A stretch of DNA of 64,000 bases. Source: Terriglobia bacterium (GTDB taxonomy: Bacteria; Acidobacteriota; Terriglobia; 20CM-2-55-15). The position numbers and the translations under genes were made by a program. Location: contig CBDCLE010000019.1 of the NCBI GenBank assembly GCA_965218585.1, positions 1 through 64,000 of the forward strand. The letters run 5' to 3'. Each line of letters begins with the position of its first letter. The first letter of the stretch is position 1. The notes under the pieces were generated by a model. It made no database searches and was not told the origin of the DNA. It worked only from the letters and a program-made list of their open reading frames with translations. Positions 1-64,000 of the stretch are shown here, one piece after another.

Positions 1-424
1 AGTCGCTGCATCTGGTTACGCAGGCGTGTGATTTCCCCGCGGGGGCCGCCAGAATCACTGGAAATTCCCAGCTTCCGCATGAACTGGGAGAGCGAGCGGC
101 CGAGGACCAAGGTGGGAGATTGCGTCCGCACCGCCTCGGTGCAGATCCAAGCGAGCAGCAGTCGCGGAATGTTCCCGTAAGGGAGACGGTTGTTGAGTCC
201 GGCAATCATCCCAGCGTGAATGGTCCGTTGCGCCGAATGTACTGCAAGCGCTTGCCGGGGTTAGTTCTCGGCAAGCTGCACAGAGCCAGCCACCGCGACA
301 TGAAACCAAGTTTGGTGTCCGCTTCACCGGCCTCGACTAACTGGTTCACCTGATCGAGGCGGGTGTAGTGGTGGCGTGCTTGGGGCGTCACCAGAGAGAG
401 TGCGGGTTTTGATTTATGGTTCAT
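1..424 (-). CDS. repA: Plasmid replication initiator (RepA_C family); partial at window edge, one frameshift near 207
   Basis: MNHK..LCSLPRTNPG..RRNGPFTL continues in another frame as MIAGLNNRLPYGNIPRLLLAWICTEAVRT..LGRSLSQFMRKLG..RLRNQMQR, typical RepA_C motifs. Confidence 0.8.
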
Positions 425-582
425 GTCCTGGCAAGCCTCCATATCCTTATCATGTTTTACCGGCCAGATCGGGACCGTTAACCAGAGATTCTTTGCCGCG
501 TTGTATCCACGAACCAGTAGAAGCATCGCCCTGACAATCCCGGCCCGCCTCCGTTTCATCCTCCTGGCAGCGTTGTCTGGCA

Positions 583-1566
583 TCACCGCACCTGCTTCAG
601 TTCGAGCTGGGGGTCGGCGAACGCCACGGGCCTGTAGTGCCAGCGCCGCTTTGCGGTGTCGTAATCGCTCACGTGAAGGGCTTCTTCGACGTAGCGCTTC
701 CCCTCGCGCCGCGTCATGTGAATCACCATGGAGATCCCGTCCACGACACCCCGGCAGGTGACTTCCCACGGCAAGTCCGTCTCACCTTGCATGGCGCAAG
801 TCGCGAGGCGGGACAGGGCGGACTCGGCGTTGTTGGCGTGGATCGTCGTCAGGCTCCCGCCGTGCCCGGTGTTGAGCGCCTGCAGGAGATCGGCGGCCTC
901 GCCGCCCCGGACTTCGCCAACCACAATGTGGTCGGGCCGATGCCGGAGCGCGTGTTTGACGAGGTCGCGGATCGTCACCGATTTGGTGTCGATCCCCCGG
1001 GCCTCGAAGCGGACACAGTTTTTCCGGTCGATCCGGAGTTCCAGGGTGTCCTCGATGGAAACGATGCGGTCGTCCTCTGGGAGCAACTCGACCAGGGCAT
1101 TGAGCAGCGTGGTCTTCCCCGAGCCGGTCCCGCCCGACACCAGGATATTCCGCCGACCCAGGAGCGCGGCACGGGCCTCGTCCAGGACTTCCTGGGGCAG
1201 CGAGCCGAAGCGCACGAGATCGTCGGGCGAAAAGCTTCGCTTGCCGAAACGCCGGATCGTGATGGCGACGTTGGGCGCGGCCGGTGGGACACAGATCGCC
1301 ACACGGGAGCCATCGTCCAGACGGGCATCGAGGATGGGCGCTGTGGCCGGATCGAGACCCAGAGGTCGAGCAATCTGAATGGCCGCCCGATCCAGCGCGG
1401 CCTCATCGAGGGTGAGGGCAGGATGTTCCCGGATTTCACCCCGGCTTTCAACCCAGACGTTGCCCGGTCCGTTAATCATGATCTCGCTGACATCCTCATC
1501 TTCGAGGACCGATTCCAGCCCCGGCAAAAACGGGCGCAGGTAGTCCATGCCTCGGGTGCCGCTCAT
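583..1566 (-). CDS. VirB11/TrbB/CpaF-family secretion ATPase
   Basis: Walker A GGTGSGKTT, IEDTLEL, LRHRPDHIVVGEVRG, NTGHGGSLTTIHAN. Confidence 0.9.
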   Translation of the reverse strand: MSGTRGMDYLRPFLPGLESVLEDEDVSEIMINGPGNVWVESRGEIREHPALTLDEAALDRAAIQIARPLGLDPATAPILDARLDDGSRVAICVPPAAPNVAITIRRFGKRSFSPDDLVRFGSLPQEVLDEARAALLGRRNILVSGGTGSGKTTLLNALVELLPEDDRIVSIEDTLELRIDRKNCVRFEARGIDTKSVTIRDLVKHALRHRPDHIVVGEVRGGEAADLLQALNTGHGGSLTTIHANNAESALSRLATCAMQGETDLPWEVTCRGVVDGISMVIHMTRREGKRYVEEALHVSDYDTAKRRWHYRPVAFADPQLELKQVR

Positions 1567-3585
1567 ATCTTCCCCGCCTCGACGGCGCGCCAATAGGGCA
1601 TCGTCTCCGGAAGGTAGTACGGCTTGAGATAGACGCGGACGGCGCTCGCCGCGCTGGTGCCGTCATAGGGCAGGCAGATTGCCTGGCAATTGGGAAGCAG
1701 GGCAAACTCCCTGGGCTGAAACAAGGCCTCCCGCTGTTCCCGGAATGACTTGCTGGTTCCAACCGAGCCCTGGCCGCCGCCGGCCTTGCCGGACAGGAGC
1801 GACACTTCGGCTTGCCGCGTCGACTCGGTGACGGTCCAGCTCGGCTTGATTCGGGCCACCTGCCCGCAGAGTTTCGAGGCAATTTCGGCGCTGGCGTCGT
1901 CGCTGAGGGAGAGGAAGATCCGGGTACGGAGGGTCTGAAGCAGCGCCCGCCAGGCCTCGGAGGTACCCAGCACAGATCGGAGCGAGGATATGGATTGGGT
2001 GGCGACGATGGGGATGACACGGCACTGCCGGGTGAGGGCAAACGCCTTCTCGTCTCCCGAGGGGTCGTCCTCGCCGACTGAGGCGAACGATTGATATTCG
2101 TCGCAAATGAAAACAGCGGGCCGGAAGTAACGCTTGGAGTCCGCTTTCATCCGTGCCGGCCGCCGGAGCAGGGTCTGGAGCCAGGCGTTTTTGAGGAACA
2201 CGCCCACGGCGCGGGCCAGGGCCGGATTCGATCCGGCGGGCATGTTGAGCGCGAGGACTTTCCCGGTCTCGATCAGCTCGTCCAGGGGTGGAAGATGTTT
2301 CCAGGTTCCTCCGGATTCTGTCGGTTCCCACTTCGGCCTCTCGGCCGTGTCCTCCACCGGCGGTGCCTGGGGGCAGAAAATGGAGGCGACGTCCTCCATG
2401 TCAAAGAGAGAGAGGAAACTGGAAATGCCCTCGACACATGAGGTCCGCAGTTTCGGATCCAGCTTCATCCAATCGTGGTCGTACCAGATCTTCACACTTT
2501 GCCATCGCGCGAGGAGACGTTCCGGTTTGGTGTGGCTCTTGGGCACGGTGACGCGGTATGGGATCCCCTCGGTTTGCAACCATTTCTCCAACGCAGGCGT
2601 CTTGATGGCTTTACACTCCCCATCTTCAAGTTGATCCCAGTTTCCGAAGGCGAGCAGCTCTTCCTTGCTCGCTGTCCAATCGTCCGCTGAAATCACAACT
2701 TCCCCATGCAACTGGATGTAGACAACAATGCCGGCCTCATCGATTTTTTGCTGGAACAGTTCAAGGTCGATCGCGCACCGGTAGACATCCTGCAAGGTCA
2801 CCCAGCGATCGGGAAAGATCCGGTACAGCTCGATGATCCACTTCACCAGGTTCGTGTAGGCCTGTTGCCAGAACGGGTCTTTCCCCTTGCCGAACAACTG
2901 ATTCAGTAGAGAGGAAACCGTATAAGCCAGTGAGTAGGAATCGAGCCAGTGGGCGGCCAGTGGGTTCCACTGATATTTGCCGTCCAGGCTCAGCTCCATG
3001 TAATCGTCTTCCCGGCCGGCCTGTTTCAGGATCTCCCGGATGTCGTAGCAGAAATCCCCTTTGACCTCGAGGACCAGGGCAGCGGCCCGGCTCTCGGGTT
3101 TTGTGGCTTGCCAGCTGAGCAATTGCCGGGCAAACGGGTGCATGCACGCCGAGGTCTTCCCGGAGCCGACCGCCCCGAAGATGGCGATTCCGGTATAGAG
3201 GCCCCGCTCCGGGATCACGAGCCAGTCCGGGGTCGGAATCTCCCAGGCCTCAACCGGGTGATGCGTCTCCCCCGACGACGATGGCCGGTTTCTCATCCGT
3301 GTCGGCAATCGGCCATGGGGGCAGCTCACCCTTGCCCTGTTTCTTCCGTGGACCGGGTTCGAACCAGACCCGCCAGACGTCCAAAACGAGCGTGCCACCG
3401 ATAAATACAACGGTGCCGGGCATGGCGGCATACCAACCGTGGATCAGCCACAAAAGCATGGGCGCATCGAGGGCCATCAGCGCGACGACGGGATTTTCAG
3501 ATCCGGGGGGAAACGGGCTCCACACATACCGGCCCGTCGAGGCGGCCACCGCCAGGACAAAGAGGACAATATGACTCCATCTCAT
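1563..3585 (-). CDS. VirD4/TraD-like type IV coupling protein; frameshift near 3270
   Basis: N-terminal TM segments (3250-3585 ORF) join the ORF with GAVGSGKTS, LEVKGD, ICDEYQ, VATQS at a G homopolymer. Confidence 0.8.
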
Positions 3586-3630
3586 TGGCCTTTACGTCTC
3601 CAGACTTCAAGCCTTCCTGCAAGGATCGCT

Positions 3631-3880
3631 GTGGCGGGAGCGACCCCCATTGGGGAGGAAGGCACCGGCCCCCGTGATGCGAAATAGCACGGGGGTCCGG
3701 AGCCGAGTGGAATGCGAAAACGGGGGGGGTCGCTCCCGCCACTCCGCCCCCTTCCAGAGCGGCTCTGAACCGAAGCGTTCGAAAGAGCTATCCACGAGTG
3801 AATGCAGGGGATAGGGAGCGTTTCCGCATACAAAGTCTGCGAAATAGCCATGCGAAAAAGTACCCGCTTTGTTTTTCGCA
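3631..3880. promoter_or_regulatory. Nested inverted repeats and repeated TGCGAAA boxes upstream of the coupling-protein operon
   Basis: GTGGCGGGAGCGACCCCC (3631-3648) pairs with 3725-3742; inner hairpin ~3665-3700; TGCGAAA near 3678, 3713, 3838, 3851 and inverted at ~3874. Confidence 0.5.
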
Positions 3881-3964
3881 CGCTGGCTCGGTGTTAATTT
3901 GCACGGAAAAGTGATCCGGGTTTTGCATTGAAAATTGACCCGGGTTAGAGAGCCGGATTATGGC

Positions 3965-4739
3965 TCATGGGTTGGGGTTTTTCCGGGGTTTAGTCTCCTT
4001 TGTGTGTGTGGAACTGTTTCTAAAACGGTAACTGTCATTGCCGGTTTCGACGATGTGGCAATGGTGGGTGAGGCGGTCGAGCAGCGCGGCGGTCATCTTC
4101 GTGTCGTTGAAGACCCGGGGCCATTCACCGAAGGCAAGGTTGGTGGTGAGGACCCTGCGGGTGCGCTCGTAGAGTTTGCTCAGCAGGTGGAACAGCAAGG
4201 GCGCCGCCGGCCTGCGAGAACGGCAGATAGCCGAGTTCATCGAGAATGACCAAATCGACTTGCAGGAGCCGGTTGGCGATCTGCCCAGTCTTACCCTTGG
4301 CTTTCTCCTGTTCCAGCGTGTTGACGAGTTCGATAGTGGAGAAGAACCGGACTCTGAGGCGATGGTGAGTGATGGCCTGCACGCCGATGGCCGTGGCGAG
4401 ATGGGTCTTGCCGGTGCCCGGTCCGCCGATCATCACGATGTTGTGAGCGTCGGCGACGAAGTCACATCGATACAGTGAGCTGAGCAGTGCCTCATCAACG
4501 GGGCTTTCATTGAAGTCGAAGTTGGAGAGGTCGCGATAGGCTGGGAAGCGGGCGGTCCTCATCTGGTAGTTGATGGAGCGGACCTCGCGCTCGGCGACCT
4601 CGGCCTCGGTTAAGGTGTGGAGCATGGGCTCTATGTTTGAGAAAGCCGGAGCGCCTTGCCGCGCGAGTTCATCGACCGCTTGCGCCATGCCATGGAGTTT
4701 GAGCGACCTCAGCGCGCTGACCAGAGATTCAGATGACAT
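3965..4739 (-). CDS. istB: IS21 helper ATPase IstB; frameshift near 4200
   Basis: [40 protein letters not shown]. Confidence 0.9.
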
Positions 4740-6178
4740 GGCCATCTCCTCTCAAGCGGTCGTAGCGATGAACATCGGCCTTCGGTTCATTGAGCAGTGT
4801 CAACGCATCGGGTATATCGATGAGGCTGGGCGGCGAGGCTTCCAGTAACCGGCTCAAGATATTGAGCACATGTTGCTTGGAGGCGGCCCCGGCTGCGAGT
4901 GCGATCTCGGCGGCACGCAGCACCGCCGGCTCATCGTGGTGCAGCACCAGCGCCAGGATCTCCACCATCTCCCGGTCCCCGCCAGGTCGCTTGAGCCGCG
5001 CCGCCTGGAGGCGCTTGAAAGGTTGGGGAAGCTCGGCGAAGGGAGCGCCGTTCCTCAACGCGCCCGGTTTTCGTTGGAGGACGCTCAGGTAGTGGCGCCA
5101 GTCGTAGACGGTTCGCCCTGACCGGCAGTCGCGCCCGCGCGCGATCACCCGCGGATGCTCAGCGATGACCTGGCCTTCGGCGGCAATCACGATGCGTTCG
5201 GCGTAGACGCGGACACTGACCGGCCGGTTGGCAAACGCGGCCGGCACGCTGTAGCGATTACGCGCGAAGGCGATAAGGCAGGCCGGAGAAACACGCTTGG
5301 TGTGCTCGACAAAGCCATCGAACGGCGTCGGCATGCGCATCAGATGCGCGTGCTCATCGGCCCAGACCTCGGCGACTGTACGCTGGGGCTGCTCCGGGTG
5401 ATGGATCTCGTCCCAGAGACCCCGGCATCGCCGCTCAAGCCACACGTTCACGTCACGGAAGCCAGCAAACTCAGGCGCGTCATGGAACAGACGGGGCCGC
5501 GCGTCCCGGACGTTCTTCTCGATCTGGCCTTTCTCCCATCCGGCGCCAGGCGTGCAGAACTCCGCTTCGAACAGGAAATGGCTCACCATCGCCTTGAACC
5601 GGGCGTTGACCACCCGGGCCTTCCCTCGGCCCACTCGGTCCACCGCTGTCTTCATGTTGTCGTAGATGCCCCGCCGGGGCACACCGCCCAACGCCGCCAG
5701 ACAATAGTTGTGGGCGTCGAACAGCATCTCGTGGGACTGTAGCGGATAAGCCCGCAGCATGAACGCCCGGCTGTGGCAGAGTTTGAACTGCGCCACCATC
5801 AGCTTCGTGCGTTCACCGCCGATGACCACCCAGTCCTCGCTCCAGTCGAACTGGAACGCTTCGCCGGGCGCAAACACCACGGTCATAGGACCCCGTGTAG
5901 CCAAGCTTCATCAACTCGCCGTGCAGCTGCTTGAGATTACGCCGCTCCTTGCGACCCCGGGCCGATTCCCGCTTCAGCCACGACGCCAGCAACTCGGCGT
6001 AGCCGTCCACTTTGCTCCGGCTCCTGCGCTTCGGATAGACCGCCTCCAGAGCGCCGTTCGCCAAGTGCTTCCGGATCGTATTACGCGACAGCTTCGTTCG
6101 CCTGCTGATCTCTCGAATCGATACGCCCTCTCGTACATGCCAGCGTCTGATCACACTCAATATCGCCACGTCTATCAC
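4729..6178 (-). CDS. istA: IS21 transposase IstA; frameshift near 5890
   Basis: N-terminal HTH SIREISRRTKLSRNTIRK; FQFDWSED, YDNMKTAV, WEKGQIE. Confidence 0.9.
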
Positions 6179-6352
6179 TCCTTTGCCCTCCTGCTCTGTT
6201 AATCGGCAGGAATGGGTATACACGTGGGTCAAATTTCGATGCAAATACCCGCTTTAAGTGGATCAGTTTTGGGTGCAAATCAACATCGTTGACACTCGGG
6301 CCCTTTAAGGAATAGGTTTGCACTGACATTCCCAGATTCAGTAGGAGGAAGC

Positions 6353-8384
6353 ATGCGTCGCTCTTTACCCGTATTTCTAGCGCTGGTGTTGCTGACCGTT
6401 TCGACTGCGTCAGCTGAAGTCGTTCGCATCGAAGTGGATTCGAGGGCAGATCTGGCCGGCGGAAAGGCCTATGGCCTGGCCGGTGCGTACGAAAAGCTGG
6501 TGGGTACCATCTACTTCGAGGTCGACCCGGCCAATTCGGCCAACCAGATCATTGCCGATATCGACCTGGCACCTCGAAACGCGCGTGGGAAGGTCGAATT
6601 TCACTCCGACTTCTTTCTCATCAAACCGAAAGACGTCACACGCGGGAACGGTACTCTTCTCTATGAAGTCTCGAACCGGGGTGGAAAGGGTCTATTGCGA
6701 TACTTCAACCGGGGAGAGGGAAGCGTCGATCCTCGGACCGAGGCCCACCTGGGCGACGGCTTTTTGATGGAGCAAGGTCTTACGTTGCTCTGGCTGGGTT
6801 GGCAGTTCGATCCCCCGTTCCGAGACGGACTGGTTCGTGTCTACCCTCCGATCGCTACCGATGAGGGTGAAACCGTTGAAGGCCTTGTCCGAAGCGAGAT
6901 CGTCGTCAACCAGAGGGTATTCGATGCATCGCTGGCCGACCGCAACCACATTCCATATCTCGTATCAAACCCGGGTGACCCTGATCACGAGATGACGGTT
7001 CGCGATTCGGTCGAGGGACCGCGCCGGGTCGTGCCTCGTGATCAGTGGCAATTCGCGAGACTTGCTGATGGCAGGGCCGTTCCGGATCGAGGGCGCGTAT
7101 ACCTTGAAGGCGGATTCGAGCCCCACAAGCTCTATGACGTCGTCTACACCTCACAGGATCCACCGCTCGTCGGCCTGGGTTCTGCCGCGATCCGCGACGC
7201 CATATCACATCTGAAATATGTTTCCGCTGAAGAACTCTCTATTCCGGAAAACACGATCGATACAGCCCTGGCCTTCGGCACCTCTCAGAGCGGCCGTTTT
7301 CTACGAACGTTTCTTTACTACGGATTCAACGAAGACGAAGGGCACCGCAAGGCCTTTGACGGTGTGATTGCACACGTAGCCGGAGGTGGGGCGCGGAAGT
7401 TTCAACCATCGGTTCGCGCAACCTTCCCGCGACGGACACCCTTTCCTGAACAAGCTCTACCCAAGCGACATCTTCCCCTTCACCGACGTCGAGCAGAACG
7501 ATCCGGAAACAGGCATCCGGGATGGTCTCTTGTTATCTGTTGAACCTCAGTTTCTGCCCAAGGTTTTCTACACGAACTCTTCGTACGAATACTGGGGTCG
7601 GGCGGCATCGCTGATCCATACGACCATCGACGGCCTGGAAGACATACCGCTGATGGAGAATGTCCGGATCTATTCGTTTGCCGGTGGCCAGCACGGTCCC
7701 GGACGATTCCCGCCCGTGCAGACGAGCGGGCAGCAGTTGAGCAATCCCAATGACTATTCCTGGTTCATGCGTGGTCTTCTAGTTGCGATGGACAAGTGGA
7801 CGCGGGAAGGATCGCTTCCACCAGCGAGCAGCTATCCGCGCATCACCGAGGACGAACTCGTGCTGCCAGCCCAGTTGAACTTTCCCGACCTACCCGGTGT
7901 CGGTCAACCTGCCGCTCCTCACGGTGCCTATCGCGTCGATTATGGGCCTGAGTTTCGAACGAAAGGTATCGTCACGGTGGAGCCGCCGGAGGTCCTGTCC
8001 GGCTTTCCCGTGATGGTTCCCAGAGTCGATGTGGACGGCAACGAGTTCGGTGGTCTGAAAATGCCCGAGGTAGCCGTACCGGTGGCAACTTACACCGGCT
8101 GGAATCTGTTTCGTGCGGAATCGGGACCGGAGAATGTGTTGTCCAGCATGCAGGGGTCTTACATCCCGTTCGCTCTCACACGCGAACAGCGCATGCGCGA
8201 TGGTGACCCGAGGCCGTCGATCCAGGAACGCTACCAGGGCCGGGAGCATTACGTAGGCCTCGTCGCCGAGGCGGCGATCGATCTGATCGGCGAGGGTTAC
8301 CTTCTCGAGGGAGATCTTGGGCAGATCCTGGGCCGGACCCGAGAGCACTGGGATTACCTCATGCAGGAGGGAGAGGCGCGCTAG
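6353..8384 (+). CDS. Secreted alpha/beta-hydrolase-domain protein; frameshift near 7390
   Basis: Signal peptide, EVSNRGG, GWQFD, GTSQSGRFLR, SSYEYWGR, GGQHG; SD AGGAGG. Confidence 0.8.
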
Positions 8385-8402
8385 CAGCTTACCCGGCACG
8401 CG

Positions 8403-9628
8403 CTAGGGAACTGGTACCGGAACGCTTTCGAGTTGTCGGCCGAACTGGTCCGGGTCGTAGCGGGACGTGGATTCGAGAAGGTTGAAGAGTTCATCGATCG
8501 GGCTCAGAGCACCGCCCGTCTCTTCCGCGTTGCGCTGATAGGAAGTCCAGAGCGCTTCGATCGCCATTGCCGCCTGCTCGGCAGAGTGGAGTCCGGAACT
8601 CGCTATTGACGGCCCGCCCGAGGCGATTCGGGCGGTGATCTCGCTCAGAGTCTGAGCATCGTATTCGAAAGCGGTCAGGGTCGGCAGTAGGCGATCGGTC
8701 AAGTCCGCAATCTCCTGGGCAGTTTCGGCGACTTCGGTCCGATTCTGAAGCGAGCGGAGTTGTGCCCCCAGGTCTGCCACCAACCGATCGAGCTCCTGGG
8801 TCGATCCCGGGACCAGAACCGGGAGCGATTGCCGGAAAACGACATACCTTGACGAGTCCCAAGGAGGGATTCCCGCCGCCCGGGCTTCACGACCCGGATT
8901 TCCCTCAGACGAGGACAAGTTGTGATGACAGGAGAAGCATTCGAAATCGGCGAACTCGGGCCAGCGTTCCGCCCCGCGTGCCCTTCGTTCCAATTGGAGC
9001 ATCGATTCCCGCAAGGCGAGGGCCTGTCCCACCGCCCACTGTCGCGCTTCCAGCCATTCCTCCTCATCAGTGCGCCAGTGGGTGGGCATAAGGGCCGTCA
9101 TTGTGTCCAGCTCGAACCGAAGATCTGGATGACCGGCCGCTATGAGTTCGTGATCGGCTGTCTTACTCGCGTTGCCCAAGTGGCAGCTCAAACAGAGTTC
9201 TGTTCTCGGCACGAGGTCCCTGGAGTCGGACATCCCCACCCTGTCGCGATCCCCATCGGCAACCACGTGGGAACCTAGCCATTCGGAGGCCGCAGGAATG
9301 GCAATCCAGGCAAACGTTGGCTTCGTGCGCTTCCTCTATATTCAGATTGCGGGCGATGAGTCGTGAGTCCTCAGACAGCAGGACCTCGTAGGCTTCCGCG
9401 TGCTTGTCGTTTTCAATCCACGTCGTGAATGCGTTCTGTTCGATGGCGCCGTTTGTGACCGGCGAAGGACTCCCGTTGACAGCCGGACGATGCGCAGGAC
9501 AATGCTCCCAGAACAATGGTGGGCCGTTGTTCTCCAGTGGGGGCTTCTGCGATTTCCTGCGGGCCGGCGGATACGACGAGCCTGATTGCGGCAAAGGAAA
9601 CCAGCGCAACGAGCGTCGGCCAACCCAC
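8403..9628 (-). CDS. Multiheme cytochrome c (c554-like), frameshifted, start approximate
   Basis: CASSGC, CLDCH, CLSCH, HELIAAGHP, CFSCHH; paralog of the next gene. Confidence 0.75.
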
Positions 9629-9651
9629 GGATCCGGTTCTGAAGTTAGAAG

Positions 9652-11035
9652 TCAGCGTTCACCTCCTAGGAGCGGGGACTGGGACTGGGCCGGTCTTCCC
9701 ACGCGGCCCAACTCCTCGGAAAAATGCTGCGGACTGAACTCCTCAAGTGACGCATGGAGTTGCCCTATTCGCGTCTCCATATCAGGATCCGAAGTTTCTG
9801 TCGAAGAACGAAAAGAAGCGTAGAGCGACTCAACAGCCAGCGTTGCCTGCTCGGCGGAGCGAATCCCGACCTGGGCGATCCTCTCCGAGTCATTCGATAT
9901 GGCTCCAATAATCTCGGACACCAGACGACGATCGAGTTCGATGGTCGAGAAGCGCGAGACCAGCCGGTCTAACGTCCGGGAAATCCGCTCCACCTCTTCG
10001 ATCAGATTGTTTTCAACCGCCAAATCTTCCAGAGCGGTCATCAATTCCCCCGTCTCCGTGCCAAGCGAATCCGATTCGTCCGCGAGGACGATAGACCCCA
10101 CCTGACGCCAGACGATGTAGGCCGAAGGGTCGAGCAGGGGGAGGCCGGGCCGTCCCGGGTAGCCCCTCTCCTGACGCGGACTGGGGAGGAACAGGCTGTG
10201 GTGGCAGGAACTGCATTCAAGGTCTGCGAAGTCCACACCGTACCAGTGACTCGGGTCGTATCGGCGCTGCAGTTGATCGAGTGTTTCCTTCAGCGTCAAT
10301 GCCTGCCCTATCATCCAGAGACGTGCGCCTTCCCAGTCCTGGGAATCCTCTTGCCAGTGGCGCGGCATCCGCTCGGAAAGGGCTTCGACCTCGAATACGA
10401 GATCGGGGTGTCCGGCAGCGATCAGCTCGTGGTCTACGTTTGCCCGAGGGCTACCCACGTGGCAGGAGATGCAGATCTCGGTCCGGCGTACCAGATTTTT
10501 TGTGTCGAACATTCCGTCATCCAGAGACTGGGAGCGTGCGCGGCCTTGGGTGTAATGCAAATCGACCCAACCGGAGGCCGGACCATGGCACGCTTCGCAG
10601 GAAACCCCCTCGGAAATGTCGAAGTTGGCCTCTTGATTGTCCGGATTGATGGCGTGGCAGGCGAGACAACGATCCTCTTCCCACGGGATTCCCGAGTCCC
10701 AGCCTTTGTCCCATCGCCTGGGAGTTCTCGTTGTAAAGCAGAAGGAAGGCGTTGGAGTGCTTATCCTCCCCGGCCCAGGTCTGGTACTCGTTCTGCCATA
10801 TCGAATCGCCCGGGGCCCTGTCGTTCCGACCGTGACAGGCTGAGGCTGAACAACCCCGCAGACCCACGTAGGGAATGGATGTCCCGATCTCCGGGGGAGA
10901 AGTGAACTCCTGAACCGGCGCAGTGAATGTGCGTGGTGTTTGGGCCGCACCGTTCCCCAATCCTGGGTTGAGAGTCAACGCGACTAGGATGCAAGCGAGA
11001 GCAGTACTGACCAGCATCTTGCTGGAAAACGCCAA
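9652..11035 (-). CDS. Multiheme cytochrome c (c554-like), frameshifted near 10700-10870
   Basis: Signal peptide; CSASACH, CLACH, CEACH, CISCH, CSSCHH; SD GAGGAGG before TTG. Confidence 0.8.
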
Positions 11036-11163
11036 GGACTACCTCCTCAGGCACGATCGGGAAAGGTCACAAGCGCCGGATATCAAGGACCGACCTTAAG
11101 TGTTGAAGTTCGGAGAAGTCAATCAGGAATCCGGCCGTTGATCGGCCTGGAAAACAAGTCTCC

Positions 11164-12362
11164 TCAATCGTTGGGTTTCTCCCATCCTCGCTCGAAATGC
11201 TCTGCCCAGTTCTGGGCCCACGGCCGTCCGAAGTAATCCACATAACCTGGGTCAGTAAAGAGGAGCTGGGTCGGCCGACCGTCAGGGCCGTTGACGATCG
11301 TACTTGCCATCCGGCACTGTTTTACGACATATCGATTGTTTGCATCGTCAGGCTTCGAAGCGCTTGACCCAGGGTGTAACCGTATGCAGGGGCTGGGCGA
11401 AAGCCAGAGAATCGTAGAAGGTTGCTTCCACCGTCAAGCTACCATCTGCGTTGGGCCTGAACACTTCGATCGCTTCGAACTCATCGCTGAATTCGGACAT
11501 GGAGTGGGACAGCTTCCATCCCTGGACGTTCGCCGTCCAGGCGACGAGCGTATCGCCGTTCCAGAATCCGATGGTTTCACCGTACCATTGCCGAACCTGC
11601 TGGACGTGCTCGCGGCCAATGAGGACCTTGCGCAACAAGTTGTCAGCAGTCCCGCTCAGGAGCTGGACTTGATAAGGCGTCATGATGAGTTCGATGCCTC
11701 CGCCAAGTGTGGCCTGTCCCCACCAGCGCCAAAGTCCTTCCGGATAACAGAATGCGGACATCCACTGGGGTGAATTACTCACGCCTTCGTGATAGTTCTC
11801 CTGAGCCATGTACTCCTGATACTGAGGGGTCAGGACGGACAACATCGTGGAGGACTGCAGATTTCGTCCGTAGACCCACTGCTCGTCCGCAGCTCCCCGG
11901 GTGTAGTTGCCGTCCCATTCAGGCATCGTCTGCCGTGTGTGAATGGTCGGGCCTCCCGCCTCCTCGGCTTCAGCCAGCAACGCGTTGTAATGTTCTTCGG
12001 CAGTCTGGTAGTCGTACGGGCTGACAATGTCGGCGATGTCGCGGTCAAGATTGCAGTCTCCCCATCCGCCAACCCGCGTTTTCCCCTCCACATGTCGGTC
12101 AGCTGGCGCGGGGTATTGCACCGGGTGTAGCGTGGATCCGTCCAAACCGCCTCGTCCATGTAGAAAATTCTCGGTGTTGAACATGTCCACCGGCAGCGGC
12201 TCGATTCCCGGTGGTGGCGTCGGTCCCACGAAACCTCCCTGGATCAACGGCGCGTTGTCTTCCAACTGAGGATCCTGTTGGGCTTGCTGCGCGTCTGCGG
12301 ACACCCGTCATGCCGACAATCATTGAGATGAGAGCGATCGAGATCAAGATGATGCGTGACAT
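11164..12362 (-). CDS. Secreted hypothetical protein, paralog 1; several frameshifts
   Basis: Signal peptide; YTRCNTPRQLTDMW, FCYPEGLWRWW, WYGETIGFWNGDTL; C-terminus near-identical to paralog at 13057-14274. Confidence 0.75.
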
Positions 12363-12422
12363 ATCTATCCGACTCCTTCTTGTTCCGACGAGGCGATTCG
12401 AGTTTAGGTAACGCTTGGACCG

Positions 12423-12451
12423 ATGGTATGCGGAGTGAGGGCGGTGGTCAA
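12423..12451 (-). promoter_or_regulatory. Sigma70-like promoter TTGACC-N17-TACCAT
   Basis: Identical hexamers and spacing upstream of both paralogs. Confidence 0.6.
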
Positions 12452-12536
12452 GAAGTGGGGTTTAGAGAACGGCGAAGCGATGAAAGAGGGATCGGTGTTA
12501 CCCGCGGCTCTGCCGCGGGTAACGGGGAATGCTGGA

Positions 12537-12974
12537 TCAATCTCCGCCGATATAGATCCTGCCGGTCTCGGCCGTGCAACCGCCGTCAGGCATAGCCAAG
12601 CCGCAGCCGATGAGTCCCCCGGCCGTGTTCGTCATGGCGCCAAACGTGCGGCCATCTCTGAGCGGGTTCAAGGTGACCGTAATAATGGTGCCCAAAGGAA
12701 AACTATCTACGGTGACACCGACACGTGCCAGCGATGCCGCCGATCCGGTTTCCACACCCCACTGAACAGGCCGTCCATTTTCCATGACCTCGCTGCCATC
12801 CGGATTGAGCAACGCGAAGATGAGCTGAGCGTGGTTGGACCCGGGTATGTACCGGGTCAGTTTTCCCGTCACCGTCTTTTCCATAGTCTGGTCATACATC
12901 GCGAAAGAGTGGTGTGACAGTGCCGGCGTCGTCATCATGCCGATGGACATGACACCGACGACCGCTGCAACCAC
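12537..12974 (-). CDS. DUF6152-like secreted protein
   Basis: Signal peptide then HHSFAMYD, G.LT, NHAQL, WGVE. Confidence 0.7.
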   Translation of the reverse strand: MVAAVVGVMSIGMMTTPALSHHSFAMYDQTMEKTVTGKLTRYIPGSNHAQLIFALLNPDGSEVMENGRPVQWGVETGSAASLARVGVTVDSFPLGTIITVTLNPLRDGRTFGAMTNTAGGLIGCGLAMPDGGCTAETGRIYIGGD

Positions 12975-13056
12975 CCAGATATTTTCAGTGTTGGCTTATT
13001 CATGAATGATCTCCTTGTTTCCCTTCTACCATATGTAACATGCGCAGGGTCTGACG

Positions 13057-14274
13057 TCAATTATTTGGCCTCTCCCAACCCTGTTCGAAATGCTCTTCCC
13101 AATTCTGTGCCCATGGTCGACCAAAGTAGTCGATCCAGCCTTCATCGATGGGAAGTAGCTGGGTCGGTCGTCCGTCGGGACCGTTGACGATCGTGCTCTG
13201 GGTTCGGCACTGTTTGAACGTATACCGGTTGTCCGGGGTCGTCAAGCCCAAACCGCTTGTTCCATGGAGTGACCGTGTGCAGGGGCTGAGCAAAGGCCAG
13301 GGAGTCGTAGAATGTCGCCTCCACGATCAGCCCGCTCCCGTCGGAGTTCGGTCTGAAGACTTCGACGACCTCGAATTCGTTGCTCCATTCCGGCATGGAA
13401 TGCGACAGCTTCCATCCTTGGACGTTGGCCGTCCATGCGATGAGCGTGTCGCCGTTCCAGAACCCGATGGTCTCACCCCACCATTGCGGAATTCCGTCCT
13501 GCACATGTTCGCCGGCCGATGAGAATCTTGCGAAGGAAGTTGTCCGCCGTGCCGCTCAGGAACTGAATCTGATGAGGCGTCATCAGGACTTCATACCCCC
13601 CGCCGACGGCGGCCTGCGACCACCAGCGCCAGAGCCCTTCCGGATAGCAGAACGCGGCCATCCACTGGGGTGAATTGCTCACGGCTTCGTGGTAGGTCTC
13701 TTGAGCCATGTACTCCTGATATTGAGGCGTCAAGAGCGATAACATAGTTGAGGTTTGGAGGTTGCGGCCGTAAACCCACTGTTCGTCGGCGCCTCCGCGA
13801 TTATAGTTCCCATCCCAGTCGGGCAAGGTACCCCGCCTGTAAATTGTTGGGCCTCCGGCCGCCTCGGCTTCGGCCATCAACGCATTGTAATGTTCCTCGG
13901 CGGTCTGGTAGTCGTAGGGGCTCACGATGTCGGCGATGTCACGGTCCCGGTCGCAGTCTCCCCATCCACCCGACGCGTCCCTGCCTCCACATGTCGGTCA
14001 ATTGGCGTGGGGTGTTGCAACGGGCATAAACGGGGATCGGTCCAGTATTCCTCATCGAGATAAAAGTTTTCGGTCGTCCACATGTCGACCGGCAGCGCTT
14101 CGATTCCCGATGGGGGTGTCGTAGAGGTAGAGCCCCCCTGTCGGCAGGCCTCCGCCTCTGCCTCTTCCCTGCTGCCCTCCTCGTCCCCGTTGCGCGTCTG
14201 CGACCACCGCCATCCCCTGCTACGAGCATCGCGAGTAGAACGATCGAGGCTACAGTTGTTCGTGATGTACCCAT
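13057..14274 (-). CDS. Secreted hypothetical protein, paralog 2; several frameshifts
   Basis: Same motifs as 11164-12362 spread over four ORFs. Confidence 0.75.
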
Positions 14275-14352
14275 TGATTCCTCCGTTGGGAAGATGACTT
14301 GTTATCGATGAAATGCGACTAAGACGTCGATTCGTAGGCGATTAGTGCGTTG

Positions 14353-14381
14353 ATGGTATTCGGAGTCGGGTCAATGGTCAA
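14353..14381 (-). promoter_or_regulatory. Sigma70-like promoter TTGACC-N17-TACCAT
   Basis: Conserved with 12423-12451. Confidence 0.6.
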
Positions 14382-14507
14382 GCTTCGGATAGGTGTCTTC
14401 CCGGCCTCACCTGGACAGGATCGCTTTCGATGTGAATTGGGCGGTGGTGTATGGCATGGGTGTCACTCGAAACGGTTTGCTGAGTCGTGGCTGCGGCGAG
14501 GTTGGGC

Positions 14508-15158
14508 CTATTTCATCAGCAGCTTCGCGACTGCGTCCGCATGGCGCTCGATCACATCCGGAGACGTCGTCAGCTGACCGGTGTAGTACTCGCTGTCTGC
14601 CGGGGCGATCAGTCGATGCAGGAGAGCACCGCGGAACACGAAAAGTAAGTCGTCAAACGGGATGTCGTCCTTGACCACGCCCTCTTTCTGCAAGCGTTTC
14701 AAAAGACGTTCGGACAGCTCTATGAAACCCGTAACGTGTTGTTTGTAGGCTTTCCGATAGCGGTCGCTGCCCTTCATGGCCTCGCGAAAGAAGATCCGGT
14801 GCAGCTGAGGATTCCACGCCAGGAGCCAGGGGACTGCGAGGATGTGTGCGCGGAGCTGTTCTCTGGGTGGCAACGACAGGATGGCCTCCTGGTCTTTCTT
14901 CCCGACTTCCTGCGCCTTTTCGCTGAGGGTGGCGACAACGCTCTCCCACAGACGCTCCTTTGAACCGAAGTGGTAACGGATGGACTGGAAGTTCACGCCT
15001 GCGGCTGTCCCGATATCGCGGAGCGTAGCGCCGCTGAAACCCTTTTCGGAGAAGGCCCAGGCCGCCGTCTCCAGTATGCGTTCACGAGTCTTTTCGGAAT
15101 TGGCGATCGGCGATCCCGTCGCTTCTTCCAGAATGCCATTTTCTTCAGCTGACATCAT
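14508..15158 (-). CDS. TetR/AcrR family regulator
   Basis: TRERILETAAWAFSEKGFSGATLRDIGTAAGVNFQSIRYHFGSKE. Confidence 0.92.
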   Translation of the reverse strand: MMSAEENGILEEATGSPIANSEKTRERILETAAWAFSEKGFSGATLRDIGTAAGVNFQSIRYHFGSKERLWESVVATLSEKAQEVGKKDQEAILSLPPREQLRAHILAVPWLLAWNPQLHRIFFREAMKGSDRYRKAYKQHVTGFIELSERLLKRLQKEGVVKDDIPFDDLLFVFRGALLHRLIAPADSEYYTGQLTTSPDVIERHADAVAKLLMK

Positions 15159-15325
15159 GAGAATCTTACACTTATCAAAGCCGTTGTCATCCAGGAAATC
15201 CTCCGGATTTCCTGCCGGATTCCTGCCCTACTGTGTCGCAGGTACCTGAGGGCGGGTTTGAACCAGATCGACGCAGGTCTGTTCGCCTATTAAACCCCCT
15301 ATCAAAGCCAATGAAAACGCGGCCT

Positions 15326-16125
15326 TTACTCAGCCTTTCTGTATAAAGCCTCGTACAATTGCTTTCGGGTCACTCCCAGGCGCCCGGCCGCGATCTTCAG
15401 TAGCTCCTGCCGCGAAACCGTCTCCAGATCCACGACGGGCGGCTTCGATTCTGTCTTCTCTGCCCCCGCGAGAACGATAACCGCCTCTCCAAGCTGCTTC
15501 GTCCGTTGTGCGACTTCGCTGAGCTTCCCAAAAACGTACTCTTCGTGCAGCTTTGTCATTTCGCGCGTCCTACAAAGACTTCCCGGTCGCCCAGGACTTC
15601 CTGCATATCCTTCAGTGTTGAGGCGATGCGTCGGGGAGCTTCATAGAATACGAGTGTGCAGGCAACCCGCTTGAGGGATTCGATATGCCGGCGACGCGCC
15701 TCCTTTCGTGATGGGAGAAAGCCGGCGAACAGGAATTCATCTGTCGGCAGCCCCGATACCGACAGGGCCGCCACCGCAGCCGACGGTCCTGGTATAGGGA
15801 TCACGGGAATGTTCTGCTGGCGGCAGAGGCGTACAAGCCTGTATCCGGGATCGGAAACTGTGGGTGTGCCCGCGTCGGAAACCAGGGCGAGTTTTTGTCC
15901 CGACGTCAGCCTTTCGATAAGGGTTTCGGCCTTGTCGGTTTCGTTAAAGTCGTGATAGGCCTCCATCGGTCGCCGGATGTTGTAGCGCCCCAGCAGCTTA
16001 CGTGTGTGACGCGTGTCTTCACATACGATGACGTCCACCTCTCCCAACACGGAGGCCGCCCGGTGTGTGAAGTCGTCCAGGCTCCCTATTGGAGTTGCGA
16101 TCACGTAGAGCATTCCGGGAGACAT
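15326..16125 (-). CDS. rsmI: 16S rRNA C1402 2'-O-methyltransferase; frameshift near 15565
   Basis: LYVIATPIG, CEDTR, LVSDAGTP.VSDPG, FYEAP, MTKLHEE. Confidence 0.9.
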
Positions 16126-16346
16126 GGTTTGAATTCGGGATTGTTTATGAGGTTGCTATTGACTGGGTTCGAGGAGGCGCTACAATGTATTGTTTGGGCG
16201 CCGTGTGAGACCCATGCCAGTGCGCCTCGAGGAAAATAATGAGTTCGAACCTACCATGAATGCCCAACCCAATACGAACCGCTGTCTTTTATCAAGAGCA
16301 GTCCCGCTTATATAACTATTCAAATACTGATTTCCTCACAGAAGAT

Positions 16347-16377
16347 AAAAGCCCCGGTTTTTTTGAAAAACCGGGGC
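16347..16377 (-). terminator. Intrinsic terminator after galU
   Basis: 12-bp stem GCCCCGGTTTTT/AAAAACCGGGGC followed by a U tract on the minus strand. Confidence 0.75.
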
Positions 16378-16399
16378 ACCACTCCGTGTCGTGCTCACT

Positions 16400-17276
16400 C
16401 TAGAGTTCTAGAGACTGAAGATACTTGCGGAAATCCGCTCCGAGATCGTCTCTCTTGAGCGCGAACTCCACGGTTGCTTTCAAAAAACCCAATTTATCGC
16501 CCGCCATCGTATCGGGTCCCGTCGAACATGTATGCGTACACGGGCTGTTGCTCCAGCAGGAGCCGGATCGCATCCGTGATCTGGATTTCGCCGCCCGAAC
16601 CTGCGTCCGTGTTTTCGATCGCATCGAAGATTTCCGGGGTCAGGATATAGCGCCCGATGATTGCCAGGTTCGAGGGTGCCTCATCGCGAGGCGGCTTCTC
16701 TATCACGTCTTCGATTCTGTAAACACGTCCGTCGTAGCCGTCGAGGGGATAACCCCGGATAATGCCGTAGTGGGAGACGTCCGGCTTGAGGAACGGCGCA
16801 TGTTGCGATGATCGACGACCTGCAGTTTTTCAAACAGCGACATCATCTGCTTCAAACACGGGACTTCGGCGTCAATAATGTCGTCGCCGAGCATCACGGC
16901 GAAGGGTTCGCTCCCTATGACATCCCCGAGCCATTTTTATGGCGTGTCCGAGTCCAAGGGCTTCTTTCTGGCGCACATACGACACGTCGAGCATGTTTGA
17001 AATTCTGCGCATGTCTTCGAGTTCGGTGTCCTTGCCCCTCTGGGCCAGGACGCTTTCCAATTCGTAGGAAACGTCGAAATGGTCCTCTATGGCGTTCTTA
17101 CCGCGTCCCGTCACGATCGTTACGCTCTGGATTCCTGACTGCACGGCTTCTTCGATTACGTATTGAATCAAAGGCTTGTCGACCAGCGGCAGCATCTCTT
17201 TGGGCTGGGCTTTCGTTGCCGGGAGAAATCGGGTGCCCAGTCCAGCGGCTGGGAAGACCGCCTTCTGGACCTGCAT
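16400..17276 (-). CDS. galU: UTP-glucose-1-phosphate uridylyltransferase; several frameshifts
   Basis: [56 protein letters not shown]. Confidence 0.92.
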
Positions 17277-17319
17277 GGTACGAGTGGTGGAATCGCGCTT
17301 CAAAGATCTGTCCATCTGA

Positions 17320-18123
17320 TCATTCGATCATCATGCCCATTCGGAACCATCGGGTTCTGGTGAAGAAATGGCCGACAATTGATGCGTAACTCTTTATGCG
17401 ATCTACGACAGTACGCCGCCCGGGAATGTATGTGTCTGCGGCATAAGACCAATAGACGAACAGCGGCTTGCCGATCATATCCGCCCGCGTAATAAAGCCC
17501 CAGTACCGGCTGTCATTGCTGTTGTCACGGTTGTCTCCCATGGCGAAGTAAGAGTCATCCGGTAGTGTCACCGGTCCGTAGTTGTCGCGGATTCTGTATT
17601 CATCAGGGGTCCAGGGTTCATCTTCGTAAAGATTTTCGTCAACGTGAATCTTGTAGGGCTCCTCGATTTCGAGGTCGTTTATCCAGACCCGTTTGTCGCG
17701 AATCTCGACTATATCGCCCGGCATCCCGATCAACCTCTTTACGAACGGTATGTCTCCCTGTGACGGTGCACGGAAAGCCACGATGTCGCCTCGCTCCAGA
17801 GTACGTTCAGGCAGATACGCTCGCATAAACCGGGGATAGTTTGCGGGGTAAGCGAGTTTGTCGAGGAAGAAATGGTCACCCACCATGATGGTGGGCTTCA
17901 TCGATTCCGTCGGAACCTGCGTCGCCTGGGCGACGAACCGTGTGAATATCAGGACGAACATCACCGTGAACGCCAGGCTTTCGATCCATTCCCGGATCTG
18001 ACTCTTCCGTGAGTATGTTTCGGGGATACCCGGAGAGGTTTCGGGAGGGGCCGGTTCCCCTGGCTGGCGATTCTCTGCGGACGGGGCCTCAGAGCCAGGT
18101 TCAAGTTCCGGTGAATTTTCCAT
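17320..18123 (-). CDS. lepB: Signal peptidase I
   Basis: [33 protein letters not shown]. Confidence 0.93.
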
Positions 18124-18133
18124 TACGCTCGGT

Positions 18134-18595
18134 TCAGTCCGCGTCGTTGGGTGCCAGAGATTCTTTCACCAACGTACTGACATGTTTTCCGTCGATCGTC
18201 TTTCCGGCCAGTCGCTCTCTGGTCGACTTCATGACCTTGCCCATGTCCCTGGGCCCCTCGGCACCGGTTTCTTCGATAGCCTCGGCTGTAGCCGCCTGGA
18301 TCTCTTCTTCCGTCGCCCGAACGGGAAGATACTCCTCGATGACTCCGATCTCGGCTTCTTCGTTTTCCGCCATCTCCTCCCGGCCTCCCTTCCGAAATTG
18401 CTCGGCGGAATCGTGACGCTGCTTCACCAACGTCTGAAGGATGGACCAGATCTCACCGTCTGAGAGCGTCTCGCGCTTTTCGATTTCTTTGTTCTTGATG
18501 GCCGTCTTAATCATGCGCAGCGTTCCCAGACGCAGTGACTCCTTGCTGCGCATCGCGGCCACGAGGTCAGTCTGGATTGTTTCGGATAGCGACAT
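18134..18595 (-). CDS. GatB/YqeY domain protein
   Basis: DLVAAMRSKE..RLGTLRMIK..KQRHDS..YLP..DMGKVM. Confidence 0.9.
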   Translation of the reverse strand: MSLSETIQTDLVAAMRSKESLRLGTLRMIKTAIKNKEIEKRETLSDGEIWSILQTLVKQRHDSAEQFRKGGREEMAENEEAEIGVIEEYLPVRATEEEIQAATAEAIEETGAEGPRDMGKVMKSTRERLAGKTIDGKHVSTLVKESLAPNDAD

Positions 18596-18755
18596 CTCTA
18601 TAGAGGTTGGCCGGTTCAAACCCTGACGACCTGCCCGGATGCGGCCCGGCAAGCACCTCTTTCATGATACCTTGCCTTTCCGGATTGCTCTGGGTTTCCT
18701 TTGAGTTAGAAGCTCTTACGAGGGTTGCAAACTGGACGCGGGTGGACCTTGTCAC

Positions 18756-19283
18756 CTAGACATCTAGTTCAACGTTCCAGTAGAGATAGTCCCGCCAGCT
18801 GTCGGGCGGAGACTTGATTCTGAACGTAATGTGATACGCGGGAAGCCAACTGGGTTCGGTCGGTCGGCGGATCAGTTTCATCCGGGCCTGGGCCGGCGTT
18901 CTCCCCCCCTTCTTGTGGTTACATCGGAAGCACGCAGTTACGATGTTGTCCCACTTCTTTTTTCCGCCCCGAGCGACCGGTACGACGTGGTCGAAGGTCA
19001 GATCTTCCGTGGGAAACCTCTTGCCGCAGTACTGGCAGCTGTACTTATCCCGGGCATATATGTTTGCTCTCGAGAACTTTACGCGGTTCCAGTTCTTGAC
19101 TCGAACGTACTTGACCAGCTTGCAGACGGATGGGAGTTTGATCGAAAACGTGACGCTGTGGACCTCGTGATCATACTCGTCGATCACTTCTACTTTTCCT
19201 GCAAACAGCAGCGTGAGAGCCTTTTTCCACGAGATGACCCGGAGCGGTTCGTAGGAGGCGTTTAGTAGAAGTGTGGCCTGCAT
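18756..19283 (-). CDS. HNH endonuclease family protein
   Basis: LLLNASYEPL, RDKYSCQYCG, TFDHVVP, WDNIVTACFRCNHKK. Confidence 0.9.
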   Translation of the reverse strand: MQATLLLNASYEPLRVISWKKALTLLFAGKVEVIDEYDHEVHSVTFSIKLPSVCKLVKYVRVKNWNRVKFSRANIYARDKYSCQYCGKRFPTEDLTFDHVVPVARGGKKKWDNIVTACFRCNHKKGGRTPAQARMKLIRRPTEPSWLPAYHITFRIKSPPDSWRDYLYWNVELDV

Positions 19284-19520
19284 GCTTTCAATTGTCCCCA
19301 GTGTCTATTCGAAAAGTCTGAGAGGTGTCCTGTATCTTTGTCAAGGGTTTTTACGCTCAAACCCTTACGCCAAGTGGGTTTGGGCCGAACCCTCGGCCGT
19401 TGGCCAAACGCTGCTACAATGACTCGCTAGCTGTTGAAAGCTAATAGAAAGAGTCGGGAGATCCTGCTCCGAACGGTTGACCGGTAGCGTTTGACGTTTC
19501 CCCAAAAGAGGAGTCGTTCT

Positions 19521-20363
19521 GTGGACCGAGGAATATTGGAAAAAGAAAACCGGCTGAAGGGCATCCTCCAGGAGATGGGCTCCTGTCTGATTGCCTTCAG
19601 CGGTGGTGTGGACAGCGCCTACCTCGCCGTGACGGCACATGACGAGCTTGGCAAGCGGGCGCTTGCGGTAACCGCGGAAAGTCCCAGCTATCCCGCATAC
19701 CAGAAGGAAATGGTTCTCGACATCGTTGAGCGATACGGTCTTCGTCACGAGTTCATCCGTTCCGAAGAGCTGGAAGACCCCAACTACGCAGAGAATCCAA
19801 TCAATCGTTGTTACTACTGCAAGCACGAGTTGTACACCAAGTTGCGGTCGATGGCTGCGAGACGGGGTTTCTTCTGCGTGACGGATGGAAACAACATTGA
19901 CGATACCGGAGACTATCGGCCTGGCCGTGAAGCTGCTCGGGAACTGTCGGTCCGGAGTCCATTGATCGAAGCGGGACTTGGCAAGGACGGGATTCGAGCG
20001 CTCTCGAAGAGAAGGGAGTTGCCCACCTGGGATCAACCGGCTTCGGCCTGCCTCTCCTCGCGAATACCTTATGGATCTCCGGTCACCAGAGCCAAACTCA
20101 GAATGATTGAGGACGGAGAGGCGGTACTGAGGTCGCTGGGATTCCGCCAGAGCCGCGTGCGCCATCACGATGAGATCGCCCGTATTGAAATTTCGTACGA
20201 GGAACTCGAGAAGGCGATGCGGCTGGAAGTGTTTGAGGCGTTGGCCGACCGGTTCAAGGAGATCGGCTTCCAATTTGTGACCCTCGACGTTGAAGGGTAT
20301 CGGACTGGCCGGCTCAACGAGTCCGTTGTTCCCCTTACCGAAATAGAGGTTCCCAACAAGTGA
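19521..20363 (+). CDS. larE: LarE-family ATP-dependent sulfur transferase
   Basis: AFSGGVDS PP-loop, RCYYCK, DYRPG, ACLSSRIPYG, RVRHH. Confidence 0.85.
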   Translation: MDRGILEKENRLKGILQEMGSCLIAFSGGVDSAYLAVTAHDELGKRALAVTAESPSYPAYQKEMVLDIVERYGLRHEFIRSEELEDPNYAENPINRCYYCKHELYTKLRSMAARRGFFCVTDGNNIDDTGDYRPGREAARELSVRSPLIEAGLGKDGIRALSKRRELPTWDQPASACLSSRIPYGSPVTRAKLRMIEDGEAVLRSLGFRQSRVRHHDEIARIEISYEELEKAMRLEVFEALADRFKEIGFQFVTLDVEGYRTGRLNESVVPLTEIEVPNK

Positions 20364-21625
20364 AGCTGTTGGTCGTAGGTTCCGGCGGGCGTGAGCACGC
20401 GATTGTGCACGCGTTGGCGGCCAGTTCCAAGGTCTCGAAGATCTACGCCGCACCCGGGAACGGGGGGACTGCCCAACACGCCGAGACGGTTGCCATTCGA
20501 GCCGACTCGGTTGATGAACTGGCTGTCTTTGCCGAGAGCCACGCGATCGATCTGACACTGGTCGGTCCCGAGGTGCCTTTGAGTCAAGGTATCGTGGACG
20601 AGTTTCGAAAGCGTGACCTTCCTGCTGTTGGACCCACCGCCGAGATGGCGCAACTAGAATCGAGCAAGGCCTTTACCAAGCGTCTCTGTTCGCGTCACTC
20701 GATACCGACGGCTGCTTACACCGAGTGCTCGACGTCGGAAGAAGCCTACAAGATCCTCGATGAAACCGAATATCCAACAGCCATCAAGGCTGACGGTCTG
20801 GCTGCGGGCAAGGGTGTAGTCATCGCGGAGTCCGCCGAGCAGGCCACCCAGACAGTGAAGGACTTCATGGAGTCCGCCACGCTTGGTGATGCCGGTTCCC
20901 GCCTGGTGATCGAAGAATTTCTCGAAGGCGAAGAAGCCTCGTTTCACGTATTCGCCGACGGGACTGATTTTAAGCCGATGGTTGCTTCCCAAGATCACAA
21001 GCGGCGTTTCGCTGGCGACCGAGGTCCCAACACGGGAGGCATGGGTGCCTATTCCATCGACACGATCCTGTCCGACGATGTACGCCAGGAGGTGATCGAT
21101 CAACTGATTCGTCCCACCCTGGCTGCCATGGAGACGTATTCGGGCGTTCTCTATGCGGGCCTGATGATGACGGAAGCTGGGCCTAAGCTTCTCGAGTACA
21201 ACGTTCGGTTTGGAGACCCTGAGACACAGGTGATCCTGCCCCGAATGGAAACCGACCTGGTCGATGTTCTGATTGCTGTTAGAGACCACCGGTTGCGAGA
21301 GCTGGAACTCAGGTGGAGGCCCGTTGTTTCGGCCACAGTCGTGTTGGTATCCGGCACCTATCCGGGAAGTGTAGAGAAAGGGAAGGAAATCTTCGGTCTG
21401 GAGGAAGCCGCCCGCGTTAGCGACGTCACCGTGTACCACGCAGGTACGCGGAGAGACGAGGGGCATGTCTACACGGCTGGAGGTCGTGTATTGAATGTGA
21501 CCGCAGTCGGCCCCACCCTCAAGGAGGCGCTGGAGAAGGCTTACTTTGTAGCTGAAATGATAGACTTCGAAGGCAAGGACTACCGTAACGACATCGGACA
21601 GAAAGGACTGGCTAAGAACAGATGA
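20360..21625 (+). CDS. purD: Phosphoribosylamine-glycine ligase
   Basis: GSGGREHA, APGNGG, KADGLAAGKGV, GPNTGGMG, RFGDPETQ. Confidence 0.97.
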   Translation: MKLLVVGSGGREHAIVHALAASSKVSKIYAAPGNGGTAQHAETVAIRADSVDELAVFAESHAIDLTLVGPEVPLSQGIVDEFRKRDLPAVGPTAEMAQLESSKAFTKRLCSRHSIPTAAYTECSTSEEAYKILDETEYPTAIKADGLAAGKGVVIAESAEQATQTVKDFMESATLGDAGSRLVIEEFLEGEEASFHVFADGTDFKPMVASQDHKRRFAGDRGPNTGGMGAYSIDTILSDDVRQEVIDQLIRPTLAAMETYSGVLYAGLMMTEAGPKLLEYNVRFGDPETQVILPRMETDLVDVLIAVRDHRLRELELRWRPVVSATVVLVSGTYPGSVEKGKEIFGLEEAARVSDVTVYHAGTRRDEGHVYTAGGRVLNVTAVGPTLKEALEKAYFVAEMIDFEGKDYRNDIGQKGLAKNR

Positions 21626-22128
21626 AACCTCTTGTGGGCATTCTCATGGGAAGCGATTCAGACCTGCCTGTTATGGAAGGCGCTCTGAAGGTTTTGAAGG
21701 ACTTTGGTGTCGATGCAGAGGTCGAGGTTGTCAGCGCTCACCGGTCGCCCGACCGGGCGATCGAGTACTCCAGAACGGCCCGCGCGCGCGGGCTGCGGGT
21801 GATCATTGCTGGCGCCGGTAGCGCGGCCCACCTTGCGGGCGTCATTGCGGCAGAAACGACTCTTCCAGTGATCGGAGTTCCGATCGACAGCTCGCCTCTT
21901 AAGGGATTTGATTCGTTGTTGGCCACGGTTCAGATGCCGCCCGGCGTTCCTGTGGCAACGATGGCCGTGGGTAAGGCTGGAGCAACGAATGCGGCACTGT
22001 TCGCGATCCAGATCCTCTCAAACCGAGACGAGGCCCTGGAGGCACGCATGGCCGAACACAAGGAAAACCTGGCCCGCGGTGTTGCCGAAAAGAATGCCCG
22101 ACTCCAGGAGAAGTTGAACGGAGACTGA
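21622..22128 (+). CDS. purE: N5-CAIR mutase
   Basis: MGSDSD, SAHR, AGSAAHLAG, VQMPPGVPVAT. Confidence 0.96.
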   Translation: MKPLVGILMGSDSDLPVMEGALKVLKDFGVDAEVEVVSAHRSPDRAIEYSRTARARGLRVIIAGAGSAAHLAGVIAAETTLPVIGVPIDSSPLKGFDSLLATVQMPPGVPVATMAVGKAGATNAALFAIQILSNRDEALEARMAEHKENLARGVAEKNARLQEKLNGD

Positions 22129-23501
22129 TGTCGGAAAAGAAGTTCCATATCGCGAACTTTGGTTGCCGGGCATCCCAGTCCGAGGGTGGTGCTATTCATA
22201 ACCAACTCTCTGCTGATACTGTCGAAGCCGAATCTCCCTTCCATGCCGACGTCCTGATTATCAATTCATGTACCGTCACCGAGGAGGCCGACCGCGATGT
22301 CCGGCGCCTGATTCGAAGGGTTGCACGGCGAAATCCCCGGGCCGAGATCATCGTGACGGGCTGTTACGCGCAGCGGCGTCCCGAGGAGCTGGCTGCCATG
22401 TCCCAGGTGCGCTACGTCGTCGGTAACTCCCATAAGGCCATGGTTGGGTCGTTGGCCAAAGAGCGGCTGGACTCTCACGTCGATGCCGGTCGCGCCGAGA
22501 TATTTTGCAGCGAGATCTGGGGCGAGCTCTCCAAACCTGCCCATCAGGGTTCGGGCGGTCGTACCCGCGCGACCGTCAAGGTTCAGGACGGCTGCAACGC
22601 GACGTGTTCGTTCTGCATCATTCCGGCCGTCCGTGGCCCCAGCCGGAGTCTTGGAGCCGACAGCGTTGTTGCGCAGGTGCGTGATCTCGTAGCGAGGGGC
22701 TTCCGTGAGGTCGTCTTTTCCGGAATTCATTTGGGTTCGTACGGGCGCGACATCACCCCGCGTTATTCGCTGGAACAGCTCGTTCGGCGGGTCCTTGATG
22801 AAGTTCCCGACCTTGAACGCCTTCGCCTCAGTTCGATAGAGCCGTTAGAGGTCACAGAGGGGATCGTCGACCTGGTGGCCCACAGCCCAAGGATTGCCGA
22901 CCACCTGCACGTACCGATGCAGAGCGGATCTTCGCGAATCCTCGAGGCGATGCGGCGGCCCTATCGGGCGCCCGATTATGCGGCTTTGATCGGGCGCATT
23001 CGCGACGCCGCTCCCGATGCTGCGATCGGTGCAGATGTCATGGTTGGATTCCCGGGTGAAACCGACGACGATTTCCTCCAGACCTATCGCCTGATCGAGG
23101 ATTCCCCACTCACCTACCTCCATGTCTTTCCGTATTCACCGCGTCCAGGCACGGCCGCGGCGGAATATTCGAATCCGCTTCCCGAACATGTCTCCAGGTT
23201 CCGGGGACAGCAACTTCGTCAGTTGATCGGGCGGAAGAACGAAGCCTTTCGACAGAGTTTCGTCGGTCGGGATCTTTGGGTCCTGGTCCTGGAAGAGGAA
23301 GCGCAGTCGGGTCGGCGGCCGGCGATCAGCGACAACTTCATCAAAGTTCGCGTTCCCGAAACGTTGGACACCAACCGCTGGTGCCGGGTGCCGATATCCG
23401 GGATCGAGGGTGTGGGTCTGACGGGCACGCTTGCCCAGGAAGAGAAGTTATCGGATAGGCAGCGACCTCTCAGTTGGCTTCCGGCAAACGGTATTGTTTG
23501 A
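22128..23501 (+). CDS. mtaB: tRNA t6A37 methylthiotransferase
   Basis: FGCR, NSCTVT, TGCYAQ, KVQDGCNATCSFC, HVFPYSPRPGT. Confidence 0.9.
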   Translation: MSEKKFHIANFGCRASQSEGGAIHNQLSADTVEAESPFHADVLIINSCTVTEEADRDVRRLIRRVARRNPRAEIIVTGCYAQRRPEELAAMSQVRYVVGNSHKAMVGSLAKERLDSHVDAGRAEIFCSEIWGELSKPAHQGSGGRTRATVKVQDGCNATCSFCIIPAVRGPSRSLGADSVVAQVRDLVARGFREVVFSGIHLGSYGRDITPRYSLEQLVRRVLDEVPDLERLRLSSIEPLEVTEGIVDLVAHSPRIADHLHVPMQSGSSRILEAMRRPYRAPDYAALIGRIRDAAPDAAIGADVMVGFPGETDDDFLQTYRLIEDSPLTYLHVFPYSPRPGTAAAEYSNPLPEHVSRFRGQQLRQLIGRKNEAFRQSFVGRDLWVLVLEEEAQSGRRPAISDNFIKVRVPETLDTNRWCRVPISGIEGVGLTGTLAQEEKLSDRQRPLSWLPANGIV

Positions 23502-23548
23502 AGTCGAAAAACCACTCTATTTCAACGAAACCCTAAAAGGACGACCTC

Positions 23549-24643
23549 TCAAGACTTGAGCGAGTTCGCGGCCGAACGATAAGCGTTGATGCCGAGAGCC
23601 TCCCGAATATCTTCCGTGGCTTCGAGGGTCATGGCTTCGGTGGGAAGACCGAGGCAGTTTGCAACCCGGTCGCTGTTGCTGAAACATCCGGCAATGATGG
23701 CGGAAACCGCAACCGCAGCCGGTCCAAGTTGCTCGGAAACGGCCGTTCTTGCACGGTTCAGCCTGCCCGGGTCATCGCCCAATACGGCGTCGGCAAAGTT
23801 CCGGAGTGCGGTGCCGCCGTCCACGCCGATCTCTATACCGGGCTCAACCAACCCCCTCAGGTTGAAGTCCCGTCCGATCACGCGGCCGCTCTCACGGAGG
23901 GCCATGGCGTGTCCGGAGGTTCAGTAAAAGCACTCGTTAACGGCCGAGACCCTGCCGGCGATGACTTCCGCTTGCGGGCGGGTCAGTGCTTCGTGATGTT
24001 GATAGTCGAATTCTGCGAATCGGTACGAGGGCAGGTATTGGACCTTGTCAGTCTCCAGGTGGGCACGCGTCTCGGGGGGCACGAGGCTGAGCGCCCGATA
24101 GATGAAATACATCATTTCTTCGCCGTACAATTCTTTAGCATCGTCGCCTCCGGGGGGGCCGGAAGGCACGGTGTCTACCCATGCTCCTTCGGGAATCGCC
24201 GCCGCCGGTCGCTGCCTGGATGGATCGCCTTCGCGAGGTGCGCCGATAGCCCGCGGTCCTACGCCAATGCCTCGTGCAATGACATCCATGCTTACGACGC
24301 GCCCCGTGACACCAACAACTTCAACATATTCGGCATCGGTCAACCCATCTTCCACGGCCTGATCATAGAATTCGCGGACGATGGTCCCCGGCGACACCGC
24401 AACCTCCCGCGCAACACGCTTCGCGGCAGAGGAGAGGTCTCGGCCATCGGTAACCGGGGCGGGCACGCCAGCGGCCTCCTGAACACCAGCTTCGATACGC
24501 GCAGCGCGTACCTCTTCGGCGAGCGCGACGCGCTGAATTCCCGTGAACCACGTCCCAGGTTCGCGGAGCGCATCGAGCTGGCGCGCATGGAGCTCCTCGA
24601 GGGCGGTGTCTACAGGGTATTCAGAATCACTGTACAAACTCAT
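23549..24643 (-). CDS. AhpD-like alkylhydroperoxidase-related protein, probable selenoprotein (UGA at 23921-23923)
   Basis: Two ORFs in the same frame separated only by TGA: RVSAVNECFY-U-TSGHAMAL gives CxxUxxxH; hairpin directly 3' of the UGA. Confidence 0.8.
23879..23911 (-). promoter_or_regulatory. Candidate bacterial SECIS
   Basis: CACGC-CAU-GGCC-CUC-CGUGA-GAG-C-GGCC-GCGUG stem-loop starting 9 nt after the UGA. Confidence 0.55.
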
Positions 24644-24870
24644 CCGCTCTGTCCTTTTGTATTGTAGTGATCGAATCGTTAAGGCCGTTTGAAGCCTACC
24701 AGAACGCGAATGTCTGCCCCAGCTACAAATCACTACATCAATGCGCTGATTAAGATGCGCCGATTGAAGTTGGGTATTGTAAGGTATGAGAGCCCCGCAG
24801 GTTCAGCGATGCCTGGCGTGGGATCCGAAGGACAAACAGGGAAAATTACGGCAGAGACAGAGCGATTGCG

Positions 24871-26067
24871 ATGATATCCGATTATCGAATCTGGCGCCTC
24901 CCGCAGCACGAGTGGTGCAAGCGGCTACCTATCGAACCTGCGGTTCAGATCGGCCAGCGGCTGTTCATTGCTGGACAAGTGGCGTCGTCCATTAGCGCCG
25001 CGTCGGCGGCGCAGGGGATCGAAGGCCAGGCAGTCGCGGCTTTCGAGCAAGTACGAAGTATCGTCGAACAGGCCGGCGGCTCGATGGCAGACCTTGTGAG
25101 CGTTACGTCTTTCACGAGAGACCCGCGCGACATTCCAACCGTTCTCGATGTTGGGGGTCGCTTTCTGAACGACCCGTATCCGGCCTGGACCGCGGCAAGC
25201 ATGATCGGGACCTTGAACACGGCAGACGACGTTGTCGTCAAAGCTGTGGCAGACCTGGGGCCGGGAGCGAAGACGAGTTACCGTCCCGAATCGTGCAATT
25301 GGATGAGCCCGTTCCCGATGGCCGCCGGATGCCGCAAGGGAGATATCCTCAGTATCGCGGGACAGACAGCGGCCGCCAGTGACGGAACAATCACACCACC
25401 TTTCGACCACTTGGAACAGGCTACGATAGCGTATCGAAGAATGAACGATGTTCTCGTCGAGGCCGGCGGATCATTCGAAGACGTTCTCGATTTCACCTCG
25501 TTTCATCAAGATATCCGCGGCGCTGAAGCGACACTTCTTGATGTGTATATGCCCACCGTAATGGCGGGCGCGACCAGCGAGACGGCGGCGACGACGAGTC
25601 ACATCGGCGTACCCGGACTGGTTGCGCCGGGTGTGATCGGTTGCTACTCGGCGACCGCTGATCTCTCTGACGGTGAGCGTCTGGGATCCACTCCAGACTC
25701 GATCTGGTGGAAAGGGATATACGCGATCTCCGGCGGCGCAATGAAGGCTCGCGGGTCCATAATTACGATTGCGGGCCAGGTCGCTTCGGCTTCTGACGGT
25801 TCGCTTGTGGGCGCCGGCGATCCCGACCGACAGGCCCACTACATCTTCTCCGCCATGAGGGAGATCCTCGAGGGATTCGATGCCTCGATGAAGAACGTCG
25901 CCGAAATCACTTCGTTTCACAAGGACGCGCGATCGATCGAGGCGGCGATGGAGGTTGCGAGGGGCTACCTCGACGATGATCACCTGCCTGCGTGGACACC
26001 GATCGCAGTTCCCGGGTTGTGGGTGGAGGGGTTCTTACATGAGATCGCGGCGGTCGCCGTCGTATAA
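24871..26067 (+). CDS. Rid (YjgF/YER057c/UK114) protein with three tandem domains
   Basis: Three repeats of IAGQ..Q....G.S..D/N....TSF. Confidence 0.8.
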   Translation: MISDYRIWRLPQHEWCKRLPIEPAVQIGQRLFIAGQVASSISAASAAQGIEGQAVAAFEQVRSIVEQAGGSMADLVSVTSFTRDPRDIPTVLDVGGRFLNDPYPAWTAASMIGTLNTADDVVVKAVADLGPGAKTSYRPESCNWMSPFPMAAGCRKGDILSIAGQTAAASDGTITPPFDHLEQATIAYRRMNDVLVEAGGSFEDVLDFTSFHQDIRGAEATLLDVYMPTVMAGATSETAATTSHIGVPGLVAPGVIGCYSATADLSDGERLGSTPDSIWWKGIYAISGGAMKARGSIITIAGQVASASDGSLVGAGDPDRQAHYIFSAMREILEGFDASMKNVAEITSFHKDARSIEAAMEVARGYLDDDHLPAWTPIAVPGLWVEGFLHEIAAVAVV

Positions 26068-26163
26068 ACCTTCCGCTCTGAACTCCCGGCTTCATCCCGT
26101 AGCCGAGGCCGAATCGATAGGACCCTCGCCCGGTCGCAGTGATCACATGTGGAGGATTTAGCC

Positions 26164-26916
26164 ATGGGTCTGGAAATCTCCTTGGCCGGTAAGGTAGCGC
26201 TGGTAACGGGCGCGAATTCGGGTATCGGTCGTGCCATCGCAGTGAGTCTCGGTCGAGCCGGGGCCTCGGTGACGCTCGTCGGCCGCGACCAGTCACGTCT
26301 CGATCAGGCGGTCGCGCTCGTTGAAGCGGAAGGAGCCGCGGCTTGGGGCGTCGCGCGTGACCTCAAAGATGAACAGGGCCACCATGAGATGGTGTCGGCA
26401 ACCGTCGAACGATTCGGTGGCCTTGATGTCCTCGTGCACTCGGCGGCCGTGTGGGTTCCCGAGCCGTTCGCCGAGACGACGCTGTCATCACTGGATGATC
26501 ACTGGAATGTGAACGTGCGTGCCCCCTTCTCGCTGACCCAGGCCGCCCTGCCTCACCTTCGTGGCGGAGGCTCGGTCATTTTCATTTCCTCCATATCGGG
26601 TAAGGTTGGTGATCCGGGGTTTTCGGCCTATGCCGCCACCAAGGGTGCTATAGAACTCCTGACCCGCGTTCTCGGCAAGGAGTTGATCGAGGATGGCGTG
26701 CGAGTCAACGCGGTTGCACCCGGTGTAACCGCTACCGAAATGAACGCGGGACCGATGTCCGATCCGGTTTATAAGGCGGAGGTAGAGGGCATGATCCCGG
26801 CCGGCCGCCTCGGCCGGGCCGAGGAAATTGCGCCCCTGGTCACGTTCCTGGCCAGCGAGCATTCAACCTACATAAACGGGATGAGTTATGGCGTCGACGG
26901 GGGTTGGACGGCTTAA
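26164..26916 (+). CDS. Short-chain dehydrogenase/reductase
   Basis: TGANSGIG, YAATK, VRVNAVAPG, VDGG. Confidence 0.93.
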   Translation: MGLEISLAGKVALVTGANSGIGRAIAVSLGRAGASVTLVGRDQSRLDQAVALVEAEGAAAWGVARDLKDEQGHHEMVSATVERFGGLDVLVHSAAVWVPEPFAETTLSSLDDHWNVNVRAPFSLTQAALPHLRGGGSVIFISSISGKVGDPGFSAYAATKGAIELLTRVLGKELIEDGVRVNAVAPGVTATEMNAGPMSDPVYKAEVEGMIPAGRLGRAEEIAPLVTFLASEHSTYINGMSYGVDGGWTA

Positions 26917-27117
26917 AGAAAACCTCTCGATAAACGTTGTCAAGCAAGTGTGCAGCGCCGTAAGGTTTCATCCTACAGCTGTCCGGGAGACGAGAGGTGC
27001 TCTCGGGCCGACCGAAGGGATGTAGCCTGATCCCGGAAGCCGGAACCCGAGTGCTCGTTTGATCGTGATGTCAGACGGAGATGGCACCTCGTTCAACGGT
27101 GAAACAGGAGGAATCAA

Positions 27118-27921
27118 ATGATATACACAGAGAATAGGCCGTTAAGACAGAACATTTCGCGAATAGTTGTGCGAGTGGCCTTCCTGGTTGTGGTTGCGGG
27201 GTGTTCTCTCCTGACCCTTCAAGCTCGACAGGTGGACACTTCTCCAACGCCAAACCTGTCTGAAATTTGGAATCGCACCGGATGCATGCCGAATGGGTTC
27301 AGCTGTCCCTTCGATCTCACCGCACTCCCGTTGACGGCCAGGGCGAACGGTTTCCGGCAGGCGTTCGATGAAGTGCTGGGTCCGAAGTATGATTGTGTCC
27401 AGGCGACAATACCCTCGCTGATCGTCGATCCCTACAATTTTCGGATCGAACAGATGGAGGATCGCATCATTTTTACGTACGAGAAGGACGATGTAGTTCG
27501 CACTGTCTGGCTGGAAGGACATGGGCATCCTGATCCCGGCCCCTACGATTCGACTCACCATGGGTATTCGAAGGGCAGTTACGAGAACGGTGAGCTGACC
27601 ATAGAGACGACGAAGTTCCTTTTTGATCCTACGGGACTCGACGATCTATCCAATGTACCTTCGTCAACATTGAAGCGGGTTGTGGAACGTTACAGCAGAG
27701 CAGGTGATCTTCTGAACGTAGAAGTGACGGTCGAAGACCCACTGATGCTCACCGAACCCGTCCGGTTTACTTACGGCTGGGAACGGTCCCAAACCCCGTT
27801 GGTGCTTCCCTACGGATGCGATACCGAAGTCGCCAGACAGCCGACTGAGCTTCTGGCACCCATGTATCTCGATCCAGGATGGGTTCGGCTCCCAGCGCCG
27901 GCGTTTGAAATCTCTCAATGA
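27118..27921 (+). CDS. Secreted hypothetical protein (DUF6152 partner type)
   Basis: SD AGGAGG; hydrophobic N-terminus; HGYSKG.Y..GEL.IET, VVERYSR, VEDP..LTEP, YGC. Confidence 0.7.
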   Translation: MIYTENRPLRQNISRIVVRVAFLVVVAGCSLLTLQARQVDTSPTPNLSEIWNRTGCMPNGFSCPFDLTALPLTARANGFRQAFDEVLGPKYDCVQATIPSLIVDPYNFRIEQMEDRIIFTYEKDDVVRTVWLEGHGHPDPGPYDSTHHGYSKGSYENGELTIETTKFLFDPTGLDDLSNVPSSTLKRVVERYSRAGDLLNVEVTVEDPLMLTEPVRFTYGWERSQTPLVLPYGCDTEVARQPTELLAPMYLDPGWVRLPAPAFEISQ

Positions 27922-27993
27922 GCGACGTCTTTCACCAAGTGCCGTATTCTCGTCTGTCAGAGTTGCGGTGGGACCGAACAGGAGGTTGAAGAA

Positions 27994-28386
27994 GTGAGAC
28001 TATTTGCGTCGATGCTATTGACTCTCTTGGTAGGAATGCTGGCTGTGATGGTTCCCGCCGAAGGGCATCATTCACAGGCACCGTTCTTCGATCAGAATCA
28101 GGTTATCGAGATTGAAGGGGTTGTGCAGCGGTTCATATTCAGGAATCCCCATCCACTGATCTACATCGAGGTCACCGAAGAGAACGGTGAGAAGGTGGCC
28201 TGGTCGGTCCAGGGCGCCAACGCGACATCCATGAGCACCGACGGCTGGAGTGACGAAACGGTCGCAGTTGGCGAAGTGATCAGAGCAAAGGGGCATCCAT
28301 CGAAAGCACCGGGAACCCACGGCATTCAGTGTTTGGAGGTAGTCAAAGAAGACGGCACTGTGGTCCCAGTCCGGTGGGTCTTGTGA
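27994..28386 (+). CDS. DUF6152-like secreted protein
   Basis: Signal peptide then HHSQAPFFD, IEGVV, RNPH, W.V. Confidence 0.75.
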   Translation: MRLFASMLLTLLVGMLAVMVPAEGHHSQAPFFDQNQVIEIEGVVQRFIFRNPHPLIYIEVTEENGEKVAWSVQGANATSMSTDGWSDETVAVGEVIRAKGHPSKAPGTHGIQCLEVVKEDGTVVPVRWVL

Positions 28387-28659
28387 CCTGGCCTAGAAAT
28401 CCAGTCCCGTTCTGAGACTCTGGAAAAGCGAGGGTCGGCCTCGCAGAATCAGCCGTATTGATCTCTACTCAGGTCTCCATGACGACGACGGCGGCCGAGA
28501 TCGTCTGATCATGCGTCAGTAGTAAGTCGAAATTCACTACGTTTGATTCTCCCGATTACTCCTCGTCTTCTTTCAGCCCCGGTTTCCGCTCACGGTTCTT
28601 CGGCGGATTCCAAGCGGCCGACGTAGTTGGTAGTCGCTTTAAGCTTCCGGCCAGTGAGC

Positions 28660-28989
28660 TAATTTCGACCGTCACGGATCTAACGCGGTTTGCGGCAGCC
28701 CTTTTCAACGGCGGAGCTGCTTGAAGACGAAATGATTGAGGAAATGTTCACTGTCGTACCGGATAGTTCCGGACAGGTTCGCTTTACTCCGGGCTGGACT
28801 CCACGAGGTGAACAGCCCTACGGCCGGGTCTTTGATTTCAATGGGTCGATGGAAGGGACGACGGCGCTCATCGAGGTCGTGCCTGAGAGGCGGTATACGC
28901 TGGCCCTGCTTGCCAATCGTGAACGCTACGTTCCGGAATTGCTGCCAATCGCAAGCGAAGTGCGCAGTCTGGTGCTCGGCGCTCCGTAA
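28660..28989 (+). pseudogene. C-terminal remnant of a beta-lactamase-like serine hydrolase
   Basis: STVTDLTRFAAAL.., FNGSMEGTTA..PERRYTLALLAN; no N-terminus. Confidence 0.5.
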
Positions 28990-29001
28990 CACTTCGCGTC
29001 C

Positions 29002-29334
29002 TTAAGGGTTCGCTTCGCAGAACGCGATGGCTTCGGCAAGATCGGACTGCAACTGTTCGCCATCTGGAACCGTCAGTGGAGGCACAGCCTCGTAGTCCTG
29101 GCCGCACATTAAAATCAACCAGCCCTGATCGTTCGATACTCGCCGGTTGCTCCACAATGTTCGCTTGGATCTTCTCATGCTTAGGACGGATGCGTTGCGC
29201 CAGACGGTTACATACTGGCCAAAATATCTCTGACCTCGTTCGTCGAGTTCATATTTGGCATACAACTCAGACAGAGTTATCGGTTCGTCTTCATCTGCTA
29301 TTAAATCGTTTTCTTTCTTGGTTTCAGACATCAC
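29002..29334 (-). CDS. Hypothetical protein
   Basis: 110-aa ORF only. Confidence 0.45.
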   Translation of the reverse strand: MMSETKKENDLIADEDEPITLSELYAKYELDERGQRYFGQYVTVWRNASVLSMRRSKRTLWSNRRVSNDQGWLILMCGQDYEAVPPLTVPDGEQLQSDLAEAIAFCEANP

Positions 29335-29379
29335 AACTTGCGTCTAGAAGCGCAGCCGGAATGAGTGGCGCAAAGATGT

Positions 29380-29892
29380 TTACTCAGGCTCTATTTCTTC
29401 ATCCATAAATCGTTGAATCGCGCCATCGTCGAATTGAACTACATAGACGCGAGGGTCTGCCCTGGGTTGGTCTGGCTTTGCCTCTAATTGTGGCAAGTGA
29501 GAAATCCCGATGATGGACCCCGACTTGGCGAGCGACCCTTTTATGACTTTGACCCCGTCGTTGAGTTTGAATACGGAAATTCTGAGACCAACTACCTCCG
29601 CCAGCCGTTTCCTTAGCAATAGCAGGTGTGGGTCCGGCTCGCGCTGTCCATCCACCGGTCGCCATGTAGAGTCGTTTGAAGCGTCAAGCAGGTCTCTGGC
29701 ATCGGTCTCCGACAACCCCAGTGTATTGGCTGCTTCCATGCACATGGCGTCACCATACGGCGTGCCTGTCTGTATGTAGCAAACCGTTCCAATCGCTTCG
29801 AATACCAAGCCCTCGGGTCCATCCTTGGCAGTTCCCCGGATCCACATGCGCGGTTGAGATCTTTTCTCTGATCCAGAGCCGGTATCGGGCAC
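29380..29892 (-). CDS. Hypothetical protein, possibly 5'-truncated by the IS5 element
   Basis: 170-aa ORF starting beside the IS end. Confidence 0.45.
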   Translation of the reverse strand: MPDTGSGSEKRSQPRMWIRGTAKDGPEGLVFEAIGTVCYIQTGTPYGDAMCMEAANTLGLSETDARDLLDASNDSTWRPVDGQREPDPHLLLLRKRLAEVVGLRISVFKLNDGVKVIKGSLAKSGSIIGISHLPQLEAKPDQPRADPRVYVVQFDDGAIQRFMDEEIEPE

Positions 29893-29927
29893 AAGTTTCC
29901 ACTCGAACAGATGCTGAAATTTTGCTA

Positions 29928-30741
29928 GAGCGTGTTAACACTAACGTAGTGCCTCGACGATGAGTGCGAAGTGAAGGAAGGCGAGGAACATGACGTCGAG
30001 TTTATCGAAATGGGAGAAGATACGCCGAAAACCCTTGAGTCGGCGGAAGAGCCTCTCGACTTCGTTCCTGCGGCGGTAGAGCACGCGGTCGTATTCCCAC
30101 GGCTCCAGGCGGTTGCGCTTGGGCGGCACGACGGGAATCCACCCAAAATCCAGAGCCAATTGGCGGGTCTGGTCGTCCTGGTAGGCACGGTCCATCAGCA
30201 GCGGCAGCGGCGCGGGCAACGGCCCCAGGCCGGCGAGCAGATCGCGGCCCTGCGGGGCGTCGTGCGCTTGGCCGGGCGAGAGCGCAAACGTTATCGCCGT
30301 TCGAGCATTCGCGGCAACCAGATGAATCTTGGTGGTCCATCCACCGCGGGATTTGCCGATCGCTTGCGGACCGTTTTTTTTAACGCTCCCGTGCCGTCGG
30401 GATGCACCTTCACAATGGTCGAGTCCATCGAAACGGCTTCCACCCGGATGCGCACCAGTTGCTCGCGCTGGAGTTTTTCGAAGACGGCGTCGAGCACCCC
30501 GTTCTTGGACCAGCGGTTCATCCGGGTGTAGATGGTGTGCCAGTTGCCAAAGCGCTTGGGCAGACCGCGCCACTTGCAGCCCTGCTCAGCCACATACAAA
30601 ATGGCGTTCAAGACCGTCAGGTTCGAAAGACTGACGTTGCCCCGCTGACGCGGCAGTTCCGGCTCGATGCGACAATACTGCTCCTGTGTGATCTCCATGC
30701 CTGATTATAAAACATTCATGCTCATTAGTGTTAACACGCTC
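29928..30741 (-). mobile_element. IS5-family element (IS427-like)
   Basis: Perfect IRs GAGCGTGTTAACACTAA in CTAG context at both ends; two-ORF transposase. Confidence 0.93.
29941..30698 (-). CDS. IS5 transposase with probable programmed -1 frameshift at the A run near 30375-30382
   Basis: GCKWRGLPKRFGNWHTIYTRMNRW, MDSTIVKVH; GKSRGGWTTKIH, MDRAY, YRRRNEVERLF. Confidence 0.9.
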
Positions 30742-30893
30742 TAGTTCACTTATGAGTTCTGAGGAAGTCATCGGGGTTAGCGTGAAAGACATTTCTCTGG
30801 GGATTATCCCGACCAGAAAATGTTCTCTGAAAACGTTTGGTTCCGGTAGATTGAAAGCCAACAAGAACTACTGGGCCCTCGGGGTGAGGAATC

Positions 30894-31220
30894 TCAGCTA
30901 TTGAAACCCCCAGCCGAAAACGATGAACTGTTTTGGGGAAAAAGCAACCCGGCGATAGTTCCCGCGGTTTTTTCTACTCTCTCTCGTCGGTGTTCTGGCA
31001 CTTGTCTTGCATAGGCCATAACGGCATCTAGAGCTGCTTCAAGATGAGCTGGACTCACCTCAAGATCCTGACTCGCTTCTGCCTCTTGGAACGTTTGAGA
31101 AGTCTCCCGAAAAAGTTGTATCCGGTCAGGAGCGCTTGGCGCAAATAGCATCAAGGCATCAGTCACAATAGCCAAGTCCCGCCGATCCAGCTGAGCTTTC
31201 AAAATGCTCTCCCCGATCAC
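30894..31220 (-). CDS. Hypothetical protein
   Basis: 108-aa helical-looking ORF. Confidence 0.45.
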   Translation of the reverse strand: MIGESILKAQLDRRDLAIVTDALMLFAPSAPDRIQLFRETSQTFQEAEASQDLEVSPAHLEAALDAVMAYARQVPEHRRERVEKTAGTIAGLLFPQNSSSFSAGGFNS

Positions 31221-31569
31221 ACTAAATTGCTGGAATTATAACAATTATAGGTCTATGTTGGTAGGTGGATTTCTCGGGACCCATGCTCAAGAGGCCATCT
31301 TCAGTTTGCGGTTGGTGGGTGGCTGTTTGGCGCGGAGTGATCGTCTGACACGTGAGCTAGAGAAGCAAAAAGCCGAGCGGTTGGCTCGGCTTTTTCTAGA
31401 TTTCTTCCATTGTATGTACAAGTTTGGCACGAATCTGCCCAGGATAACCGCAAAGTATGACGTCCCTTGGACAAATGGCCTCACCAGAAGTTCGCCACGT
31501 TGATTTCTTGAATTGTGAAAGAGTGACCGCGGCAGATGAGACACTATCCCTTAGGCGGCAGGAGAATCC

Positions 31570-31730
31570 ATGCAGACTCCCAGGGAAGTGGTCCAGGCTT
31601 GGGTAGACGCGTTCAACCGCGCTGACGCGGACGCGGTGGCTTCCCTTTACACTAAAGATGCCACCAACCACCAGGTTGTTCGTGATCCCGTCGAAGGTCG
31701 ACCTGCGATTCATGGGAAATTTTTAGGGAC
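31570..31730 (+). pseudogene. Truncated SnoaL/NTF2-like protein
   Basis: SD AGGAG; MQTPREVVQAWVDAFNRADADAVASLYTKDATNHQV..VEGRPAI, then similarity is lost near the transposon end. Confidence 0.65.
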
Positions 31731-31760
31731 TCTACCGTTAGAGCCTGACACGTTGACTTG

Positions 31761-33616
31761 TGTCCAACGTCAATCAGAATTCCTTCTCGCATTGACTCAT
31801 TGAAAATGTTACCGAACTGAGGGTTGTTGCCTCATTAGAAATGTTACCCAACTCTATGAGAACGGAGGTGGGAAGTGAGGACACACATGACTGTTGCGGC
31901 AAGGCGAGAATTAGCTCTACGAACGGCGGTTCGCTACAAGAATGCGGCGCGACCGGAGAAGAAGCGAATCCTGGATGAGTTCCTTGAATCGACCGGGTTC
32001 CATCGGAAGCACGCGACACGGCTTCTGAACGACATTCTGAGGGGCGAACGGCCCCGACGGCAACCGCGCGGCCGGGTCCGTCGATACGGCCCCGCGGTGC
32101 AGGCCGCCCTGATCGCGGCCTGGCGCACAGTCAATGATGTCTGTGGCAAACGGCTCGTTCCGTTTCTGCCGGAGCTGATCCCGACCATGGAGCGTCACGG
32201 GCATCTGTCATTGTCTGATAAAACGCGGGCGGATCTGCTTGAGCTGAGCGCCGCCACGGCTGATCGGATCTTCCGTCAATTCCGATTCGATCATCGACCG
32301 CACGGCAAGACCACCACCAAGTCCGGACAGTTACTCAAACACCGCGTTCCGATTCGCACATTCGCCGACTGGGCGGACACGCGGCCGGGATTCATGGAAG
32401 CGGACTTGGTTGCACACTGCGGCGGGAACTCGGAAGGCCCTTTCCTCCACACCCTGGTACTGACCGACGTGGCGACCGGCTGGACCGAATGTCTGGCGTT
32501 GCTACGGCGTACGGAGGCGGACATTCTGCAGGCGCTCACGACGGCACGGCAGATCCTTCCGTTTCAGCTTGTCGGCCTGGACACGGATAACGGTTCCGAG
32601 TTCATGAACTACGGACTCCTCGCCTACTGCGAGCGTGAAACGATTCAATTCACCCGAGGCCGGGCGCGCCGGAAGAACGACCAGTGCTTCGTCGAACAGA
32701 AGAACGGCTCGATCGTCCGCCAATTGGTCGGCTACGACCGCTACGAAGGCTCACTGGCATACAGGCAGCTTGCCGAGCTCTACCGAGTGGTCCGGCTCTA
32801 CGTGAACTTCTTCCAGCCGTCCATGAAGCTCACGACGAAGACTCGCGATGGATCCCGGGTGACGAAACGCTACGATATCGCGCAAACACCCTATCAACGG
32901 CTCTCGAATTCGGATGCGCTCGACCCGGAGGTTCGCGTTCGCCTTGCTGCGATTTATGAACGTTCGGATCCGGTCGATCTCCTACGACAGCTTGAGAAAC
33001 TCCAGGATGCATTCTGGAGACATGCGAAGGAACTGGCCTCTCCCACGCTAACGGACGACATCGTGCGCGCCGCCCTTGTGTCCCCGAACTGCGACGCAGA
33101 TGCAGACCGAGCCCCGATTGAGGCGGAACTCCCCGATCCCGGCTTCGAGCAACGAATCACGCGTCGGTATCGCAAAACACGGAAACAACCTGTGCCCCAC
33201 ATCTGGCGTACTCGCCCGGACCCGTTCGACGGCGTCTGGGAGGAGATGCGGTCATGGCTTGAATCCGATCCCGGGCGAACATCAAAGTCGCTGTTGCTTG
33301 AGCTTCAGCAGCGGCGCCCGGGACGTTACCCCAACGGTCAGTTACGGACCCTGCAGCGGCGCGTGCGCGAATGGCGGCGTCAGATTCTGGAGACTTTCGA
33401 TGGCGAGTGGCTCGAACTGGATCGGGTCCGCCCGGCTTCAGCATCTGCGGGCGACGGGGGCTGTGGAAAAGGCGGTCGCCCCACAGCCTCGACGGCGGGA
33501 AGAACTCTCCCGTTTGACCGGTCGTTCGGTAACATTTCTAATGAGGCAACAACCCTCAGTTCGGTAACATTTTTAAATGAGGCAATACGAGAAGGAATTC
33601 TGATTGACGTTGGACA
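31761..33616 (+). mobile_element. rve/DDE transposable element with ~88-bp terminal IRs (TGT...ACA)
   Basis: 31761-31848 nearly matches the reverse complement of ~33528-33616; two TTGCCTCATTAGAAATGTTACC-like sites per end; no target duplication. Confidence 0.9.
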
Positions 33617-33845
33617 ACGCCCACAACGACTAGATCCAGCATCTCCGTACGCGAGTTCATCTGGACACGGCCCGCCCCGATCTGTCTCGATAGCGCCTGG
33701 TAGGCACCTAGCAGCAACTGTTGCCCCGTCTGGCCTCGAGCGTAGAACGTCCGGGATACCTGCGCTCCGCCGAAAGAACGGTTCGACAGAACGCCTCCGT
33801 ACTCACGAGCGAAAGGAACCCCCTGGGCGACACACTGGTCAATGA
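31888..33845 (+). CDS. rve-family transposase; ORF reads through the right IR, real 3' end probably near 33450-33530
   Basis: [40 protein letters not shown]-terminal [20 protein letters not shown]. Confidence 0.85.
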
Positions 33846-33940
33846 TGTTGAGGCTGATCTCGGCCAGACGATAGACGTTTGCCTCTCGCGACCGATAATC
33901 TCCACCTTTGATGGTGTCGTAGAAAAGACGAAACACGCTG

Positions 33941-33972
<32 letters not shown>

Positions 33973-34238
33973 TATTCCCCCTTGGGCTGCGATGCTATGC
34001 GCTCGGCGAGGGCTATCCTGGTAGCAGAAGCATTTGACGTTGTAGCCCAGTTCCGCTAGGGATGCCGCCGCCGCCGCACCCGCCAACCCGGAGCCGACGA
34101 CAATAACGCTGTGCCTGCGTTTGTTCGCCGGATTGACGAGCCTTAACCGAAACTGGCGTCGTTTCCACTTCTTCTCAATAGGGCCTGACGGAATTTTCGG
34201 CGATTACTCACTTCACACGCTCAAATCTGCATAGAGAT

Positions 34239-34287
34239 TTGCCACTAACTCCAGAAGCCCCTAGAATTATTACACTCTAGGGGCTTC
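34239..34287 (+). promoter_or_regulatory. Promoter TTGCCA-N17-TAGAAT for the tRNA, overlapped by a 12-bp inverted repeat
   Basis: -35 at 34239-34244, -10 at 34262-34267; GAAGCCCCTAGA (34254-34265)/TCTAGGGGCTTC (34276-34287). Confidence 0.6.
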
Positions 34288-34292
34288 ATTTT

Positions 34293-34378
34293 GGAGAGGT
34301 GGCTGAGAGGTTTAAAGCGGGTGACTTCTAATCACTTGTGGGCACAATCCACCGTGGGTTCGAATCCCACCCTCTCCT
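34293..34378 (+). tRNA. Class II (long variable arm) tRNA with Ser-type body and UCU (Arg) anticodon; CCA not encoded
   Basis: Acceptor GGAGAGG/CCTCTCC, D arm GCTGAGAGGTTTAAAGC, GGTGA-CT-TCT-AA-TCACT, V arm GTGGG-CACAA-TCCAC, T arm GTGGG-TTCGAAT-CCCAC. Confidence 0.9.
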
Positions 34379-34419
34379 CTAAGCTGCTCTCCCCAAATTC
34401 AATTTTAGTACGACTATCA

Positions 34420-35175
34420 TCACCGAAAGACTGTCATAGGGAAGGTCGAAAACATGAGGCCATCAAAGAATAATCCTATAGCACTTACCGGAGAATCACA
34501 GAACAATGTACCCCTCCTAATTATAAATTCATCCTCTGGAAGACTCAGTATCTCATCTATGAATAGAGTATGACTGCTCTTTGATCCAATAGAAAACTCA
34601 AAGAAGTATTCTTCTTTGTAGAATACTTCTATTGAGCAATTTGCATCTCTATTTTGGTCATTAGCAATTCCCACAGCCATACGCTGCCCAATCTCTACCC
34701 ACTGGTTAATCCACAATGTAAGAAATTCTCCTGGTTGGGAGGAAAAGACAGCTGCTATTCCATAGGGAAAATAGTTAGCGTCATAGAACCCATATTGTAT
34801 GAATGCTGCAACAGGAGCAGTACATTCCAAAGTAGCATATCCAGTCTCTATGTCACTACCAGCACCGGTAGTTCTTACCAACATATTTGGATTATTCTCT
34901 GGAAAAGTAAAAGCTGCCCCATCATCAATTATAGAGAATACCGGACTAGGAACAAGCCGATCTGAGCTTATCCCATAGAGAGTATAAGCACATCGAGGAT
35001 TGTTCGGATAGCTAGTATTGGTAAGGTATAAATGGGAGAAGAAGTGTGCCCCATCCCCAAACTCCCCATCTGCTATCACAGGAAATACATGATAGGTTTT
35101 GGATGTCTCATCTACGTTCTGTCCTAGCGCCGAAGCAGAAACCAACAGAAAAGATAACAAAGTTAGGAATTTCAT
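34420..35175 (-). CDS. Secreted beta-rich hypothetical protein (cassette cargo)
   Basis: Signal peptide MKFLTLLSFLLVSASALG; two similar halves each with a Cys pair and C(T/D)(A/S)PV. Confidence 0.75.
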   Translation of the reverse strand: MKFLTLLSFLLVSASALGQNVDETSKTYHVFPVIADGEFGDGAHFFSHLYLTNTSYPNNPRCAYTLYGISSDRLVPSPVFSIIDDGAAFTFPENNPNMLVRTTGAGSDIETGYATLECTAPVAAFIQYGFYDANYFPYGIAAVFSSQPGEFLTLWINQWVEIGQRMAVGIANDQNRDANCSIEVFYKEEYFFEFSIGSKSSHTLFIDEILSLPEDEFIIRRGTLFCDSPVSAIGLFFDGLMFSTFPMTVFR

Positions 35176-35193
35176 GGAAGGCTCCAATTGAAA

Positions 35194-35316
35194 TCCTATG
35201 CTGAGGGAATGGTACAGAAGAAAGCTATCAGGTAAGATACCGTCTAGGCTAACTCTTCCTCAGCATAGGAGGGTTAGCTCAGAACCCGCTCGGTGACTGT
35301 AACACTGGGCGGGTTC
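35194..35316 (-). promoter_or_regulatory. Structured 5' leader with mutually exclusive pairings
   Basis: Hairpins 35282-35316 and 35248-35278; 35258-35270 also pairs perfectly (13 bp) with 35194-35206 next to the RBS. Confidence 0.6.
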
Positions 35317-35361
35317 GTCCCAATCCCCTCATAATATCACACATGAGGTTTGCTCAATGAC

Positions 35362-35390
35362 TTGACTTTCACGACAAATCGTGCTCTAAT
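35362..35390 (+). promoter_or_regulatory. Promoter TTGACT-N17-TCTAAT with palindrome CACGA-N4-TCGTG in the spacer
   Basis: Read directly; lies just 5' of the structured RNA. Confidence 0.5.
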
Positions 35391-35405
35391 ACAAGCGGTG
35401 CGGTG

Positions 35406-35624
35406 CATGAATAGAATGAACCAGTCATATCACAAATTCTGAGAGAAAACAGCTCTCAGAAAAGGAGGTGCCATGTGAACGGATTTGGCGGACTACATGA
35501 ACCAACTCCTATAGTGTAGATGAGACGGACACAAGTGCAGGCATTTCTTAGGTTTGGTGGTTACTAATCAATGCCCTGTCCGCCTCATCAATCACCGAGA
35601 CATGACTGGTTCATTCTATTCATG
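35406..35624. ncRNA. Candidate structured RNA: 23-bp perfect closing stem plus three internal hairpins
   Basis: CATGAATAGAATGAACCAGTCAT (35406-35428)/35602-35624; hairpins 35437-35461, 35463-35510, 35519-35589. Confidence 0.65.
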
Positions 35625-35714
35625 AATCCTACATAGCAAATTTTCCCCCTTGCAATTTTCGTCCTTCATGTGCTAAAATCAGGTATAGGAAACGACGTAA
35701 GGAGGAAAGAAAAA

Positions 35715-35936
35715 ATGCAAGTTGGACCATCTATCTTATTGCGTGAAATACCACCCGATGGGATTCGTCTGATTCTCCAAAGTACAAATCAACCCCACGA
35801 CATCCCAGGGAAACGTCTCCTTTCAAAAGCTGAGGCTGCTCTTTTAGCTTTTGGGCTTCTTCTGGAGTTAGGGCACACCACGGACAATCAGATTCTTGAT
35901 TCTTTTCATTGGGCTGAGAAATTTCTGCAGCAATAA
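35715..35936 (+). CDS. Small hypothetical protein, 73 aa (cassette cargo)
   Basis: SD AAGGAGG; upstream TTGCAA..TGCTAAAAT promoter-like sequence. Confidence 0.6.
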   Translation: MQVGPSILLREIPPDGIRLILQSTNQPHDIPGKRLLSKAEAALLAFGLLLELGHTTDNQILDSFHWAEKFLQQ

Positions 35937-36009
35937 CCGAAGAGTGCGTCAAGTTAGTTGACATTTGCTTACCTCCAAGATAAGACGTTGGCAGTCAAGG
36001 AAAAGAGAA

Positions 36010-36228
36010 ATGCAATTCAGCATTGATCGCGTTCAAGGCTTAGTAAATAGAGTTGAACTTGCCGGATCGACTGGAAAGAACAAATTATTGTGCTTGAATT
36101 TTCACCTCGAACCACTACAGCTTCAGTATCTCCCCTTTCAACCTGAAGTCCTCCTTCTAATTGCACCCAACGAGGCACAGAAGCTATCCGACGATCTGCT
36201 AAAGCTTCTAATTCCGCATCAGAGGTAG
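36010..36228 (+). CDS. Small hypothetical protein, 72 aa (cassette cargo)
   Basis: Purine-rich RBS; stop codon overlaps the right IR. Confidence 0.5.
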   Translation: MQFSIDRVQGLVNRVELAGSTGKNKLLCLNFHLEPLQLQYLPFQPEVLLLIAPNEAQKLSDDLLKLLIPHQR

Positions 36229-36281
36229 AGCGTGTCAAGTGAGTAATCGCCGAATTTTCGTGTCGAGTTTCATCAGTTGAT

Positions 36282-36944
36282 TCAGCTCACTACGCCGATC
36301 AGCATGGCGATCGGGATGGATATGTAGCCCAGGACGATGAGGGAGCTGACGACGACCGATCCGTGCCGAATCAGCGGATCATATCTGGAGTGATTGAGGC
36401 CCAGGGACTGAAACATGCTCCAGATCCCATGTCCCATATGAAGTCCGAGGCTTCCCACGGCTGCTATATAAAATATCGCTACAGGCCACTCCTGGAATCC
36501 TGTGACTACGTTTCGATAAACACTTTCCGCGTTGAAGTTCGGGTACGACGGATGAACCGTGCCGAACGTAAAGTGCAATAGATGGTAAATCACGAAAAGT
36601 GCGATGATGGGCCCGCTCCAAACCATCGTGCGAGACGCGTAACTCGCGTCCCTGTATTTGTGGCGTTGGTAGGGCACAGGGCGGGCCGATCGGTTCCGAG
36701 TCGCAAGATGCACTGCGGCCAGGACGTGAAAGCCGACCGCGCTAACAAGGGAGATTCGGGCGGTCCAGAGGAACTGTGGCGTTCCCTTCAGCAGCTTTGC
36801 CCAAGCGTCGAGGGTTTCCGGACCTGCGAAGATCTGGAGATTTCCGGCCAGGTGCCCAATGATGAACCCGAAAAGGACAATGCCGGTCGCGACCACCACG
36901 ATCTTCTTGCCGAGGGATGAACGATAAAAGCCGGGAATCCACAT
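36282..36944 (-). CDS. sdhC: Succinate dehydrogenase cytochrome b subunit
   Basis: SSLGKK..TG..HLAGNL, ASRTM, HLLHFT, HMGHGIWSMFQSLG; directly upstream of sdhA. Confidence 0.9.
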   Translation of the reverse strand: MWIPGFYRSSLGKKIVVVATGIVLFGFIIGHLAGNLQIFAGPETLDAWAKLLKGTPQFLWTARISLVSAVGFHVLAAVHLATRNRSARPVPYQRHKYRDASYASRTMVWSGPIIALFVIYHLLHFTFGTVHPSYPNFNAESVYRNVVTGFQEWPVAIFYIAAVGSLGLHMGHGIWSMFQSLGLNHSRYDPLIRHGSVVVSSLIVLGYISIPIAMLIGVVS

Positions 36945-36952
36945 CGCGCTTT

Positions 36953-37453
36953 CTATTCCAGGAATGGCTGGCTGGTGTCTTCAGTTGCGGCTTCGAGATC
37001 GTGCTCAATGATAGTGCGCGCACAGGCGTTCCACCTCAGCAGCGCGTCGTCGTTGCCCGGAGGGCGGTTCTGCTCCGATTTCTCATACCAGTCCATGGCC
37101 TTACGGAGCCAATCGTAGGCTACGTATCCGGACCCATGGGACCCCTGCTTGAGATGAGCCCGGCCGCGTCTCTCAGAGACGAGGCCTGAATAATAGGTTC
37201 TTTCGTACTGGTCCCGAATCCTGGGAAGCAAGTCTCGAGCCCGGGTATATGTGTCCCGCTCACTGTGAGAGAACTCGTCCGTGAGTGCGAGAAGGAGTAC
37301 GACGAGCGCCTCCTGGTTTTCCGGGTCGATCTCGAGAATGTCCAGGCAGATGCTCTCCGCCTGCTCGGGTTCGTTCAAGAGGCGGTACTTTTTCGCCCGT
37401 TCGAGAGCTCGGAGTAGGGTTTCTCCGGATAAAGGCTTGAATTGAAACTGCAT
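36953..37453 (-). CDS. TPR-like conserved hypothetical protein
   Basis: YRLLNEPEQAESICLD..GNDDALLRWNAC. Confidence 0.7.
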   Translation of the reverse strand: MQFQFKPLSGETLLRALERAKKYRLLNEPEQAESICLDILEIDPENQEALVVLLLALTDEFSHSERDTYTRARDLLPRIRDQYERTYYSGLVSERRGRAHLKQGSHGSGYVAYDWLRKAMDWYEKSEQNRPPGNDDALLRWNACARTIIEHDLEAATEDTSQPFLE

Positions 37454-37699
37454 CTGTGGTTTTTAGCCGAATGCCGAAGGGCTCATCGAATAGAGATGAG
37501 CATAGCGACGAACTCCCAGAATGTTCCGAAAAAGACGGGATCTTTTGTCTAGCATCTGCACAAGGCTTTGTCGGGTTTGTCAACAGGTCCTCGTGGAGTT
37601 CTTTTGACCTGTGGCCTGCGAAGCCAGGGAGAGCGGACCGCAGAGGAAGAGGTGCTGGGGTGCCCATCGCGTCTACGGACTGTCAGCTTCATTGCTTTG

Positions 37700-38509
37700 T
37701 TATGCCTCACTTGAACTCAGGTCACCTTGACTAATTTCTTCGTATTCTCGCCGAATGACCTCTGCGCCGTATTTTCGCTCCAAGCGTCTGACGGTGAAAT
37801 GGCCGCATGCCATATCTTGAAAATGATTGATAAATACGAGATTGATCGCTGCGCCTCCAGCTCCGCCTATTGCGGGTACGGCTTGTGCAGCGAACTTCTC
37901 GGACACCGGCACACTGAATCGAGTGGCAACCTTCGTAATTAGTCGAACAATCGCGGGGGCACCTTCTGTGGCGAGCCCTTTTTTGGCTATGTATTTTGCG
38001 GCTTCAGAAACAGCTCGAGCTAGCGCGGCGCGTGTGGCGTAGTATCCGGTTTCTGCACCATCGTCGGCTTGTGAGTGCCCTCCAAGCGCGAACACCTCGA
38101 TGCACGCGAGCTGAGTGTCCGCCATACGAATATTCTCGCCCTCGCCACGAGCGATATCCGCTATCGAACGGAGCATGATGGTTGTCGACACGGGTAGCTC
38201 AATCGCCAATGCAGGAAGACCAAACGCACCACCAACTGCGCCACTCAGTGTCGTAAGTATCTTATGCGTGAGGTTGGACGGTCTTAGATCACGCTCGTTG
38301 TTCATAGTGGCAACGGCCAGTCGCAAGGAAGATTCGAGGGCGTTACGTGTAGCGTCCCCGATACGTCGGGAGACGGAATCGGGGAGTTTATCCACGGCAT
38401 GTTCGATCGGCTTTCCGATAAGGTTCGTGACCTCAATGGCGAAACCGGGATCCTCAAGGATGCCGACCGCATCTTTGAGAGCTTGAAGGTCATCGGCTTC
38501 AAGTTTCAT
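37700..38509 (-). CDS. EcsC family protein
   Basis: GAVGGAFGLPALAIELPVSTTIMLRSIADIAR, ACIEVFALGG. Confidence 0.8.
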   Translation of the reverse strand: MKLEADDLQALKDAVGILEDPGFAIEVTNLIGKPIEHAVDKLPDSVSRRIGDATRNALESSLRLAVATMNNERDLRPSNLTHKILTTLSGAVGGAFGLPALAIELPVSTTIMLRSIADIARGEGENIRMADTQLACIEVFALGGHSQADDGAETGYYATRAALARAVSEAAKYIAKKGLATEGAPAIVRLITKVATRFSVPVSEKFAAQAVPAIGGAGGAAINLVFINHFQDMACGHFTVRRLERKYGAEVIRREYEEISQGDLSSSEA

Positions 38510-38597
38510 GGCGTTCCTTGCCCTGGTTTGGTGGCGTAACGGATTCGGAATTCTGTTGGCGGACCACGATGCCGACTCCCGAAGTTAGAAAATATTG

Positions 38598-39098
38598 TCA
38601 GGTTTCGTTTTCGGTTGTGGCCCGGTCGATCCACTTCTTTGCGAGGCCGTGATGATCCTTCCATGCACTCCATGTGGAATCCGCCCACTCCCTGACCCGC
38701 TTGACGTGTTCTTCGGGATCGGCGGCGCCGTGCACATGAATAATCGTCAGCTCACCCCGCCGGCCGAGGGCAGGCCCATCAGGTTTCTCAATGGCCTTCG
38801 CGCCATTCAACCATCGTTGTAAGGACTGATTGATGGCATCGGTCTCCTTGCTTTCGAGGGCCACCCACATGCCAGTGAGGTGCGCAGCAAACGATTTCCC
38901 CGACCGCATGTATCGTGGATGTTGCAAGGCGTACGTGTCTACGGTCAGGCGAAGAAGTTTTCCGTATCGGTAGTCTTCAAATTCCCGGGCGAGGACCTCG
39001 TCGAAAAGCGTCTGACAGCTTGGGTTGCCTTCAGACACTAGTGCGCCGCAATCTTCGCATTGGCGACCCGATGTCGCCTGAGGGTCAGGGTTCGGCAT
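38598..39098 (-). CDS. DUF5946-like protein
   Basis: CEDCGA, VDTYALQHP, HVKRVREWA. Confidence 0.65.
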   Translation of the reverse strand: MPNPDPQATSGRQCEDCGALVSEGNPSCQTLFDEVLAREFEDYRYGKLLRLTVDTYALQHPRYMRSGKSFAAHLTGMWVALESKETDAINQSLQRWLNGAKAIEKPDGPALGRRGELTIIHVHGAADPEEHVKRVREWADSTWSAWKDHHGLAKKWIDRATTENET

Positions 39099-39646
39099 TA
39101 TGAGTCGGCGGCATTGCCCGTCCAGCCGTTTCGTTCGATCGTACTGGTGATGTGTGCAAGATGGTGTCGCCCGTGCCATGTATAGCTTCCCACGTTCCAC
39201 CGCAGCTCGGTTGGTCCCGAAACCGGGTGTACAAATCGTCGGGACAACTGATCGGGCGATAGAGCACGAAGCAGAACTACCCATCTTTCGTGGAGTGCTG
39301 CCAGAAACTTCAGGCTCGTCTGAACAGGAGTGTCGCCATAATCAGCCAGCTCAGCCCAACGTTGCTCGTCATAAACCTTGATCAGTGGCTCCTCTTCGGT
39401 CAGCGCCCACTTGAATCGGACGTAGCTGTGGAGGTGACTGTCCCCGACGTGGTGGACAACCTGGCGGAGCGTCCAGCCACCCGGCCGGTACGCTGTGTTC
39501 AGTTGATCGTCGCTCAAGACGTTTACCGCCTTGAGCATCTGCTCAGGGAGCGCCTGGATTTGCCCGATCCAGAGATCAAGATCATCATCGGCCACGGGCC
39601 CGTCATGTTCGAACAGGCCAATCGGGTAGCGAAGGTCTTTCATCAC
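39098..39646 (-). CDS. YfiT/BstA (DinB superfamily) thiol transferase
   Basis: LRYPIG, YRPGGWT.RQVVHH..DSH, WHGRHHLAHI. Confidence 0.9.
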   Translation of the reverse strand: MMKDLRYPIGLFEHDGPVADDDLDLWIGQIQALPEQMLKAVNVLSDDQLNTAYRPGGWTLRQVVHHVGDSHLHSYVRFKWALTEEEPLIKVYDEQRWAELADYGDTPVQTSLKFLAALHERWVVLLRALSPDQLSRRFVHPVSGPTELRWNVGSYTWHGRHHLAHITSTIERNGWTGNAADS

Positions 39647-39647
39647 T

Positions 39648-40133
39648 TCAGTTCGCTGTTTCCCACTCTTCGTCCGTTGCCGGCTGCTTCTGGTATTCCA
39701 TCACCATGAGCCAAGCCCCGCCTTTCCGTACAAGCAGCCCTTCGAAATGGACCGTGGCGACTGTCTGATTCCCATCCTCCGGTTTCAGCGTGTACCGGAA
39801 GATCCCGGTCTCGTGTGCTGTCGTCTCGTCGTGAAGCCGCTCGGTGAATCGGAACGTGACGCTGGCCTGGGCCTTTCCGTCGCGGGTGTCAAGGAAACCC
39901 TGCTCCCATCCCGCGAATGCCTGCTCAATTGGATAGCTGGTCCCCGACTGCAAGTTGACCAGGATCGCATCGGGATGATAGAGTCGGCTGTAATCCTCGA
40001 AATCGCCTTCCTCGACAGTCCGAGCTACCTCGACCCAGTAGTCGTCGAGCTCGGCGATGACCTGGGCTTCGACAACTGAGGGAGAGAGAAGGATCAGACC
40101 GTTGATTGAGAGCCGAATCAAAGTTGACTTCAT
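39648..40133 (-). CDS. Secreted NTF2/DUF4440-like protein
   Basis: Signal peptide; YHPDAILV, AHETGIFRY, W.MVMEYQ. Confidence 0.7.
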   Translation of the reverse strand: MKSTLIRLSINGLILLSPSVVEAQVIAELDDYWVEVARTVEEGDFEDYSRLYHPDAILVNLQSGTSYPIEQAFAGWEQGFLDTRDGKAQASVTFRFTERLHDETTAHETGIFRYTLKPEDGNQTVATVHFEGLLVRKGGAWLMVMEYQKQPATDEEWETAN

Positions 40134-40167
40134 TAGAGCCTCCGAAAGTCGTGACGAAGTTGCTGGT

Positions 40168-40743
40168 TCAACCGTTTTGGTCATACGCCGCTCGCAGCAA
40201 ATGCTCCACCTCACCAGTGATTTCCTCCACGGATGTCAAGGAGAGCTTGTGCGTTGCCTGTCCGGGCACCTTTGCTGGGATCAGTAGCTTGGAGTCGGGC
40301 GGATCCGTGTAGCGCAACCCAACGTCCAACCGGGTGCGAGTTGCGGCGGCCACTGCCGCAAACTGTCGACGTCGCACAAATGGAGTGTAGGTTGCGCGAC
40401 CTTCCAATCTGATATCGTTTCCGAACGCCTCTACGATCTTAAGTAAGCGATCAAAGATAGGGCTCAACGTCGTCTTTGCGCCGGCGTACTGCTGATCGAC
40501 ATACTCCTTGGTGCTAGGCCGCTGCCACCCCGCGGCTCGCGCAGCCGCATCGGCGATGGTCCACTGTGAGTTCTGCCCCACCCCGTGTTCGGCCTTCAAC
40601 CAACGGCGTACGGCCTTCTGGTCCAACGAATCGATCGGGCCAGAGTCAACGATGGCCACCCACTCCTGCAATGTGCGTCCCGTGCGCTCTCGCATGGACT
40701 CGGCAACTGCGGCCATCATGTCTCGTGGGTTCTTGGACTTCAC
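40168..40743 (-). CDS. DUF4287/DUF5655-type protein
   Basis: ERTGRTLQEW, WLKAEHG, RRRQFA, LLRAAY. Confidence 0.7.
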   Translation of the reverse strand: MKSKNPRDMMAAVAESMRERTGRTLQEWVAIVDSGPIDSLDQKAVRRWLKAEHGVGQNSQWTIADAAARAAGWQRPSTKEYVDQQYAGAKTTLSPIFDRLLKIVEAFGNDIRLEGRATYTPFVRRRQFAAVAAATRTRLDVGLRYTDPPDSKLLIPAKVPGQATHKLSLTSVEEITGEVEHLLRAAYDQNG

Positions 40744-40835
40744 CGATGGATTGCCCCCGGAACACTGATTGTCGAACAATCGACTGCTCGTCCGCCCAAC
40801 GGACCGGCATCACGGACTGCCAGCTTCATGCTTTG

Positions 40836-41240
40836 TTATGCGCCGTTCCATTGCGCAAGGTGTAGTAGCACACCTGAAGGGTCCCACACGTATGTCACCA
40901 GCGCTCCGTACGACTCCTGTTTCGGTGCTCTGACGCGTACGTCAGGAAATGTGTTCGACTCGACAAGAGATGCCACTCGATCATAGCAGGCCTGAGCATC
41001 AGCTACGGTCACATGAAGCATGAAGTTTTCAGCCCATTCTTTCGCGTAGTAGTTCTGCAGATAGAAACGTTGGTCCGCCACCTCTAAGAGGGCAAGATTG
41101 TCATCTCCCCATTTCACCGTCCAGCCGAGCGATTCGTAGAACGCCTTCGATATCGAGAAGTCCTTTGCAGGCACGAAGACCCTGACGTCTGTGATCTCCA
41201 GGTTGGTCACTTCATTCCCTCGTGTGCCATGATCGGCCAC
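40836..41240 (-). CDS. VOC/glyoxalase family protein
   Basis: FVPAKDFSISKAFYESLG, DPSGVL. Confidence 0.85.
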   Translation of the reverse strand: MADHGTRGNEVTNLEITDVRVFVPAKDFSISKAFYESLGWTVKWGDDNLALLEVADQRFYLQNYYAKEWAENFMLHVTVADAQACYDRVASLVESNTFPDVRVRAPKQESYGALVTYVWDPSGVLLHLAQWNGA

Positions 41241-41288
41241 GGTTGTTTCATGCGCTTCTCCTTGGGCAGGGGAGGCTGGAGCGAATTG

Positions 41289-41621
41289 TTAGCCTCCGAT
41301 CTTTGTGCCCTCGGCCACGAGGACTAATTCATCACGATGAAGCTGCACTTCCCCCGCGGCAAATAAATCTTTCCCCTTTTGCCTAAGACGAGAAGCGTGC
41401 TTTTCATAATAGTTCTGAAGTGATTGCATCGTCTCGAAAAGATAATGGGTTTCGAATTCGGTTTCCGATTTCCTAAACACGCGACATTCAATGCAGCCTG
41501 GCACTTCAAGAAGATCGTCTCCGTGCTCATTCAACATCCAGGAATAGAATCTCTCACCCGCTTCTTTGGATTGCGCGGTTGCGCTCACGCGGTACAAGAC
41601 CGTTTGCTTGATAGCTTTCAT
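41289..41621 (-). CDS. DUF4286-like dimeric alpha/beta barrel protein
   Basis: WMLNEHGDDLLEVPG, YYEKHASRLR. Confidence 0.6.
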   Translation of the reverse strand: MKAIKQTVLYRVSATAQSKEAGERFYSWMLNEHGDDLLEVPGCIECRVFRKSETEFETHYLFETMQSLQNYYEKHASRLRQKGKDLFAAGEVQLHRDELVLVAEGTKIGG

Positions 41622-41794
41622 TCGATTTCCCTGCGGACAGCCCCGGAATCTAACATCTAAGTCGACTGCAAAGCCCCCACGTACAACGCTATAAGGAAGG
41701 ACGCCCCTTTGTCGGCTGTTGCCAGGAGGAAAATCTCCCGACAACAACCCATTCAACGTAGCTGCGTTGAATTCAAAGACAAAGGAGCACGTAA

Positions 41795-42856
41795 ATGAAA
41801 CAGGCCAAGTATATCGGCATGGATGTGCACCAGGCAACGACGGTGGTGATGGTCTTAAACGCAGACGGCAAACTGGTCTGGGAAAAGATCGTAGAGACCC
41901 AGGCCGGGCCAATCATTGATTTGCTGGAGAGTCTGAGTGGTGAGCTGCACGTGACGTTTGAAGAAACCACGCAGGCCGAATGGCTCTACAACGTGGTCCG
42001 GGGATATGTGAGCGAAGTGATCGTGTGTGATCCCAGACGGAACAAACTGCTCAGTGACGGGTCCAAGACCGACCGGGTGGATGCCCTGAAACTGGCCGAG
42101 CTGCTCCGGGCCGGATGGCTGCGGTCGGTCTACCACGGGCACGATGCGACGCGGACGTTGAAAGAACTGGTCCGCGGATATGAGACCTTGACCCTGGATA
42201 CGCAGCGGACGATGGTTCGGATCAAGGCAATGTATCGAGGACGTGGGATCCGGACGCCGGGCCACGGCGTCTACCTCCCATCGCAGCGGGAACACTGGAT
42301 CGAACAGCTCGCCAATACCGGTGCACGGCGGCGTACCGGATGGTTGTATGAGGAGCTGGATCATCTGAGAGGGTTAAGAAAAAAAGCGAAGCTGGCGATG
42401 TTAACCGAGAGCTGCAAGCATCGTGCGGTGGGGATATTGCAGACGATTCCCCAGTTGGGACCGATACGTTGCGCCTTGATTGTAGCGACGGGGGACACCC
42501 CGCATCGATTTCGAACCAAACGCCAGCTCTGGAACTACAGCGGTCTGGCCGTGGCAATGCACATGAGTGCGGAGTATGAGCAGGAAGGGAGTCGTGTGGT
42601 ACGTCGTCGAAAGCCGATCGCCACGCGGGGACTGAACCGCAACGGCAACCGACGTTTGAAAGATGTGTTCATCGGGGCGGCGACCGGAGGCATGGGGGCC
42701 GAACCTTGGAAAAGCTACCTGGAGGGGCTCCAGAAAGACGGCAAGCGTAAGGAGATGGCTCGGCTGACACTGGCGAGGAAGATTGCAGCGACCGCACTGA
42801 AGATGTGGAAGAAAGGAGACACGTTTAACGCAAAGAAACTGAACTTGGCGACATAG
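41795..42856 (+). CDS. IS110 DEDD transposase/recombinase
   Basis: YIGMDVH, FEET, KTDRVDA, IPQLG, YSGL....SA, ARKIA. Confidence 0.93.
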   Translation: MKQAKYIGMDVHQATTVVMVLNADGKLVWEKIVETQAGPIIDLLESLSGELHVTFEETTQAEWLYNVVRGYVSEVIVCDPRRNKLLSDGSKTDRVDALKLAELLRAGWLRSVYHGHDATRTLKELVRGYETLTLDTQRTMVRIKAMYRGRGIRTPGHGVYLPSQREHWIEQLANTGARRRTGWLYEELDHLRGLRKKAKLAMLTESCKHRAVGILQTIPQLGPIRCALIVATGDTPHRFRTKRQLWNYSGLAVAMHMSAEYEQEGSRVVRRRKPIATRGLNRNGNRRLKDVFIGAATGGMGAEPWKSYLEGLQKDGKRKEMARLTLARKIAATALKMWKKGDTFNAKKLNLAT

Positions 42857-43220
42857 CCGTTTCCAGACTTCTGCCGACAGCGCGAGGCATTCGACCGCTC
42901 GTCGTCGGTGAGGCGTCGGAACGGTAGGGTCGAGGGTGAGGATCCGATACGCGGTTGGCACACAGCGCTTGCTGAAGGCCCATGTAATACTCTATCCCCC
43001 CTCGCACGACCTGGAAAAGCGATAGCCCTCGAGGCTCAGATAGAACCGTGGTCGGCAATCACGACCCCTTTGCGCTTTTCAGTTTCTCGAAACCACACCA
43101 CGTTGTGATGAGTGATCGACTTCTCTGCGATGCCGGATCAACAGTTCGTCTCAACGGAGACAGGGGCTGGCTGCCACGACAGTGTTGGGTCCGGTGGTCC
43201 GCTCGGCGGGGACGTGTTTC
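42857..43220 (+). ncRNA. Candidate bridge/seek RNA region
   Basis: Non-coding 3' region with short matches to the target and element-end sequences. Confidence 0.5.
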
Positions 43221-43487
43221 TCTTGACAGCCCCTTCCATAGAACCGCGTTTTCGTCGCAATTTTTTGTACGAGCTGGTTGAGCCGACTGATGCTTTAAGT
43301 GATTAACAGGGCTTAGCTTACACCTGTTCAGTCCGGTTGGGGCAATGTAATTATGCGGCTGGATTGGAGGCACAAGTCCCTAACTGATGATGCGACTTGC
43401 GTGGCCGGGCTCACCTACTGCCAGTCCCAAAGGGCTCTAGGTTAGGGGTTGCACAGGGGAGTGACGTATCCATTACCATGGAGGCCC

Positions 43488-45446
43488 ATGCGCATCGGTA
43501 TCGATACGGGCGGGACGTTCACGGACTTCGTGTCGATTCGCGACAATCGGATCCAGATACTGAAGGAACCGTCCACTCCTCAATCACCCGAGCAGGCTAT
43601 CCTGACGGGTCTGGGACGACTTGACGCGTCCGTTGATACAGGCCTGGACGTTGTTCATGGATCCACCGTCGCGACCAATGCGTTGCTCGAACGCAAGGGT
43701 GCTCGGACAGCACTGATCACAACGGCTGGCTTCGAAGACGTGTTGGTTATCGGTCGACAGACTCGTCCCAATCTCTACGACATCTTTACGACACGGCTGC
43801 CGCCTCTGGTCGGAGACCGGCTTCGAGTAAGTGTCTCCCAACGTACTCTTCACGACGGTACTGCAGCGGTTCCGTTGGATCGAGCCGAACTGAAAGAGCT
43901 GGTATACGGACTTCAGCGCGACGGTGTGGAGTCGATTGCGGTGTCTCTCCTGTTTAGTTTCCAGAATCCTTCCGACGAGCTTGAGATACGGAAGGCGTGT
44001 ACCACACTCGACATTCCGGTGTCCCTGTCTTCGGACATTCTTCCCGAATATCGTGAGTACGAACGGACCTCGACGACAGTGGTGAACGCTTATCTCGCGC
44101 CTGTCATGAATCGTTACCTCGGTCGGTTGGAGAGTGCGCTTTCCGGTTCCCGATTGCGCGTGATGCAGTCCAATGGGGGTGCGGTCAGGACAGGGACTGC
44201 AGCCGCCGAACCGGTGCGAACAATTTTGTCCGGTCCGGCCGGCGGTGTAGTCGGGGCCTTGTCCCTGGCCAATCGAGCTGGATTTTCGAAGATCATCACT
44301 TTTGACATGGGAGGAACGTCGACCGACGTGGCTCTGTTGGACGGCGAGATACGGTTGACGCATGAGAACGAAGTCGGAGAGATGCCGATCGGTATCCCGA
44401 TGATGGACATCCATACTGTCGGTGCCGGCGGCGGTTCGATCGCGCGAGTGGACGCAGGAGGAGCTCTCCGAGTCGGTCCTGAAAGTGCAGGTGCCCAACC
44501 GGGTCCGATCTGTTATGGGAAGGGATCCGACCTCACCGTGACCGACGCCAATGTCCTGCTCGGACGTCTGCGGCCCGAGTTCTTCCTCGGGGGCGAAATG
44601 AAACTGCAGACGGAAAGGATTGGAACCGTTCTAGGGAGCAATCGATGGGTTCGCAAGTGGCGAAACATGGAGAGCATGGCGGCTGGCGTCATTGACGTCG
44701 TGAACAACAACATGGAGCAGGCCATCCGTTTGATTTCGGTTGAGCGCGGTCATGACGTTCGGGAGTTTACGCTTGTCTGCTTCGGCGGCGGCGGCGCACT
44801 CCATGCCGCGACATTGGCCGCAAACCTCGGCATTCCGCGTGTTGTCGTGCCGCCGTATCCGGGAGCTCTATCGGCCTTGGGTCTCCTGCTGGCCGATGCG
44901 CGAAAGGACTATTCGAAGACGCTGCTCGGAGTGCGCCCGACGCGTTCGAATATTCGAAAGTTTCTGGCCTCGTTGCATCGGGAAGGGATGGCCGATCTCG
45001 GGGACGAGGGTTTCCGCCGCCGCGATATTGCGGTCATCGATTTTCTGGACGTTCGGTATATGGGTCAGTCCTATGAATTGACGATCCCGTACTCCACCGA
45101 TTGGCAAGTGTCGTTCCATCGAGCGCATGAGAAGCGCTACGGCCATTCGAATCCCGACGGTTCCCTCGAAGTTGTCAACGTGCGGTCGACCCTTCTGGGG
45201 AGAACCACTAAACCGGAACTTCCCCGCTCTCGCCGAAGCCGCCGGCGCCCAATTCCCGTCGAAACGGTTCGTGTCTGGTCTGGTCGATGGATAAAGGCTG
45301 ACGTGTATGACAGACAGATGTTGAAATACGGAAACGTCGTTCGGGGACCGGCGATAGTCGGCGAGTACAGCTCGACAACTTTTGTGTCACCCGGATTCCG
45401 TTGCGATGTGGATAGGTTTGGAAATTTGGTACTTACAAAAGGATGA
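43488..45446 (+). CDS. Hydantoinase/5-oxoprolinase subunit A
   Basis: IDTGGTFTD, HGSTVATN, SGPAGG, DMGGTSTD, GPESAGA. Confidence 0.93.
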   Translation: MRIGIDTGGTFTDFVSIRDNRIQILKEPSTPQSPEQAILTGLGRLDASVDTGLDVVHGSTVATNALLERKGARTALITTAGFEDVLVIGRQTRPNLYDIFTTRLPPLVGDRLRVSVSQRTLHDGTAAVPLDRAELKELVYGLQRDGVESIAVSLLFSFQNPSDELEIRKACTTLDIPVSLSSDILPEYREYERTSTTVVNAYLAPVMNRYLGRLESALSGSRLRVMQSNGGAVRTGTAAAEPVRTILSGPAGGVVGALSLANRAGFSKIITFDMGGTSTDVALLDGEIRLTHENEVGEMPIGIPMMDIHTVGAGGGSIARVDAGGALRVGPESAGAQPGPICYGKGSDLTVTDANVLLGRLRPEFFLGGEMKLQTERIGTVLGSNRWVRKWRNMESMAAGVIDVVNNNMEQAIRLISVERGHDVREFTLVCFGGGGALHAATLAANLGIPRVVVPPYPGALSALGLLLADARKDYSKTLLGVRPTRSNIRKFLASLHREGMADLGDEGFRRRDIAVIDFLDVRYMGQSYELTIPYSTDWQVSFHRAHEKRYGHSNPDGSLEVVNVRSTLLGRTTKPELPRSRRSRRRPIPVETVRVWSGRWIKADVYDRQMLKYGNVVRGPAIVGEYSSTTFVSPGFRCDVDRFGNLVLTKG

Positions 45447-45483
45447 AGAAGATCATTCATCACAGAGGCGCAGAGAACTGAAG

Positions 45484-47067
45484 ATGAAAGTCGACCCGGT
45501 AAAACTGGAGATATTCAAGAGCCTCTTCCACTCTATCGCAGAGGAAATGGGAGCGACGCTCAGGCGGACTGCGTATTCTCCCAACATCAAGGAAAGGCGC
45601 GACTATTCCTGTGCAGTTTTTGACAACCAGGGACGGATGGTCGCCCAGGGAGATCATATGCCGGTCCATCTGGGTTCTATGCCACTGTCGGTTGCTGCAG
45701 CGATCGGTAATCGGGACATCGGACCGGGCGACATGGTCATGTTGAACGATCCCTACGCGGGAGGGACCCACCTGCCCGACATCACGCTTGTCTCGGGTGT
45801 TTTCGATAAGAAGAGATTGCTCTTCTACGTTGCGTGCCGGGCCCATCATTCCGACGTGGGAGGAATGTCTCCGGGCTCGATGCCGCTGGCCGAGGAAATC
45901 TACCAGGAAGGACTGCGCATCCCACCCGTCAAACTGCTTTCCGGCGGGAAGCTCAATCCGGACGTCTGGGATCTGGTCCTGGCGAATGTCCGAACGCCGG
46001 AGGAGCGCAAGGGGGATCTGGCCGCCATGTTGGCTGCGAATCGGACCGGGGAGAGCCGGTTGCTCGAGATCGTCCGGAAGAATGGACTGAGGGAGGTGCG
46101 AAGCTACGTTTCGGAATTGCTGAACTACACGGAACGGATGACACGGCACGTCATATCTCAGATCCCGAACGGCACATACAAAGCCGAGGACGTCCTCGAC
46201 GACGACGGGTTATCCGAAGGCCCGATAAGCATAAGAGTTCAAATTGACATCCGCGGCAATCGCGCGCGAATCGATTTTTCAGGTTCCGATCCGCAAGCGT
46301 CGGGAAGTGTCAATGCGGTCTACGCGATTACGGCATCCGTAGTCTTCTACGTGTTCCGCACGCTGGTTCCGGTATCGATTCCCTCGACAGAAGGCGGCAT
46401 GCGCCCACTGGAAATCATCGCGCCCGAGGGCACGATCGTGAACGCGCGCCCGCCGGCAGCTGTATCGGGGGGTAACGTCGAAACCTCTCAGCGCATTGTG
46501 GACGTTCTCTACAAGTGCCTCGCCAAGGCCCTTCCGGATAGAGTTCCGGCAGCCAGTCAGGGAACGATGAACAACGTGACCTTTGGAGGAACGAATCCCA
46601 GCGGACAACCGTTTGCTTATTACGAGACGATCGCAGGAGGGATGGGAGCGCGGCCTGGGATGGACGGGATGTCCGGTGTCCATACTCACATGACCAACTC
46701 GATGAACACGCCGATCGAGGCGATCGAGTATGTCTATCCTGTGCAGATTGAACGGTACGGGTTACGTCCCGACTCGGGTGGAGACGGTCGATGGCGTGGA
46801 GGCGACGGCATCGTTCGCGAAATTCGTTTTCTGACGCCAGCCGAGGTGACAGTCCTGTCTGAACGTCGAAGTTCACCTCCCTACGGTTTGAGCGGTGGCG
46901 ATCCTGGCCTGACGGGACGAAACCGCGTGATTCGTCGGGACGGGTCGGTCGAAGAATTTGGATCGAAGTTCACCACACGCGCTGCGGTCGGGGATATTCT
47001 TTCTGTCGAGACACCTGGAGGCGGAGGATGGGGTCGAAAGCAACCGAAGAGGGTTGAAAAGGTTTAG
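45484..47067 (+). CDS. Hydantoinase/5-oxoprolinase subunit B
   Basis: NIKERRDYSCA, PVHLGSM, NDPYAGGTHLPD, HHSDVGG, TPGGGG. Confidence 0.93.
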   Translation: MKVDPVKLEIFKSLFHSIAEEMGATLRRTAYSPNIKERRDYSCAVFDNQGRMVAQGDHMPVHLGSMPLSVAAAIGNRDIGPGDMVMLNDPYAGGTHLPDITLVSGVFDKKRLLFYVACRAHHSDVGGMSPGSMPLAEEIYQEGLRIPPVKLLSGGKLNPDVWDLVLANVRTPEERKGDLAAMLAANRTGESRLLEIVRKNGLREVRSYVSELLNYTERMTRHVISQIPNGTYKAEDVLDDDGLSEGPISIRVQIDIRGNRARIDFSGSDPQASGSVNAVYAITASVVFYVFRTLVPVSIPSTEGGMRPLEIIAPEGTIVNARPPAAVSGGNVETSQRIVDVLYKCLAKALPDRVPAASQGTMNNVTFGGTNPSGQPFAYYETIAGGMGARPGMDGMSGVHTHMTNSMNTPIEAIEYVYPVQIERYGLRPDSGGDGRWRGGDGIVREIRFLTPAEVTVLSERRSSPPYGLSGGDPGLTGRNRVIRRDGSVEEFGSKFTTRAAVGDILSVETPGGGGWGRKQPKRVEKV

Positions 47068-47094
47068 TGAGGCGGACTTTTTGGTCCGCCTCAC
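47067..47094. terminator. Hairpin between convergent genes
   Basis: GTGAGGCGGAC/GTCCGCCTCAC. Confidence 0.6.
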
Positions 47095-47119
47095 GTACGG
47101 CCTGCCGGAAGGAGTGAGA

Positions 47120-47716
47120 TCAGCTCGCCTCGATCTGCAAGTTGTTAATGACCTCGAACGCCGCTGTTGCTGCGAGGACACTGTTCTCGGCAAGTATCCG
47201 GTCCATCTCGTTTCGGACTACACCTTCGAGACGAACCCGTCTGTTGGTCACGATGACGTGGATCGGTGGTCTGACCAGTCGGGAAAGAATGGGTAGCGTT
47301 TCCTCGCTGTAAATTGCGTTGACAGCCGCCAGACGGATCTGGTCGTCCCATGTGGACTGGGGCAGCACTTCGAGGTTGTTGATAACCCTCGCGACATCTG
47401 ACACGCGCGCCACTGTAGCTTCGTAGCCGCCCCTCTGGAAAGGCTCACGGACTACTCCGTTCAATGTTACGACGCCATCTTCGACTGTGGCCGTGACCCA
47501 GCCGTAGATATCGAAATGAGAGTACCGCCGAATTGAGCTGGCGACGGTTTCAGCAAGTGTCCGATCGAATTCGGTAACGTCAGCCGCCTGTCCGACATCA
47601 ATGTCGGAGACAACTGCGGGTGCTGAATCTGCCGGTGCCGCATCGAGCGCAGGAACCAACGCGCTTAAGCTGAAAAGCATGACGAACACAGCAACTGAGA
47701 GCAGAGATTTTGTCAT
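47120..47716 (-). CDS. Secreted BON-domain protein
   Basis: Two repeats GVVTLNGVV..V.NNL. Confidence 0.85.
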   Translation of the reverse strand: MTKSLLSVAVFVMLFSLSALVPALDAAPADSAPAVVSDIDVGQAADVTEFDRTLAETVASSIRRYSHFDIYGWVTATVEDGVVTLNGVVREPFQRGGYEATVARVSDVARVINNLEVLPQSTWDDQIRLAAVNAIYSEETLPILSRLVRPPIHVIVTNRRVRLEGVVRNEMDRILAENSVLAATAAFEVINNLQIEAS

Positions 47717-47909
47717 CACAAGTCCTCCTTGAACTTACCCATGTTTGACGGGAGGATGGTGATTTGGTGAGCGCGACAGGGAAGCGTTTGATGTCGACTA
47801 TGGAATCAAAGTTCGGAACTGGGGGTCGTGTTGTTGCCTTCAAGCGACGACTGTGTACAGAAATCTCTCTTCTGGTTCACAGGGCGTGGTAGGTAGCGTC
47901 AGTCTGTGG

Positions 47910-48533
47910 TTAATCCGCTGCCGGATGCTGGGTCAACCCCTCCCAGCTACCCTTTATATCCCCCCCGTGCAACTCGCACTTGTGCGGGAAGTCCAGATCG
48001 CACTGAGGAATCGGTTTACGCAACTTTGGGTCCATGAGCTCGTGGATATCCAGCCGCATGGCTTCTCTCGAGTAAGCGGCCAGATCGAGAATTCCGGTGT
48101 CCATCCGGATGGCATCCTCAGGGCAGACCTCGACACAGTACCCGCAATAGACGCAGACTCCCAGGTCGATGTCGAAGCGCACCGGGTACTTCTCGACGTT
48201 CGGATCGGGGTGCTCCCCGGCCACGATGGTAATGCACCTGGCGGGGCAAACCGTTTCGCAGAGCATGCACCCCACGCAGCGTGGCGTGTTGTTGTCGCGC
48301 ACGGTCAGCCGATGCCTGCTTCGGTAACGGGACATCAGTGGCCGGAGTTCTTCAGGGTACTGGATGGTGGCCGCGGCAGAAACGTTCTTGAAACGGCCCA
48401 GTTGGTGGGCCGCATGGAGAAAAAGATTTCGGAAGAAGTGTTTCGAAGTGATTCTGAAGCCAGAGATGATCTGGGGGATGTAAAGCCTTTCCCAGAAAGT
48501 CAGTTCCGGTCTCTGGACAACTCTGACGGCCAC
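47910..48533 (-). CDS. nuoI: NADH-quinone oxidoreductase subunit I
   Basis: TIQYPEE, CVGCMLCETVCP, CVYCGYCVEVCP. Confidence 0.93.
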   Translation of the reverse strand: MAVRVVQRPELTFWERLYIPQIISGFRITSKHFFRNLFLHAAHQLGRFKNVSAAATIQYPEELRPLMSRYRSRHRLTVRDNNTPRCVGCMLCETVCPARCITIVAGEHPDPNVEKYPVRFDIDLGVCVYCGYCVEVCPEDAIRMDTGILDLAAYSREAMRLDIHELMDPKLRKPIPQCDLDFPHKCELHGGDIKGSWEGLTQHPAAD

Positions 48534-49624
48534 TAGGATCCCTCTCCAAAAAACATCAGCACGCCGGCTGTGACTACAATGTTAACCACCGCGATCGGAA
48601 ACAATCCCCGCCAGCCCAATTTCATGAGCTGGTCATAACGGAAGCGCGGCAGGGTCCAACGGAGTTGCATGAACACCCAGCAAAAAATCACGACCTTGGT
48701 CGAAAAGCTCGCCACACCAAGGAGCACGTAGACCCAGTTGGAAAGGAGGATCTCCCCTCCCCAGGGGAAGTGAAAACCGTCCGGCATGAGAAAGGGCACC
48801 TGCCACCCACCGAAAAAGAGCGTGGTCGACAAGCTGGCCACCATGATGGTCTCCAGGAAGTCCGTGAGGAAGAACATCCCGAACTTCATTCCGCTGTACT
48901 CGACGAAATACCCGATGATCTCCGATTCGCCTTCAGGCATGTCGAAGGGCATCCGCTTGGTTTCGGCCAGCGCGGCTGTCAGAAAGACGACAAAGGCCAC
49001 CGGTTGGGCGACGATGCCCCAGAAAGGGATCCAACCGCCGATCATCCGCCCCTGGGCTCGCACCAGCTCCGTCAGATCCATGGTTCCGTAAACCATGACC
49101 ACGCCAACGATGGCGACACCCAGAGCGATCTCATAGGAGATCATCTGCGCGGTGGCCCTCAATGCTCCCAGGATCGCGTAATTGCTGCGCGAGGCAAGGC
49201 CGGCGAGGATTACCCCGTAGACCCCGAGGGAGAGCATGGCAAAAATGTAGAGGAGCGCCACATCGATTTTGGCGACCTGGAGTTCAATGACCCTGTCTCC
49301 CAGTATAAGTGTGTCGCCGAAAGGAATCGCGGCGAACGCCACCAAGGCAAAGAACACTGAAAAGAATGGGGCGAGAGTATGGAGGGTCCTGTCTGCTCCG
49401 CTCGGGACGATGTCCTCTTTGGTGAACAGCTTGACCGCGTCGGCCAGACCGTGAAAGAGTCCCAGCAACCGAAAACCAAAAATGTCCGCCCGGTTGGCCC
49501 CTATCCGATCCTGGATCAGGGCGGACTGTTTCCGCTCTGCCCAGGTATGAAGTCCCGCGAAGTTCAGGACCGCGAAAAACACGATCCCTGCCAGCACAAG
49601 CTTGATGACCAGAACTTCTATCAC
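48533..49624 (-). CDS. nuoH: NADH-quinone oxidoreductase subunit H
   Basis: ERK..QDRIG, AQMISYE, R.PFD.PEGESE, PRFRYDQLM. Confidence 0.95.
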   Translation of the reverse strand: MIEVLVIKLVLAGIVFFAVLNFAGLHTWAERKQSALIQDRIGANRADIFGFRLLGLFHGLADAVKLFTKEDIVPSGADRTLHTLAPFFSVFFALVAFAAIPFGDTLILGDRVIELQVAKIDVALLYIFAMLSLGVYGVILAGLASRSNYAILGALRATAQMISYEIALGVAIVGVVMVYGTMDLTELVRAQGRMIGGWIPFWGIVAQPVAFVVFLTAALAETKRMPFDMPEGESEIIGYFVEYSGMKFGMFFLTDFLETIMVASLSTTLFFGGWQVPFLMPDGFHFPWGGEILLSNWVYVLLGVASFSTKVVIFCWVFMQLRWTLPRFRYDQLMKLGWRGLFPIAVVNIVVTAGVLMFFGEGS

Positions 49625-51255
49625 GGAATTGACACCGTTTCAGCAGGCTCGGTTGGCCGGACTTGAACCCCTTGATCGCCGATCGTCTCGTAGCTCAATC
49701 CTCGGAAAGGCGCTTCCGCCCGAGCAAGGCCCACGAAGATTTCTTCGGGCTGTCGCCAGTCCAGTTCGAGCCCGAGCAACCGGGCCAATTCCAGGAGAAC
49801 GCGCCAATCCTCGCGAGAGTCGCCAAGCGGAGGAAACGCCTGGCCGATTCGCTGGACACGTCCGTGGCAATTGACGAAGGTTCCGTCCTTTTCGACATAG
49901 GCCGCGCTGGGCAAGACCCAATGGGCAAATTGTGCGGTCGGATTCTCGTTCGTTCCGGAGAAAACGAAGAGACCCACCTTCTCTCGGAGCTCGGAGACTT
50001 TCTCTTCCCCGAAGAGTTCCACCAGGTCGTGTCCGGTGACCCACAGGACGTCAAGTTTACCTGCGAGCGCGTCGTCCAGGATCTGTTCTGCATCCGGGGT
50101 GTCGGGACCGGATAAGCCCAACAAGCTTGCTCCCATAGTGTTGGGGTTCTTATCCGCCTTGATGAGGAAATCGTCCGTAGAACCCGGCTGTTCAGGAACA
50201 GACGTAGTGACTCGGGAGTCCAGAGCGCGCTCGAAAATCTCCCGGACCAGAAACAGTTCTTCGTTGCTGAGCTGGGCCGAGGCGATCACCCCAATGCGTC
50301 CTCTGGGCAAGCCTCGGACGGCGGTAGAGATCGTGTCAAGAGCCTGATCCCAGGTGTGATCCTCGGTGTTGGGAGCGTCGGCCTTGTCGGCTGATGGTCC
50401 GTACACTTTCAAAAGGCGATTCTGATCGATCCAGCCGAGGCCATAGCGCCCTTCATCGCACAGCCACCATTGGTTCACGTCCGGGTTCTGGCGTGGCTTG
50501 ACACGCACGAGCCGTGCGCTGTCGTTTAGATGGGGTCTGTCCAGAACGTAGTGCAAGTCCATATTGCAGCCCTGGCTGCATCCGTTGCAAACGGTGGGGG
50601 CGCTGGAGAGGTACCAGACCCGTGTCTTGAAACGAAATCTCCGCTCGGTCAGCGCACCGACCGGACAGATGTCCACGACGTTGGCTGAATACGGATTATT
50701 GAGTTCATCGCCAGGATACAACCCCAGCTCGCTGCGGTCCCCACGATTGAAGATGCCGAATTCGCCGGTTTTCGTGATCTCGTCAGTGAAGCGCACGCAA
50801 CGGGAACAAAGGATACAGCGCTCCTGGTCCAGCATCACGTTCGGGCCAAGTGTCACCGCTTTCTGCTTCTTGACTTTGTGCTCCCTGAAGCGAGGATTGT
50901 AGAGCCCGAAGTTCAGGTAGAAGTTCTGCAAGTCGCACTCGCCGGACTGGTCGCAGACCGAGCAGTCGAGCGGGTGGTTCGCCAGGAGAAACTCCAGTAC
51001 CGCGCGCCGTCCGTCCTGGGCTGTGTCACTCTCTGTGTGAACAACCATCCCATCGGTCACCGGAGTGTTGCAGGCGATCTGAAGCTTGGGTGCCTTCTCC
51101 ACCTCCACAAGGCAGATGCGGCAGTTGCCCGCGATAGAAAGTCCGGGATGGTAGCAATAGCGCGGAATGAAAATTCCCAGGGTTTCCGCGGCTTGGATGA
51201 CTGTGGTTCCCTCCTCTACGCTGACCTCCCGGCCGTCAATCGTCAGGTTAGGCAT
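49621..51255 (-). CDS. nuoG: NADH-quinone oxidoreductase subunit G (short form)
   Basis: CYHP..GNCRIC, HPLDCSVCDQSGEC, CILCSRCVRF, CNGCSQGC. Confidence 0.92.
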   Translation of the reverse strand: MPNLTIDGREVSVEEGTTVIQAAETLGIFIPRYCYHPGLSIAGNCRICLVEVEKAPKLQIACNTPVTDGMVVHTESDTAQDGRRAVLEFLLANHPLDCSVCDQSGECDLQNFYLNFGLYNPRFREHKVKKQKAVTLGPNVMLDQERCILCSRCVRFTDEITKTGEFGIFNRGDRSELGLYPGDELNNPYSANVVDICPVGALTERRFRFKTRVWYLSSAPTVCNGCSQGCNMDLHYVLDRPHLNDSARLVRVKPRQNPDVNQWWLCDEGRYGLGWIDQNRLLKVYGPSADKADAPNTEDHTWDQALDTISTAVRGLPRGRIGVIASAQLSNEELFLVREIFERALDSRVTTSVPEQPGSTDDFLIKADKNPNTMGASLLGLSGPDTPDAEQILDDALAGKLDVLWVTGHDLVELFGEEKVSELREKVGLFVFSGTNENPTAQFAHWVLPSAAYVEKDGTFVNCHGRVQRIGQAFPPLGDSREDWRVLLELARLLGLELDWRQPEEIFVGLARAEAPFRGLSYETIGDQGVQVRPTEPAETVSIP

Positions 51256-53050
51256 GGGCGGCTTCCTTCCCCGGAACGCGCTGACCGGAACGGATGAAAT
51301 CTTCGAACTCGTCTCTGAATTTCGTGATGTATGACTGGACAGGCCAGGCCGCCGCGTCCGCAAAAACGCAGATCGTATTGCCTTCCATATCACCGGCGAT
51401 CGCCAGAAGGTCGTCCAGATCCCTGGGACTTCCCTGCCCCTGGGTGATGCGGCCGACGATGCGATGGACCCAGCCGGTTCCCTCACGGCAAGGTGAACAC
51501 TGGCCGCAGGACTCGTCTGCGAAGAATCGCGACGCGGACCTCAACGCCTCGACCATGGAGGTGGATTCATCCATGACGATGACGCCCCCGGATCCGGCCA
51601 TGGTTCCGGCATCCCTGAGCGAGTCGAAATCCATTTTCACGTCGATCTCATCAGCTCGCAGGATCTTGGCTGAGATACCCCCGGGAATGACGGCCTTGAG
51701 CTTGTTGCCATCGCGCACGCCCCCGGCATAATCCTCGCTCTCGATCAATTCCCGCAGGGTGATGCCGACCGACGCCTCGTAGACGCCGGGCCGGACCACG
51801 GGCCCGCTCACACAGAACAGGCGTGTTCCACCCTGGGTGTCGGAACCGATACCGGCGAAGCGCGCGGCGCCGTGGCGCATGACGAATGGAACGGCCGCGA
51901 GAGTCTCCACGTTGTTAACGATGGTGGGGCATCCGAAGAGACCCGAAATAGCCGGAAAAGGAGGTTTGAGCCTTGGAAAGCCTTTTCCTCCCTCAAGCGA
52001 GGTCAGGAGCGCGGTTTCTTCACCACAGATATAAGCGCCGGCACCACGGTGGATGACCACGTCGAGGTCAAAGTCCGTCCCCTGGATGTCTTTGCCAAGC
52101 CAGTTCTCGCTGTAAGCCTCATCTATGGCGCGCTGCAAACGCTTCGCCGACCTGAAATACTCGCCCCGAATGTAGACGTAGGCCTTATGACTGCCAATGG
52201 CATAGGCTGAGATGATCATGCCCTCGACGAGGGCGTGCGGGTCCCGCTCCAAAATGTAGCGGTCCTTGAAAGTCCCGGGCTCACCCTCGTCCGCATTAAC
52301 CACGAGGTATTTGGGCTGGGTCGTGTCCTTGGGAATAAAGGACCACTTCCTGCCAGCCGGAAAGCCCGCTCCGCCGAGACCACGCAGGTTGGCGTTGGAG
52401 ACTTCTTCGATCACCTGGGACGGGGTCATGGAGGTCAATACCTTCCCGGCCGCAGTGTATCCCGCATCGCCAACGTAGCTTTCGAACCAAGTTCCCTCGG
52501 GATCTATGAAGCGGGTGGAGAGCACGGGTCCATCCGAGGAAATATAGGGTTCGGGCTCTGGTGTCGATTCCGGGCTACCGGGTTCGGTGAAGGCGTCCTG
52601 GATGAGAGTGCCCACGGCCTCACTGTTGAGAGGACCCACAAAGCGTTCGTCGAGCTGCGCCATTGGCGCCATCTCGCACGCACACAGGCACTCAACTTCC
52701 GTGAGAGTGACCTCCCCACCCGGGGTGGTCTCACCCGGGTTGATCTTCAATCCATTCCTGATCCGGTCCAGCAGATCTTCGGCCCCTCCGAGGAGGCACG
52801 GCAGACTCGTGCAGACCCGAAGCTCCCGCCGCCCTACGGGCCGGGTATGAAACATGTTGTAAAAGGAGACTGCTTCACGCACCTGGGCGATAGATACGCC
52901 AAAAAGGCGTCCGACCCAGGCTTCCGCCTCGCCAGAAACGTAACCCTGATTCTGCTGGACGAGCCACAGGAGGGGAAGCATTGCCGCCTTCGGGTACTCG
53001 TACCGTTGGAGGATCTCCTTCGCCTTGCCTTCGAGTTCTGAGAGGTTCAC
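51248..53050 (-). CDS. nuoEF: Fused NuoE-NuoF
   Basis: CTSLPC..CLCAC followed in frame by LRGLGGAGFP, NADEGEPGTFKDR, GAYICGEETAL, ESCGQCSPCREG. Confidence 0.92.
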   Translation of the reverse strand: MNLSELEGKAKEILQRYEYPKAAMLPLLWLVQQNQGYVSGEAEAWVGRLFGVSIAQVREAVSFYNMFHTRPVGRRELRVCTSLPCLLGGAEDLLDRIRNGLKINPGETTPGGEVTLTEVECLCACEMAPMAQLDERFVGPLNSEAVGTLIQDAFTEPGSPESTPEPEPYISSDGPVLSTRFIDPEGTWFESYVGDAGYTAAGKVLTSMTPSQVIEEVSNANLRGLGGAGFPAGRKWSFIPKDTTQPKYLVVNADEGEPGTFKDRYILERDPHALVEGMIISAYAIGSHKAYVYIRGEYFRSAKRLQRAIDEAYSENWLGKDIQGTDFDLDVVIHRGAGAYICGEETALLTSLEGGKGFPRLKPPFPAISGLFGCPTIVNNVETLAAVPFVMRHGAARFAGIGSDTQGGTRLFCVSGPVVRPGVYEASVGITLRELIESEDYAGGVRDGNKLKAVIPGGISAKILRADEIDVKMDFDSLRDAGTMAGSGGVIVMDESTSMVEALRSASRFFADESCGQCSPCREGTGWVHRIVGRITQGQGSPRDLDDLLAIAGDMEGNTICVFADAAAWPVQSYITKFRDEFEDFIRSGQRVPGKEAAHA

Positions 53051-54429
53051 CGGTCGAGTTCTCCGCCGATCATGTTGACTGACCCAAAAGTGGGGACCAT
53101 ATCGGCCATCATGTCCCCGATGAGGAGCGTGGGCAGTGCCGACATAATAGCGAAGCAGGGCGGGCGGACCCGGACCCGGTAGGCACGTTCGGCGCCGTCG
53201 CTTACAACGTAGAATCCGAGTTCTCCGTTTGCGCCCTCCACCGGGAAATAAACTTCTCCCTCGGGCGGTCGCACGCCGTGGCCGAACATGACCAGCTTGA
53301 AGTGGTTCATGAGCCCCTCGATGTTGCCGTAGGTATCCTCTTTAGGGGGTAGGGAGACGCGTTTCTCATCTGTGGCAATGGACGGATGTTCCCCGCGACT
53401 CGCTCCCTCGAGAGTGGGTCCGACCACGGCCCGTCCATCTGAAATGGCCTCGATGTTGCCGATCTTGGCCAGGTCCACCATCTCGGCGGCGGGGATCGCC
53501 CGACCCGTCTCAGGGTCGACCAGAATCGGACCGGGCGGTATGTCGGCAAGCGCCGTTTCCACGATACGCATGGACTGTTCCATTTCTTCCATGCGTACCA
53601 GATAGCGATCCATGTTGTCGCCCCGGCTTCCGACCGGCACGTCGAAAGGTATCCGGTCGTAGACGGCGTACGGGCAGTCTTTGCGCACGTCGTAGTCCGA
53701 TCCGGTGGCACGCAGGAACGGTCCTGTGATCCCATAGGCGATCGCGTCGTCTGTGGAAATTACACCTGTTCCGTTCATGCGGTCGGTGAAAATACGGTTA
53801 CGCGTGAGGAGCCCATCGGCCTCGGCGAGGACCTTGCGGGTCTCCCGAAAGGCCTCGTGGCAAGGCTCGGCGAAGTCATCGGGAAGGTCGGCTTTAACAC
53901 CGCCCACGCGGCAGTAAGTGACCGTCAACCGCGCGCCGGTGACCTTCTCGATCAATTCCCACAGATACTCACGGGCCTTGATCATGTACAGAAAGACGCT
54001 GAACGCGCCCAACTCCATAGCGGTGGCGCCGACGCAGGTCAGGTGATCCGAGATCCTTGAAATCTCGGAGAGAATAACCCGGATGTAGTGGCAACGCTCG
54101 GGGACCGAGATCCCGAGGAGCTTCTCCACCGCCATGCAGTAGCCCATGTTGTTGATAAGTGGCGACACATAGTTGAGCCGGTCGGTGTAAGGCATGACGC
54201 CGTTGTAGTCCACCGTTTCAGCCATCTTCTCGAATCCGCGGTGCAGGTAGCCAATCTCCACTTCGGCGTCCTCGATCTGCTCCCCGTCGAGCTTGGCGAC
54301 GATCCGGACAATCCCGTGCATGGCGGGGTGTGCGGGGCCCACGTTGAGAAGCATGTCGCGCGTTTCGAGTTCTGCTGGCTCGCTTCCAGACGTCGGTGTC
54401 GCTCCGTGGAATGGGATATTTTTTGCCAT
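53047..54429 (-). CDS. nuoD: NADH-quinone oxidoreductase subunit D
   Basis: GPAHPAMHG, GYLHRGFEK, DRLNY, GELDR. Confidence 0.95.
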   Translation of the reverse strand: MAKNIPFHGATPTSGSEPAELETRDMLLNVGPAHPAMHGIVRIVAKLDGEQIEDAEVEIGYLHRGFEKMAETVDYNGVMPYTDRLNYVSPLINNMGYCMAVEKLLGISVPERCHYIRVILSEISRISDHLTCVGATAMELGAFSVFLYMIKAREYLWELIEKVTGARLTVTYCRVGGVKADLPDDFAEPCHEAFRETRKVLAEADGLLTRNRIFTDRMNGTGVISTDDAIAYGITGPFLRATGSDYDVRKDCPYAVYDRIPFDVPVGSRGDNMDRYLVRMEEMEQSMRIVETALADIPPGPILVDPETGRAIPAAEMVDLAKIGNIEAISDGRAVVGPTLEGASRGEHPSIATDEKRVSLPPKEDTYGNIEGLMNHFKLVMFGHGVRPPEGEVYFPVEGANGELGFYVVSDGAERAYRVRVRPPCFAIMSALPTLLIGDMMADMVPTFGSVNMIGGELDR

Positions 54430-54439
54430 GGGCTGCGGC

Positions 54440-55021
54440 TTAGTTGGTTGGTCCGATCAGCGGCTGACGCTTTTTGACGGGATAGTCCTTCCGTAGAGGA
54501 TGCCCTTCGAACCCTTCGTACAAGAGAATGCGCTTCAAATTGGGATGCCCTTTAAAGCGGATCCCGAACATGTCCCAGACCTCACGCTCAAGCCAGTCGG
54601 CGCCTGGCCATAACGAGGTCAGGGAATCCAACTCGGCAGCGGTCTCTTCCACCGGGACAACCAGCCGCAGTCGGTGCTTGTGGACTGTCGAGAAGAAGTG
54701 GTACACGACCCCGAACCGCCCTTGCTCCGGAGGGCCGGGCCAGGATTCTTCATCAGGGATCTGGGAAGACGGCCTTACCTTCACTCCCGAAGAAGCGAAG
54801 AAGGCGGGCGTTGCCTGTTTCCCGAAAGCGGAGTAGTCGACGGCCGTCAGATCCATGAGTGCGTTCAATTGTAAGGCTGGCTCTTCCTTGAGAAATTCCG
54901 CCACGTCGAGCAAAAAATTCGAACGAAGAACCAGCGTGGCATCGCCCCTGTAAGTATGGGAGGTTGCTACTGCAGCGGGCCAACGGTCTTGGACGGACTG
55001 GATCAGAGAGGCGGCGTTCAT
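54440..55021 (-). CDS. nuoC: NADH-quinone oxidoreductase subunit C
   Basis: EREVWDMFGI.F.GHPNLKRIL..GHPLRKDYP. Confidence 0.95.
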   Translation of the reverse strand: MNAASLIQSVQDRWPAAVATSHTYRGDATLVLRSNFLLDVAEFLKEEPALQLNALMDLTAVDYSAFGKQATPAFFASSGVKVRPSSQIPDEESWPGPPEQGRFGVVYHFFSTVHKHRLRLVVPVEETAAELDSLTSLWPGADWLEREVWDMFGIRFKGHPNLKRILLYEGFEGHPLRKDYPVKKRQPLIGPTN

Positions 55022-55521
55022 GCTTCAAAGATGTCCGGGCGAGGTTCAGCTGCGGCGCGCACGCCGGTTATTCCATGGTCCTGAATCTTGTCCTGGAGTT
55101 TTATCAGACCATCGAGGACCATTTCGGGCCGCGGTGGGCATCCGGGTATGTAGACATCCACCGGGATGATGGTATCGATGCCCATCACAGTCGCGTAGTT
55201 GTCGTAAAACCCGCCCGTGCACGTGCAGACGCCAAAAGCGACTACCCACTTGGGATCCGCCATCTGCTCATGGATACGATTGAGGACAGGCGCCATCTTG
55301 TGGCTGATCGTGCCCACGACGAAAAGTACGTCGGCCTGTCGCGGAGAAAACCTCGGGAAGCCGGCTCCGAAGCGGTCCACGTCGTAGTGAGAGCAGGCCG
55401 TTGCCATGTATTCCATCCCGCAGCACGCCGTGACAAACGGGTACTGGAAGATCGAGTATTTTCGGGCCCAACCGATTGCGTCATCAAGCCGGCTTGTGAG
55501 AAACGATGTGTCGTTGAACAT
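55018..55521 (-). CDS. nuoB: NADH-quinone oxidoreductase subunit B
   Basis: TACCGME, SPRQAD, YIPGCPPRPE. Confidence 0.95.
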   Translation of the reverse strand: MFNDTSFLTSRLDDAIGWARKYSIFQYPFVTACCGMEYMATACSHYDVDRFGAGFPRFSPRQADVLFVVGTISHKMAPVLNRIHEQMADPKWVVAFGVCTCTGGFYDNYATVMGIDTIIPVDVYIPGCPPRPEMVLDGLIKLQDKIQDHGITGVRAAAEPRPDIFEA

Positions 55522-55544
55522 AGTTTATTGATCTAATCGCCAGT

Positions 55545-55898
55545 TCATTCCCAGTCAAGAGCGCCGTTATCCCAGGCATAAACGTAGCCCGCCATCAGGA
55601 TGCCCAGAAAGATTCCCATTTCGACCAGACCCAACAGCCCCAGCTGGCGGTAAAGTACGGCCCATGGATAGAGGAAGACAAGCTCGACGTCAAACGGGAT
55701 GAACAGAATAGCAGTCAGATAGAACTTGATCGCCAACTTACCTATCGGGAGGGAAAACGGATCCATCCCGGACTCGAACGGCGACAATTTTACGGGCGTC
55801 GGATTCTTCTTTCCCAGCGTGGAACTCAAGAAGACCATTGCGCCCGCGATCCCAGCAGCCAGAACGAAGCTGACGGCGATCCCTATGTATTCGTTCAT
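55545..55898 (-). CDS. nuoA: NADH-quinone oxidoreductase subunit A
   Basis: PFESG, FDVELVFLYPWA, GALDWE. Confidence 0.95.
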   Translation of the reverse strand: MNEYIGIAVSFVLAAGIAGAMVFLSSTLGKKNPTPVKLSPFESGMDPFSLPIGKLAIKFYLTAILFIPFDVELVFLYPWAVLYRQLGLLGLVEMGIFLGILMAGYVYAWDNGALDWE

Positions 55899-56025
55899 AA
55901 GTCGCTATCCCGGACCCGACCATTTGCCAAGCCGTAGAAACTCCTCTGATGGAGCTTGTGCTTCGCAGAGACGATGCTGCCAGAGAGTTTTCGAGCAGAC
56001 TTGCTAGTGTACATCATAGCAGCCA

Positions 56026-57447
56026 TCACGGCGACACCGCCCAGAGCGTCACACTCCCCGGGGAAATTCCGCCAATCAAGGTGACCAGAGCGGCCAGGGC
56101 GAGTGCCGCCGACACCGCTACCGGGAAGGGCTTGGGCGCAGATTCTTCGGGTTCCCTCATGTACATGAGGACGGCTACCCGCATGTAGACAAACGCTGAA
56201 ATCACGCTGCAAGCCAGGGCCAGCACGGCCAGTGCAATGTAGCCTGAGCCGACAGCGCTCAAGATTACAATGAACTTGGCGGCGAACCCAGCAGTCGGAG
56301 GAATGCCGGTCAGAGACAAAAGAAACAGCAGCATGAGGGCAGCTACACCGGGTCGCTGCCGAGCCAGACCCCGGTAGCCGTCCAGGGTCTGGCCGCGCTC
56401 ACCCAGTGCGATGACCACGCCAAAGGTCCCTAGCGTCATGAAGACGTAGAAGAAGGCATAGGTCATTGTTGCGGAAGTCCCTTCGGGGGTACTGGCGATC
56501 AGGCCCAGGAGGGCGTAACCCGCATGCGCGATTGAAGAATAGGCCAGCAGACGCTTCATGTCGGTCTGGGCCAGAGCCACTATGCTGCCGACGACAATCG
56601 AGAGGGCGGCGAACCCCGCCAGAATAAGGGATAGGACGTAGGCCTGGGAGCCGAACGCGATCAGGGAGACCCGTCCCAGAGCAGCCAGGCCGACCGCCTT
56701 GGAGCCGGCTGCCAGGAAGCCCGCGACGGGTGTTGTCGCACCTTGGTAAGCGTCCGGAGCCCAGGCATGGAACGGCACTGCCGCAACCTTGAAGGCAAGC
56801 CCGCCGGCCACCAGCCCGCCGGCCATCAACAGAAGCGGGCTGTCCCCCAGACCTTGATCGGAAATAGCCGAGGCAATGGAGGGAAAGTCCGTGGCGCCGG
56901 TAACGCCGTAAGTCAGGGCAATTCCGTAGAGAAGCAGGGCCGAGGCGAAAGAACCCAGAAGGAAATACTTGATCGCGGCCTCGTTTGACGCCGGCCTGTC
57001 GACCGCGATCCCGACCAGGATGTAGGAGCAGAGCGTCATAAGTTCCAGGCCCAGATAGAGGGTCAGCAGATCCAGCGATGAAACTGCAAGCATCATTCCC
57101 GTCGAAGCTAACAGGAGCAGGGCATGGTACTCCCCAGGCGGAACCCGTTCGGTCTCGTGGCTCCTCACGGAGAGAAGAGCGACAAGAGCCAATGTGCCGG
57201 CGATGAGCACCTTGAAGAATTGAGAATAGCTGTCCAGGGTGAGCATTCCACCAAATCCGACCTGGGTGCCTCCAGACAAAGCCCAGGCCGAGGCCAGGCC
57301 AGCCGACAACGCAGCAAGTACTGTTCCGATTGCGGCAGCCTGCGTTTTCTGGATCCGACGCGCGACTAGAATCAGCACCAGGGCCATGCCGACCAGAATC
57401 AGCTCCGGGACCAACAAGGCGAGGTCAGACAGGGTCGCACCGTTCAT
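56026..57447 (-). CDS. nuoN: NADH-quinone oxidoreductase subunit N
   Basis: EAAIKYFLLG, FKVAAVPFH.WAPD.YQGA, KRLLAYSSIAH. Confidence 0.92.
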   Translation of the reverse strand: MNGATLSDLALLVPELILVGMALVLILVARRIQKTQAAAIGTVLAALSAGLASAWALSGGTQVGFGGMLTLDSYSQFFKVLIAGTLALVALLSVRSHETERVPPGEYHALLLLASTGMMLAVSSLDLLTLYLGLELMTLCSYILVGIAVDRPASNEAAIKYFLLGSFASALLLYGIALTYGVTGATDFPSIASAISDQGLGDSPLLLMAGGLVAGGLAFKVAAVPFHAWAPDAYQGATTPVAGFLAAGSKAVGLAALGRVSLIAFGSQAYVLSLILAGFAALSIVVGSIVALAQTDMKRLLAYSSIAHAGYALLGLIASTPEGTSATMTYAFFYVFMTLGTFGVVIALGERGQTLDGYRGLARQRPGVAALMLLFLLSLTGIPPTAGFAAKFIVILSAVGSGYIALAVLALACSVISAFVYMRVAVLMYMREPEESAPKPFPVAVSAALALAALVTLIGGISPGSVTLWAVSP

Positions 57448-58910
57448 GGTGTGACTCCGATAGCAAGGAGTTCGGCCACGGGAGCGTGCAGATAAGACAG
57501 GACCAGATCAGGGTAGACGCCGAGACACACTGCGAAAAAGACCAGAGGGGCAAGGGTTGCCACTTCCCGGACGTTGAGCTCGAGCCGGAGCCCCTGGAGA
57601 GCGGGGTTGATCTCGCCCATGACTACGCGATAATAGAGCCAGACGAGGTAGGCCGTTCCAAGGACCACGCCCCAGACTGCCGCGGCCCCCAGCCAAACCT
57701 CGGTCCTGAAAGCCCCACCGATGATGAGAAACTCTCCTACGAACGAATTCAGACCTGGGAATCCCGCGCCGGCCAGGCAGAAGAGCGCCAGGAGGGTGGA
57801 GTAGACCGGTGCGGTTTTGGCAACCCCCCCATAATCCTTGATCTCGCGCGTGTGGGTACGCTCGTAGATCATGCCGACGCACAAGAAGAGCGCTGCCGAG
57901 ATAATCCCGTGGTTGATCATCTGGAGGATCGCGCCTTCGACCCCGCTGCGGTCGAGCGTAAAAATGCCCAGCGTGACGAAACCCATGTGGCTGATGCTTG
58001 AGAAGGCGATGAGCCGTTTGACGTCCGTCTGGACAAGCGTCACGTACGCGCCATAAACGATCGCCACGACGGAGATGACGAGCATCGGCGTCAAGAAAAG
58101 ATCCACGGCATCGGGGAGAATGGGCAGCGAGACGCGCAGGAAACCGTAGGCTCCCATCTTGAGAAGGATCCCGGCCAGGATCACGCTGCCCGCGGTGGGG
58201 GCTTCGGTGTGGGCGTCCGGGAGCCAGGTATGCACCGGAAACATGGGCACCTTGACCGCGAAGGCGGCCAGAAAAGCTGCGAAGAGCCAGGCTTGCTGCC
58301 CCGGTTCGAGGCTCTCCCGGGCCAGGGTGAGGGCCCTGAAGTCCAGTGTGCCCAATGCGTTGTAAAGCGCGATCATACCCACGAGCATGAAAACGCTTCC
58401 GGCGAGAGTGAAGAGCAGAAACTTGATTGATGCGTAGACGCGCCGAGGCCCTCCCCAGACGCCGATCAGTAGAAAGACGGGAACGAGGATGAGTTCCCAG
58501 AAGACAAAGAAGAGAAAAAGATTCGAGGCCGCAAAAAGGCCGATCATCGCTGTTTCCGCTACCAGGAGCGCCGCGTAGAACTCTCGAACCCGCGTTTGGA
58601 TGGCTGACCATGAGGCACCGATGCAAAGGATGCCGAGGAGCGAGGCGAGGAAGATGAAGGGAAGGCTGATGCCATCAACTCCCATGCTGTAAGCGATGTT
58701 CCATGCCGGGATCCAGGCCCGCGACTCGACGAACTGCAGGGCGCTTGAGGCCTTGTCAAACCCCAAGTACAGTGGGGTCGAGACGGCCAGCGTCGCTAGT
58801 GTAGCGGTGAGGGCGACCCAGCGCGCAAGTCGCTCGCTGCCCAGGAGCAGGATAAGGACCGCACCGGCGAGAGGCAGAAATGTGGTGACTGTGAGGACTG
58901 GATAGCTCAT
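57444..58910 (-). CDS. nuoM: NADH-quinone oxidoreductase subunit M
   Basis: VKVPMFPVHTWLPDAHTEAP, LLKMGAYG, FVGEF. Confidence 0.92.
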   Translation of the reverse strand: MSYPVLTVTTFLPLAGAVLILLLGSERLARWVALTATLATLAVSTPLYLGFDKASSALQFVESRAWIPAWNIAYSMGVDGISLPFIFLASLLGILCIGASWSAIQTRVREFYAALLVAETAMIGLFAASNLFLFFVFWELILVPVFLLIGVWGGPRRVYASIKFLLFTLAGSVFMLVGMIALYNALGTLDFRALTLARESLEPGQQAWLFAAFLAAFAVKVPMFPVHTWLPDAHTEAPTAGSVILAGILLKMGAYGFLRVSLPILPDAVDLFLTPMLVISVVAIVYGAYVTLVQTDVKRLIAFSSISHMGFVTLGIFTLDRSGVEGAILQMINHGIISAALFLCVGMIYERTHTREIKDYGGVAKTAPVYSTLLALFCLAGAGFPGLNSFVGEFLIIGGAFRTEVWLGAAAVWGVVLGTAYLVWLYYRVVMGEINPALQGLRLELNVREVATLAPLVFFAVCLGVYPDLVLSYLHAPVAELLAIGVTP

Positions 58911-60673
58911 TAAAAGAACACTGCCAGGGCCAGAAGTGCGAGAATTCCCGCAGCCATGATCAACCCGTAATACTGGATGTGGCCGTTTCCTACAATCTTC
59001 AAAACTTGGCTCAAGGTCTCGGTCGAGCGGCCCACTCCAACGATTGTGGAATCAACGACGAGGCTGTCAAGCCGGTTTAACAGATTTGCCACTCCCAACA
59101 CGGGCCGACGGACCACAAACTCATAGATCTCTCCGATAAAGCCGTACTCAAGGCGCGCCAGCGGTTCGGGGACGAGAGTTCGAAAGCTGGCCGAGGGACG
59201 GCGGTAGAACCAATCCGTGTCGAGGCTGACCTTGGGTTCCGGATCGAGGTGCTTAAGGAGTAAGAAAAACCCCAGCGCAGTAAAGCCCAACATTCCAAGC
59301 GTGCTGGTGACGTGCGTCAAGGTATATGGAATATAATCCGCCGGGTTCGGGAGGTAACCGTACAAGAGTCCGGGAAACACTCCAATCAAAACGCAGGCGA
59401 ATGCAGCCAAGCCCATGGCTACGAGCATGTTTGCCGGCGGCTCCTCGGCGCGCAGCCCGGAGTCTTTCCCGAAGAACATGTAATACGGCAGCTTAAGGCC
59501 CGTGTGCAGGAACGTGCCGGCCGAGGCCAGAGTGAGCATTAGAAAAACTAGCGTTAGGTGTTCCTCCCCCGCGGCGGAGACCACCATGGACTTGCTCACG
59601 AAACCGCTGAAGAGTGGGAATGCCGAAATAGCAAAGGCGCCGATCATGTAGAGACCGAGCGTTACGGGCATCGTCTTGTAGAGTCCCCCCATTTCGCTGA
59701 GCTTTCTCACGCCCGCCATCTGGATGACGGCGCCGGCTCCCATAAAGAGAAGTGCCTTGTAAATGATGTGAGCGAAGGCGTGGGCCGTGGCACCGTTTAT
59801 GGCCAGCGCGGTGCCGATTCCTACCCCACAGACCATGTAGCCTACCTGGCTGATGATGTGGTAGGCCAGCAACCGGCGCGCATCGTTTTCAAGCACCGCG
59901 TAGACGACGCCGTAAATCGCCATCGCCGCTCCCAACCAAATCAGGATGTCCGTCCCTGCGAAGCCTCGGATCAAGACATAGACTGCGGATTTGGTTGTGA
60001 AAGCGGTCATGAAGACTGCGCCTGTAACCGTTGCCTCGGGGTAGGCGTCGGGAAGCCACGCCCCCAGAGGAGGAACGGCTGCGTTGAGAAGGAAAGCAAC
60101 GAGGATCAGGGTCCAGGCCGCGCCGCCGGAAAATCCCCCCATGTCCTCGAAAGCAAGCGACCCGGTCTGGGACCAGTGAATTACAATCCCTGCCAGGAGG
60201 ACGAGTCCTCCGACAATGTGGACGAGAAGGTAACGGAAACCGGCGGCCACTGCAGACGGTTCCCTTCTGAGCCACACCAGGAGCACGGACGAAATTGCCA
60301 TGAGCTCCCAGAAGAGGTACAGGGAAAGGAAGTCCCCGGCAAAAGTCACTCCCAGGGCGCCCCCTGCATAAGTCAGCGCGCTGATATGCTGGAAGTCGTC
60401 CTTGACATGAAGAGCGTAGACCATGCCCAGGAAGGCCATGAGCGAGAAAACATAGGAAAACACGAGGCTCAAACTGTCCACCCGGCCGAGCACCAGGTCC
60501 TGCCCCAGGAACGTTACGGCACCATAGGTTCCGGGCGACATCCACAGACAATCGATCAGCGCGGCCCCAGGTACGACCAGCATGGCCACGCGTTTGACCG
60601 GGCCTTTGAGGAATACTATGACCCAGGCGCCGCCGATGAGCAGGAGCCCAGGGTGGATCCACTCAAGAGTCAT
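58910..60673 (-). CDS. Mrp/NuoL-like antiporter subunit
   Basis: WLPDAYPEA, FTTK, LLAYHIISQVG, HIIYKALLFM; C-terminal extension ending GHIQYY. Confidence 0.85.
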   Translation of the reverse strand: MTLEWIHPGLLLIGGAWVIVFLKGPVKRVAMLVVPGAALIDCLWMSPGTYGAVTFLGQDLVLGRVDSLSLVFSYVFSLMAFLGMVYALHVKDDFQHISALTYAGGALGVTFAGDFLSLYLFWELMAISSVLLVWLRREPSAVAAGFRYLLVHIVGGLVLLAGIVIHWSQTGSLAFEDMGGFSGGAAWTLILVAFLLNAAVPPLGAWLPDAYPEATVTGAVFMTAFTTKSAVYVLIRGFAGTDILIWLGAAMAIYGVVYAVLENDARRLLAYHIISQVGYMVCGVGIGTALAINGATAHAFAHIIYKALLFMGAGAVIQMAGVRKLSEMGGLYKTMPVTLGLYMIGAFAISAFPLFSGFVSKSMVVSAAGEEHLTLVFLMLTLASAGTFLHTGLKLPYYMFFGKDSGLRAEEPPANMLVAMGLAAFACVLIGVFPGLLYGYLPNPADYIPYTLTHVTSTLGMLGFTALGFFLLLKHLDPEPKVSLDTDWFYRRPSASFRTLVPEPLARLEYGFIGEIYEFVVRRPVLGVANLLNRLDSLVVDSTIVGVGRSTETLSQVLKIVGNGHIQYYGLIMAAGILALLALAVFF

Positions 60674-60926
60674 AGTAATTCTCGCGGCGCATGAGCCACG
60701 CCTTTCCGATCAGTTTGGATATGACGATGATCGCCACGCATGAGATCAGCCCGTAGATCGAGCCCCATGCCGGGAAGCCCTCGAATCCAAAGTGGTGATC
60801 GCCGCCATCGAAGATGAGCGGCAGAACGATTTCGGCGACGGCTATGACACACAGGACGAGGTAGAAAACGCGCTTTATGCGGGTAAAACGAACCTTGTCT
60901 TCCAACTGTCTTTCCAGAAAGTTCAC
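60663..60926 (-). CDS. Small two-TM membrane protein between antiporter subunits
   Basis: HHFGFEGFP..GLISC..SK..LMRRENYY; overlaps both neighbours. Confidence 0.7.
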   Translation of the reverse strand: MNFLERQLEDKVRFTRIKRVFYLVLCVIAVAEIVLPLIFDGGDHHFGFEGFPAWGSIYGLISCVAIIVISKLIGKAWLMRRENYYDS

Positions 60927-62389
60927 TGCAGCACTCTCCCGGCGAGTTCCAGAACCGGAACTGGGTAGAGTCCCAGCAGCAGGCTTATTGCCGCGCAAAT
61001 CGTCAACGGCGCAACCATCCACGGCACCTCGCGGATTTCTTCGCTGGTCGACGTCTCCTGTTCGAAGTAAGCCTTGTACACAATCGAACCGAGGTAAACC
61101 GCGTTCAGGAGCGAGCTCACCAGAAGTACACCCAACAGAATAAAGCGCCCCTCATCCACGGTGCCGAGCGCAAGGTACCACTTGGAGACAAATCCGCTGG
61201 TCAGAGGAATGCCCACCACGCTCAAGGAAGCCAACACAAAGGCGGCCATAGTCCACGGCATGCGTTTGGCCAGGCCGGACATCTGGCTGATTTCGGTCTT
61301 ATGAGCGGAAACGTAGATCGAACCGGCGCACAAGAAGAGCGTGATCTTCGATACGGCGTGGTTGGTGATATGGGCGACCCCACCCAGCACCCCGCTGGAG
61401 TTCAGGAGTGCCGCTCCCAGGATTATGTAGGAGAGCTGGCTGACCGTGGAGAATGCCAGCCTGGCTTTGAGGTTGTCCTGGCTGAGGGCCAGAAGCGATC
61501 CCGCCAGAATCGTCACTGCGGCAAAGCCCAGAGCCAGTTGGTCTGCGCCGATTTCGCGCATGGCCTCGGGACCGAAGACGAAGAGAAACACCCGAACCGT
61601 GGAGAAAACGCCGGTCTTGACGACGGCCACTGCATGCAGAAGCGCGCTCACCGGTGTCGGGGCCACCATAGCTGCAGGCAGCCAGCTATGCAGCGGCATC
61701 AATGCGTTCTTGGCGAATCCAAACAGGAACAGAGCAAAGATCATTAAGAGAAGCGTAGGTCGCTCGCTGATTTGCTCGGCAGGCAGAATTCCGCCACTGC
61801 GGAATTCCAGGGTCCCGGCTACGTTGTAGGTCAGAACGATGGCGGCCACCAGGAAGACCTTGGCCGCACCTAAAAGATAGATCACGTACTTGCGCGCGCC
61901 AGCTCTGGCCTCGGCTGTCTCGTTGTGCCCCACCAGCGGATAGGTGACCAGGGTCAAGGCCTCGTAAAACACGAACAGCGTGAAGAGGTTGGCAGAGAAA
62001 GCCACTCCGATCGTAGCCGTAAGAGCCAGCGCGAAGCACGAAAAATAGCGAGTTTGTGCGTGCTCTTTGAGAGAACGCATATAGCCGATCGAGTAGAACG
62101 AGGTCAGGATCCAGAGCAGCGACGCCCCCGAGGCAAAAAGAACACCGAAGGCGTCCGCTCGAAAGGCGAGTTCGATACCCGGGAGGATCCTGAAGAGCAC
62201 AAATTCCACCGTTCCACCGGCTAGAACCTCTGGGATCATGCTCGCGATAAGAGCGAACATCACGACACCCGTTGCAATGGACCAGAATTCCCTTAGATTG
62301 GCCCGGCGCTGGCCGGTCCATGCGATGAGGAGCGCACCGAGGGCCGAGACGAGCACCGCTAACAGCGGTATGACCGAAAACGTCACCAT
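60923..62389 (-). CDS. MrpD-like antiporter subunit
   Basis: HSWLPAAMVAPTPVSALLHAVAVVK, LKARLAFSTVSQLSY. Confidence 0.88.
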   Translation of the reverse strand: MVTFSVIPLLAVLVSALGALLIAWTGQRRANLREFWSIATGVVMFALIASMIPEVLAGGTVEFVLFRILPGIELAFRADAFGVLFASGASLLWILTSFYSIGYMRSLKEHAQTRYFSCFALALTATIGVAFSANLFTLFVFYEALTLVTYPLVGHNETAEARAGARKYVIYLLGAAKVFLVAAIVLTYNVAGTLEFRSGGILPAEQISERPTLLLMIFALFLFGFAKNALMPLHSWLPAAMVAPTPVSALLHAVAVVKTGVFSTVRVFLFVFGPEAMREIGADQLALGFAAVTILAGSLLALSQDNLKARLAFSTVSQLSYIILGAALLNSSGVLGGVAHITNHAVSKITLFLCAGSIYVSAHKTEISQMSGLAKRMPWTMAAFVLASLSVVGIPLTSGFVSKWYLALGTVDEGRFILLGVLLVSSLLNAVYLGSIVYKAYFEQETSTSEEIREVPWMVAPLTICAAISLLLGLYPVPVLELAGRVLQ

Positions 62390-62688
62390 TTGAGTTGGGT
62401 CAGGTCTCCTACGGTGACGCCAGGTTTGTTCCGGTTCAGGGCGATCACAAGCCCCAGACCGATGCCTGCCTCGGCAGCTGCCACAGCGATTACAAAAAGG
62501 GCCATGACCTGGCCTCGCGGATTCTCGAAGTATCGGCTGAAGCCGACCAGAGCAACATTGATGGCATTGAGCATGACCTCAACCGAGACGAGCATCAGGA
62601 TAATGTTGCGCCTGGCCAGGAACCCGAATACACCGATTCCAAACAGGACGGCACTCAATCCCAGAACTGCACCCACGGGCACAATCAT
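62383..62688 (-). CDS. nuoK: NADH-quinone oxidoreductase subunit K
   Basis: RRN...SVEVMLNA..GQ..VAAAEAGIGL. Confidence 0.93.
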   Translation of the reverse strand: MIVPVGAVLGLSAVLFGIGVFGFLARRNIILMLVSVEVMLNAINVALVGFSRYFENPRGQVMALFVIAVAAAEAGIGLGLVIALNRNKPGVTVGDLTQLKW

Positions 62689-63206
62689 GGCCGTAGCGCC
62701 CTCCTTCTTGCAAGGACGACAGCGCCGACGATTGCGGCCAGAAGCACTAGGGAGGCCATCTCGAACGGCAGCGCAAACGGGCCGAAGAGCTCCATACCGA
62801 TCTCGGCAAGGCCCCCTTGTAGTGGACCTCCCGTCGAGGGTGCGCTCCTAGCTCCACCCGGGTCGAGCGGTTCCAGTTGGGCGATAAAGGCTAAGGCTGC
62901 AAAGGGGAGTCCGGCGGCCGCAGCGAACGGCCAATGTTTGCCGAACCGGGGCCGGGTGTCCTCGTCCGACAGGTCGAGCAGCATCACGACGAAGAGGTAG
63001 AAAATCAAGATAGCACCCGCATACACGATGACCTGCACCGCCGCCAGAAACTCCGCGCCGAGCAGCAGGAAGATGCCCGCGACGTGCCCGAAGAGAGCGA
63101 GCACCCAGAGGAGGCTGTGCAGGGGATTTTTCCGTGTCACGGCCAGTAGAGCACTCGCGACCGAGGCGGCCGCCATGTAGTAGAAAGTTGCGGTAAGCAA
63201 GGTCAT
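62685..63206 (-). CDS. nuoJ: NADH-quinone oxidoreductase subunit J
   Basis: AEFLAAVQVIVYAGAI, LPFEMAS. Confidence 0.93.
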   Translation of the reverse strand: MTLLTATFYYMAAASVASALLAVTRKNPLHSLLWVLALFGHVAGIFLLLGAEFLAAVQVIVYAGAILIFYLFVVMLLDLSDEDTRPRFGKHWPFAAAAGLPFAALAFIAQLEPLDPGGARSAPSTGGPLQGGLAEIGMELFGPFALPFEMASLVLLAAIVGAVVLARRRALRP

Positions 63207-63430
63207 TCGCCGTCGTAACTAACTGAACTCTTTATACTCCAGATCGCAGATCGTGAGGTCCTGAGGGATGACCAGTCGAAAACGTCGTCGAACGACAGCA
63301 CATTCGTGGTTTCGACCGATCGATAATCAAACCACAACGAGTATGTCGCACGCAAGAGAGCGAAAGCCTTATCGTTGGGCTGGTCAAACCAGACCCGCTA
63401 GCTTGCAGGCGGCGATGCGAGTCGGCTTGT

Positions 63431-63859
63431 TCAACTGGTGATGTATTTTGTCAGTTGCTCGATCTGGGATTGGCTATCTTCGATGATGCCCCGCACCACA
63501 TCCCCGATCGAGATCACACCGACAACTTTTTCATCGGCCACGACCGGCAGGTGTCGGACGCGTTTTTCGGTCATGAGGGCCATCGTCTGTTCGACGGTCG
63601 ATTCGGGATTGACGCAGATAACCGGATGGGACATGATCTCGTGGATCTGGGTTTCCCGGGACGCTTTCCCCTTTAGAATCACCTTGCGAGCGTAATCCCG
63701 TTCGGAGACGATGCCGACAAGTTTTTCTCCCTCCATCACCAGCAGCGCTCCGATCCCCCTCTGGGCCATCTGATCGATGGCTTCGTAGACCGAGGCGTCG
63801 GGGGACAAGGACCAAACGTCCCGCCCCTTGTTGTTTAGGAGATGCAACACCATTGTCAT
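63431..63859 (-). CDS. CBS domain pair protein
   Basis: GIVSERDYARK, RVRHLPVV..GVISIGDVV. Confidence 0.9.
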   Translation of the reverse strand: MTMVLHLLNNKGRDVWSLSPDASVYEAIDQMAQRGIGALLVMEGEKLVGIVSERDYARKVILKGKASRETQIHEIMSHPVICVNPESTVEQTMALMTEKRVRHLPVVADEKVVGVISIGDVVRGIIEDSQSQIEQLTKYITS

Positions 63860-64000
63860 GGAGAACCTCCATTGTCTTATCGTGCAGACTAGCATTGTCA
63901 GCTGTGTTGTCACAGGCAAAAGGGGGGGCCGGTGCGCTTCATGAATTTCGGGTTCTGGTGCCCGGACTCGGGCGACCATCCTGGCAGGGCGAAGCCGAGT

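Follow-up and report, generated by a model that had tools for sequence, protein, structure and literature searches.

A cassette of 2053 bp (34199-36251) interrupts sdhA in a Terriglobia bacterium contig, within the 64,000-nucleotide stretch of DNA that was analysed as a whole and is called the window here. The locus raises the question of how this segment reached its site and whether the parts it carries work together. An earlier note, made from the letters of the window, had described it as a transposase-less, IS1595-like cassette whose cargo may act jointly as a translation-targeting defence or addiction system. The boundaries and the interrupted gene comprise the following features.

33559..34190, minus strand: sdhA fragment downstream of the insertion, approximately residues 9-218, open (ORF list, orthologue comparison, joined flanks)
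34191..34198, no strand: left copy of the 8-bp target duplication, GAATTTTC (sequence and repeat search)
34199..34222, plus strand: left inverted repeat of IS1595 type, beginning GGCGATTACTCACTTC (pattern search; the type is common to resident and phylum IS1595 elements)
36228..36251, minus strand: right inverted repeat, beginning GGCGATTACTCACTTG on the minus strand (pattern search)
36252..36259, no strand: right copy of the 8-bp target duplication, GAATTTTC (sequence and repeat search)
36260..36276, minus strand: initial sdhA codons, lying upstream of the insertion (sequence, ORF list)

Repeat and pattern searches confirmed the anatomy given by the earlier note. The inverted repeats span 24 nt with a single mismatch (C/G at position 16), their pattern had no match in 100 dinucleotide shuffles of the window, and the 8-bp duplication is perfect on both flanks. 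A 9-bp duplication with GCG-starting ends would be formally possible from the letters at the joints, because the following base is G on each side; the 8-bp duplication is favoured because relatives with GG-starting ends have 8-bp duplications. The AT-richer composition noted earlier was likewise borne out: the GC content of the cassette is 43.5%, compared with 57.2% for the genome, and it is uniformly low across the whole 2 kb. Furthermore, both junctions are real, being crossed by Logan contigs from public runs of one study (records X1 at 34130-34394, X2 at 34006-34393 and X3 at 35134-38105), which did not differ from the window except in record X2, which has a gap of 3 nt at 34064. At a depth of 2-5, the Logan contigs revealed no empty-site joint, and no RNA holder figured among the sequencing runs.

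The claim that removal of the cassette restores the sdhA frame also held. Scripted joining of the flanks with a single copy of the duplication yielded an sdhA of 219 codons with no stops, the N-terminus of which agreed with the N-termini of orthologues from three same-genus genomes; the insertion point falls at codons 8-9, and the neighbouring sdhC ends at 36282. Same-genus orthologues showed 94% identity across residues 1-190. The remaining sdhA is undecayed, and the insertion is therefore recent. The sdhA fragment is itself truncated, by an rve-type IS, at query residue 190; the sdhCA operon was destroyed by a recent double hit of the cassette and this second IS.

Subsequently, we consider the relationship of the cassette to IS1595. 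The absence of a transposase was corroborated at several levels: none of the five cassette ORFs matched a Pfam family, none of the 18 PF12762 hits that a profile search found in the host genome lies at the cassette, and tblastn with the resident IS ORFs detected no transposase remnant inside it (best E 0.026, over 11 residues). The cassette thus lacks the PF12762 DDE transposase (DDE_Tnp_IS1595 type) that characterises an autonomous IS1595 element, and it has both the end type and the 8-bp duplication of the family. The shared end type, GGYGATTAY.YACTTSAC, is present in two resident elements and in six from other genomes of the phylum, with perfect 8-bp duplications in seven of these eight. 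One resident element, C25:137652-139761, has 15 of its 18 terminal bases in common with the cassette ends and is flanked by the 8-bp duplication GTTTCTCC, encoding a transposase of 297 aa together with a passenger of 307 aa; the other, C2:289964-292661, is present in multiple copies, its ends are related and it holds three passenger ORFs. Both encode PF12762 transposases, that of C2 being 300 aa long. The end pattern was derived in part from the cassette itself; with at most one mismatch allowed, 76 of the 401 phylum genomes contained it, and one genome alone (G000) gave 16 matches against none for a reversed control pattern. All six inverted-repeat pairs checked in phylum genomes bracket a PF12762 hit, and each of the six elements fetched has additional ORFs and lies between the copies of a perfect 8-bp duplication, with PF12762 confirmed in five. 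A tRNA was present in none of the eight related elements examined, so the cargo of the cassette is atypical for the group.

The exact ends of the cassette were found nowhere else. Similarity to the resident ISs stops past the terminal ~18 nt, and a fuzzy search of the genome for the inverted repeat (up to seven mismatches) returned chance-like matches and the related resident IS at C25 only. The host genome contains no second copy, as the cassette gave only self-matches and short tRNA or self-inverted matches there. Searched whole against 60 relatives, it matched in 57 of 61 genomes, solely within the tRNA (query positions 98-207); it had no match in plasmids, and in phages five records matched through a tRNA-Ser at 77% identity only. 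A 22-mer of the inverted repeat occurred in none of the genome_contigs, metagenome_contigs or viral_contigs sets, and the exact ends gave nothing beyond chance singletons in 400 phylum genomes. Two near matches to a cassette 18-mer (genomes G193 and G099) were rejected as chance, being singletons without a partner inverted repeat. The search for an autonomous partner or a sister cassette, as the earlier note had proposed, thus ended without one bearing the same ends in the genome, the metagenome and viral contigs or the 400 phylum genomes. The IS1595 link consequently stands for the end type, which PF12762-encoding elements of the genome and the phylum share, and falls for the exact ends, which no IS1595 transposase was found to accompany. 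Neither a partner IS with exact ends nor a sister cassette was found, so that mobilisation in trans is presumptive. Resident transposases may fail on cassette ends that differ from their own at 3 of 18 terminal bases. Overall, the sequence supports the interpretation that the cassette is a non-autonomous element with IS1595-type ends.

Elements of both kinds that this description recalls have precedents. IS1595-family insertion sequences with passenger genes were reportedly treated by Siguier, Gagnevin and Chandler in 2009, and the cassette resembles them in its GG-starting end type, 8-bp duplication and passenger genes; it differs in lacking a transposase, in carrying a tRNA (none in eight relatives) and in having exact ends for which no match turned up elsewhere. 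Among mobile insertion cassettes (MICs) are the IS231-derived MIC231 of Bacillus cereus and qnr-carrying examples. Our cassette has the arrangement that defines a MIC, namely IS-type ends and a duplication around passengers that do not serve transposition, without a transposase; unlike MIC231 and the qnr MICs, it has an IS1595-type parent and a host from another phylum, and its mobilisation in trans is presumed. The element as such is ordinary, because transposase-less cassettes with IS ends are known and IS1595 elements with passengers are common in the phylum.

Between the inverted repeats, the cargo is arranged as follows.

34239..34267, plus strand: promoter-like site TTGCCA-17-TAGAAT (10/12), upstream of the tRNA (consensus match only)
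34293..34379, plus strand: class-II tRNA with Ser-type body, canonical 7/5, anticodon UCU, U73, no encoded CCA (ARAGORN, Rfam)
34420..35175, minus strand: P251, a predicted secreted protein of 251 aa in which a signal-like helix at the N-terminus precedes two beta-sandwich domains (ORF, homologues, predicted structure)
35176..35345, minus strand: upstream leader of P251 with two hairpins, a 13-bp perfect stem at 35194-35270 and a second at 35272-35335 (repeats and folding)
35406..35624, no strand: 219-nt region that a 26-nt inverted repeat (96%) closes around three hairpins (repeats and folding)
35650..35679, plus strand: promoter-like site TTGCAA-18-TAAAAT with TG, upstream of ORF-A (consensus match)
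35715..35936, plus strand: ORF-A, 73 aa, orphan, with AAGGAGG ahead of its start (ORF, homology searches, predicted fold)
36010..36228, plus strand: ORF-B, 72 aa, orphan, of doubtful reality (ORF, homology searches, recognition value)

The tRNA is the sole unusual part of the cassette. It scored 62.1 bits against the Rfam tRNA family (cut-off 29 bits), and the Rfam alignment gave it a 7-bp acceptor stem and a 5-bp T stem. Its closest relatives were tRNA-Ser in all 26 examined loci (7/7 and 19/19). In its acceptor stem and T arm it matches the host tRNA-Ser(CGA) at every base, the variable-arm junction has the same geometry, and overall identity was 62-71% to host tRNA-Ser versus 53% to host tRNA-Arg(UCU). 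The anticodon UCU, with U33 and A37, reads AGA (Arg), and alignment with the host tRNAs placed C at position 35, U at position 36 and U at D-loop position 20. The molecule therefore combines the class-II body, Ser variable arm and acceptor of a tRNA-Ser with neither a Ser anticodon (NGA or GCU) nor G73, which is present in all four host tRNA-Ser; nor does it have the class-I body with A20 of a tRNA-Arg(UCU), which in the host is 74 nt long. The mismatch asserted earlier was accordingly upheld by Rfam and the alignments, in the form of a Ser-type body with a UCU anticodon; the attached link to a defence system was not. A 23-mer of the anticodon arm had no match in viral_contigs.

P251 proved to be a stand-alone copy of a module present in many large secreted proteases, in keeping with the secreted protein that had been proposed. 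The family, with 367 representative relatives at E<=1e-3, constitutes a large, uncharacterised, extracellular module. In five of eight relatives scanned, the module was fused to trypsin, M10, S8 or M6 peptidases, LRR or Ig domains, and the remaining three had no family or one under its Pfam cut-off. A related locus with such a fusion (L019) was the only one in genome_contigs, none was found in metagenome_contigs, and a word-based search returned one relative, P0002, at 43% identity and encoded on a contig of 31,980 bp. Structure prediction gave P251 two beta-sandwich domains (pLDDT 91.9). Residues 148-251 superposed on TM1070 (1nc7) with Z 15.2 and an rmsd of 1.6 over 101 residues, and on the Anabaena sensory rhodopsin transducer (2ii7) with Z 10.6; whole P251 had low-TM matches only by Foldseek. 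Sequence identity to these two proteins was 12-15%; unlike them, P251 contains a pair of such domains, is secreted and comes from a module family that occurs joined to extracellular peptidases. Its probable role is that of a binding module.

The RNA-like stretches and small ORFs differ in how well they are supported. The 219-nt region, described earlier as a structured RNA of about 220 nt, is a putative RNA with a multi-hairpin fold (z -7.3 and -8.7) that none of 200 shuffles equalled in stability, and one of its hairpins sequesters an SD-ATG-TGA start-stop. The P251 leader folds with z -2.9, equalled by one of 200 shuffles. No Rfam family other than tRNA matched 35176-35640 at E<=1. The two proteins of about 70 aa can be read as ORF-A and ORF-B, of which the second is doubtful: its recognition value is low (1042) and it scores like non-protein. 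The first base of the right inverted repeat falls within the stop codon of ORF-B. The ORF-A model, obtained from a single sequence, has three strands and two helices at fair confidence (pLDDT 79.6) and no match in the PDB at E<=0.001. A search of 400 phylum genomes for ORF-A gave a single hit, which at E 0.005 per genome is no better than chance. Homology searches with ORF-A and ORF-B returned self-hits only, Atlas hits were without family, and the two show no mutual similarity. The opposite minus-strand ORFs (77 and 73 aa) are orphans just as much, and GC by codon position does not discriminate between the two possible coding strands. The several promoters previously listed are weaker than proposed, given that the cassette contains three promoter-like sites versus 3.9 +/- 2.1 in shuffles; the site at 34239-34267 overlaps a 12-bp hairpin (34254-34287).

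Collectively, we favour, with a probability of roughly 80%, the reading that this is a recent, horizontally acquired, IS1595-derived mobile insertion cassette whose cargo consists of loose, separately transcribed passengers. Its parent would belong to the subgroup with GGYGATTAY.YACTTSAC ends that is common in the phylum, in which passengers usually lie beside a transposase. A donor of lower GC would have passed the cassette on horizontally, and a DDE transposase provided in trans would have inserted it, unless its own did so and was lost later; insertion would have generated the 8-bp duplication in sdhA codons 8-9 and broken the gene. The passengers would be the tRNA with anticodon UCU, derived from a tRNA-Ser; P251, from a family of extracellular accessory modules; and the hairpin-rich, presumably non-coding stretch with one or two orphan small proteins.

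An alternative history holds that a full autonomous IS1595 with passengers inserted here and lost its transposase by internal deletion in situ, so that the cassette never moved in trans. That the related elements of the genome and the phylum all have a transposase beside their passengers, and that the genome offers no helper with the same ends, speaks for it; we nevertheless regard it as unlikely, considering that no transposase remnant was detected at any level, that other features, with signals of their own, occupy all the space between the ends, and that GC is low throughout the 2 kb. That the 219-nt region is a non-coding RNA resembling those of retrons, or a miniature transposon nested in the cassette, is highly improbable. 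Retron msr-msd RNAs generally consist of a closing stem, short hairpins and a long hairpin, and on the plus strand of the region a long stem closes the structure and a pair of short hairpins precedes a single long one; however, the reverse transcriptase that marks a retron is absent from the cassette, the 13 RVT_1 hits of the genome all lie on other contigs, and no guanosine immediately follows the 5' arm. A nested transposon is disfavoured by the absence of a flanking duplication and of any further copy in the genome or 60 relatives, and by a source-run depth equal to that of the flanks.

Whether the cargo constitutes a system bears most directly on the earlier proposal. The idea that the small proteins and the structured RNA join the odd tRNA in one module for translation-targeting defence or addiction draws on their tight packing with separate promoter-like sites, on the mismatch between tRNA anticodon and body, on the fair confidence of the ORF-A fold, and on the report by Mukai et al. 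2017 (PMC5389517) of irregular Acidobacteria tRNAs near toxin-antitoxin systems and transposable elements. The searches gave this proposal no support, and we consider it very unlikely: the five cassette ORFs matched no family of PADLOC-DB 2.0 at E<=1 and none of PHROGs, NCBIfam or Pfam, and no toxin-antitoxin or phage family; ORF-A and ORF-B have no relatives; the largest gene, P251, is an ordinary secreted module; and promoter-like sites are no commoner than in shuffles. Co-occurrence of the cargo was not seen either, as the one homologous locus compared, L019, contains none of the other parts. The tight packing and apparent expression signals of the parts would also fit a selected module. 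For the tRNA itself, a plain arginine function is doubtful. Many phages and islands carry tRNAs for codons that are rare in the host, and the anticodon UCU with U33 and A37, the rarity of AGA in the host (6.3% of arginine codons) and the use of AGA/AGG by the cargo (4 of 7 arginine codons in P251, 2 of 3 in ORF-B) would suit a tRNA that aids expression of AT-rich cargo in a GC-rich host. Against this stand the class-II, Ser-like body, the U20 in place of the A20 that bacterial arginyl-tRNA synthetase uses in the D loop, and the tRNA-Arg(UCU) that the host already carries. In comparison with P0002, one AGA codon of P251 aligned with Ser and one with Pro, numbers too small for inferring a code.

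With the mobile insertion cassette as the preferred reading, the likely charging of its tRNA can be considered. Seryl-tRNA synthetase recognises the long variable arm and not the anticodon, and arginyl-tRNA synthetase reads C35 and U36. If charged, the tRNA would, judging from its sequence, most likely insert serine at a low level at AGA/AGG arginine codons, because seryl-tRNA synthetase reads the variable arm rather than the anticodon; U73 may weaken serine charging. What is unusual is thus a well-formed serine-type tRNA with an arginine anticodon and a promoter-like site upstream, borne on a mobile cassette. Were it charged with serine, tRNAs that alter codon meaning could spread via simple transposons and not through chromosomes alone, and the cassette would offer a small, clonable test case for natural mistranslation. 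It is a distinctly unlikely extension of this idea that the cassette is a mobile vehicle for a promoter-equipped, canonical-shaped Ser tRNA reading AGA/AGG, a transferable missense-decoding tRNA distinct from allo-tRNAs of the 8/4 or 9/3 type, having an effect on the host proteome that is perhaps tuned by the structured RNA and small proteins and for which the element would be selected.

The allo-tRNAs and irregular tRNAs of Acidobacteria, as presented by Mukai et al. 2017 (PMC5389517), likewise have a serine-type body with a long variable arm and a non-serine anticodon. The cassette tRNA is set apart from the shape described there, having a canonical 7/5 arrangement rather than an 8/4 or 9/3 split of the 12-bp acceptor branch. 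According to the same source (PMC5389517), (9/3) allo-tRNAs include AGA/AGG anticodons and are linked with transposable elements, and an irregular tRNA with U73 is mentioned.

The 2053-bp insertion in sdhA, together with the features that it carries or adjoins, is laid out in window coordinates as follows.

31875-33560 (ORF 31875-33845), plus strand: rve-integrase insertion sequence (PF00665, E 3.6e-6)
34199-36251: the cassette
34293-34379, plus strand: tRNA
34423-35175, minus strand: P251, a 251-aa secreted protein with a signal-like helix at its N-terminus
35406-35624: structured non-coding segment
35715-35936, plus strand: ORF-A (73 aa)
36010-36228, plus strand: ORF-B (72 aa)
36282-36944: sdhC ORF

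The earlier note had described an AT-richer, repeat-bounded insertion whose removal restores the sdhA frame, and these observations were confirmed. The cassette ends in 24-nt inverted repeats with a single-base difference between them, a pattern matched in 0 of 100 shuffles, and the target duplication GAATTTTC immediately flanks both ends. GC content is 0.39-0.47 within the cassette versus about 0.58 in the flanks (mean 0.435 versus 0.572 for the genome). The insertion site lies in the first codons of sdhA (minus strand), right after sdhC; joining the flanks by script with one duplication copy kept yielded 219 codons without a stop, the N-terminus of which agreed with orthologues from three same-genus genomes (94% identity across residues 1-190 of the sdhA fragment). 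Metagenome contigs from public runs span each junction, X1 (34130-34394) and X2 (34006-34393) on the left and X3 (35134-38105) on the right, indicating that the insertion is real rather than an assembly artefact. These contigs all came from runs of one study, among which the source sample may be included, and an empty insertion site was seen in no contig of those runs (depth 2-5). The same sdhA is cut a second time, after residue ~190, by the rve-type element, and the remainder of the gene downstream was absent from the ORF list for 24000-32500. Because both surviving sdhA pieces are undecayed, both insertions are recent, as had been proposed for the cassette.

The cassette was also correctly said to lack a transposase. 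A Pfam search of its five ORFs returned no families, all 18 genome matches to PF12762, the IS1595-type transposase family, lie elsewhere, and no transposase remnant showed up within it when all ORFs of two resident IS1595 elements were used as tblastn queries. The resident elements are listed by host contig.

C25:137652-139761, 2110 bp: resident IS1595 element, ends GGTGATTATACACTTGAC...
C2:289964-292661, 2698 bp: resident multi-copy IS1595 element, ends GGTGATTATATACTTTAC...

At 15 of 18 terminal positions the ends of the C25 element have the same base as those of the cassette; this element is flanked by an 8-bp duplication (GTTTCTCC) and encodes both a transposase of 297 aa and a passenger ORF of 307 aa. 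The C2 element encodes a 300-aa transposase and three more ORFs, with no matching duplication around this copy. The end pattern GGYGATTAYNYACTTSAC (<=1 mismatch) was present in 76 of 401 genomes of the phylum and gave 16 matches in the host genome versus 0 for the reversed control, a count inflated by 2 through the partial derivation of the pattern from the cassette itself. Six facing repeat pairs in five other genomes all bracket a PF12762 match. Moreover, every one of six related elements retrieved (five from those pairs, the sixth, from genome G138, outside the Pfam check) has a perfect 8-bp duplication and extra ORFs, with lengths of 1.9-7.3 kb; neither these six nor the two resident elements contain a tRNA. 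Since this end type recurs on PF12762 elements both in the host and across the phylum, the IS1595-type assignment of the ends is well supported, and the sequence supports reading the insertion as a mobile insertion cassette (MIC), a kind of element described in earlier literature. The autonomous partner and sister cassettes anticipated earlier did not come to light: exact ends or a second copy were found in neither the host genome nor 60 relatives, nor in plasmids, phages, or the genome, metagenome and viral contig collections. The GC content of the resident IS1595 elements (0.52) is nearer the genome value than that of the cassette, which fits a separate, recent arrival.

Two further observations concern IS1595 elements at large. 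A 44-bp perfect palindrome at C20:80002-80045 of the host (303-346 of locus L061) consists of two facing IS1595-type ends with 4 bases between them and could be a minimal end-to-end relic or a tiny MITE. Passenger ORFs from different genomes (L023 476-1399, L099 174-776 and L102 1389-2075) resemble one another at the N-terminus, where the motif R.LRE.EW..SL precedes a membrane segment; this suggests a conserved passenger family in this subgroup.

ARAGORN identified the cassette tRNA as an 87-nt species with anticodon UCU, and the Rfam tRNA model scored it at 62.1 bits with every arm present. The variable arm is long, the acceptor stem has 7 bp and the T stem 5 bp, U33 and A37 are present, and the T loop is normal; CCA is not encoded, as in the host tRNAs listed, except tRNA-Sec. 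Its top matches were tRNA-Ser (GCU, UGA, GGA or CGA) in 7/7 loci examined from relatives and 19/19 from the phylum, at 74-80% identity. Among host tRNAs, the cassette tRNA shows 62-71% identity to the four tRNA-Ser, 44-59% to host Leu, Tyr and Sec tRNAs, and 53% to the host class-I tRNA-Arg(UCU). The acceptor stem, T arm and one-base joints around the variable arm are common to it and host tRNA-Ser(CGA). Judged by sequence, its body is that of a tRNA-Ser, from which it departs twice, in the UCU anticodon and in a discriminator U versus G in 4/4 host tRNA-Ser. Seryl-tRNA synthetase reads the long arm, not the anticodon, so serine insertion at AGA/AGG would be the likeliest activity; given that AGA occurs in the host at 5.0 per 1000 codons and is already served by a host tRNA-Arg(UCU), serine would be expected to replace arginine only in part. 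Alternatively, given U73 and the arginine determinants C35/U36, the tRNA may be charged with arginine or not charged at all. The nearest precedent for this serine-type tRNA is the allo-tRNAs of Acidobacteria, some of which have AGA/AGG anticodons and which are found in the vicinity of transposable elements and of toxin-antitoxin genes (PMC5389517); the cassette tRNA (7/5), however, lacks the 8/4 or 9/3 shape that defines them. Of the cassette's contents it is this tRNA, with its serine-type body and arginine anticodon, that deserves experiment.

P251 had 367 representative relatives at E<=1e-3 in a full HMMER scan, some stand-alone (about 240-255 aa) and many of them large proteins with the module twice. 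Eight large relatives were scanned: in five, peptidase (trypsin, matrixin, subtilase or M6), LRR or Ig-like domains were found, and three gave no family, or only one under its Pfam cut-off. Locus L019, from a Sulfopaludibacter MAG, encodes a 746-aa M10-like protease with two P251-type modules; immediately 3' of the protease gene lies a 42-nt AT-rich hairpin, 98% complementary (L019 2892-3006). The AlphaFold model is all-beta and confident (pLDDT 91.9), and its second domain resembles TM1070 (Z 15.2) and the Anabaena sensory rhodopsin transducer (Z 10.6). P251 is predicted to be a secreted accessory or binding module of an ordinary kind rather than a toxin-like or defence-like protein.

About 540 nt between P251 and ORF-A hold no convincing ORF and gave no Rfam match at E<=1. 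The P251 leader forms two predicted hairpins (z -2.9), and 35406-35624 folds into a 26-bp closing stem enclosing three hairpins (z -7.3 on one strand, -8.7 on the other), a layout resembling that of retron RNAs. A retron is very unlikely, as the cassette has no reverse transcriptase and the 13 RVT_1 matches of the genome (e.g. C1:61828, C4:44195, C10:157301) lie on other contigs; several of these are identical ORFs of ~450 aa that probably represent a multi-copy group II intron unrelated to the cassette. A nested miniature transposon has no support either: the segment has no duplication and no further copy, and its depth equals that of the flanks.

ORF-A and ORF-B returned only self-matches among 5.8 billion clusters, no family in four HMM libraries and no mutual similarity. 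ORF-A is preceded by a good ribosome-binding site, its Atlas recognition value of 2531 is protein-like, and folding from the single sequence gave a fairly confident model (pLDDT 79.6); this model had no structural match, and ORF-A did not turn up in 400 phylum genomes. The value for ORF-B (1042) is like that of non-protein, and overlapping minus-strand ORFs may be the alternative in this region.

The compact, signal-rich layout is what favours the proposal that the cargo acts together as a new system. Against it, no match to a known defence, toxin-antitoxin or phage family was obtained for any part, the parts lack relatives by which co-occurrence could be shown, the one related locus examined (L019) is without the other parts, and the promoter-like sites taken for several promoters are no commoner than in shuffled sequence. 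We therefore assign concerted action a small probability; the new-system reading is not supported, in contrast to the MIC reading.

Nearby, the rve element reaches 10-50x the depth of its flanks in metagenome contigs, and is therefore multi-copy or shared among organisms. Two overlapping minus-strand ORFs at 29941-30698 resemble IS5-type orfA/orfB transposase and adjoin a lower-GC stretch (30400-31800); the region is an IS pile-up.

Follow-up and report, generated by a model that had tools for sequence, protein, structure and literature searches.

Can an ordinary tRNA-Ser scaffold bear an arginine anticodon in a free-living bacterium, and what would such a tRNA do at the codons that it reads? 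The question is raised by a single gene in the window, by which we mean the whole 64,000-nucleotide stretch of Terriglobia DNA analyzed here. Such mismatches between tRNA identity and anticodon are rare in nature, and they are the raw material of code change and deliberate mistranslation. To date, the known examples have been allo-tRNAs of unusual shape or reassignment tRNAs fixed in a lineage. The gene, which as described below lies in a mobile cassette, is the following:

34293..34378, plus strand: class II tRNA with a 7/5 fold, a Ser body and a UCU anticodon (ARAGORN, Rfam, Ser and Arg covariance models, contigs of two runs)

ARAGORN placed the sole tRNA of the window at 34293-34379(+), with anticodon tct at position 35 (34327-34329), and Rfam RF00005 matched 34293-34378 at full length with 62.1 bits (gathering score 29; E 4.7e-11; model positions 1-71 covered). 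As drawn by ARAGORN, the acceptor stem has 7 bp (GGAGAGG/CCUCUCC), the D stem 3 bp, and the anticodon and T stems 5 bp each, while the variable arm consists of a 5-bp stem (GUGGG/UCCAC) and a 5-nt loop. An eighth acceptor pair would be U8-C65, which is unable to pair, leaving a 7/5 fold. Position 20, next after G18G19, is U by both sequence and alignments (A2/A3), the discriminator is U at 34378, and CCA is not encoded, as is also the case for the Ser tRNA genes of the host. U33 and A37 are present in an anticodon loop of the canonical 7 nt, the T loop is perfect and the acceptor is of the Ser type; all stems and all conserved tertiary positions are intact. The original prediction had described an intact 7/5 cloverleaf with a 5-bp long variable arm, unlike the 8/4 or 9/3 folds of allo-tRNAs, as well as anticodon TCT at 34327-34329, U20, a U discriminator and the lack of an encoded CCA, and each of these features was borne out.

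A tRNA of this kind could be an artefact of assembly, binning or sequencing, for example a tRNA-Ser(GCU) misread at position 34 or the product of a chimeric contig, and the genome is a metagenome-style assembly of 26 contigs with 3.3% contamination. Logan contigs of two runs, X1 (34130-34394) and X2 (34006-34393), were identical to the window throughout the tRNA. They gave TCT with no alternative letters, which, to the extent that contigs can tell, argues against an error in the anticodon, the point of the read check that had been called for at the outset; the sole difference in X2 was a 3-letter omission at 34064, outside the tRNA. The cassette junctions were bridged without differences by contigs of three runs (left, X1 and X2; right, X3). 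The four runs that were used all belong to one study, which is possibly the source of the assembly, and at a depth of just ~2-7 they show presence and junctions only. An artefact is nevertheless very improbable: in addition to this agreement between runs, the flanks are host sdh genes that are 94-96% identical to those of four relatives (three congeners), and the cassette is bounded by a perfect 8-bp target duplication, the signature of genuine transposition.

We next consider the identity of the tRNA body. Two covariance models were used, one built from 19 Ser tRNAs (R1) and the other from 27 Arg tRNAs (R2) of the host and its relatives. The cassette tRNA scored 89.8 bits on the Ser model versus 32.3 bits on the Arg model. 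As a yardstick, host Ser tRNAs used in training scored 99.6-105.5 bits on the Ser model and a Ser tRNA outside the training set scored 87.8 bits; on the Arg model, host Arg tRNAs scored 88.7-101.4 bits and host Ser tRNAs 13.5-23.4 bits. Likewise, all nine best-matching loci in 40 relatives were tRNA-Ser genes (gct, gga or cga), the cassette tRNA was 80% identical to the host tRNA-Ser(CGA), and no tRNA-Arg was found among its 14 nearest host tRNAs. The acceptor stem (with G1-C72 and G2-C71) is identical in the cassette tRNA and in the host Ser(CGA) and Ser(GCU), and the T arm is identical to that of host tRNA-Ser(CGA). The D arm is also of the Ser type, with a 3-bp GCU/AGC stem including C11-G24 and a loop, GAGAGGUUUAA, with 20a/20b insertions. 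It aligns without gaps to the 19 Ser tRNAs, and its UUU at 20-20b is also present in a bona fide Ser(GGA) of one relative (G010). Compared to the nearest metagenome tRNA-Ser(CGA), the stems differ by a compensated pair in the T stem and by a single change of G-C to G-U, whereas all three anticodon bases differ and the flanking anticodon stem is identical. These comparisons agree with the original description of a Ser body, with a Ser-like GGAGAGG acceptor stem and D arm, carrying an Arg anticodon. As judged from its sequence, this is a real, structurally intact gene derived from tRNA-Ser in which the anticodon was evidently replaced by UCU.

The positions on which aminoacylation would depend are mixed. 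Position 20 is A in all 27 Arg tRNAs of the host and relatives versus U in the cassette tRNA, and position 73 is U in the cassette tRNA versus G in all 19 aligned Ser tRNAs; the Arg tRNAs of the clade mostly have A73 (G in three). The class I Arg architecture (short variable loop, 4-bp D stem) is absent, as is a Ser anticodon (NGA/GCU), and the Arg elements C35 and U/G36 are present (UCU). For E. coli ArgRS, A20 is given as the main determinant; C35 and U36 are Arg determinants, and Table 1 of the same source places U73 among the bacterial Arg acceptor elements (PMC9976931). That source ascribes moderate importance to G73 for E. coli SerRS, for which it is a determinant in vivo, and calls it strong for the bacterial-type SerRS in M. 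barkeri (PMC9976931). Based on these published identity rules (PMC9976931), the cassette tRNA would insert Ser at AGA/AGG, but its serylation could be poor because U73 stands in place of G73, and some arginylation may occur given C35, U36 and the listing of U73 among Arg elements.

We weighed an Arg-accepting or dual Arg/Ser tRNA, in which ArgRS would read C35/U36 and the product would provide extra AGA/AGG decoding for the AT-richer genes of the cassette. The cassette is 45% GC in a genome of 57% GC, and AGR accounts for 4 of the 8 Arg codons in its largest ORF. C35, U36 and U73 would all assist such charging (PMC9976931), the G73-to-U change takes away a Ser determinant, and an Arg-charged UCU tRNA would presumably be harmless in the low-GC Saccharibacteria, in which an analogous element occurs (see below). 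We nonetheless consider this reading unlikely, since A20, invariant in the 27 clade Arg tRNAs, is missing, the class II fold and D loop are of the Ser type with just 32.3 bits on the Arg model, the host already possesses canonical tRNA-Arg(UCU) and (CCU), and a Ser scaffold would be an odd route to an Arg tRNA. The host genome encodes one SerRS with an N-terminal arm domain (Seryl_tRNA_N), and no dedicated second synthetase was found in it. The rarity of AGA and AGG in this host had been overstated: the two together make up ~12 per 1000 codons (AGA 5.4 and AGG 6.5 per 1000, or 7.1% and 8.5% of Arg codons, in 1911 long ORFs). At this frequency efficient Ser insertion would be harmful, which makes a silent gene, or one of weak activity, more likely.

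The tRNA is carried by a 2053-bp cassette without a transposase (34199-36251), which has 24-nt inverted ends, is flanked by an 8-bp target duplication and interrupts an sdh operon. The features of the insertion site are as follows:

34191..34198, no strand: left 8-bp target duplication, GAATTTTC, identical to 36252-36259
36252..36259, no strand: right 8-bp target duplication, GAATTTTC, identical to the left copy
34199..34222, plus strand: left terminal inverted repeat, 24 nt, beginning GGCGATTACTCACTT, with 1 mismatch to 36228-36251
36228..36251, minus strand: right terminal inverted repeat, pairing with the left end
36252..36273, minus strand: start of the interrupted sdhA/frdA-like gene, 7 codons (MKLDTKI, by translation)
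33556..34198, minus strand: rest of the sdhA/frdA-like gene (PSGPIEKKW..., FAD_binding_2, PF00890)
36282..36944, minus strand: sdhC-like cytochrome b subunit, the upstream gene of the disrupted operon (PF01127)
31875..33845, plus strand: rve-type (IS481-like) transposase ORF of a second insertion sequence (Pfam rve; weak NCBIfam IS481 match)

Two congeners (G001 and G003) possess the uninterrupted site with a single copy of GAATTTTC. Together with the target duplication and the inverted ends, these empty sites confirm the proposal that the tRNA is mobile. The cassette was inserted at codon 7-8 of the sdhA/frdA-like gene, whose intact counterparts in relatives read M(I/K)KLDTKIPSGP, with frames of 637-672 aa that are 94-96% identical over 156 aa. 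The remainder of the gene matches PF00890 (E 1.7e-15) over profile positions 9-177 of 414 only. The second insertion sequence, which has repeated end motifs at 33524-33585, cuts the gene again at ~33590, and the rve-type ORF extends beyond it into antisense sdhA. Insertion of the cassette is recent, and the intactness of the tRNA in its present host thus tells little about selection. The 3' half of the tRNA was also considered as the att-site remnant of an integrase-type island; this was rejected on the basis of the transposon ends, the target duplication and the lack of an integrase.

The IS1595 family comprises insertion sequences with passenger genes, as well as transposase-less 'mobile insertion cassettes' in ISfinder usage. 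The cassette ends fit GG[CT]GATTA[CT][AT][CT]ACTT, a consensus common to resident IS1595-family elements, namely C25:137652-139761 (target duplication GTTTCTCC) and three elements on contig C2; 3 positions within the first 15 nt of the cassette end are unlike those of its resident relatives. These resident elements carry extra genes and target duplications of their own, and the C25 transposase scored 213 bits on NF033547 (cut-off 75), with Zn-ribbon and DDE_Tnp_IS1595 domains. Pfam and NCBIfam failed to identify a transposase among the 5 ORFs of the cassette, four of which form two overlapping opposite-strand pairs, and tblastn with the C25 transposase returned 0 matches on contig C19. At least 12 IS1595-type transposase loci are present in the host genome (G000). 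By its architecture the cassette is a mobile insertion cassette of the IS1595 family, presumably moved by IS1595-type transposases encoded elsewhere in the genome.

Besides the tRNA, the interior of the cassette contains the following:

34239..34267, plus strand: promoter-like TTGCCA-17-TAGAAT, 10/12 positions, 25 nt 5' of the tRNA (candidate only)
34256..34285, plus strand: 10-bp hairpin followed by UCAUUUU, directly 5' of the tRNA (fold of 34250-34296)
34420..35175, minus strand: 251-aa cargo ORF, facing the tRNA (convergent), N-terminus resembling a signal peptide
35406..35624, no strand: 26-nt inverted-repeat pair around 167 nt, arms 96% complementary, single-copy in the genome
35715..35936, plus strand: 73-aa small ORF, preceded by the ribosome-binding site AAGGAGG and a promoter-like match (35650-35679)
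36010..36228, plus strand: 72-aa small ORF, forming a tandem pair with the 73-aa ORF

The tRNA had been credited with its own promoter. TTGCCA-17-TAGAAT is indeed present 5' of the gene, but such matches occur in the cassette at chance level (3 versus 4.0 +/- 2.2 in shuffles), and its -10 hexamer overlaps the hairpin. The fold of 34250-34296 has an energy of -24.6 kcal/mol (z -6.4; 0/200 shuffles as stable), and the hairpin looks like a terminator or insulator. As for the 251-aa ORF, a single homologue was found among 5.8 billion clusters (P0002, 43% identity), and its look-alikes in the ESM Atlas were hypothetical proteins or unnamed clusters, commonest in Acidobacteriota. Its 4 AGR codons (of 8 Arg codons) lie opposite P, S, G and G in this homologue, whereas 2 of its 4 CGN Arg codons lie opposite R, a pattern that might be taken as a weak hint of AGR being read as Ser. 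The inverted-repeat pair may mark a nested miniature element, or it may form a structured RNA. None of the 5 cassette ORFs matched PADLOC, Pfam or NCBIfam (the 73-aa ORF was tested in a longer frame), and the toxin or anti-phage effector role suggested in the original prediction is thus without support.

Searches of the host lineage failed to recover a close relative of the tRNA. The whole cassette matched only tRNA-Ser genes in 40 relatives, at ~74% over the full tRNA length, and the cassette minus the tRNA had no match in 34 genomes of the family. The tRNA itself had no match at E <= 1e-13 in 400 genomes of the class; in 400 genomes of the phylum none was close, and the best four (77-78%) were Ser gct or tga. 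In a metagenome scan with the anticodon left open, none of the 19 loci was UCU: 13 were tRNA-Ser(CGA), 5 were chance matches to tRNA-Asn and 1 was not a tRNA. Ordinary tRNA-Ser(CGA) genes are the nearest sequences to the cassette tRNA. The host carries a separate allo-like gene on contig C4, whose anticodon is UAG and whose acceptor stem has 8 bp. Its odd tRNAs other than the cassette tRNA (on C4, C22 and C2) were considered as IS1595 cargo and rejected, with no IS1595-type end within 6 kb.

That the tRNA is a singleton across the family, class and phylum genomes and the metagenome scan would fit a silent or crippled hitchhiker, namely a mobile copy of tRNA-Ser whose anticodon and discriminator have drifted and which is unexpressed or not usefully aminoacylated. 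The G73 that is invariant in Ser tRNAs is replaced by U73, the promoter-like match is no better than chance and lies within a hairpin resembling a terminator, an active form is expected to be toxic at ~12 AGR codons per 1000, and many transposon- or toxin-antitoxin-associated allo-tRNA(UAU) are reported as inactive in E. coli (PMC5389517). Drift is harder to reconcile with every stem and conserved tertiary position being intact, or with the change of all three anticodon bases beside an identical flanking stem, which is unlike random decay. In addition, a tRNA of this kind, again with UCU, is found on a second IS1595 element from another phylum. On balance, we regard the hitchhiker reading as unlikely.

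This second element, in a Saccharibacteria MAG, has inverted repeats and a target duplication, and its class II tRNA(UCU) scored 74.1 bits on the Ser model versus 29.5 bits on the Arg model; the MAG has a canonical tRNA-Arg(UCU) elsewhere in its genome. Class II tRNA-like genes were present at 3 of 10 related CPR transposase loci (UCU, ACG and one with an irregular 6-nt loop), and in the relatives of the host 1 of 30 transposase loci had a class II tRNA(UGG), 90 nt from the transposase gene. For the CPR IS copies in G783 and G902 the far end was not found, and no element ends were found around the G031 transposase locus with its class II tRNA; in these three the tRNA may lie within the element or beside it. 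We also scanned for class II UCU tRNAs more widely, with a pattern that demanded U8, G9, a GGTTCRAATCC T loop and A38, such that the counts are lower bounds. Only 1 of 13 viral loci (L107) was a class II UCU tRNA, and 15 of 91 loci in genome contigs were judged to be such tRNAs, the latter with 52.1-86.9 bits on the Ser model. By eye, the other 76 were archaeal tRNA-Arg-like with an insert, 94-nt Ferruginibacter-type RNAs, or not tRNAs. Flanking ORFs, 20 in total, were scanned at 12 loci of these 15 (all except L012, L043 and L077), and mobile-element domains were found at 3: a serine recombinase (L024), an IS1595 transposase (L084) and a tyrosine recombinase (L095). When the sequence available around all 16 analogues was searched for inverted repeats with an 8-bp duplication, they were found at the L084/L189 element only.

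The mixture of anticodons at the transposon-associated loci (UCU, ACG, UGG and the irregular loop) argues against a role strictly bound to AGA. It would fit a codon-independent, non-translational function for the transposon, with the tRNA acting as an RNase P/Z processing signal, a convergent antisense source, an anticodon-nuclease decoy or a regulator. In both elements the tRNA and the adjacent gene converge (251-aa ORF in the cassette, transposase in Saccharibacteria), UCU occurs twice among the anticodons found beside IS1595-type transposases, and regulatory or toxin-antitoxin-linked roles have been proposed for inactive allo-tRNAs (PMC5389517). A processing signal, however, would have no need of the 7-nt anticodon loop with U33 and A37, the T loop and the Ser-type acceptor that are kept, and we judge a non-translational role to be distinctly unlikely.

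The reading we prefer, and to which we would give about an even chance, is that the cassette tRNA accepts serine and acts as a missense tRNA at AGA/AGG, akin to the acidobacterial allo-tRNAs but of canonical fold. Its transcript would be matured as for any tRNA. The single bacterial-type SerRS would recognize it by its long variable arm, by its tertiary shape and by G1-C72/G2-C71, irrespective of the anticodon, with U73 probably weakening serine charging, while ArgRS would mostly reject the tRNA because A20 is absent. The resulting Ser-tRNA(UCU) would compete with canonical tRNA-Arg(UCU) and (CCU) at AGA/AGG, and the predicted outcome is low-level Arg-to-Ser missense incorporation. Transcription, serylation, decoding and a benefit to the element or the host are steps that we infer only. 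AGA is presumably the predominant Arg codon in the CPR host of the analogous element, given its low GC content, and a Ser-charged UCU tRNA would be very costly there, which speaks against this reading.

More tentatively, IS1595 elements may serve to transport class II mismatched tRNAs (Ser or Leu bodies with Arg, Pro or other anticodons) in distant phyla, with the tRNA as selected cargo that provides a portable change in sense-codon decoding. Such cargo could serve for addiction or toxicity, for defence against AT-rich invaders, or to diversify the proteome in a regulated manner. The literature searched yielded no report of a tRNA as cargo of IS1595 elements or mobile insertion cassettes, and nothing pertinent on tRNA cargo of insertion sequences at large.

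The answer to the question posed above is that an ordinary tRNA-Ser scaffold can bear an Arg anticodon while its free-living bacterial host retains a normal tRNA-Arg(UCU), and that a mismatched gene of this sort can ride a small transposable cassette whose insertion signature is clean. If serine-charged, the tRNA would be a horizontally mobile source of Arg-to-Ser mistranslation, bearing on the origin of codon reassignments, on the cost and control of mistranslation, and on the effects of selfish elements on their hosts. The recurrence of the IS1595-type link in two phyla poses a concrete census question, and tRNA, ends and transposase make up compact natural constructs that are testable in E. 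coli.

Among known systems, the cassette resembles IS1595 elements and mobile insertion cassettes in its 8-bp target duplication and in terminal inverted repeats that begin with GG, and differs from them in that its passenger is a tRNA gene. The tRNA-Arg(UCU) genes borne by islands and phages supplement rare AGA/AGG decoding, and are ordinary class I tRNAs with A20. Like them, the cassette brings a mobile UCU tRNA into a GC-richer host; unlike them, it has a Ser body and lacks A20. Allo-tRNAs combine Ser identity and a long variable arm with non-serine anticodons (Mukai et al. 2017, NAR 45:2776; PMC5389517), and the cassette tRNA likewise joins Ser identity elements to a non-Ser anticodon. As described there, 9/3 allo-tRNAs reading AGA/AGG occur in Acidobacteria, allo-tRNAs often adjoin transposon-related genes or toxin-antitoxin systems, and those that were tested insert Ser in E. 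coli regardless of anticodon (PMC5389517). In contrast to the 7/5 fold, 3-bp D stem, 5-bp anticodon stem and U73 of the cassette tRNA, allo-tRNAs are described as dividing the 12-bp acceptor/T branch 8/4 or 9/3 and as having a tRNA-Sec-like long D stem and a longer anticodon stem (PMC5389517). An engineered yeast tRNA-Ser(UCU, G26A) gave ~3% Arg-to-Ser substitution, mainly at AGA, and yeast tRNA-Ser(UCU) was tolerated only with a dampening mutation (Berg et al., bioRxiv 10.1101/2021.05.12.443880). Both pair a Ser body with UCU, but the yeast construct is man-made, eukaryotic and chromosomal, whereas the cassette tRNA is natural, bacterial and transposon-borne; by analogy, U73 might play the dampening role. 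The combination of one identity's body with another's anticodon is also shared with Candida tRNA-Ser(CAG), Streptomyces tRNA-ProX and metazoan mitochondrial tRNA-Ser(UCU), the last of which decodes AGA as Ser (PMC11415595, PMC4615739). According to these sources, such reassignment tRNAs belong to the code of a lineage and are inherited vertically, or are accompanied by a dedicated synthetase (ProRSx) (PMC11415595, PMC4615739). Unlike them, the cassette tRNA is a single-copy transposable passenger in a genome that keeps its normal tRNA-Arg(UCU).

A single tRNA gene was found in the 64-kb window, placed by ARAGORN at 34293-34379 on the forward strand with the anticodon tct; over 34293-34378 the Rfam tRNA model scored 62.1 bits, where the gathering score is 29. 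The drawn cloverleaf contained the following elements:

acceptor stem, 7 bp, GGAGAGG/CCUCUCC
D stem, 3 bp, with a loop of 11 nt
anticodon stem, 5 bp, with the loop CUUCUAA
variable-arm stem, 5 bp
T stem, 5 bp, with the loop UUCGAAU

The discriminator is U and CCA is not encoded. The would-be eighth acceptor pair is U8-C65; the fold is therefore 7/5, not 8/4 or 9/3. ARAGORN, Rfam and the drawn cloverleaf thus recovered in place every tRNA feature itemised in the original prediction. The anticodon likewise withstood a read check, contigs of two public sequencing runs matching the window letter for letter over the tRNA, these being low-depth contigs and all four runs coming from one study that is possibly the assembly's own source. 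The junctions of the element carrying the tRNA were bridged as well, the left by contigs of runs X1 and X2 and the right by a contig of X3, and we consider an artefact highly improbable. As for the promoter that the gene had been said to own, TTGCCA-17-TAGAAT is present at 34239-34267, but such sites do not exceed chance (3 in the region versus 4.0 +/- 2.2 in shuffles), and the site overlaps a highly stable hairpin (-24.6 kcal/mol, z -6.4) with a U-rich run after it. That the tRNA is a silent or weakly active hitchhiker is a real if minor possibility.

The host assembly (4.55 Mb, 57% GC, 26 contigs, the window lying on C19) encodes a canonical 74-nt tRNA-Arg(UCU) together with Arg tRNAs CCU, ACG, UCG and CCG, and four tRNA-Ser genes (UGA, GGA, CGA and GCU). 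Acceptor stem and entire T arm are the same in the window tRNA as in the host's tRNA-Ser(CGA), and the overall identity of the two is 80%; none of the 14 host tRNAs nearest to the window tRNA is a tRNA-Arg, and in 40 relatives the cassette matched tRNA-Ser genes only. We built covariance models from 19 Ser tRNAs (R1) and 27 Arg tRNAs (R2), drawn from the host genome, from its relatives and from three metagenomic contigs. The window tRNA scored 89.8 bits with R1 and 32.3 bits with R2; by this comparison, the isotype test that the original prediction had called for, the body is of serine type by about 57 bits. Host Ser tRNAs, which were in the training set, scored 99.6-105.5 and 13.5-23.4 bits, respectively, and host Arg tRNAs, also in training, 27-37.4 and 88.7-101.4 bits; a Ser tRNA outside the training set reached 87.8 bits with R1. 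Position 20 is U, compared to A in 27/27 Arg tRNAs and a pyrimidine in 19/19 Ser tRNAs. Position 73 is also U; every one of the 19 Ser tRNAs has G there, and the Arg tRNAs mostly have A, three of them G. By architecture and score the window tRNA belongs with tRNA-Ser, from which its anticodon and its U73 depart. Membership in tRNA-Arg was rejected on A20, class I architecture and model score alike.

With the anticodon unconstrained, one metagenome scan recovered 13 ordinary tRNA-Ser(CGA) genes. The first 34 nt and the anticodon stem of the metagenomic tRNA-Ser(CGA) are nearly the same as those of the window tRNA; the anticodon differs at each of its three bases, and within stems the differences come down to one compensated T-stem pair and a G-C to G-U change. 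Since the stems are intact around three changed bases, the gene resembles a tRNA-Ser derivative that has been maintained with a new anticodon rather than a decaying copy.

GC content around the tRNA is 45%. What a repeat finder reported as a 32-nt inverted repeat resolved into an 8-bp direct repeat plus 24-nt terminal inverted repeats, which enclose a 2053-bp element, the cassette:

34191-34198 and 36252-36259, perfect 8-bp target-site direct repeat, GAATTTTC
34199-34222 and 36228-36251, 24-nt terminal inverted repeats, one mismatch
35406-35431 and 35599-35624, inverted-repeat pair of 26 nt, 96% complementary, enclosing 167 nt
cargo ORF, 251 aa, signal-peptide-like start, convergent with the tRNA
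a tandem pair of ORFs, about 72 aa apiece, with ribosome-binding sites

The right flank reads, on the minus strand, ATG AAA CTC GAC ACG AAA ATT C (MKLDTKI), and in the left flank the frame resumes as PSGPIEKKW, ahead of a FAD_binding_2 domain. In G001 and G003, two genomes of the same genus, the site is intact and holds a single GAAAATTC; transposition into codon 7-8 of this sdhA/frdA-like gene therefore postdates species divergence. About 600 bp further on, the gene is cut again by an IS with an rve transposase. The latter (window 31875-33845 and 33524-33585) has an rve/IS481-like transposase and end motifs, GTTCGGTAACATTT, in direct repeat; 29941-30573 holds a transposase ORF of DDE_Tnp_1 type, and the sdh operon at this locus has been struck by at least two mobile elements. 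A FAD-binding paralogue elsewhere in the host genome (610-aa frame) is 33% identical to the interrupted gene.

Searches with Pfam, NCBIfam and PADLOC gave no match for the cassette ORFs, and neither Pfam nor NCBIfam detected a transposase inside the cassette. The repeat pair at 35406-35624 is single-copy in the genome and could represent a miniature element nested in the cassette, or else a structured RNA. A search of 5.8 billion clusters returned a single homologue of the 251-aa protein (43% identity). Its four AGR codons face P, S, G and G in that homologue, and two of four CGN arginines are conserved, a contrast that, with four codons and one homologue, is an anecdotal hint that AGR may be read as Ser.

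A genome search for similar ends and an 8-bp duplication led to C25:137652-139761, with ends starting GGTGATTATACACTT and the duplication GTTTCTCC. This element encodes a 307-aa passenger and a 297-aa transposase with Zn_ribbon_IS1595 and DDE_Tnp_IS1595 domains (NF033547, 213 bits versus a cut-off of 75). At least 12 IS1595-type transposase loci exist in the host, and several inverted-repeat-bounded elements of 2.1 to 4.1 kb share the end consensus GG[CT]GATTA[CT][AT][CT]ACTT. The tRNA cassette is the sole member of this set without a transposase, which makes it a non-autonomous "mobile insertion cassette" (MIC) of the IS1595 family, and it shows the MIC features tested. It is presumably mobilised in trans by a resident transposase; its ends differ from those of transposase-bearing resident elements at 3 of the first 15 positions, so we infer rather than observe cross-mobilisation. 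Another IS1595-type end lies ~50 nt downstream of tRNA-Lys(UUU) on C5 (about 53082-53209), a neighbouring insertion of which the tRNA is not cargo.

A search of 34 other family genomes gave no close relative of the cassette, and none of the window tRNA emerged from 400 class genomes, 400 phylum genomes or one metagenome scan. We then scanned one genome per species, roughly 185,000 genomes, for a class II UCU-loop structural pattern; since such scans of public collections each use one pattern in which T-loop and loop positions are fixed, their counts are lower bounds. The scan returned 91 loci with at least 15 class II UCU tRNAs (R1 52-87 bits), the 15 being spread over Patescibacteria/Saccharibacteria, Dehalococcoidia, Alpha- and Gammaproteobacteria, Bdellovibrionales and Planctomycetia; viral contigs gave 13 pattern loci and one further class II UCU tRNA. 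Those of L012 (Patescibacteria MAG) and L077 (Peregrinibacteria MAG), with A73, a GGGCCUG acceptor and R1 scores of 52-58 bits, look more Leu-like than Ser-like. The pattern also caught a conserved 94-nt tRNA-like sequence, GCGG..GGUGUAAUGGUAACA...CUCUUUUUCUAAGAGG...GGUUCAAAUCCGG..., in Ferruginibacter, Chitinophagaceae and other Bacteroidota (L019, L036, L041, L042, L055, L056, L060, L075, L092), by eye not an ordinary tRNA.

Flanks of 12 of the 15 loci (20 ORFs) held mobile-element domains at three, one being an IS1595 transposase. This locus, in the Saccharibacteria MAG G763, is a complete 1529-bp IS1595-family IS with 26-nt inverted ends, the 8-bp duplication GATAACTG and a 288-aa transposase, and inside its ends lies a class II tRNA(UCU) (R1 74.1 bits, R2 29.5 bits); G763 also has a canonical 73-nt tRNA-Arg(UCU). 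Transposase homologues occurred in 10 of 201 G763 relatives, with class II tRNA-like genes at three of the 10 loci (G763, G783 and G902), none at six, and an ordinary tRNA-Pro about 1.2 kb off at one. Among these CPR loci, only G763 has its tRNA between identified ends. On the host side, 30 IS1595-type transposase loci in 23 of 41 genomes included one with a class II tRNA (G031), two near ordinary tRNAs and one with a poor tRNA call. Apart from that of G763, the class II tRNA-like genes next to IS1595-type transposases were:

G783, L200 complement 2512-2600, 89 nt, ACG (Arg)
G902, L201 complement 2035-2130, 96 nt, 6-nt anticodon loop
G031, L234 complement 2402-2491, 90 nt, UGG (Pro), A73, 90 nt upstream of the transposase gene

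Because mismatched class II tRNAs are so rare (about 15 for UCU in the whole scan), their repeated siting beside IS1595-type transposases is unlikely to be chance, and this cross-phylum association adds to the interest of the window tRNA. The anticodons vary across this wider set, and both UCU tRNAs, in the cassette and in the G763 IS, are convergent with the neighbouring gene, which would suit a non-translational role for the element, a reading we hold to be quite unlikely. The IS1595-type copies of G763 (L196), G783 (L200), G902 (L201) and G916 (L198) abut (TG)TGGATAACT in both orientations, which suggests a preferred target; we take this sequence to resemble the reverse complement of a DnaA box.

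Bacterial Ser tRNAs conserve G1-C72 and G2-C71, and G73 is of moderate importance for serine identity in E. coli, whose ArgRS depends mainly on A20, then on C35 and U/G36, according to a review that also tabulates U73 for Arg (Giege and Eriani 2023, PMC9976931). The window tRNA has all of the Ser features except G73, and of the Arg features C35 and U36 only, besides the tabulated U73. Charging with Arg, or mixed charging, is on this basis unlikely; it deserves serious weight for the CPR element, since AGA should be a much-used codon in that low-GC host. A single SerRS, carrying the N-terminal domain that binds the arm, is encoded in the host, and the cassette has no additional synthetase beside it. 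Allo-tRNAs of Ser type with sense anticodons are described as inserting Ser in a bacterial system, their 9/3 class including AGA/AGG readers (PMC5389517), and a yeast tRNA-Ser(UCU), which required a dampening mutation, is reported to give 3% Arg-to-Ser at AGA (bioRxiv 10.1101/2021.05.12.443880). Given these identity features and precedents, we favor serylation and reading of AGA/AGG as Ser, which we put at about an even chance. SerRS would charge the tRNA, probably inefficiently because of U73, and the product would compete with tRNA-Arg(UCU) and (CCU) at AGA/AGG. These codons had been supposed rare in the host, but counts over 1911 long ORFs (AGA 5.4 and AGG 6.5 per 1000 codons) hardly bear that out. 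The toxin or anti-phage role once proposed is plausible, with no support beyond plausibility.

The host has other odd tRNAs as well. A 93-nt gene on C4 (complement 105179-105271; L227 2982-3071, minus) has an 8-bp acceptor stem, a UAG (Leu) anticodon, a small tRNA-Sec-like D arm and a long variable arm (R1 47.0 bits), and looks like an allo-tRNA of the type described in Acidobacteria; a normal 83-nt tRNA-Leu(UAG) exists besides. On C22 (178573-178661; L226 3074-3162) lies a class II-like tRNA of 89 nt whose anticodon is UGC (Ala) and which has C33 for U33 and, as in the window tRNA, U73 (R1 53.6 bits); no IS1595-type end was found within 6 kb.

In the literature we searched, which did not extend to the supplementary locus tables of Mukai 2017, no tRNA was found described as a passenger of an insertion sequence or MIC. 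The window tRNA would act similarly to allo-tRNAs, but is without their defining 8/4 or 9/3 split and tRNA-Sec-like stems. We regard it as a canonical-fold, transposon-borne, Ser-type tRNA with a predicted missense function.
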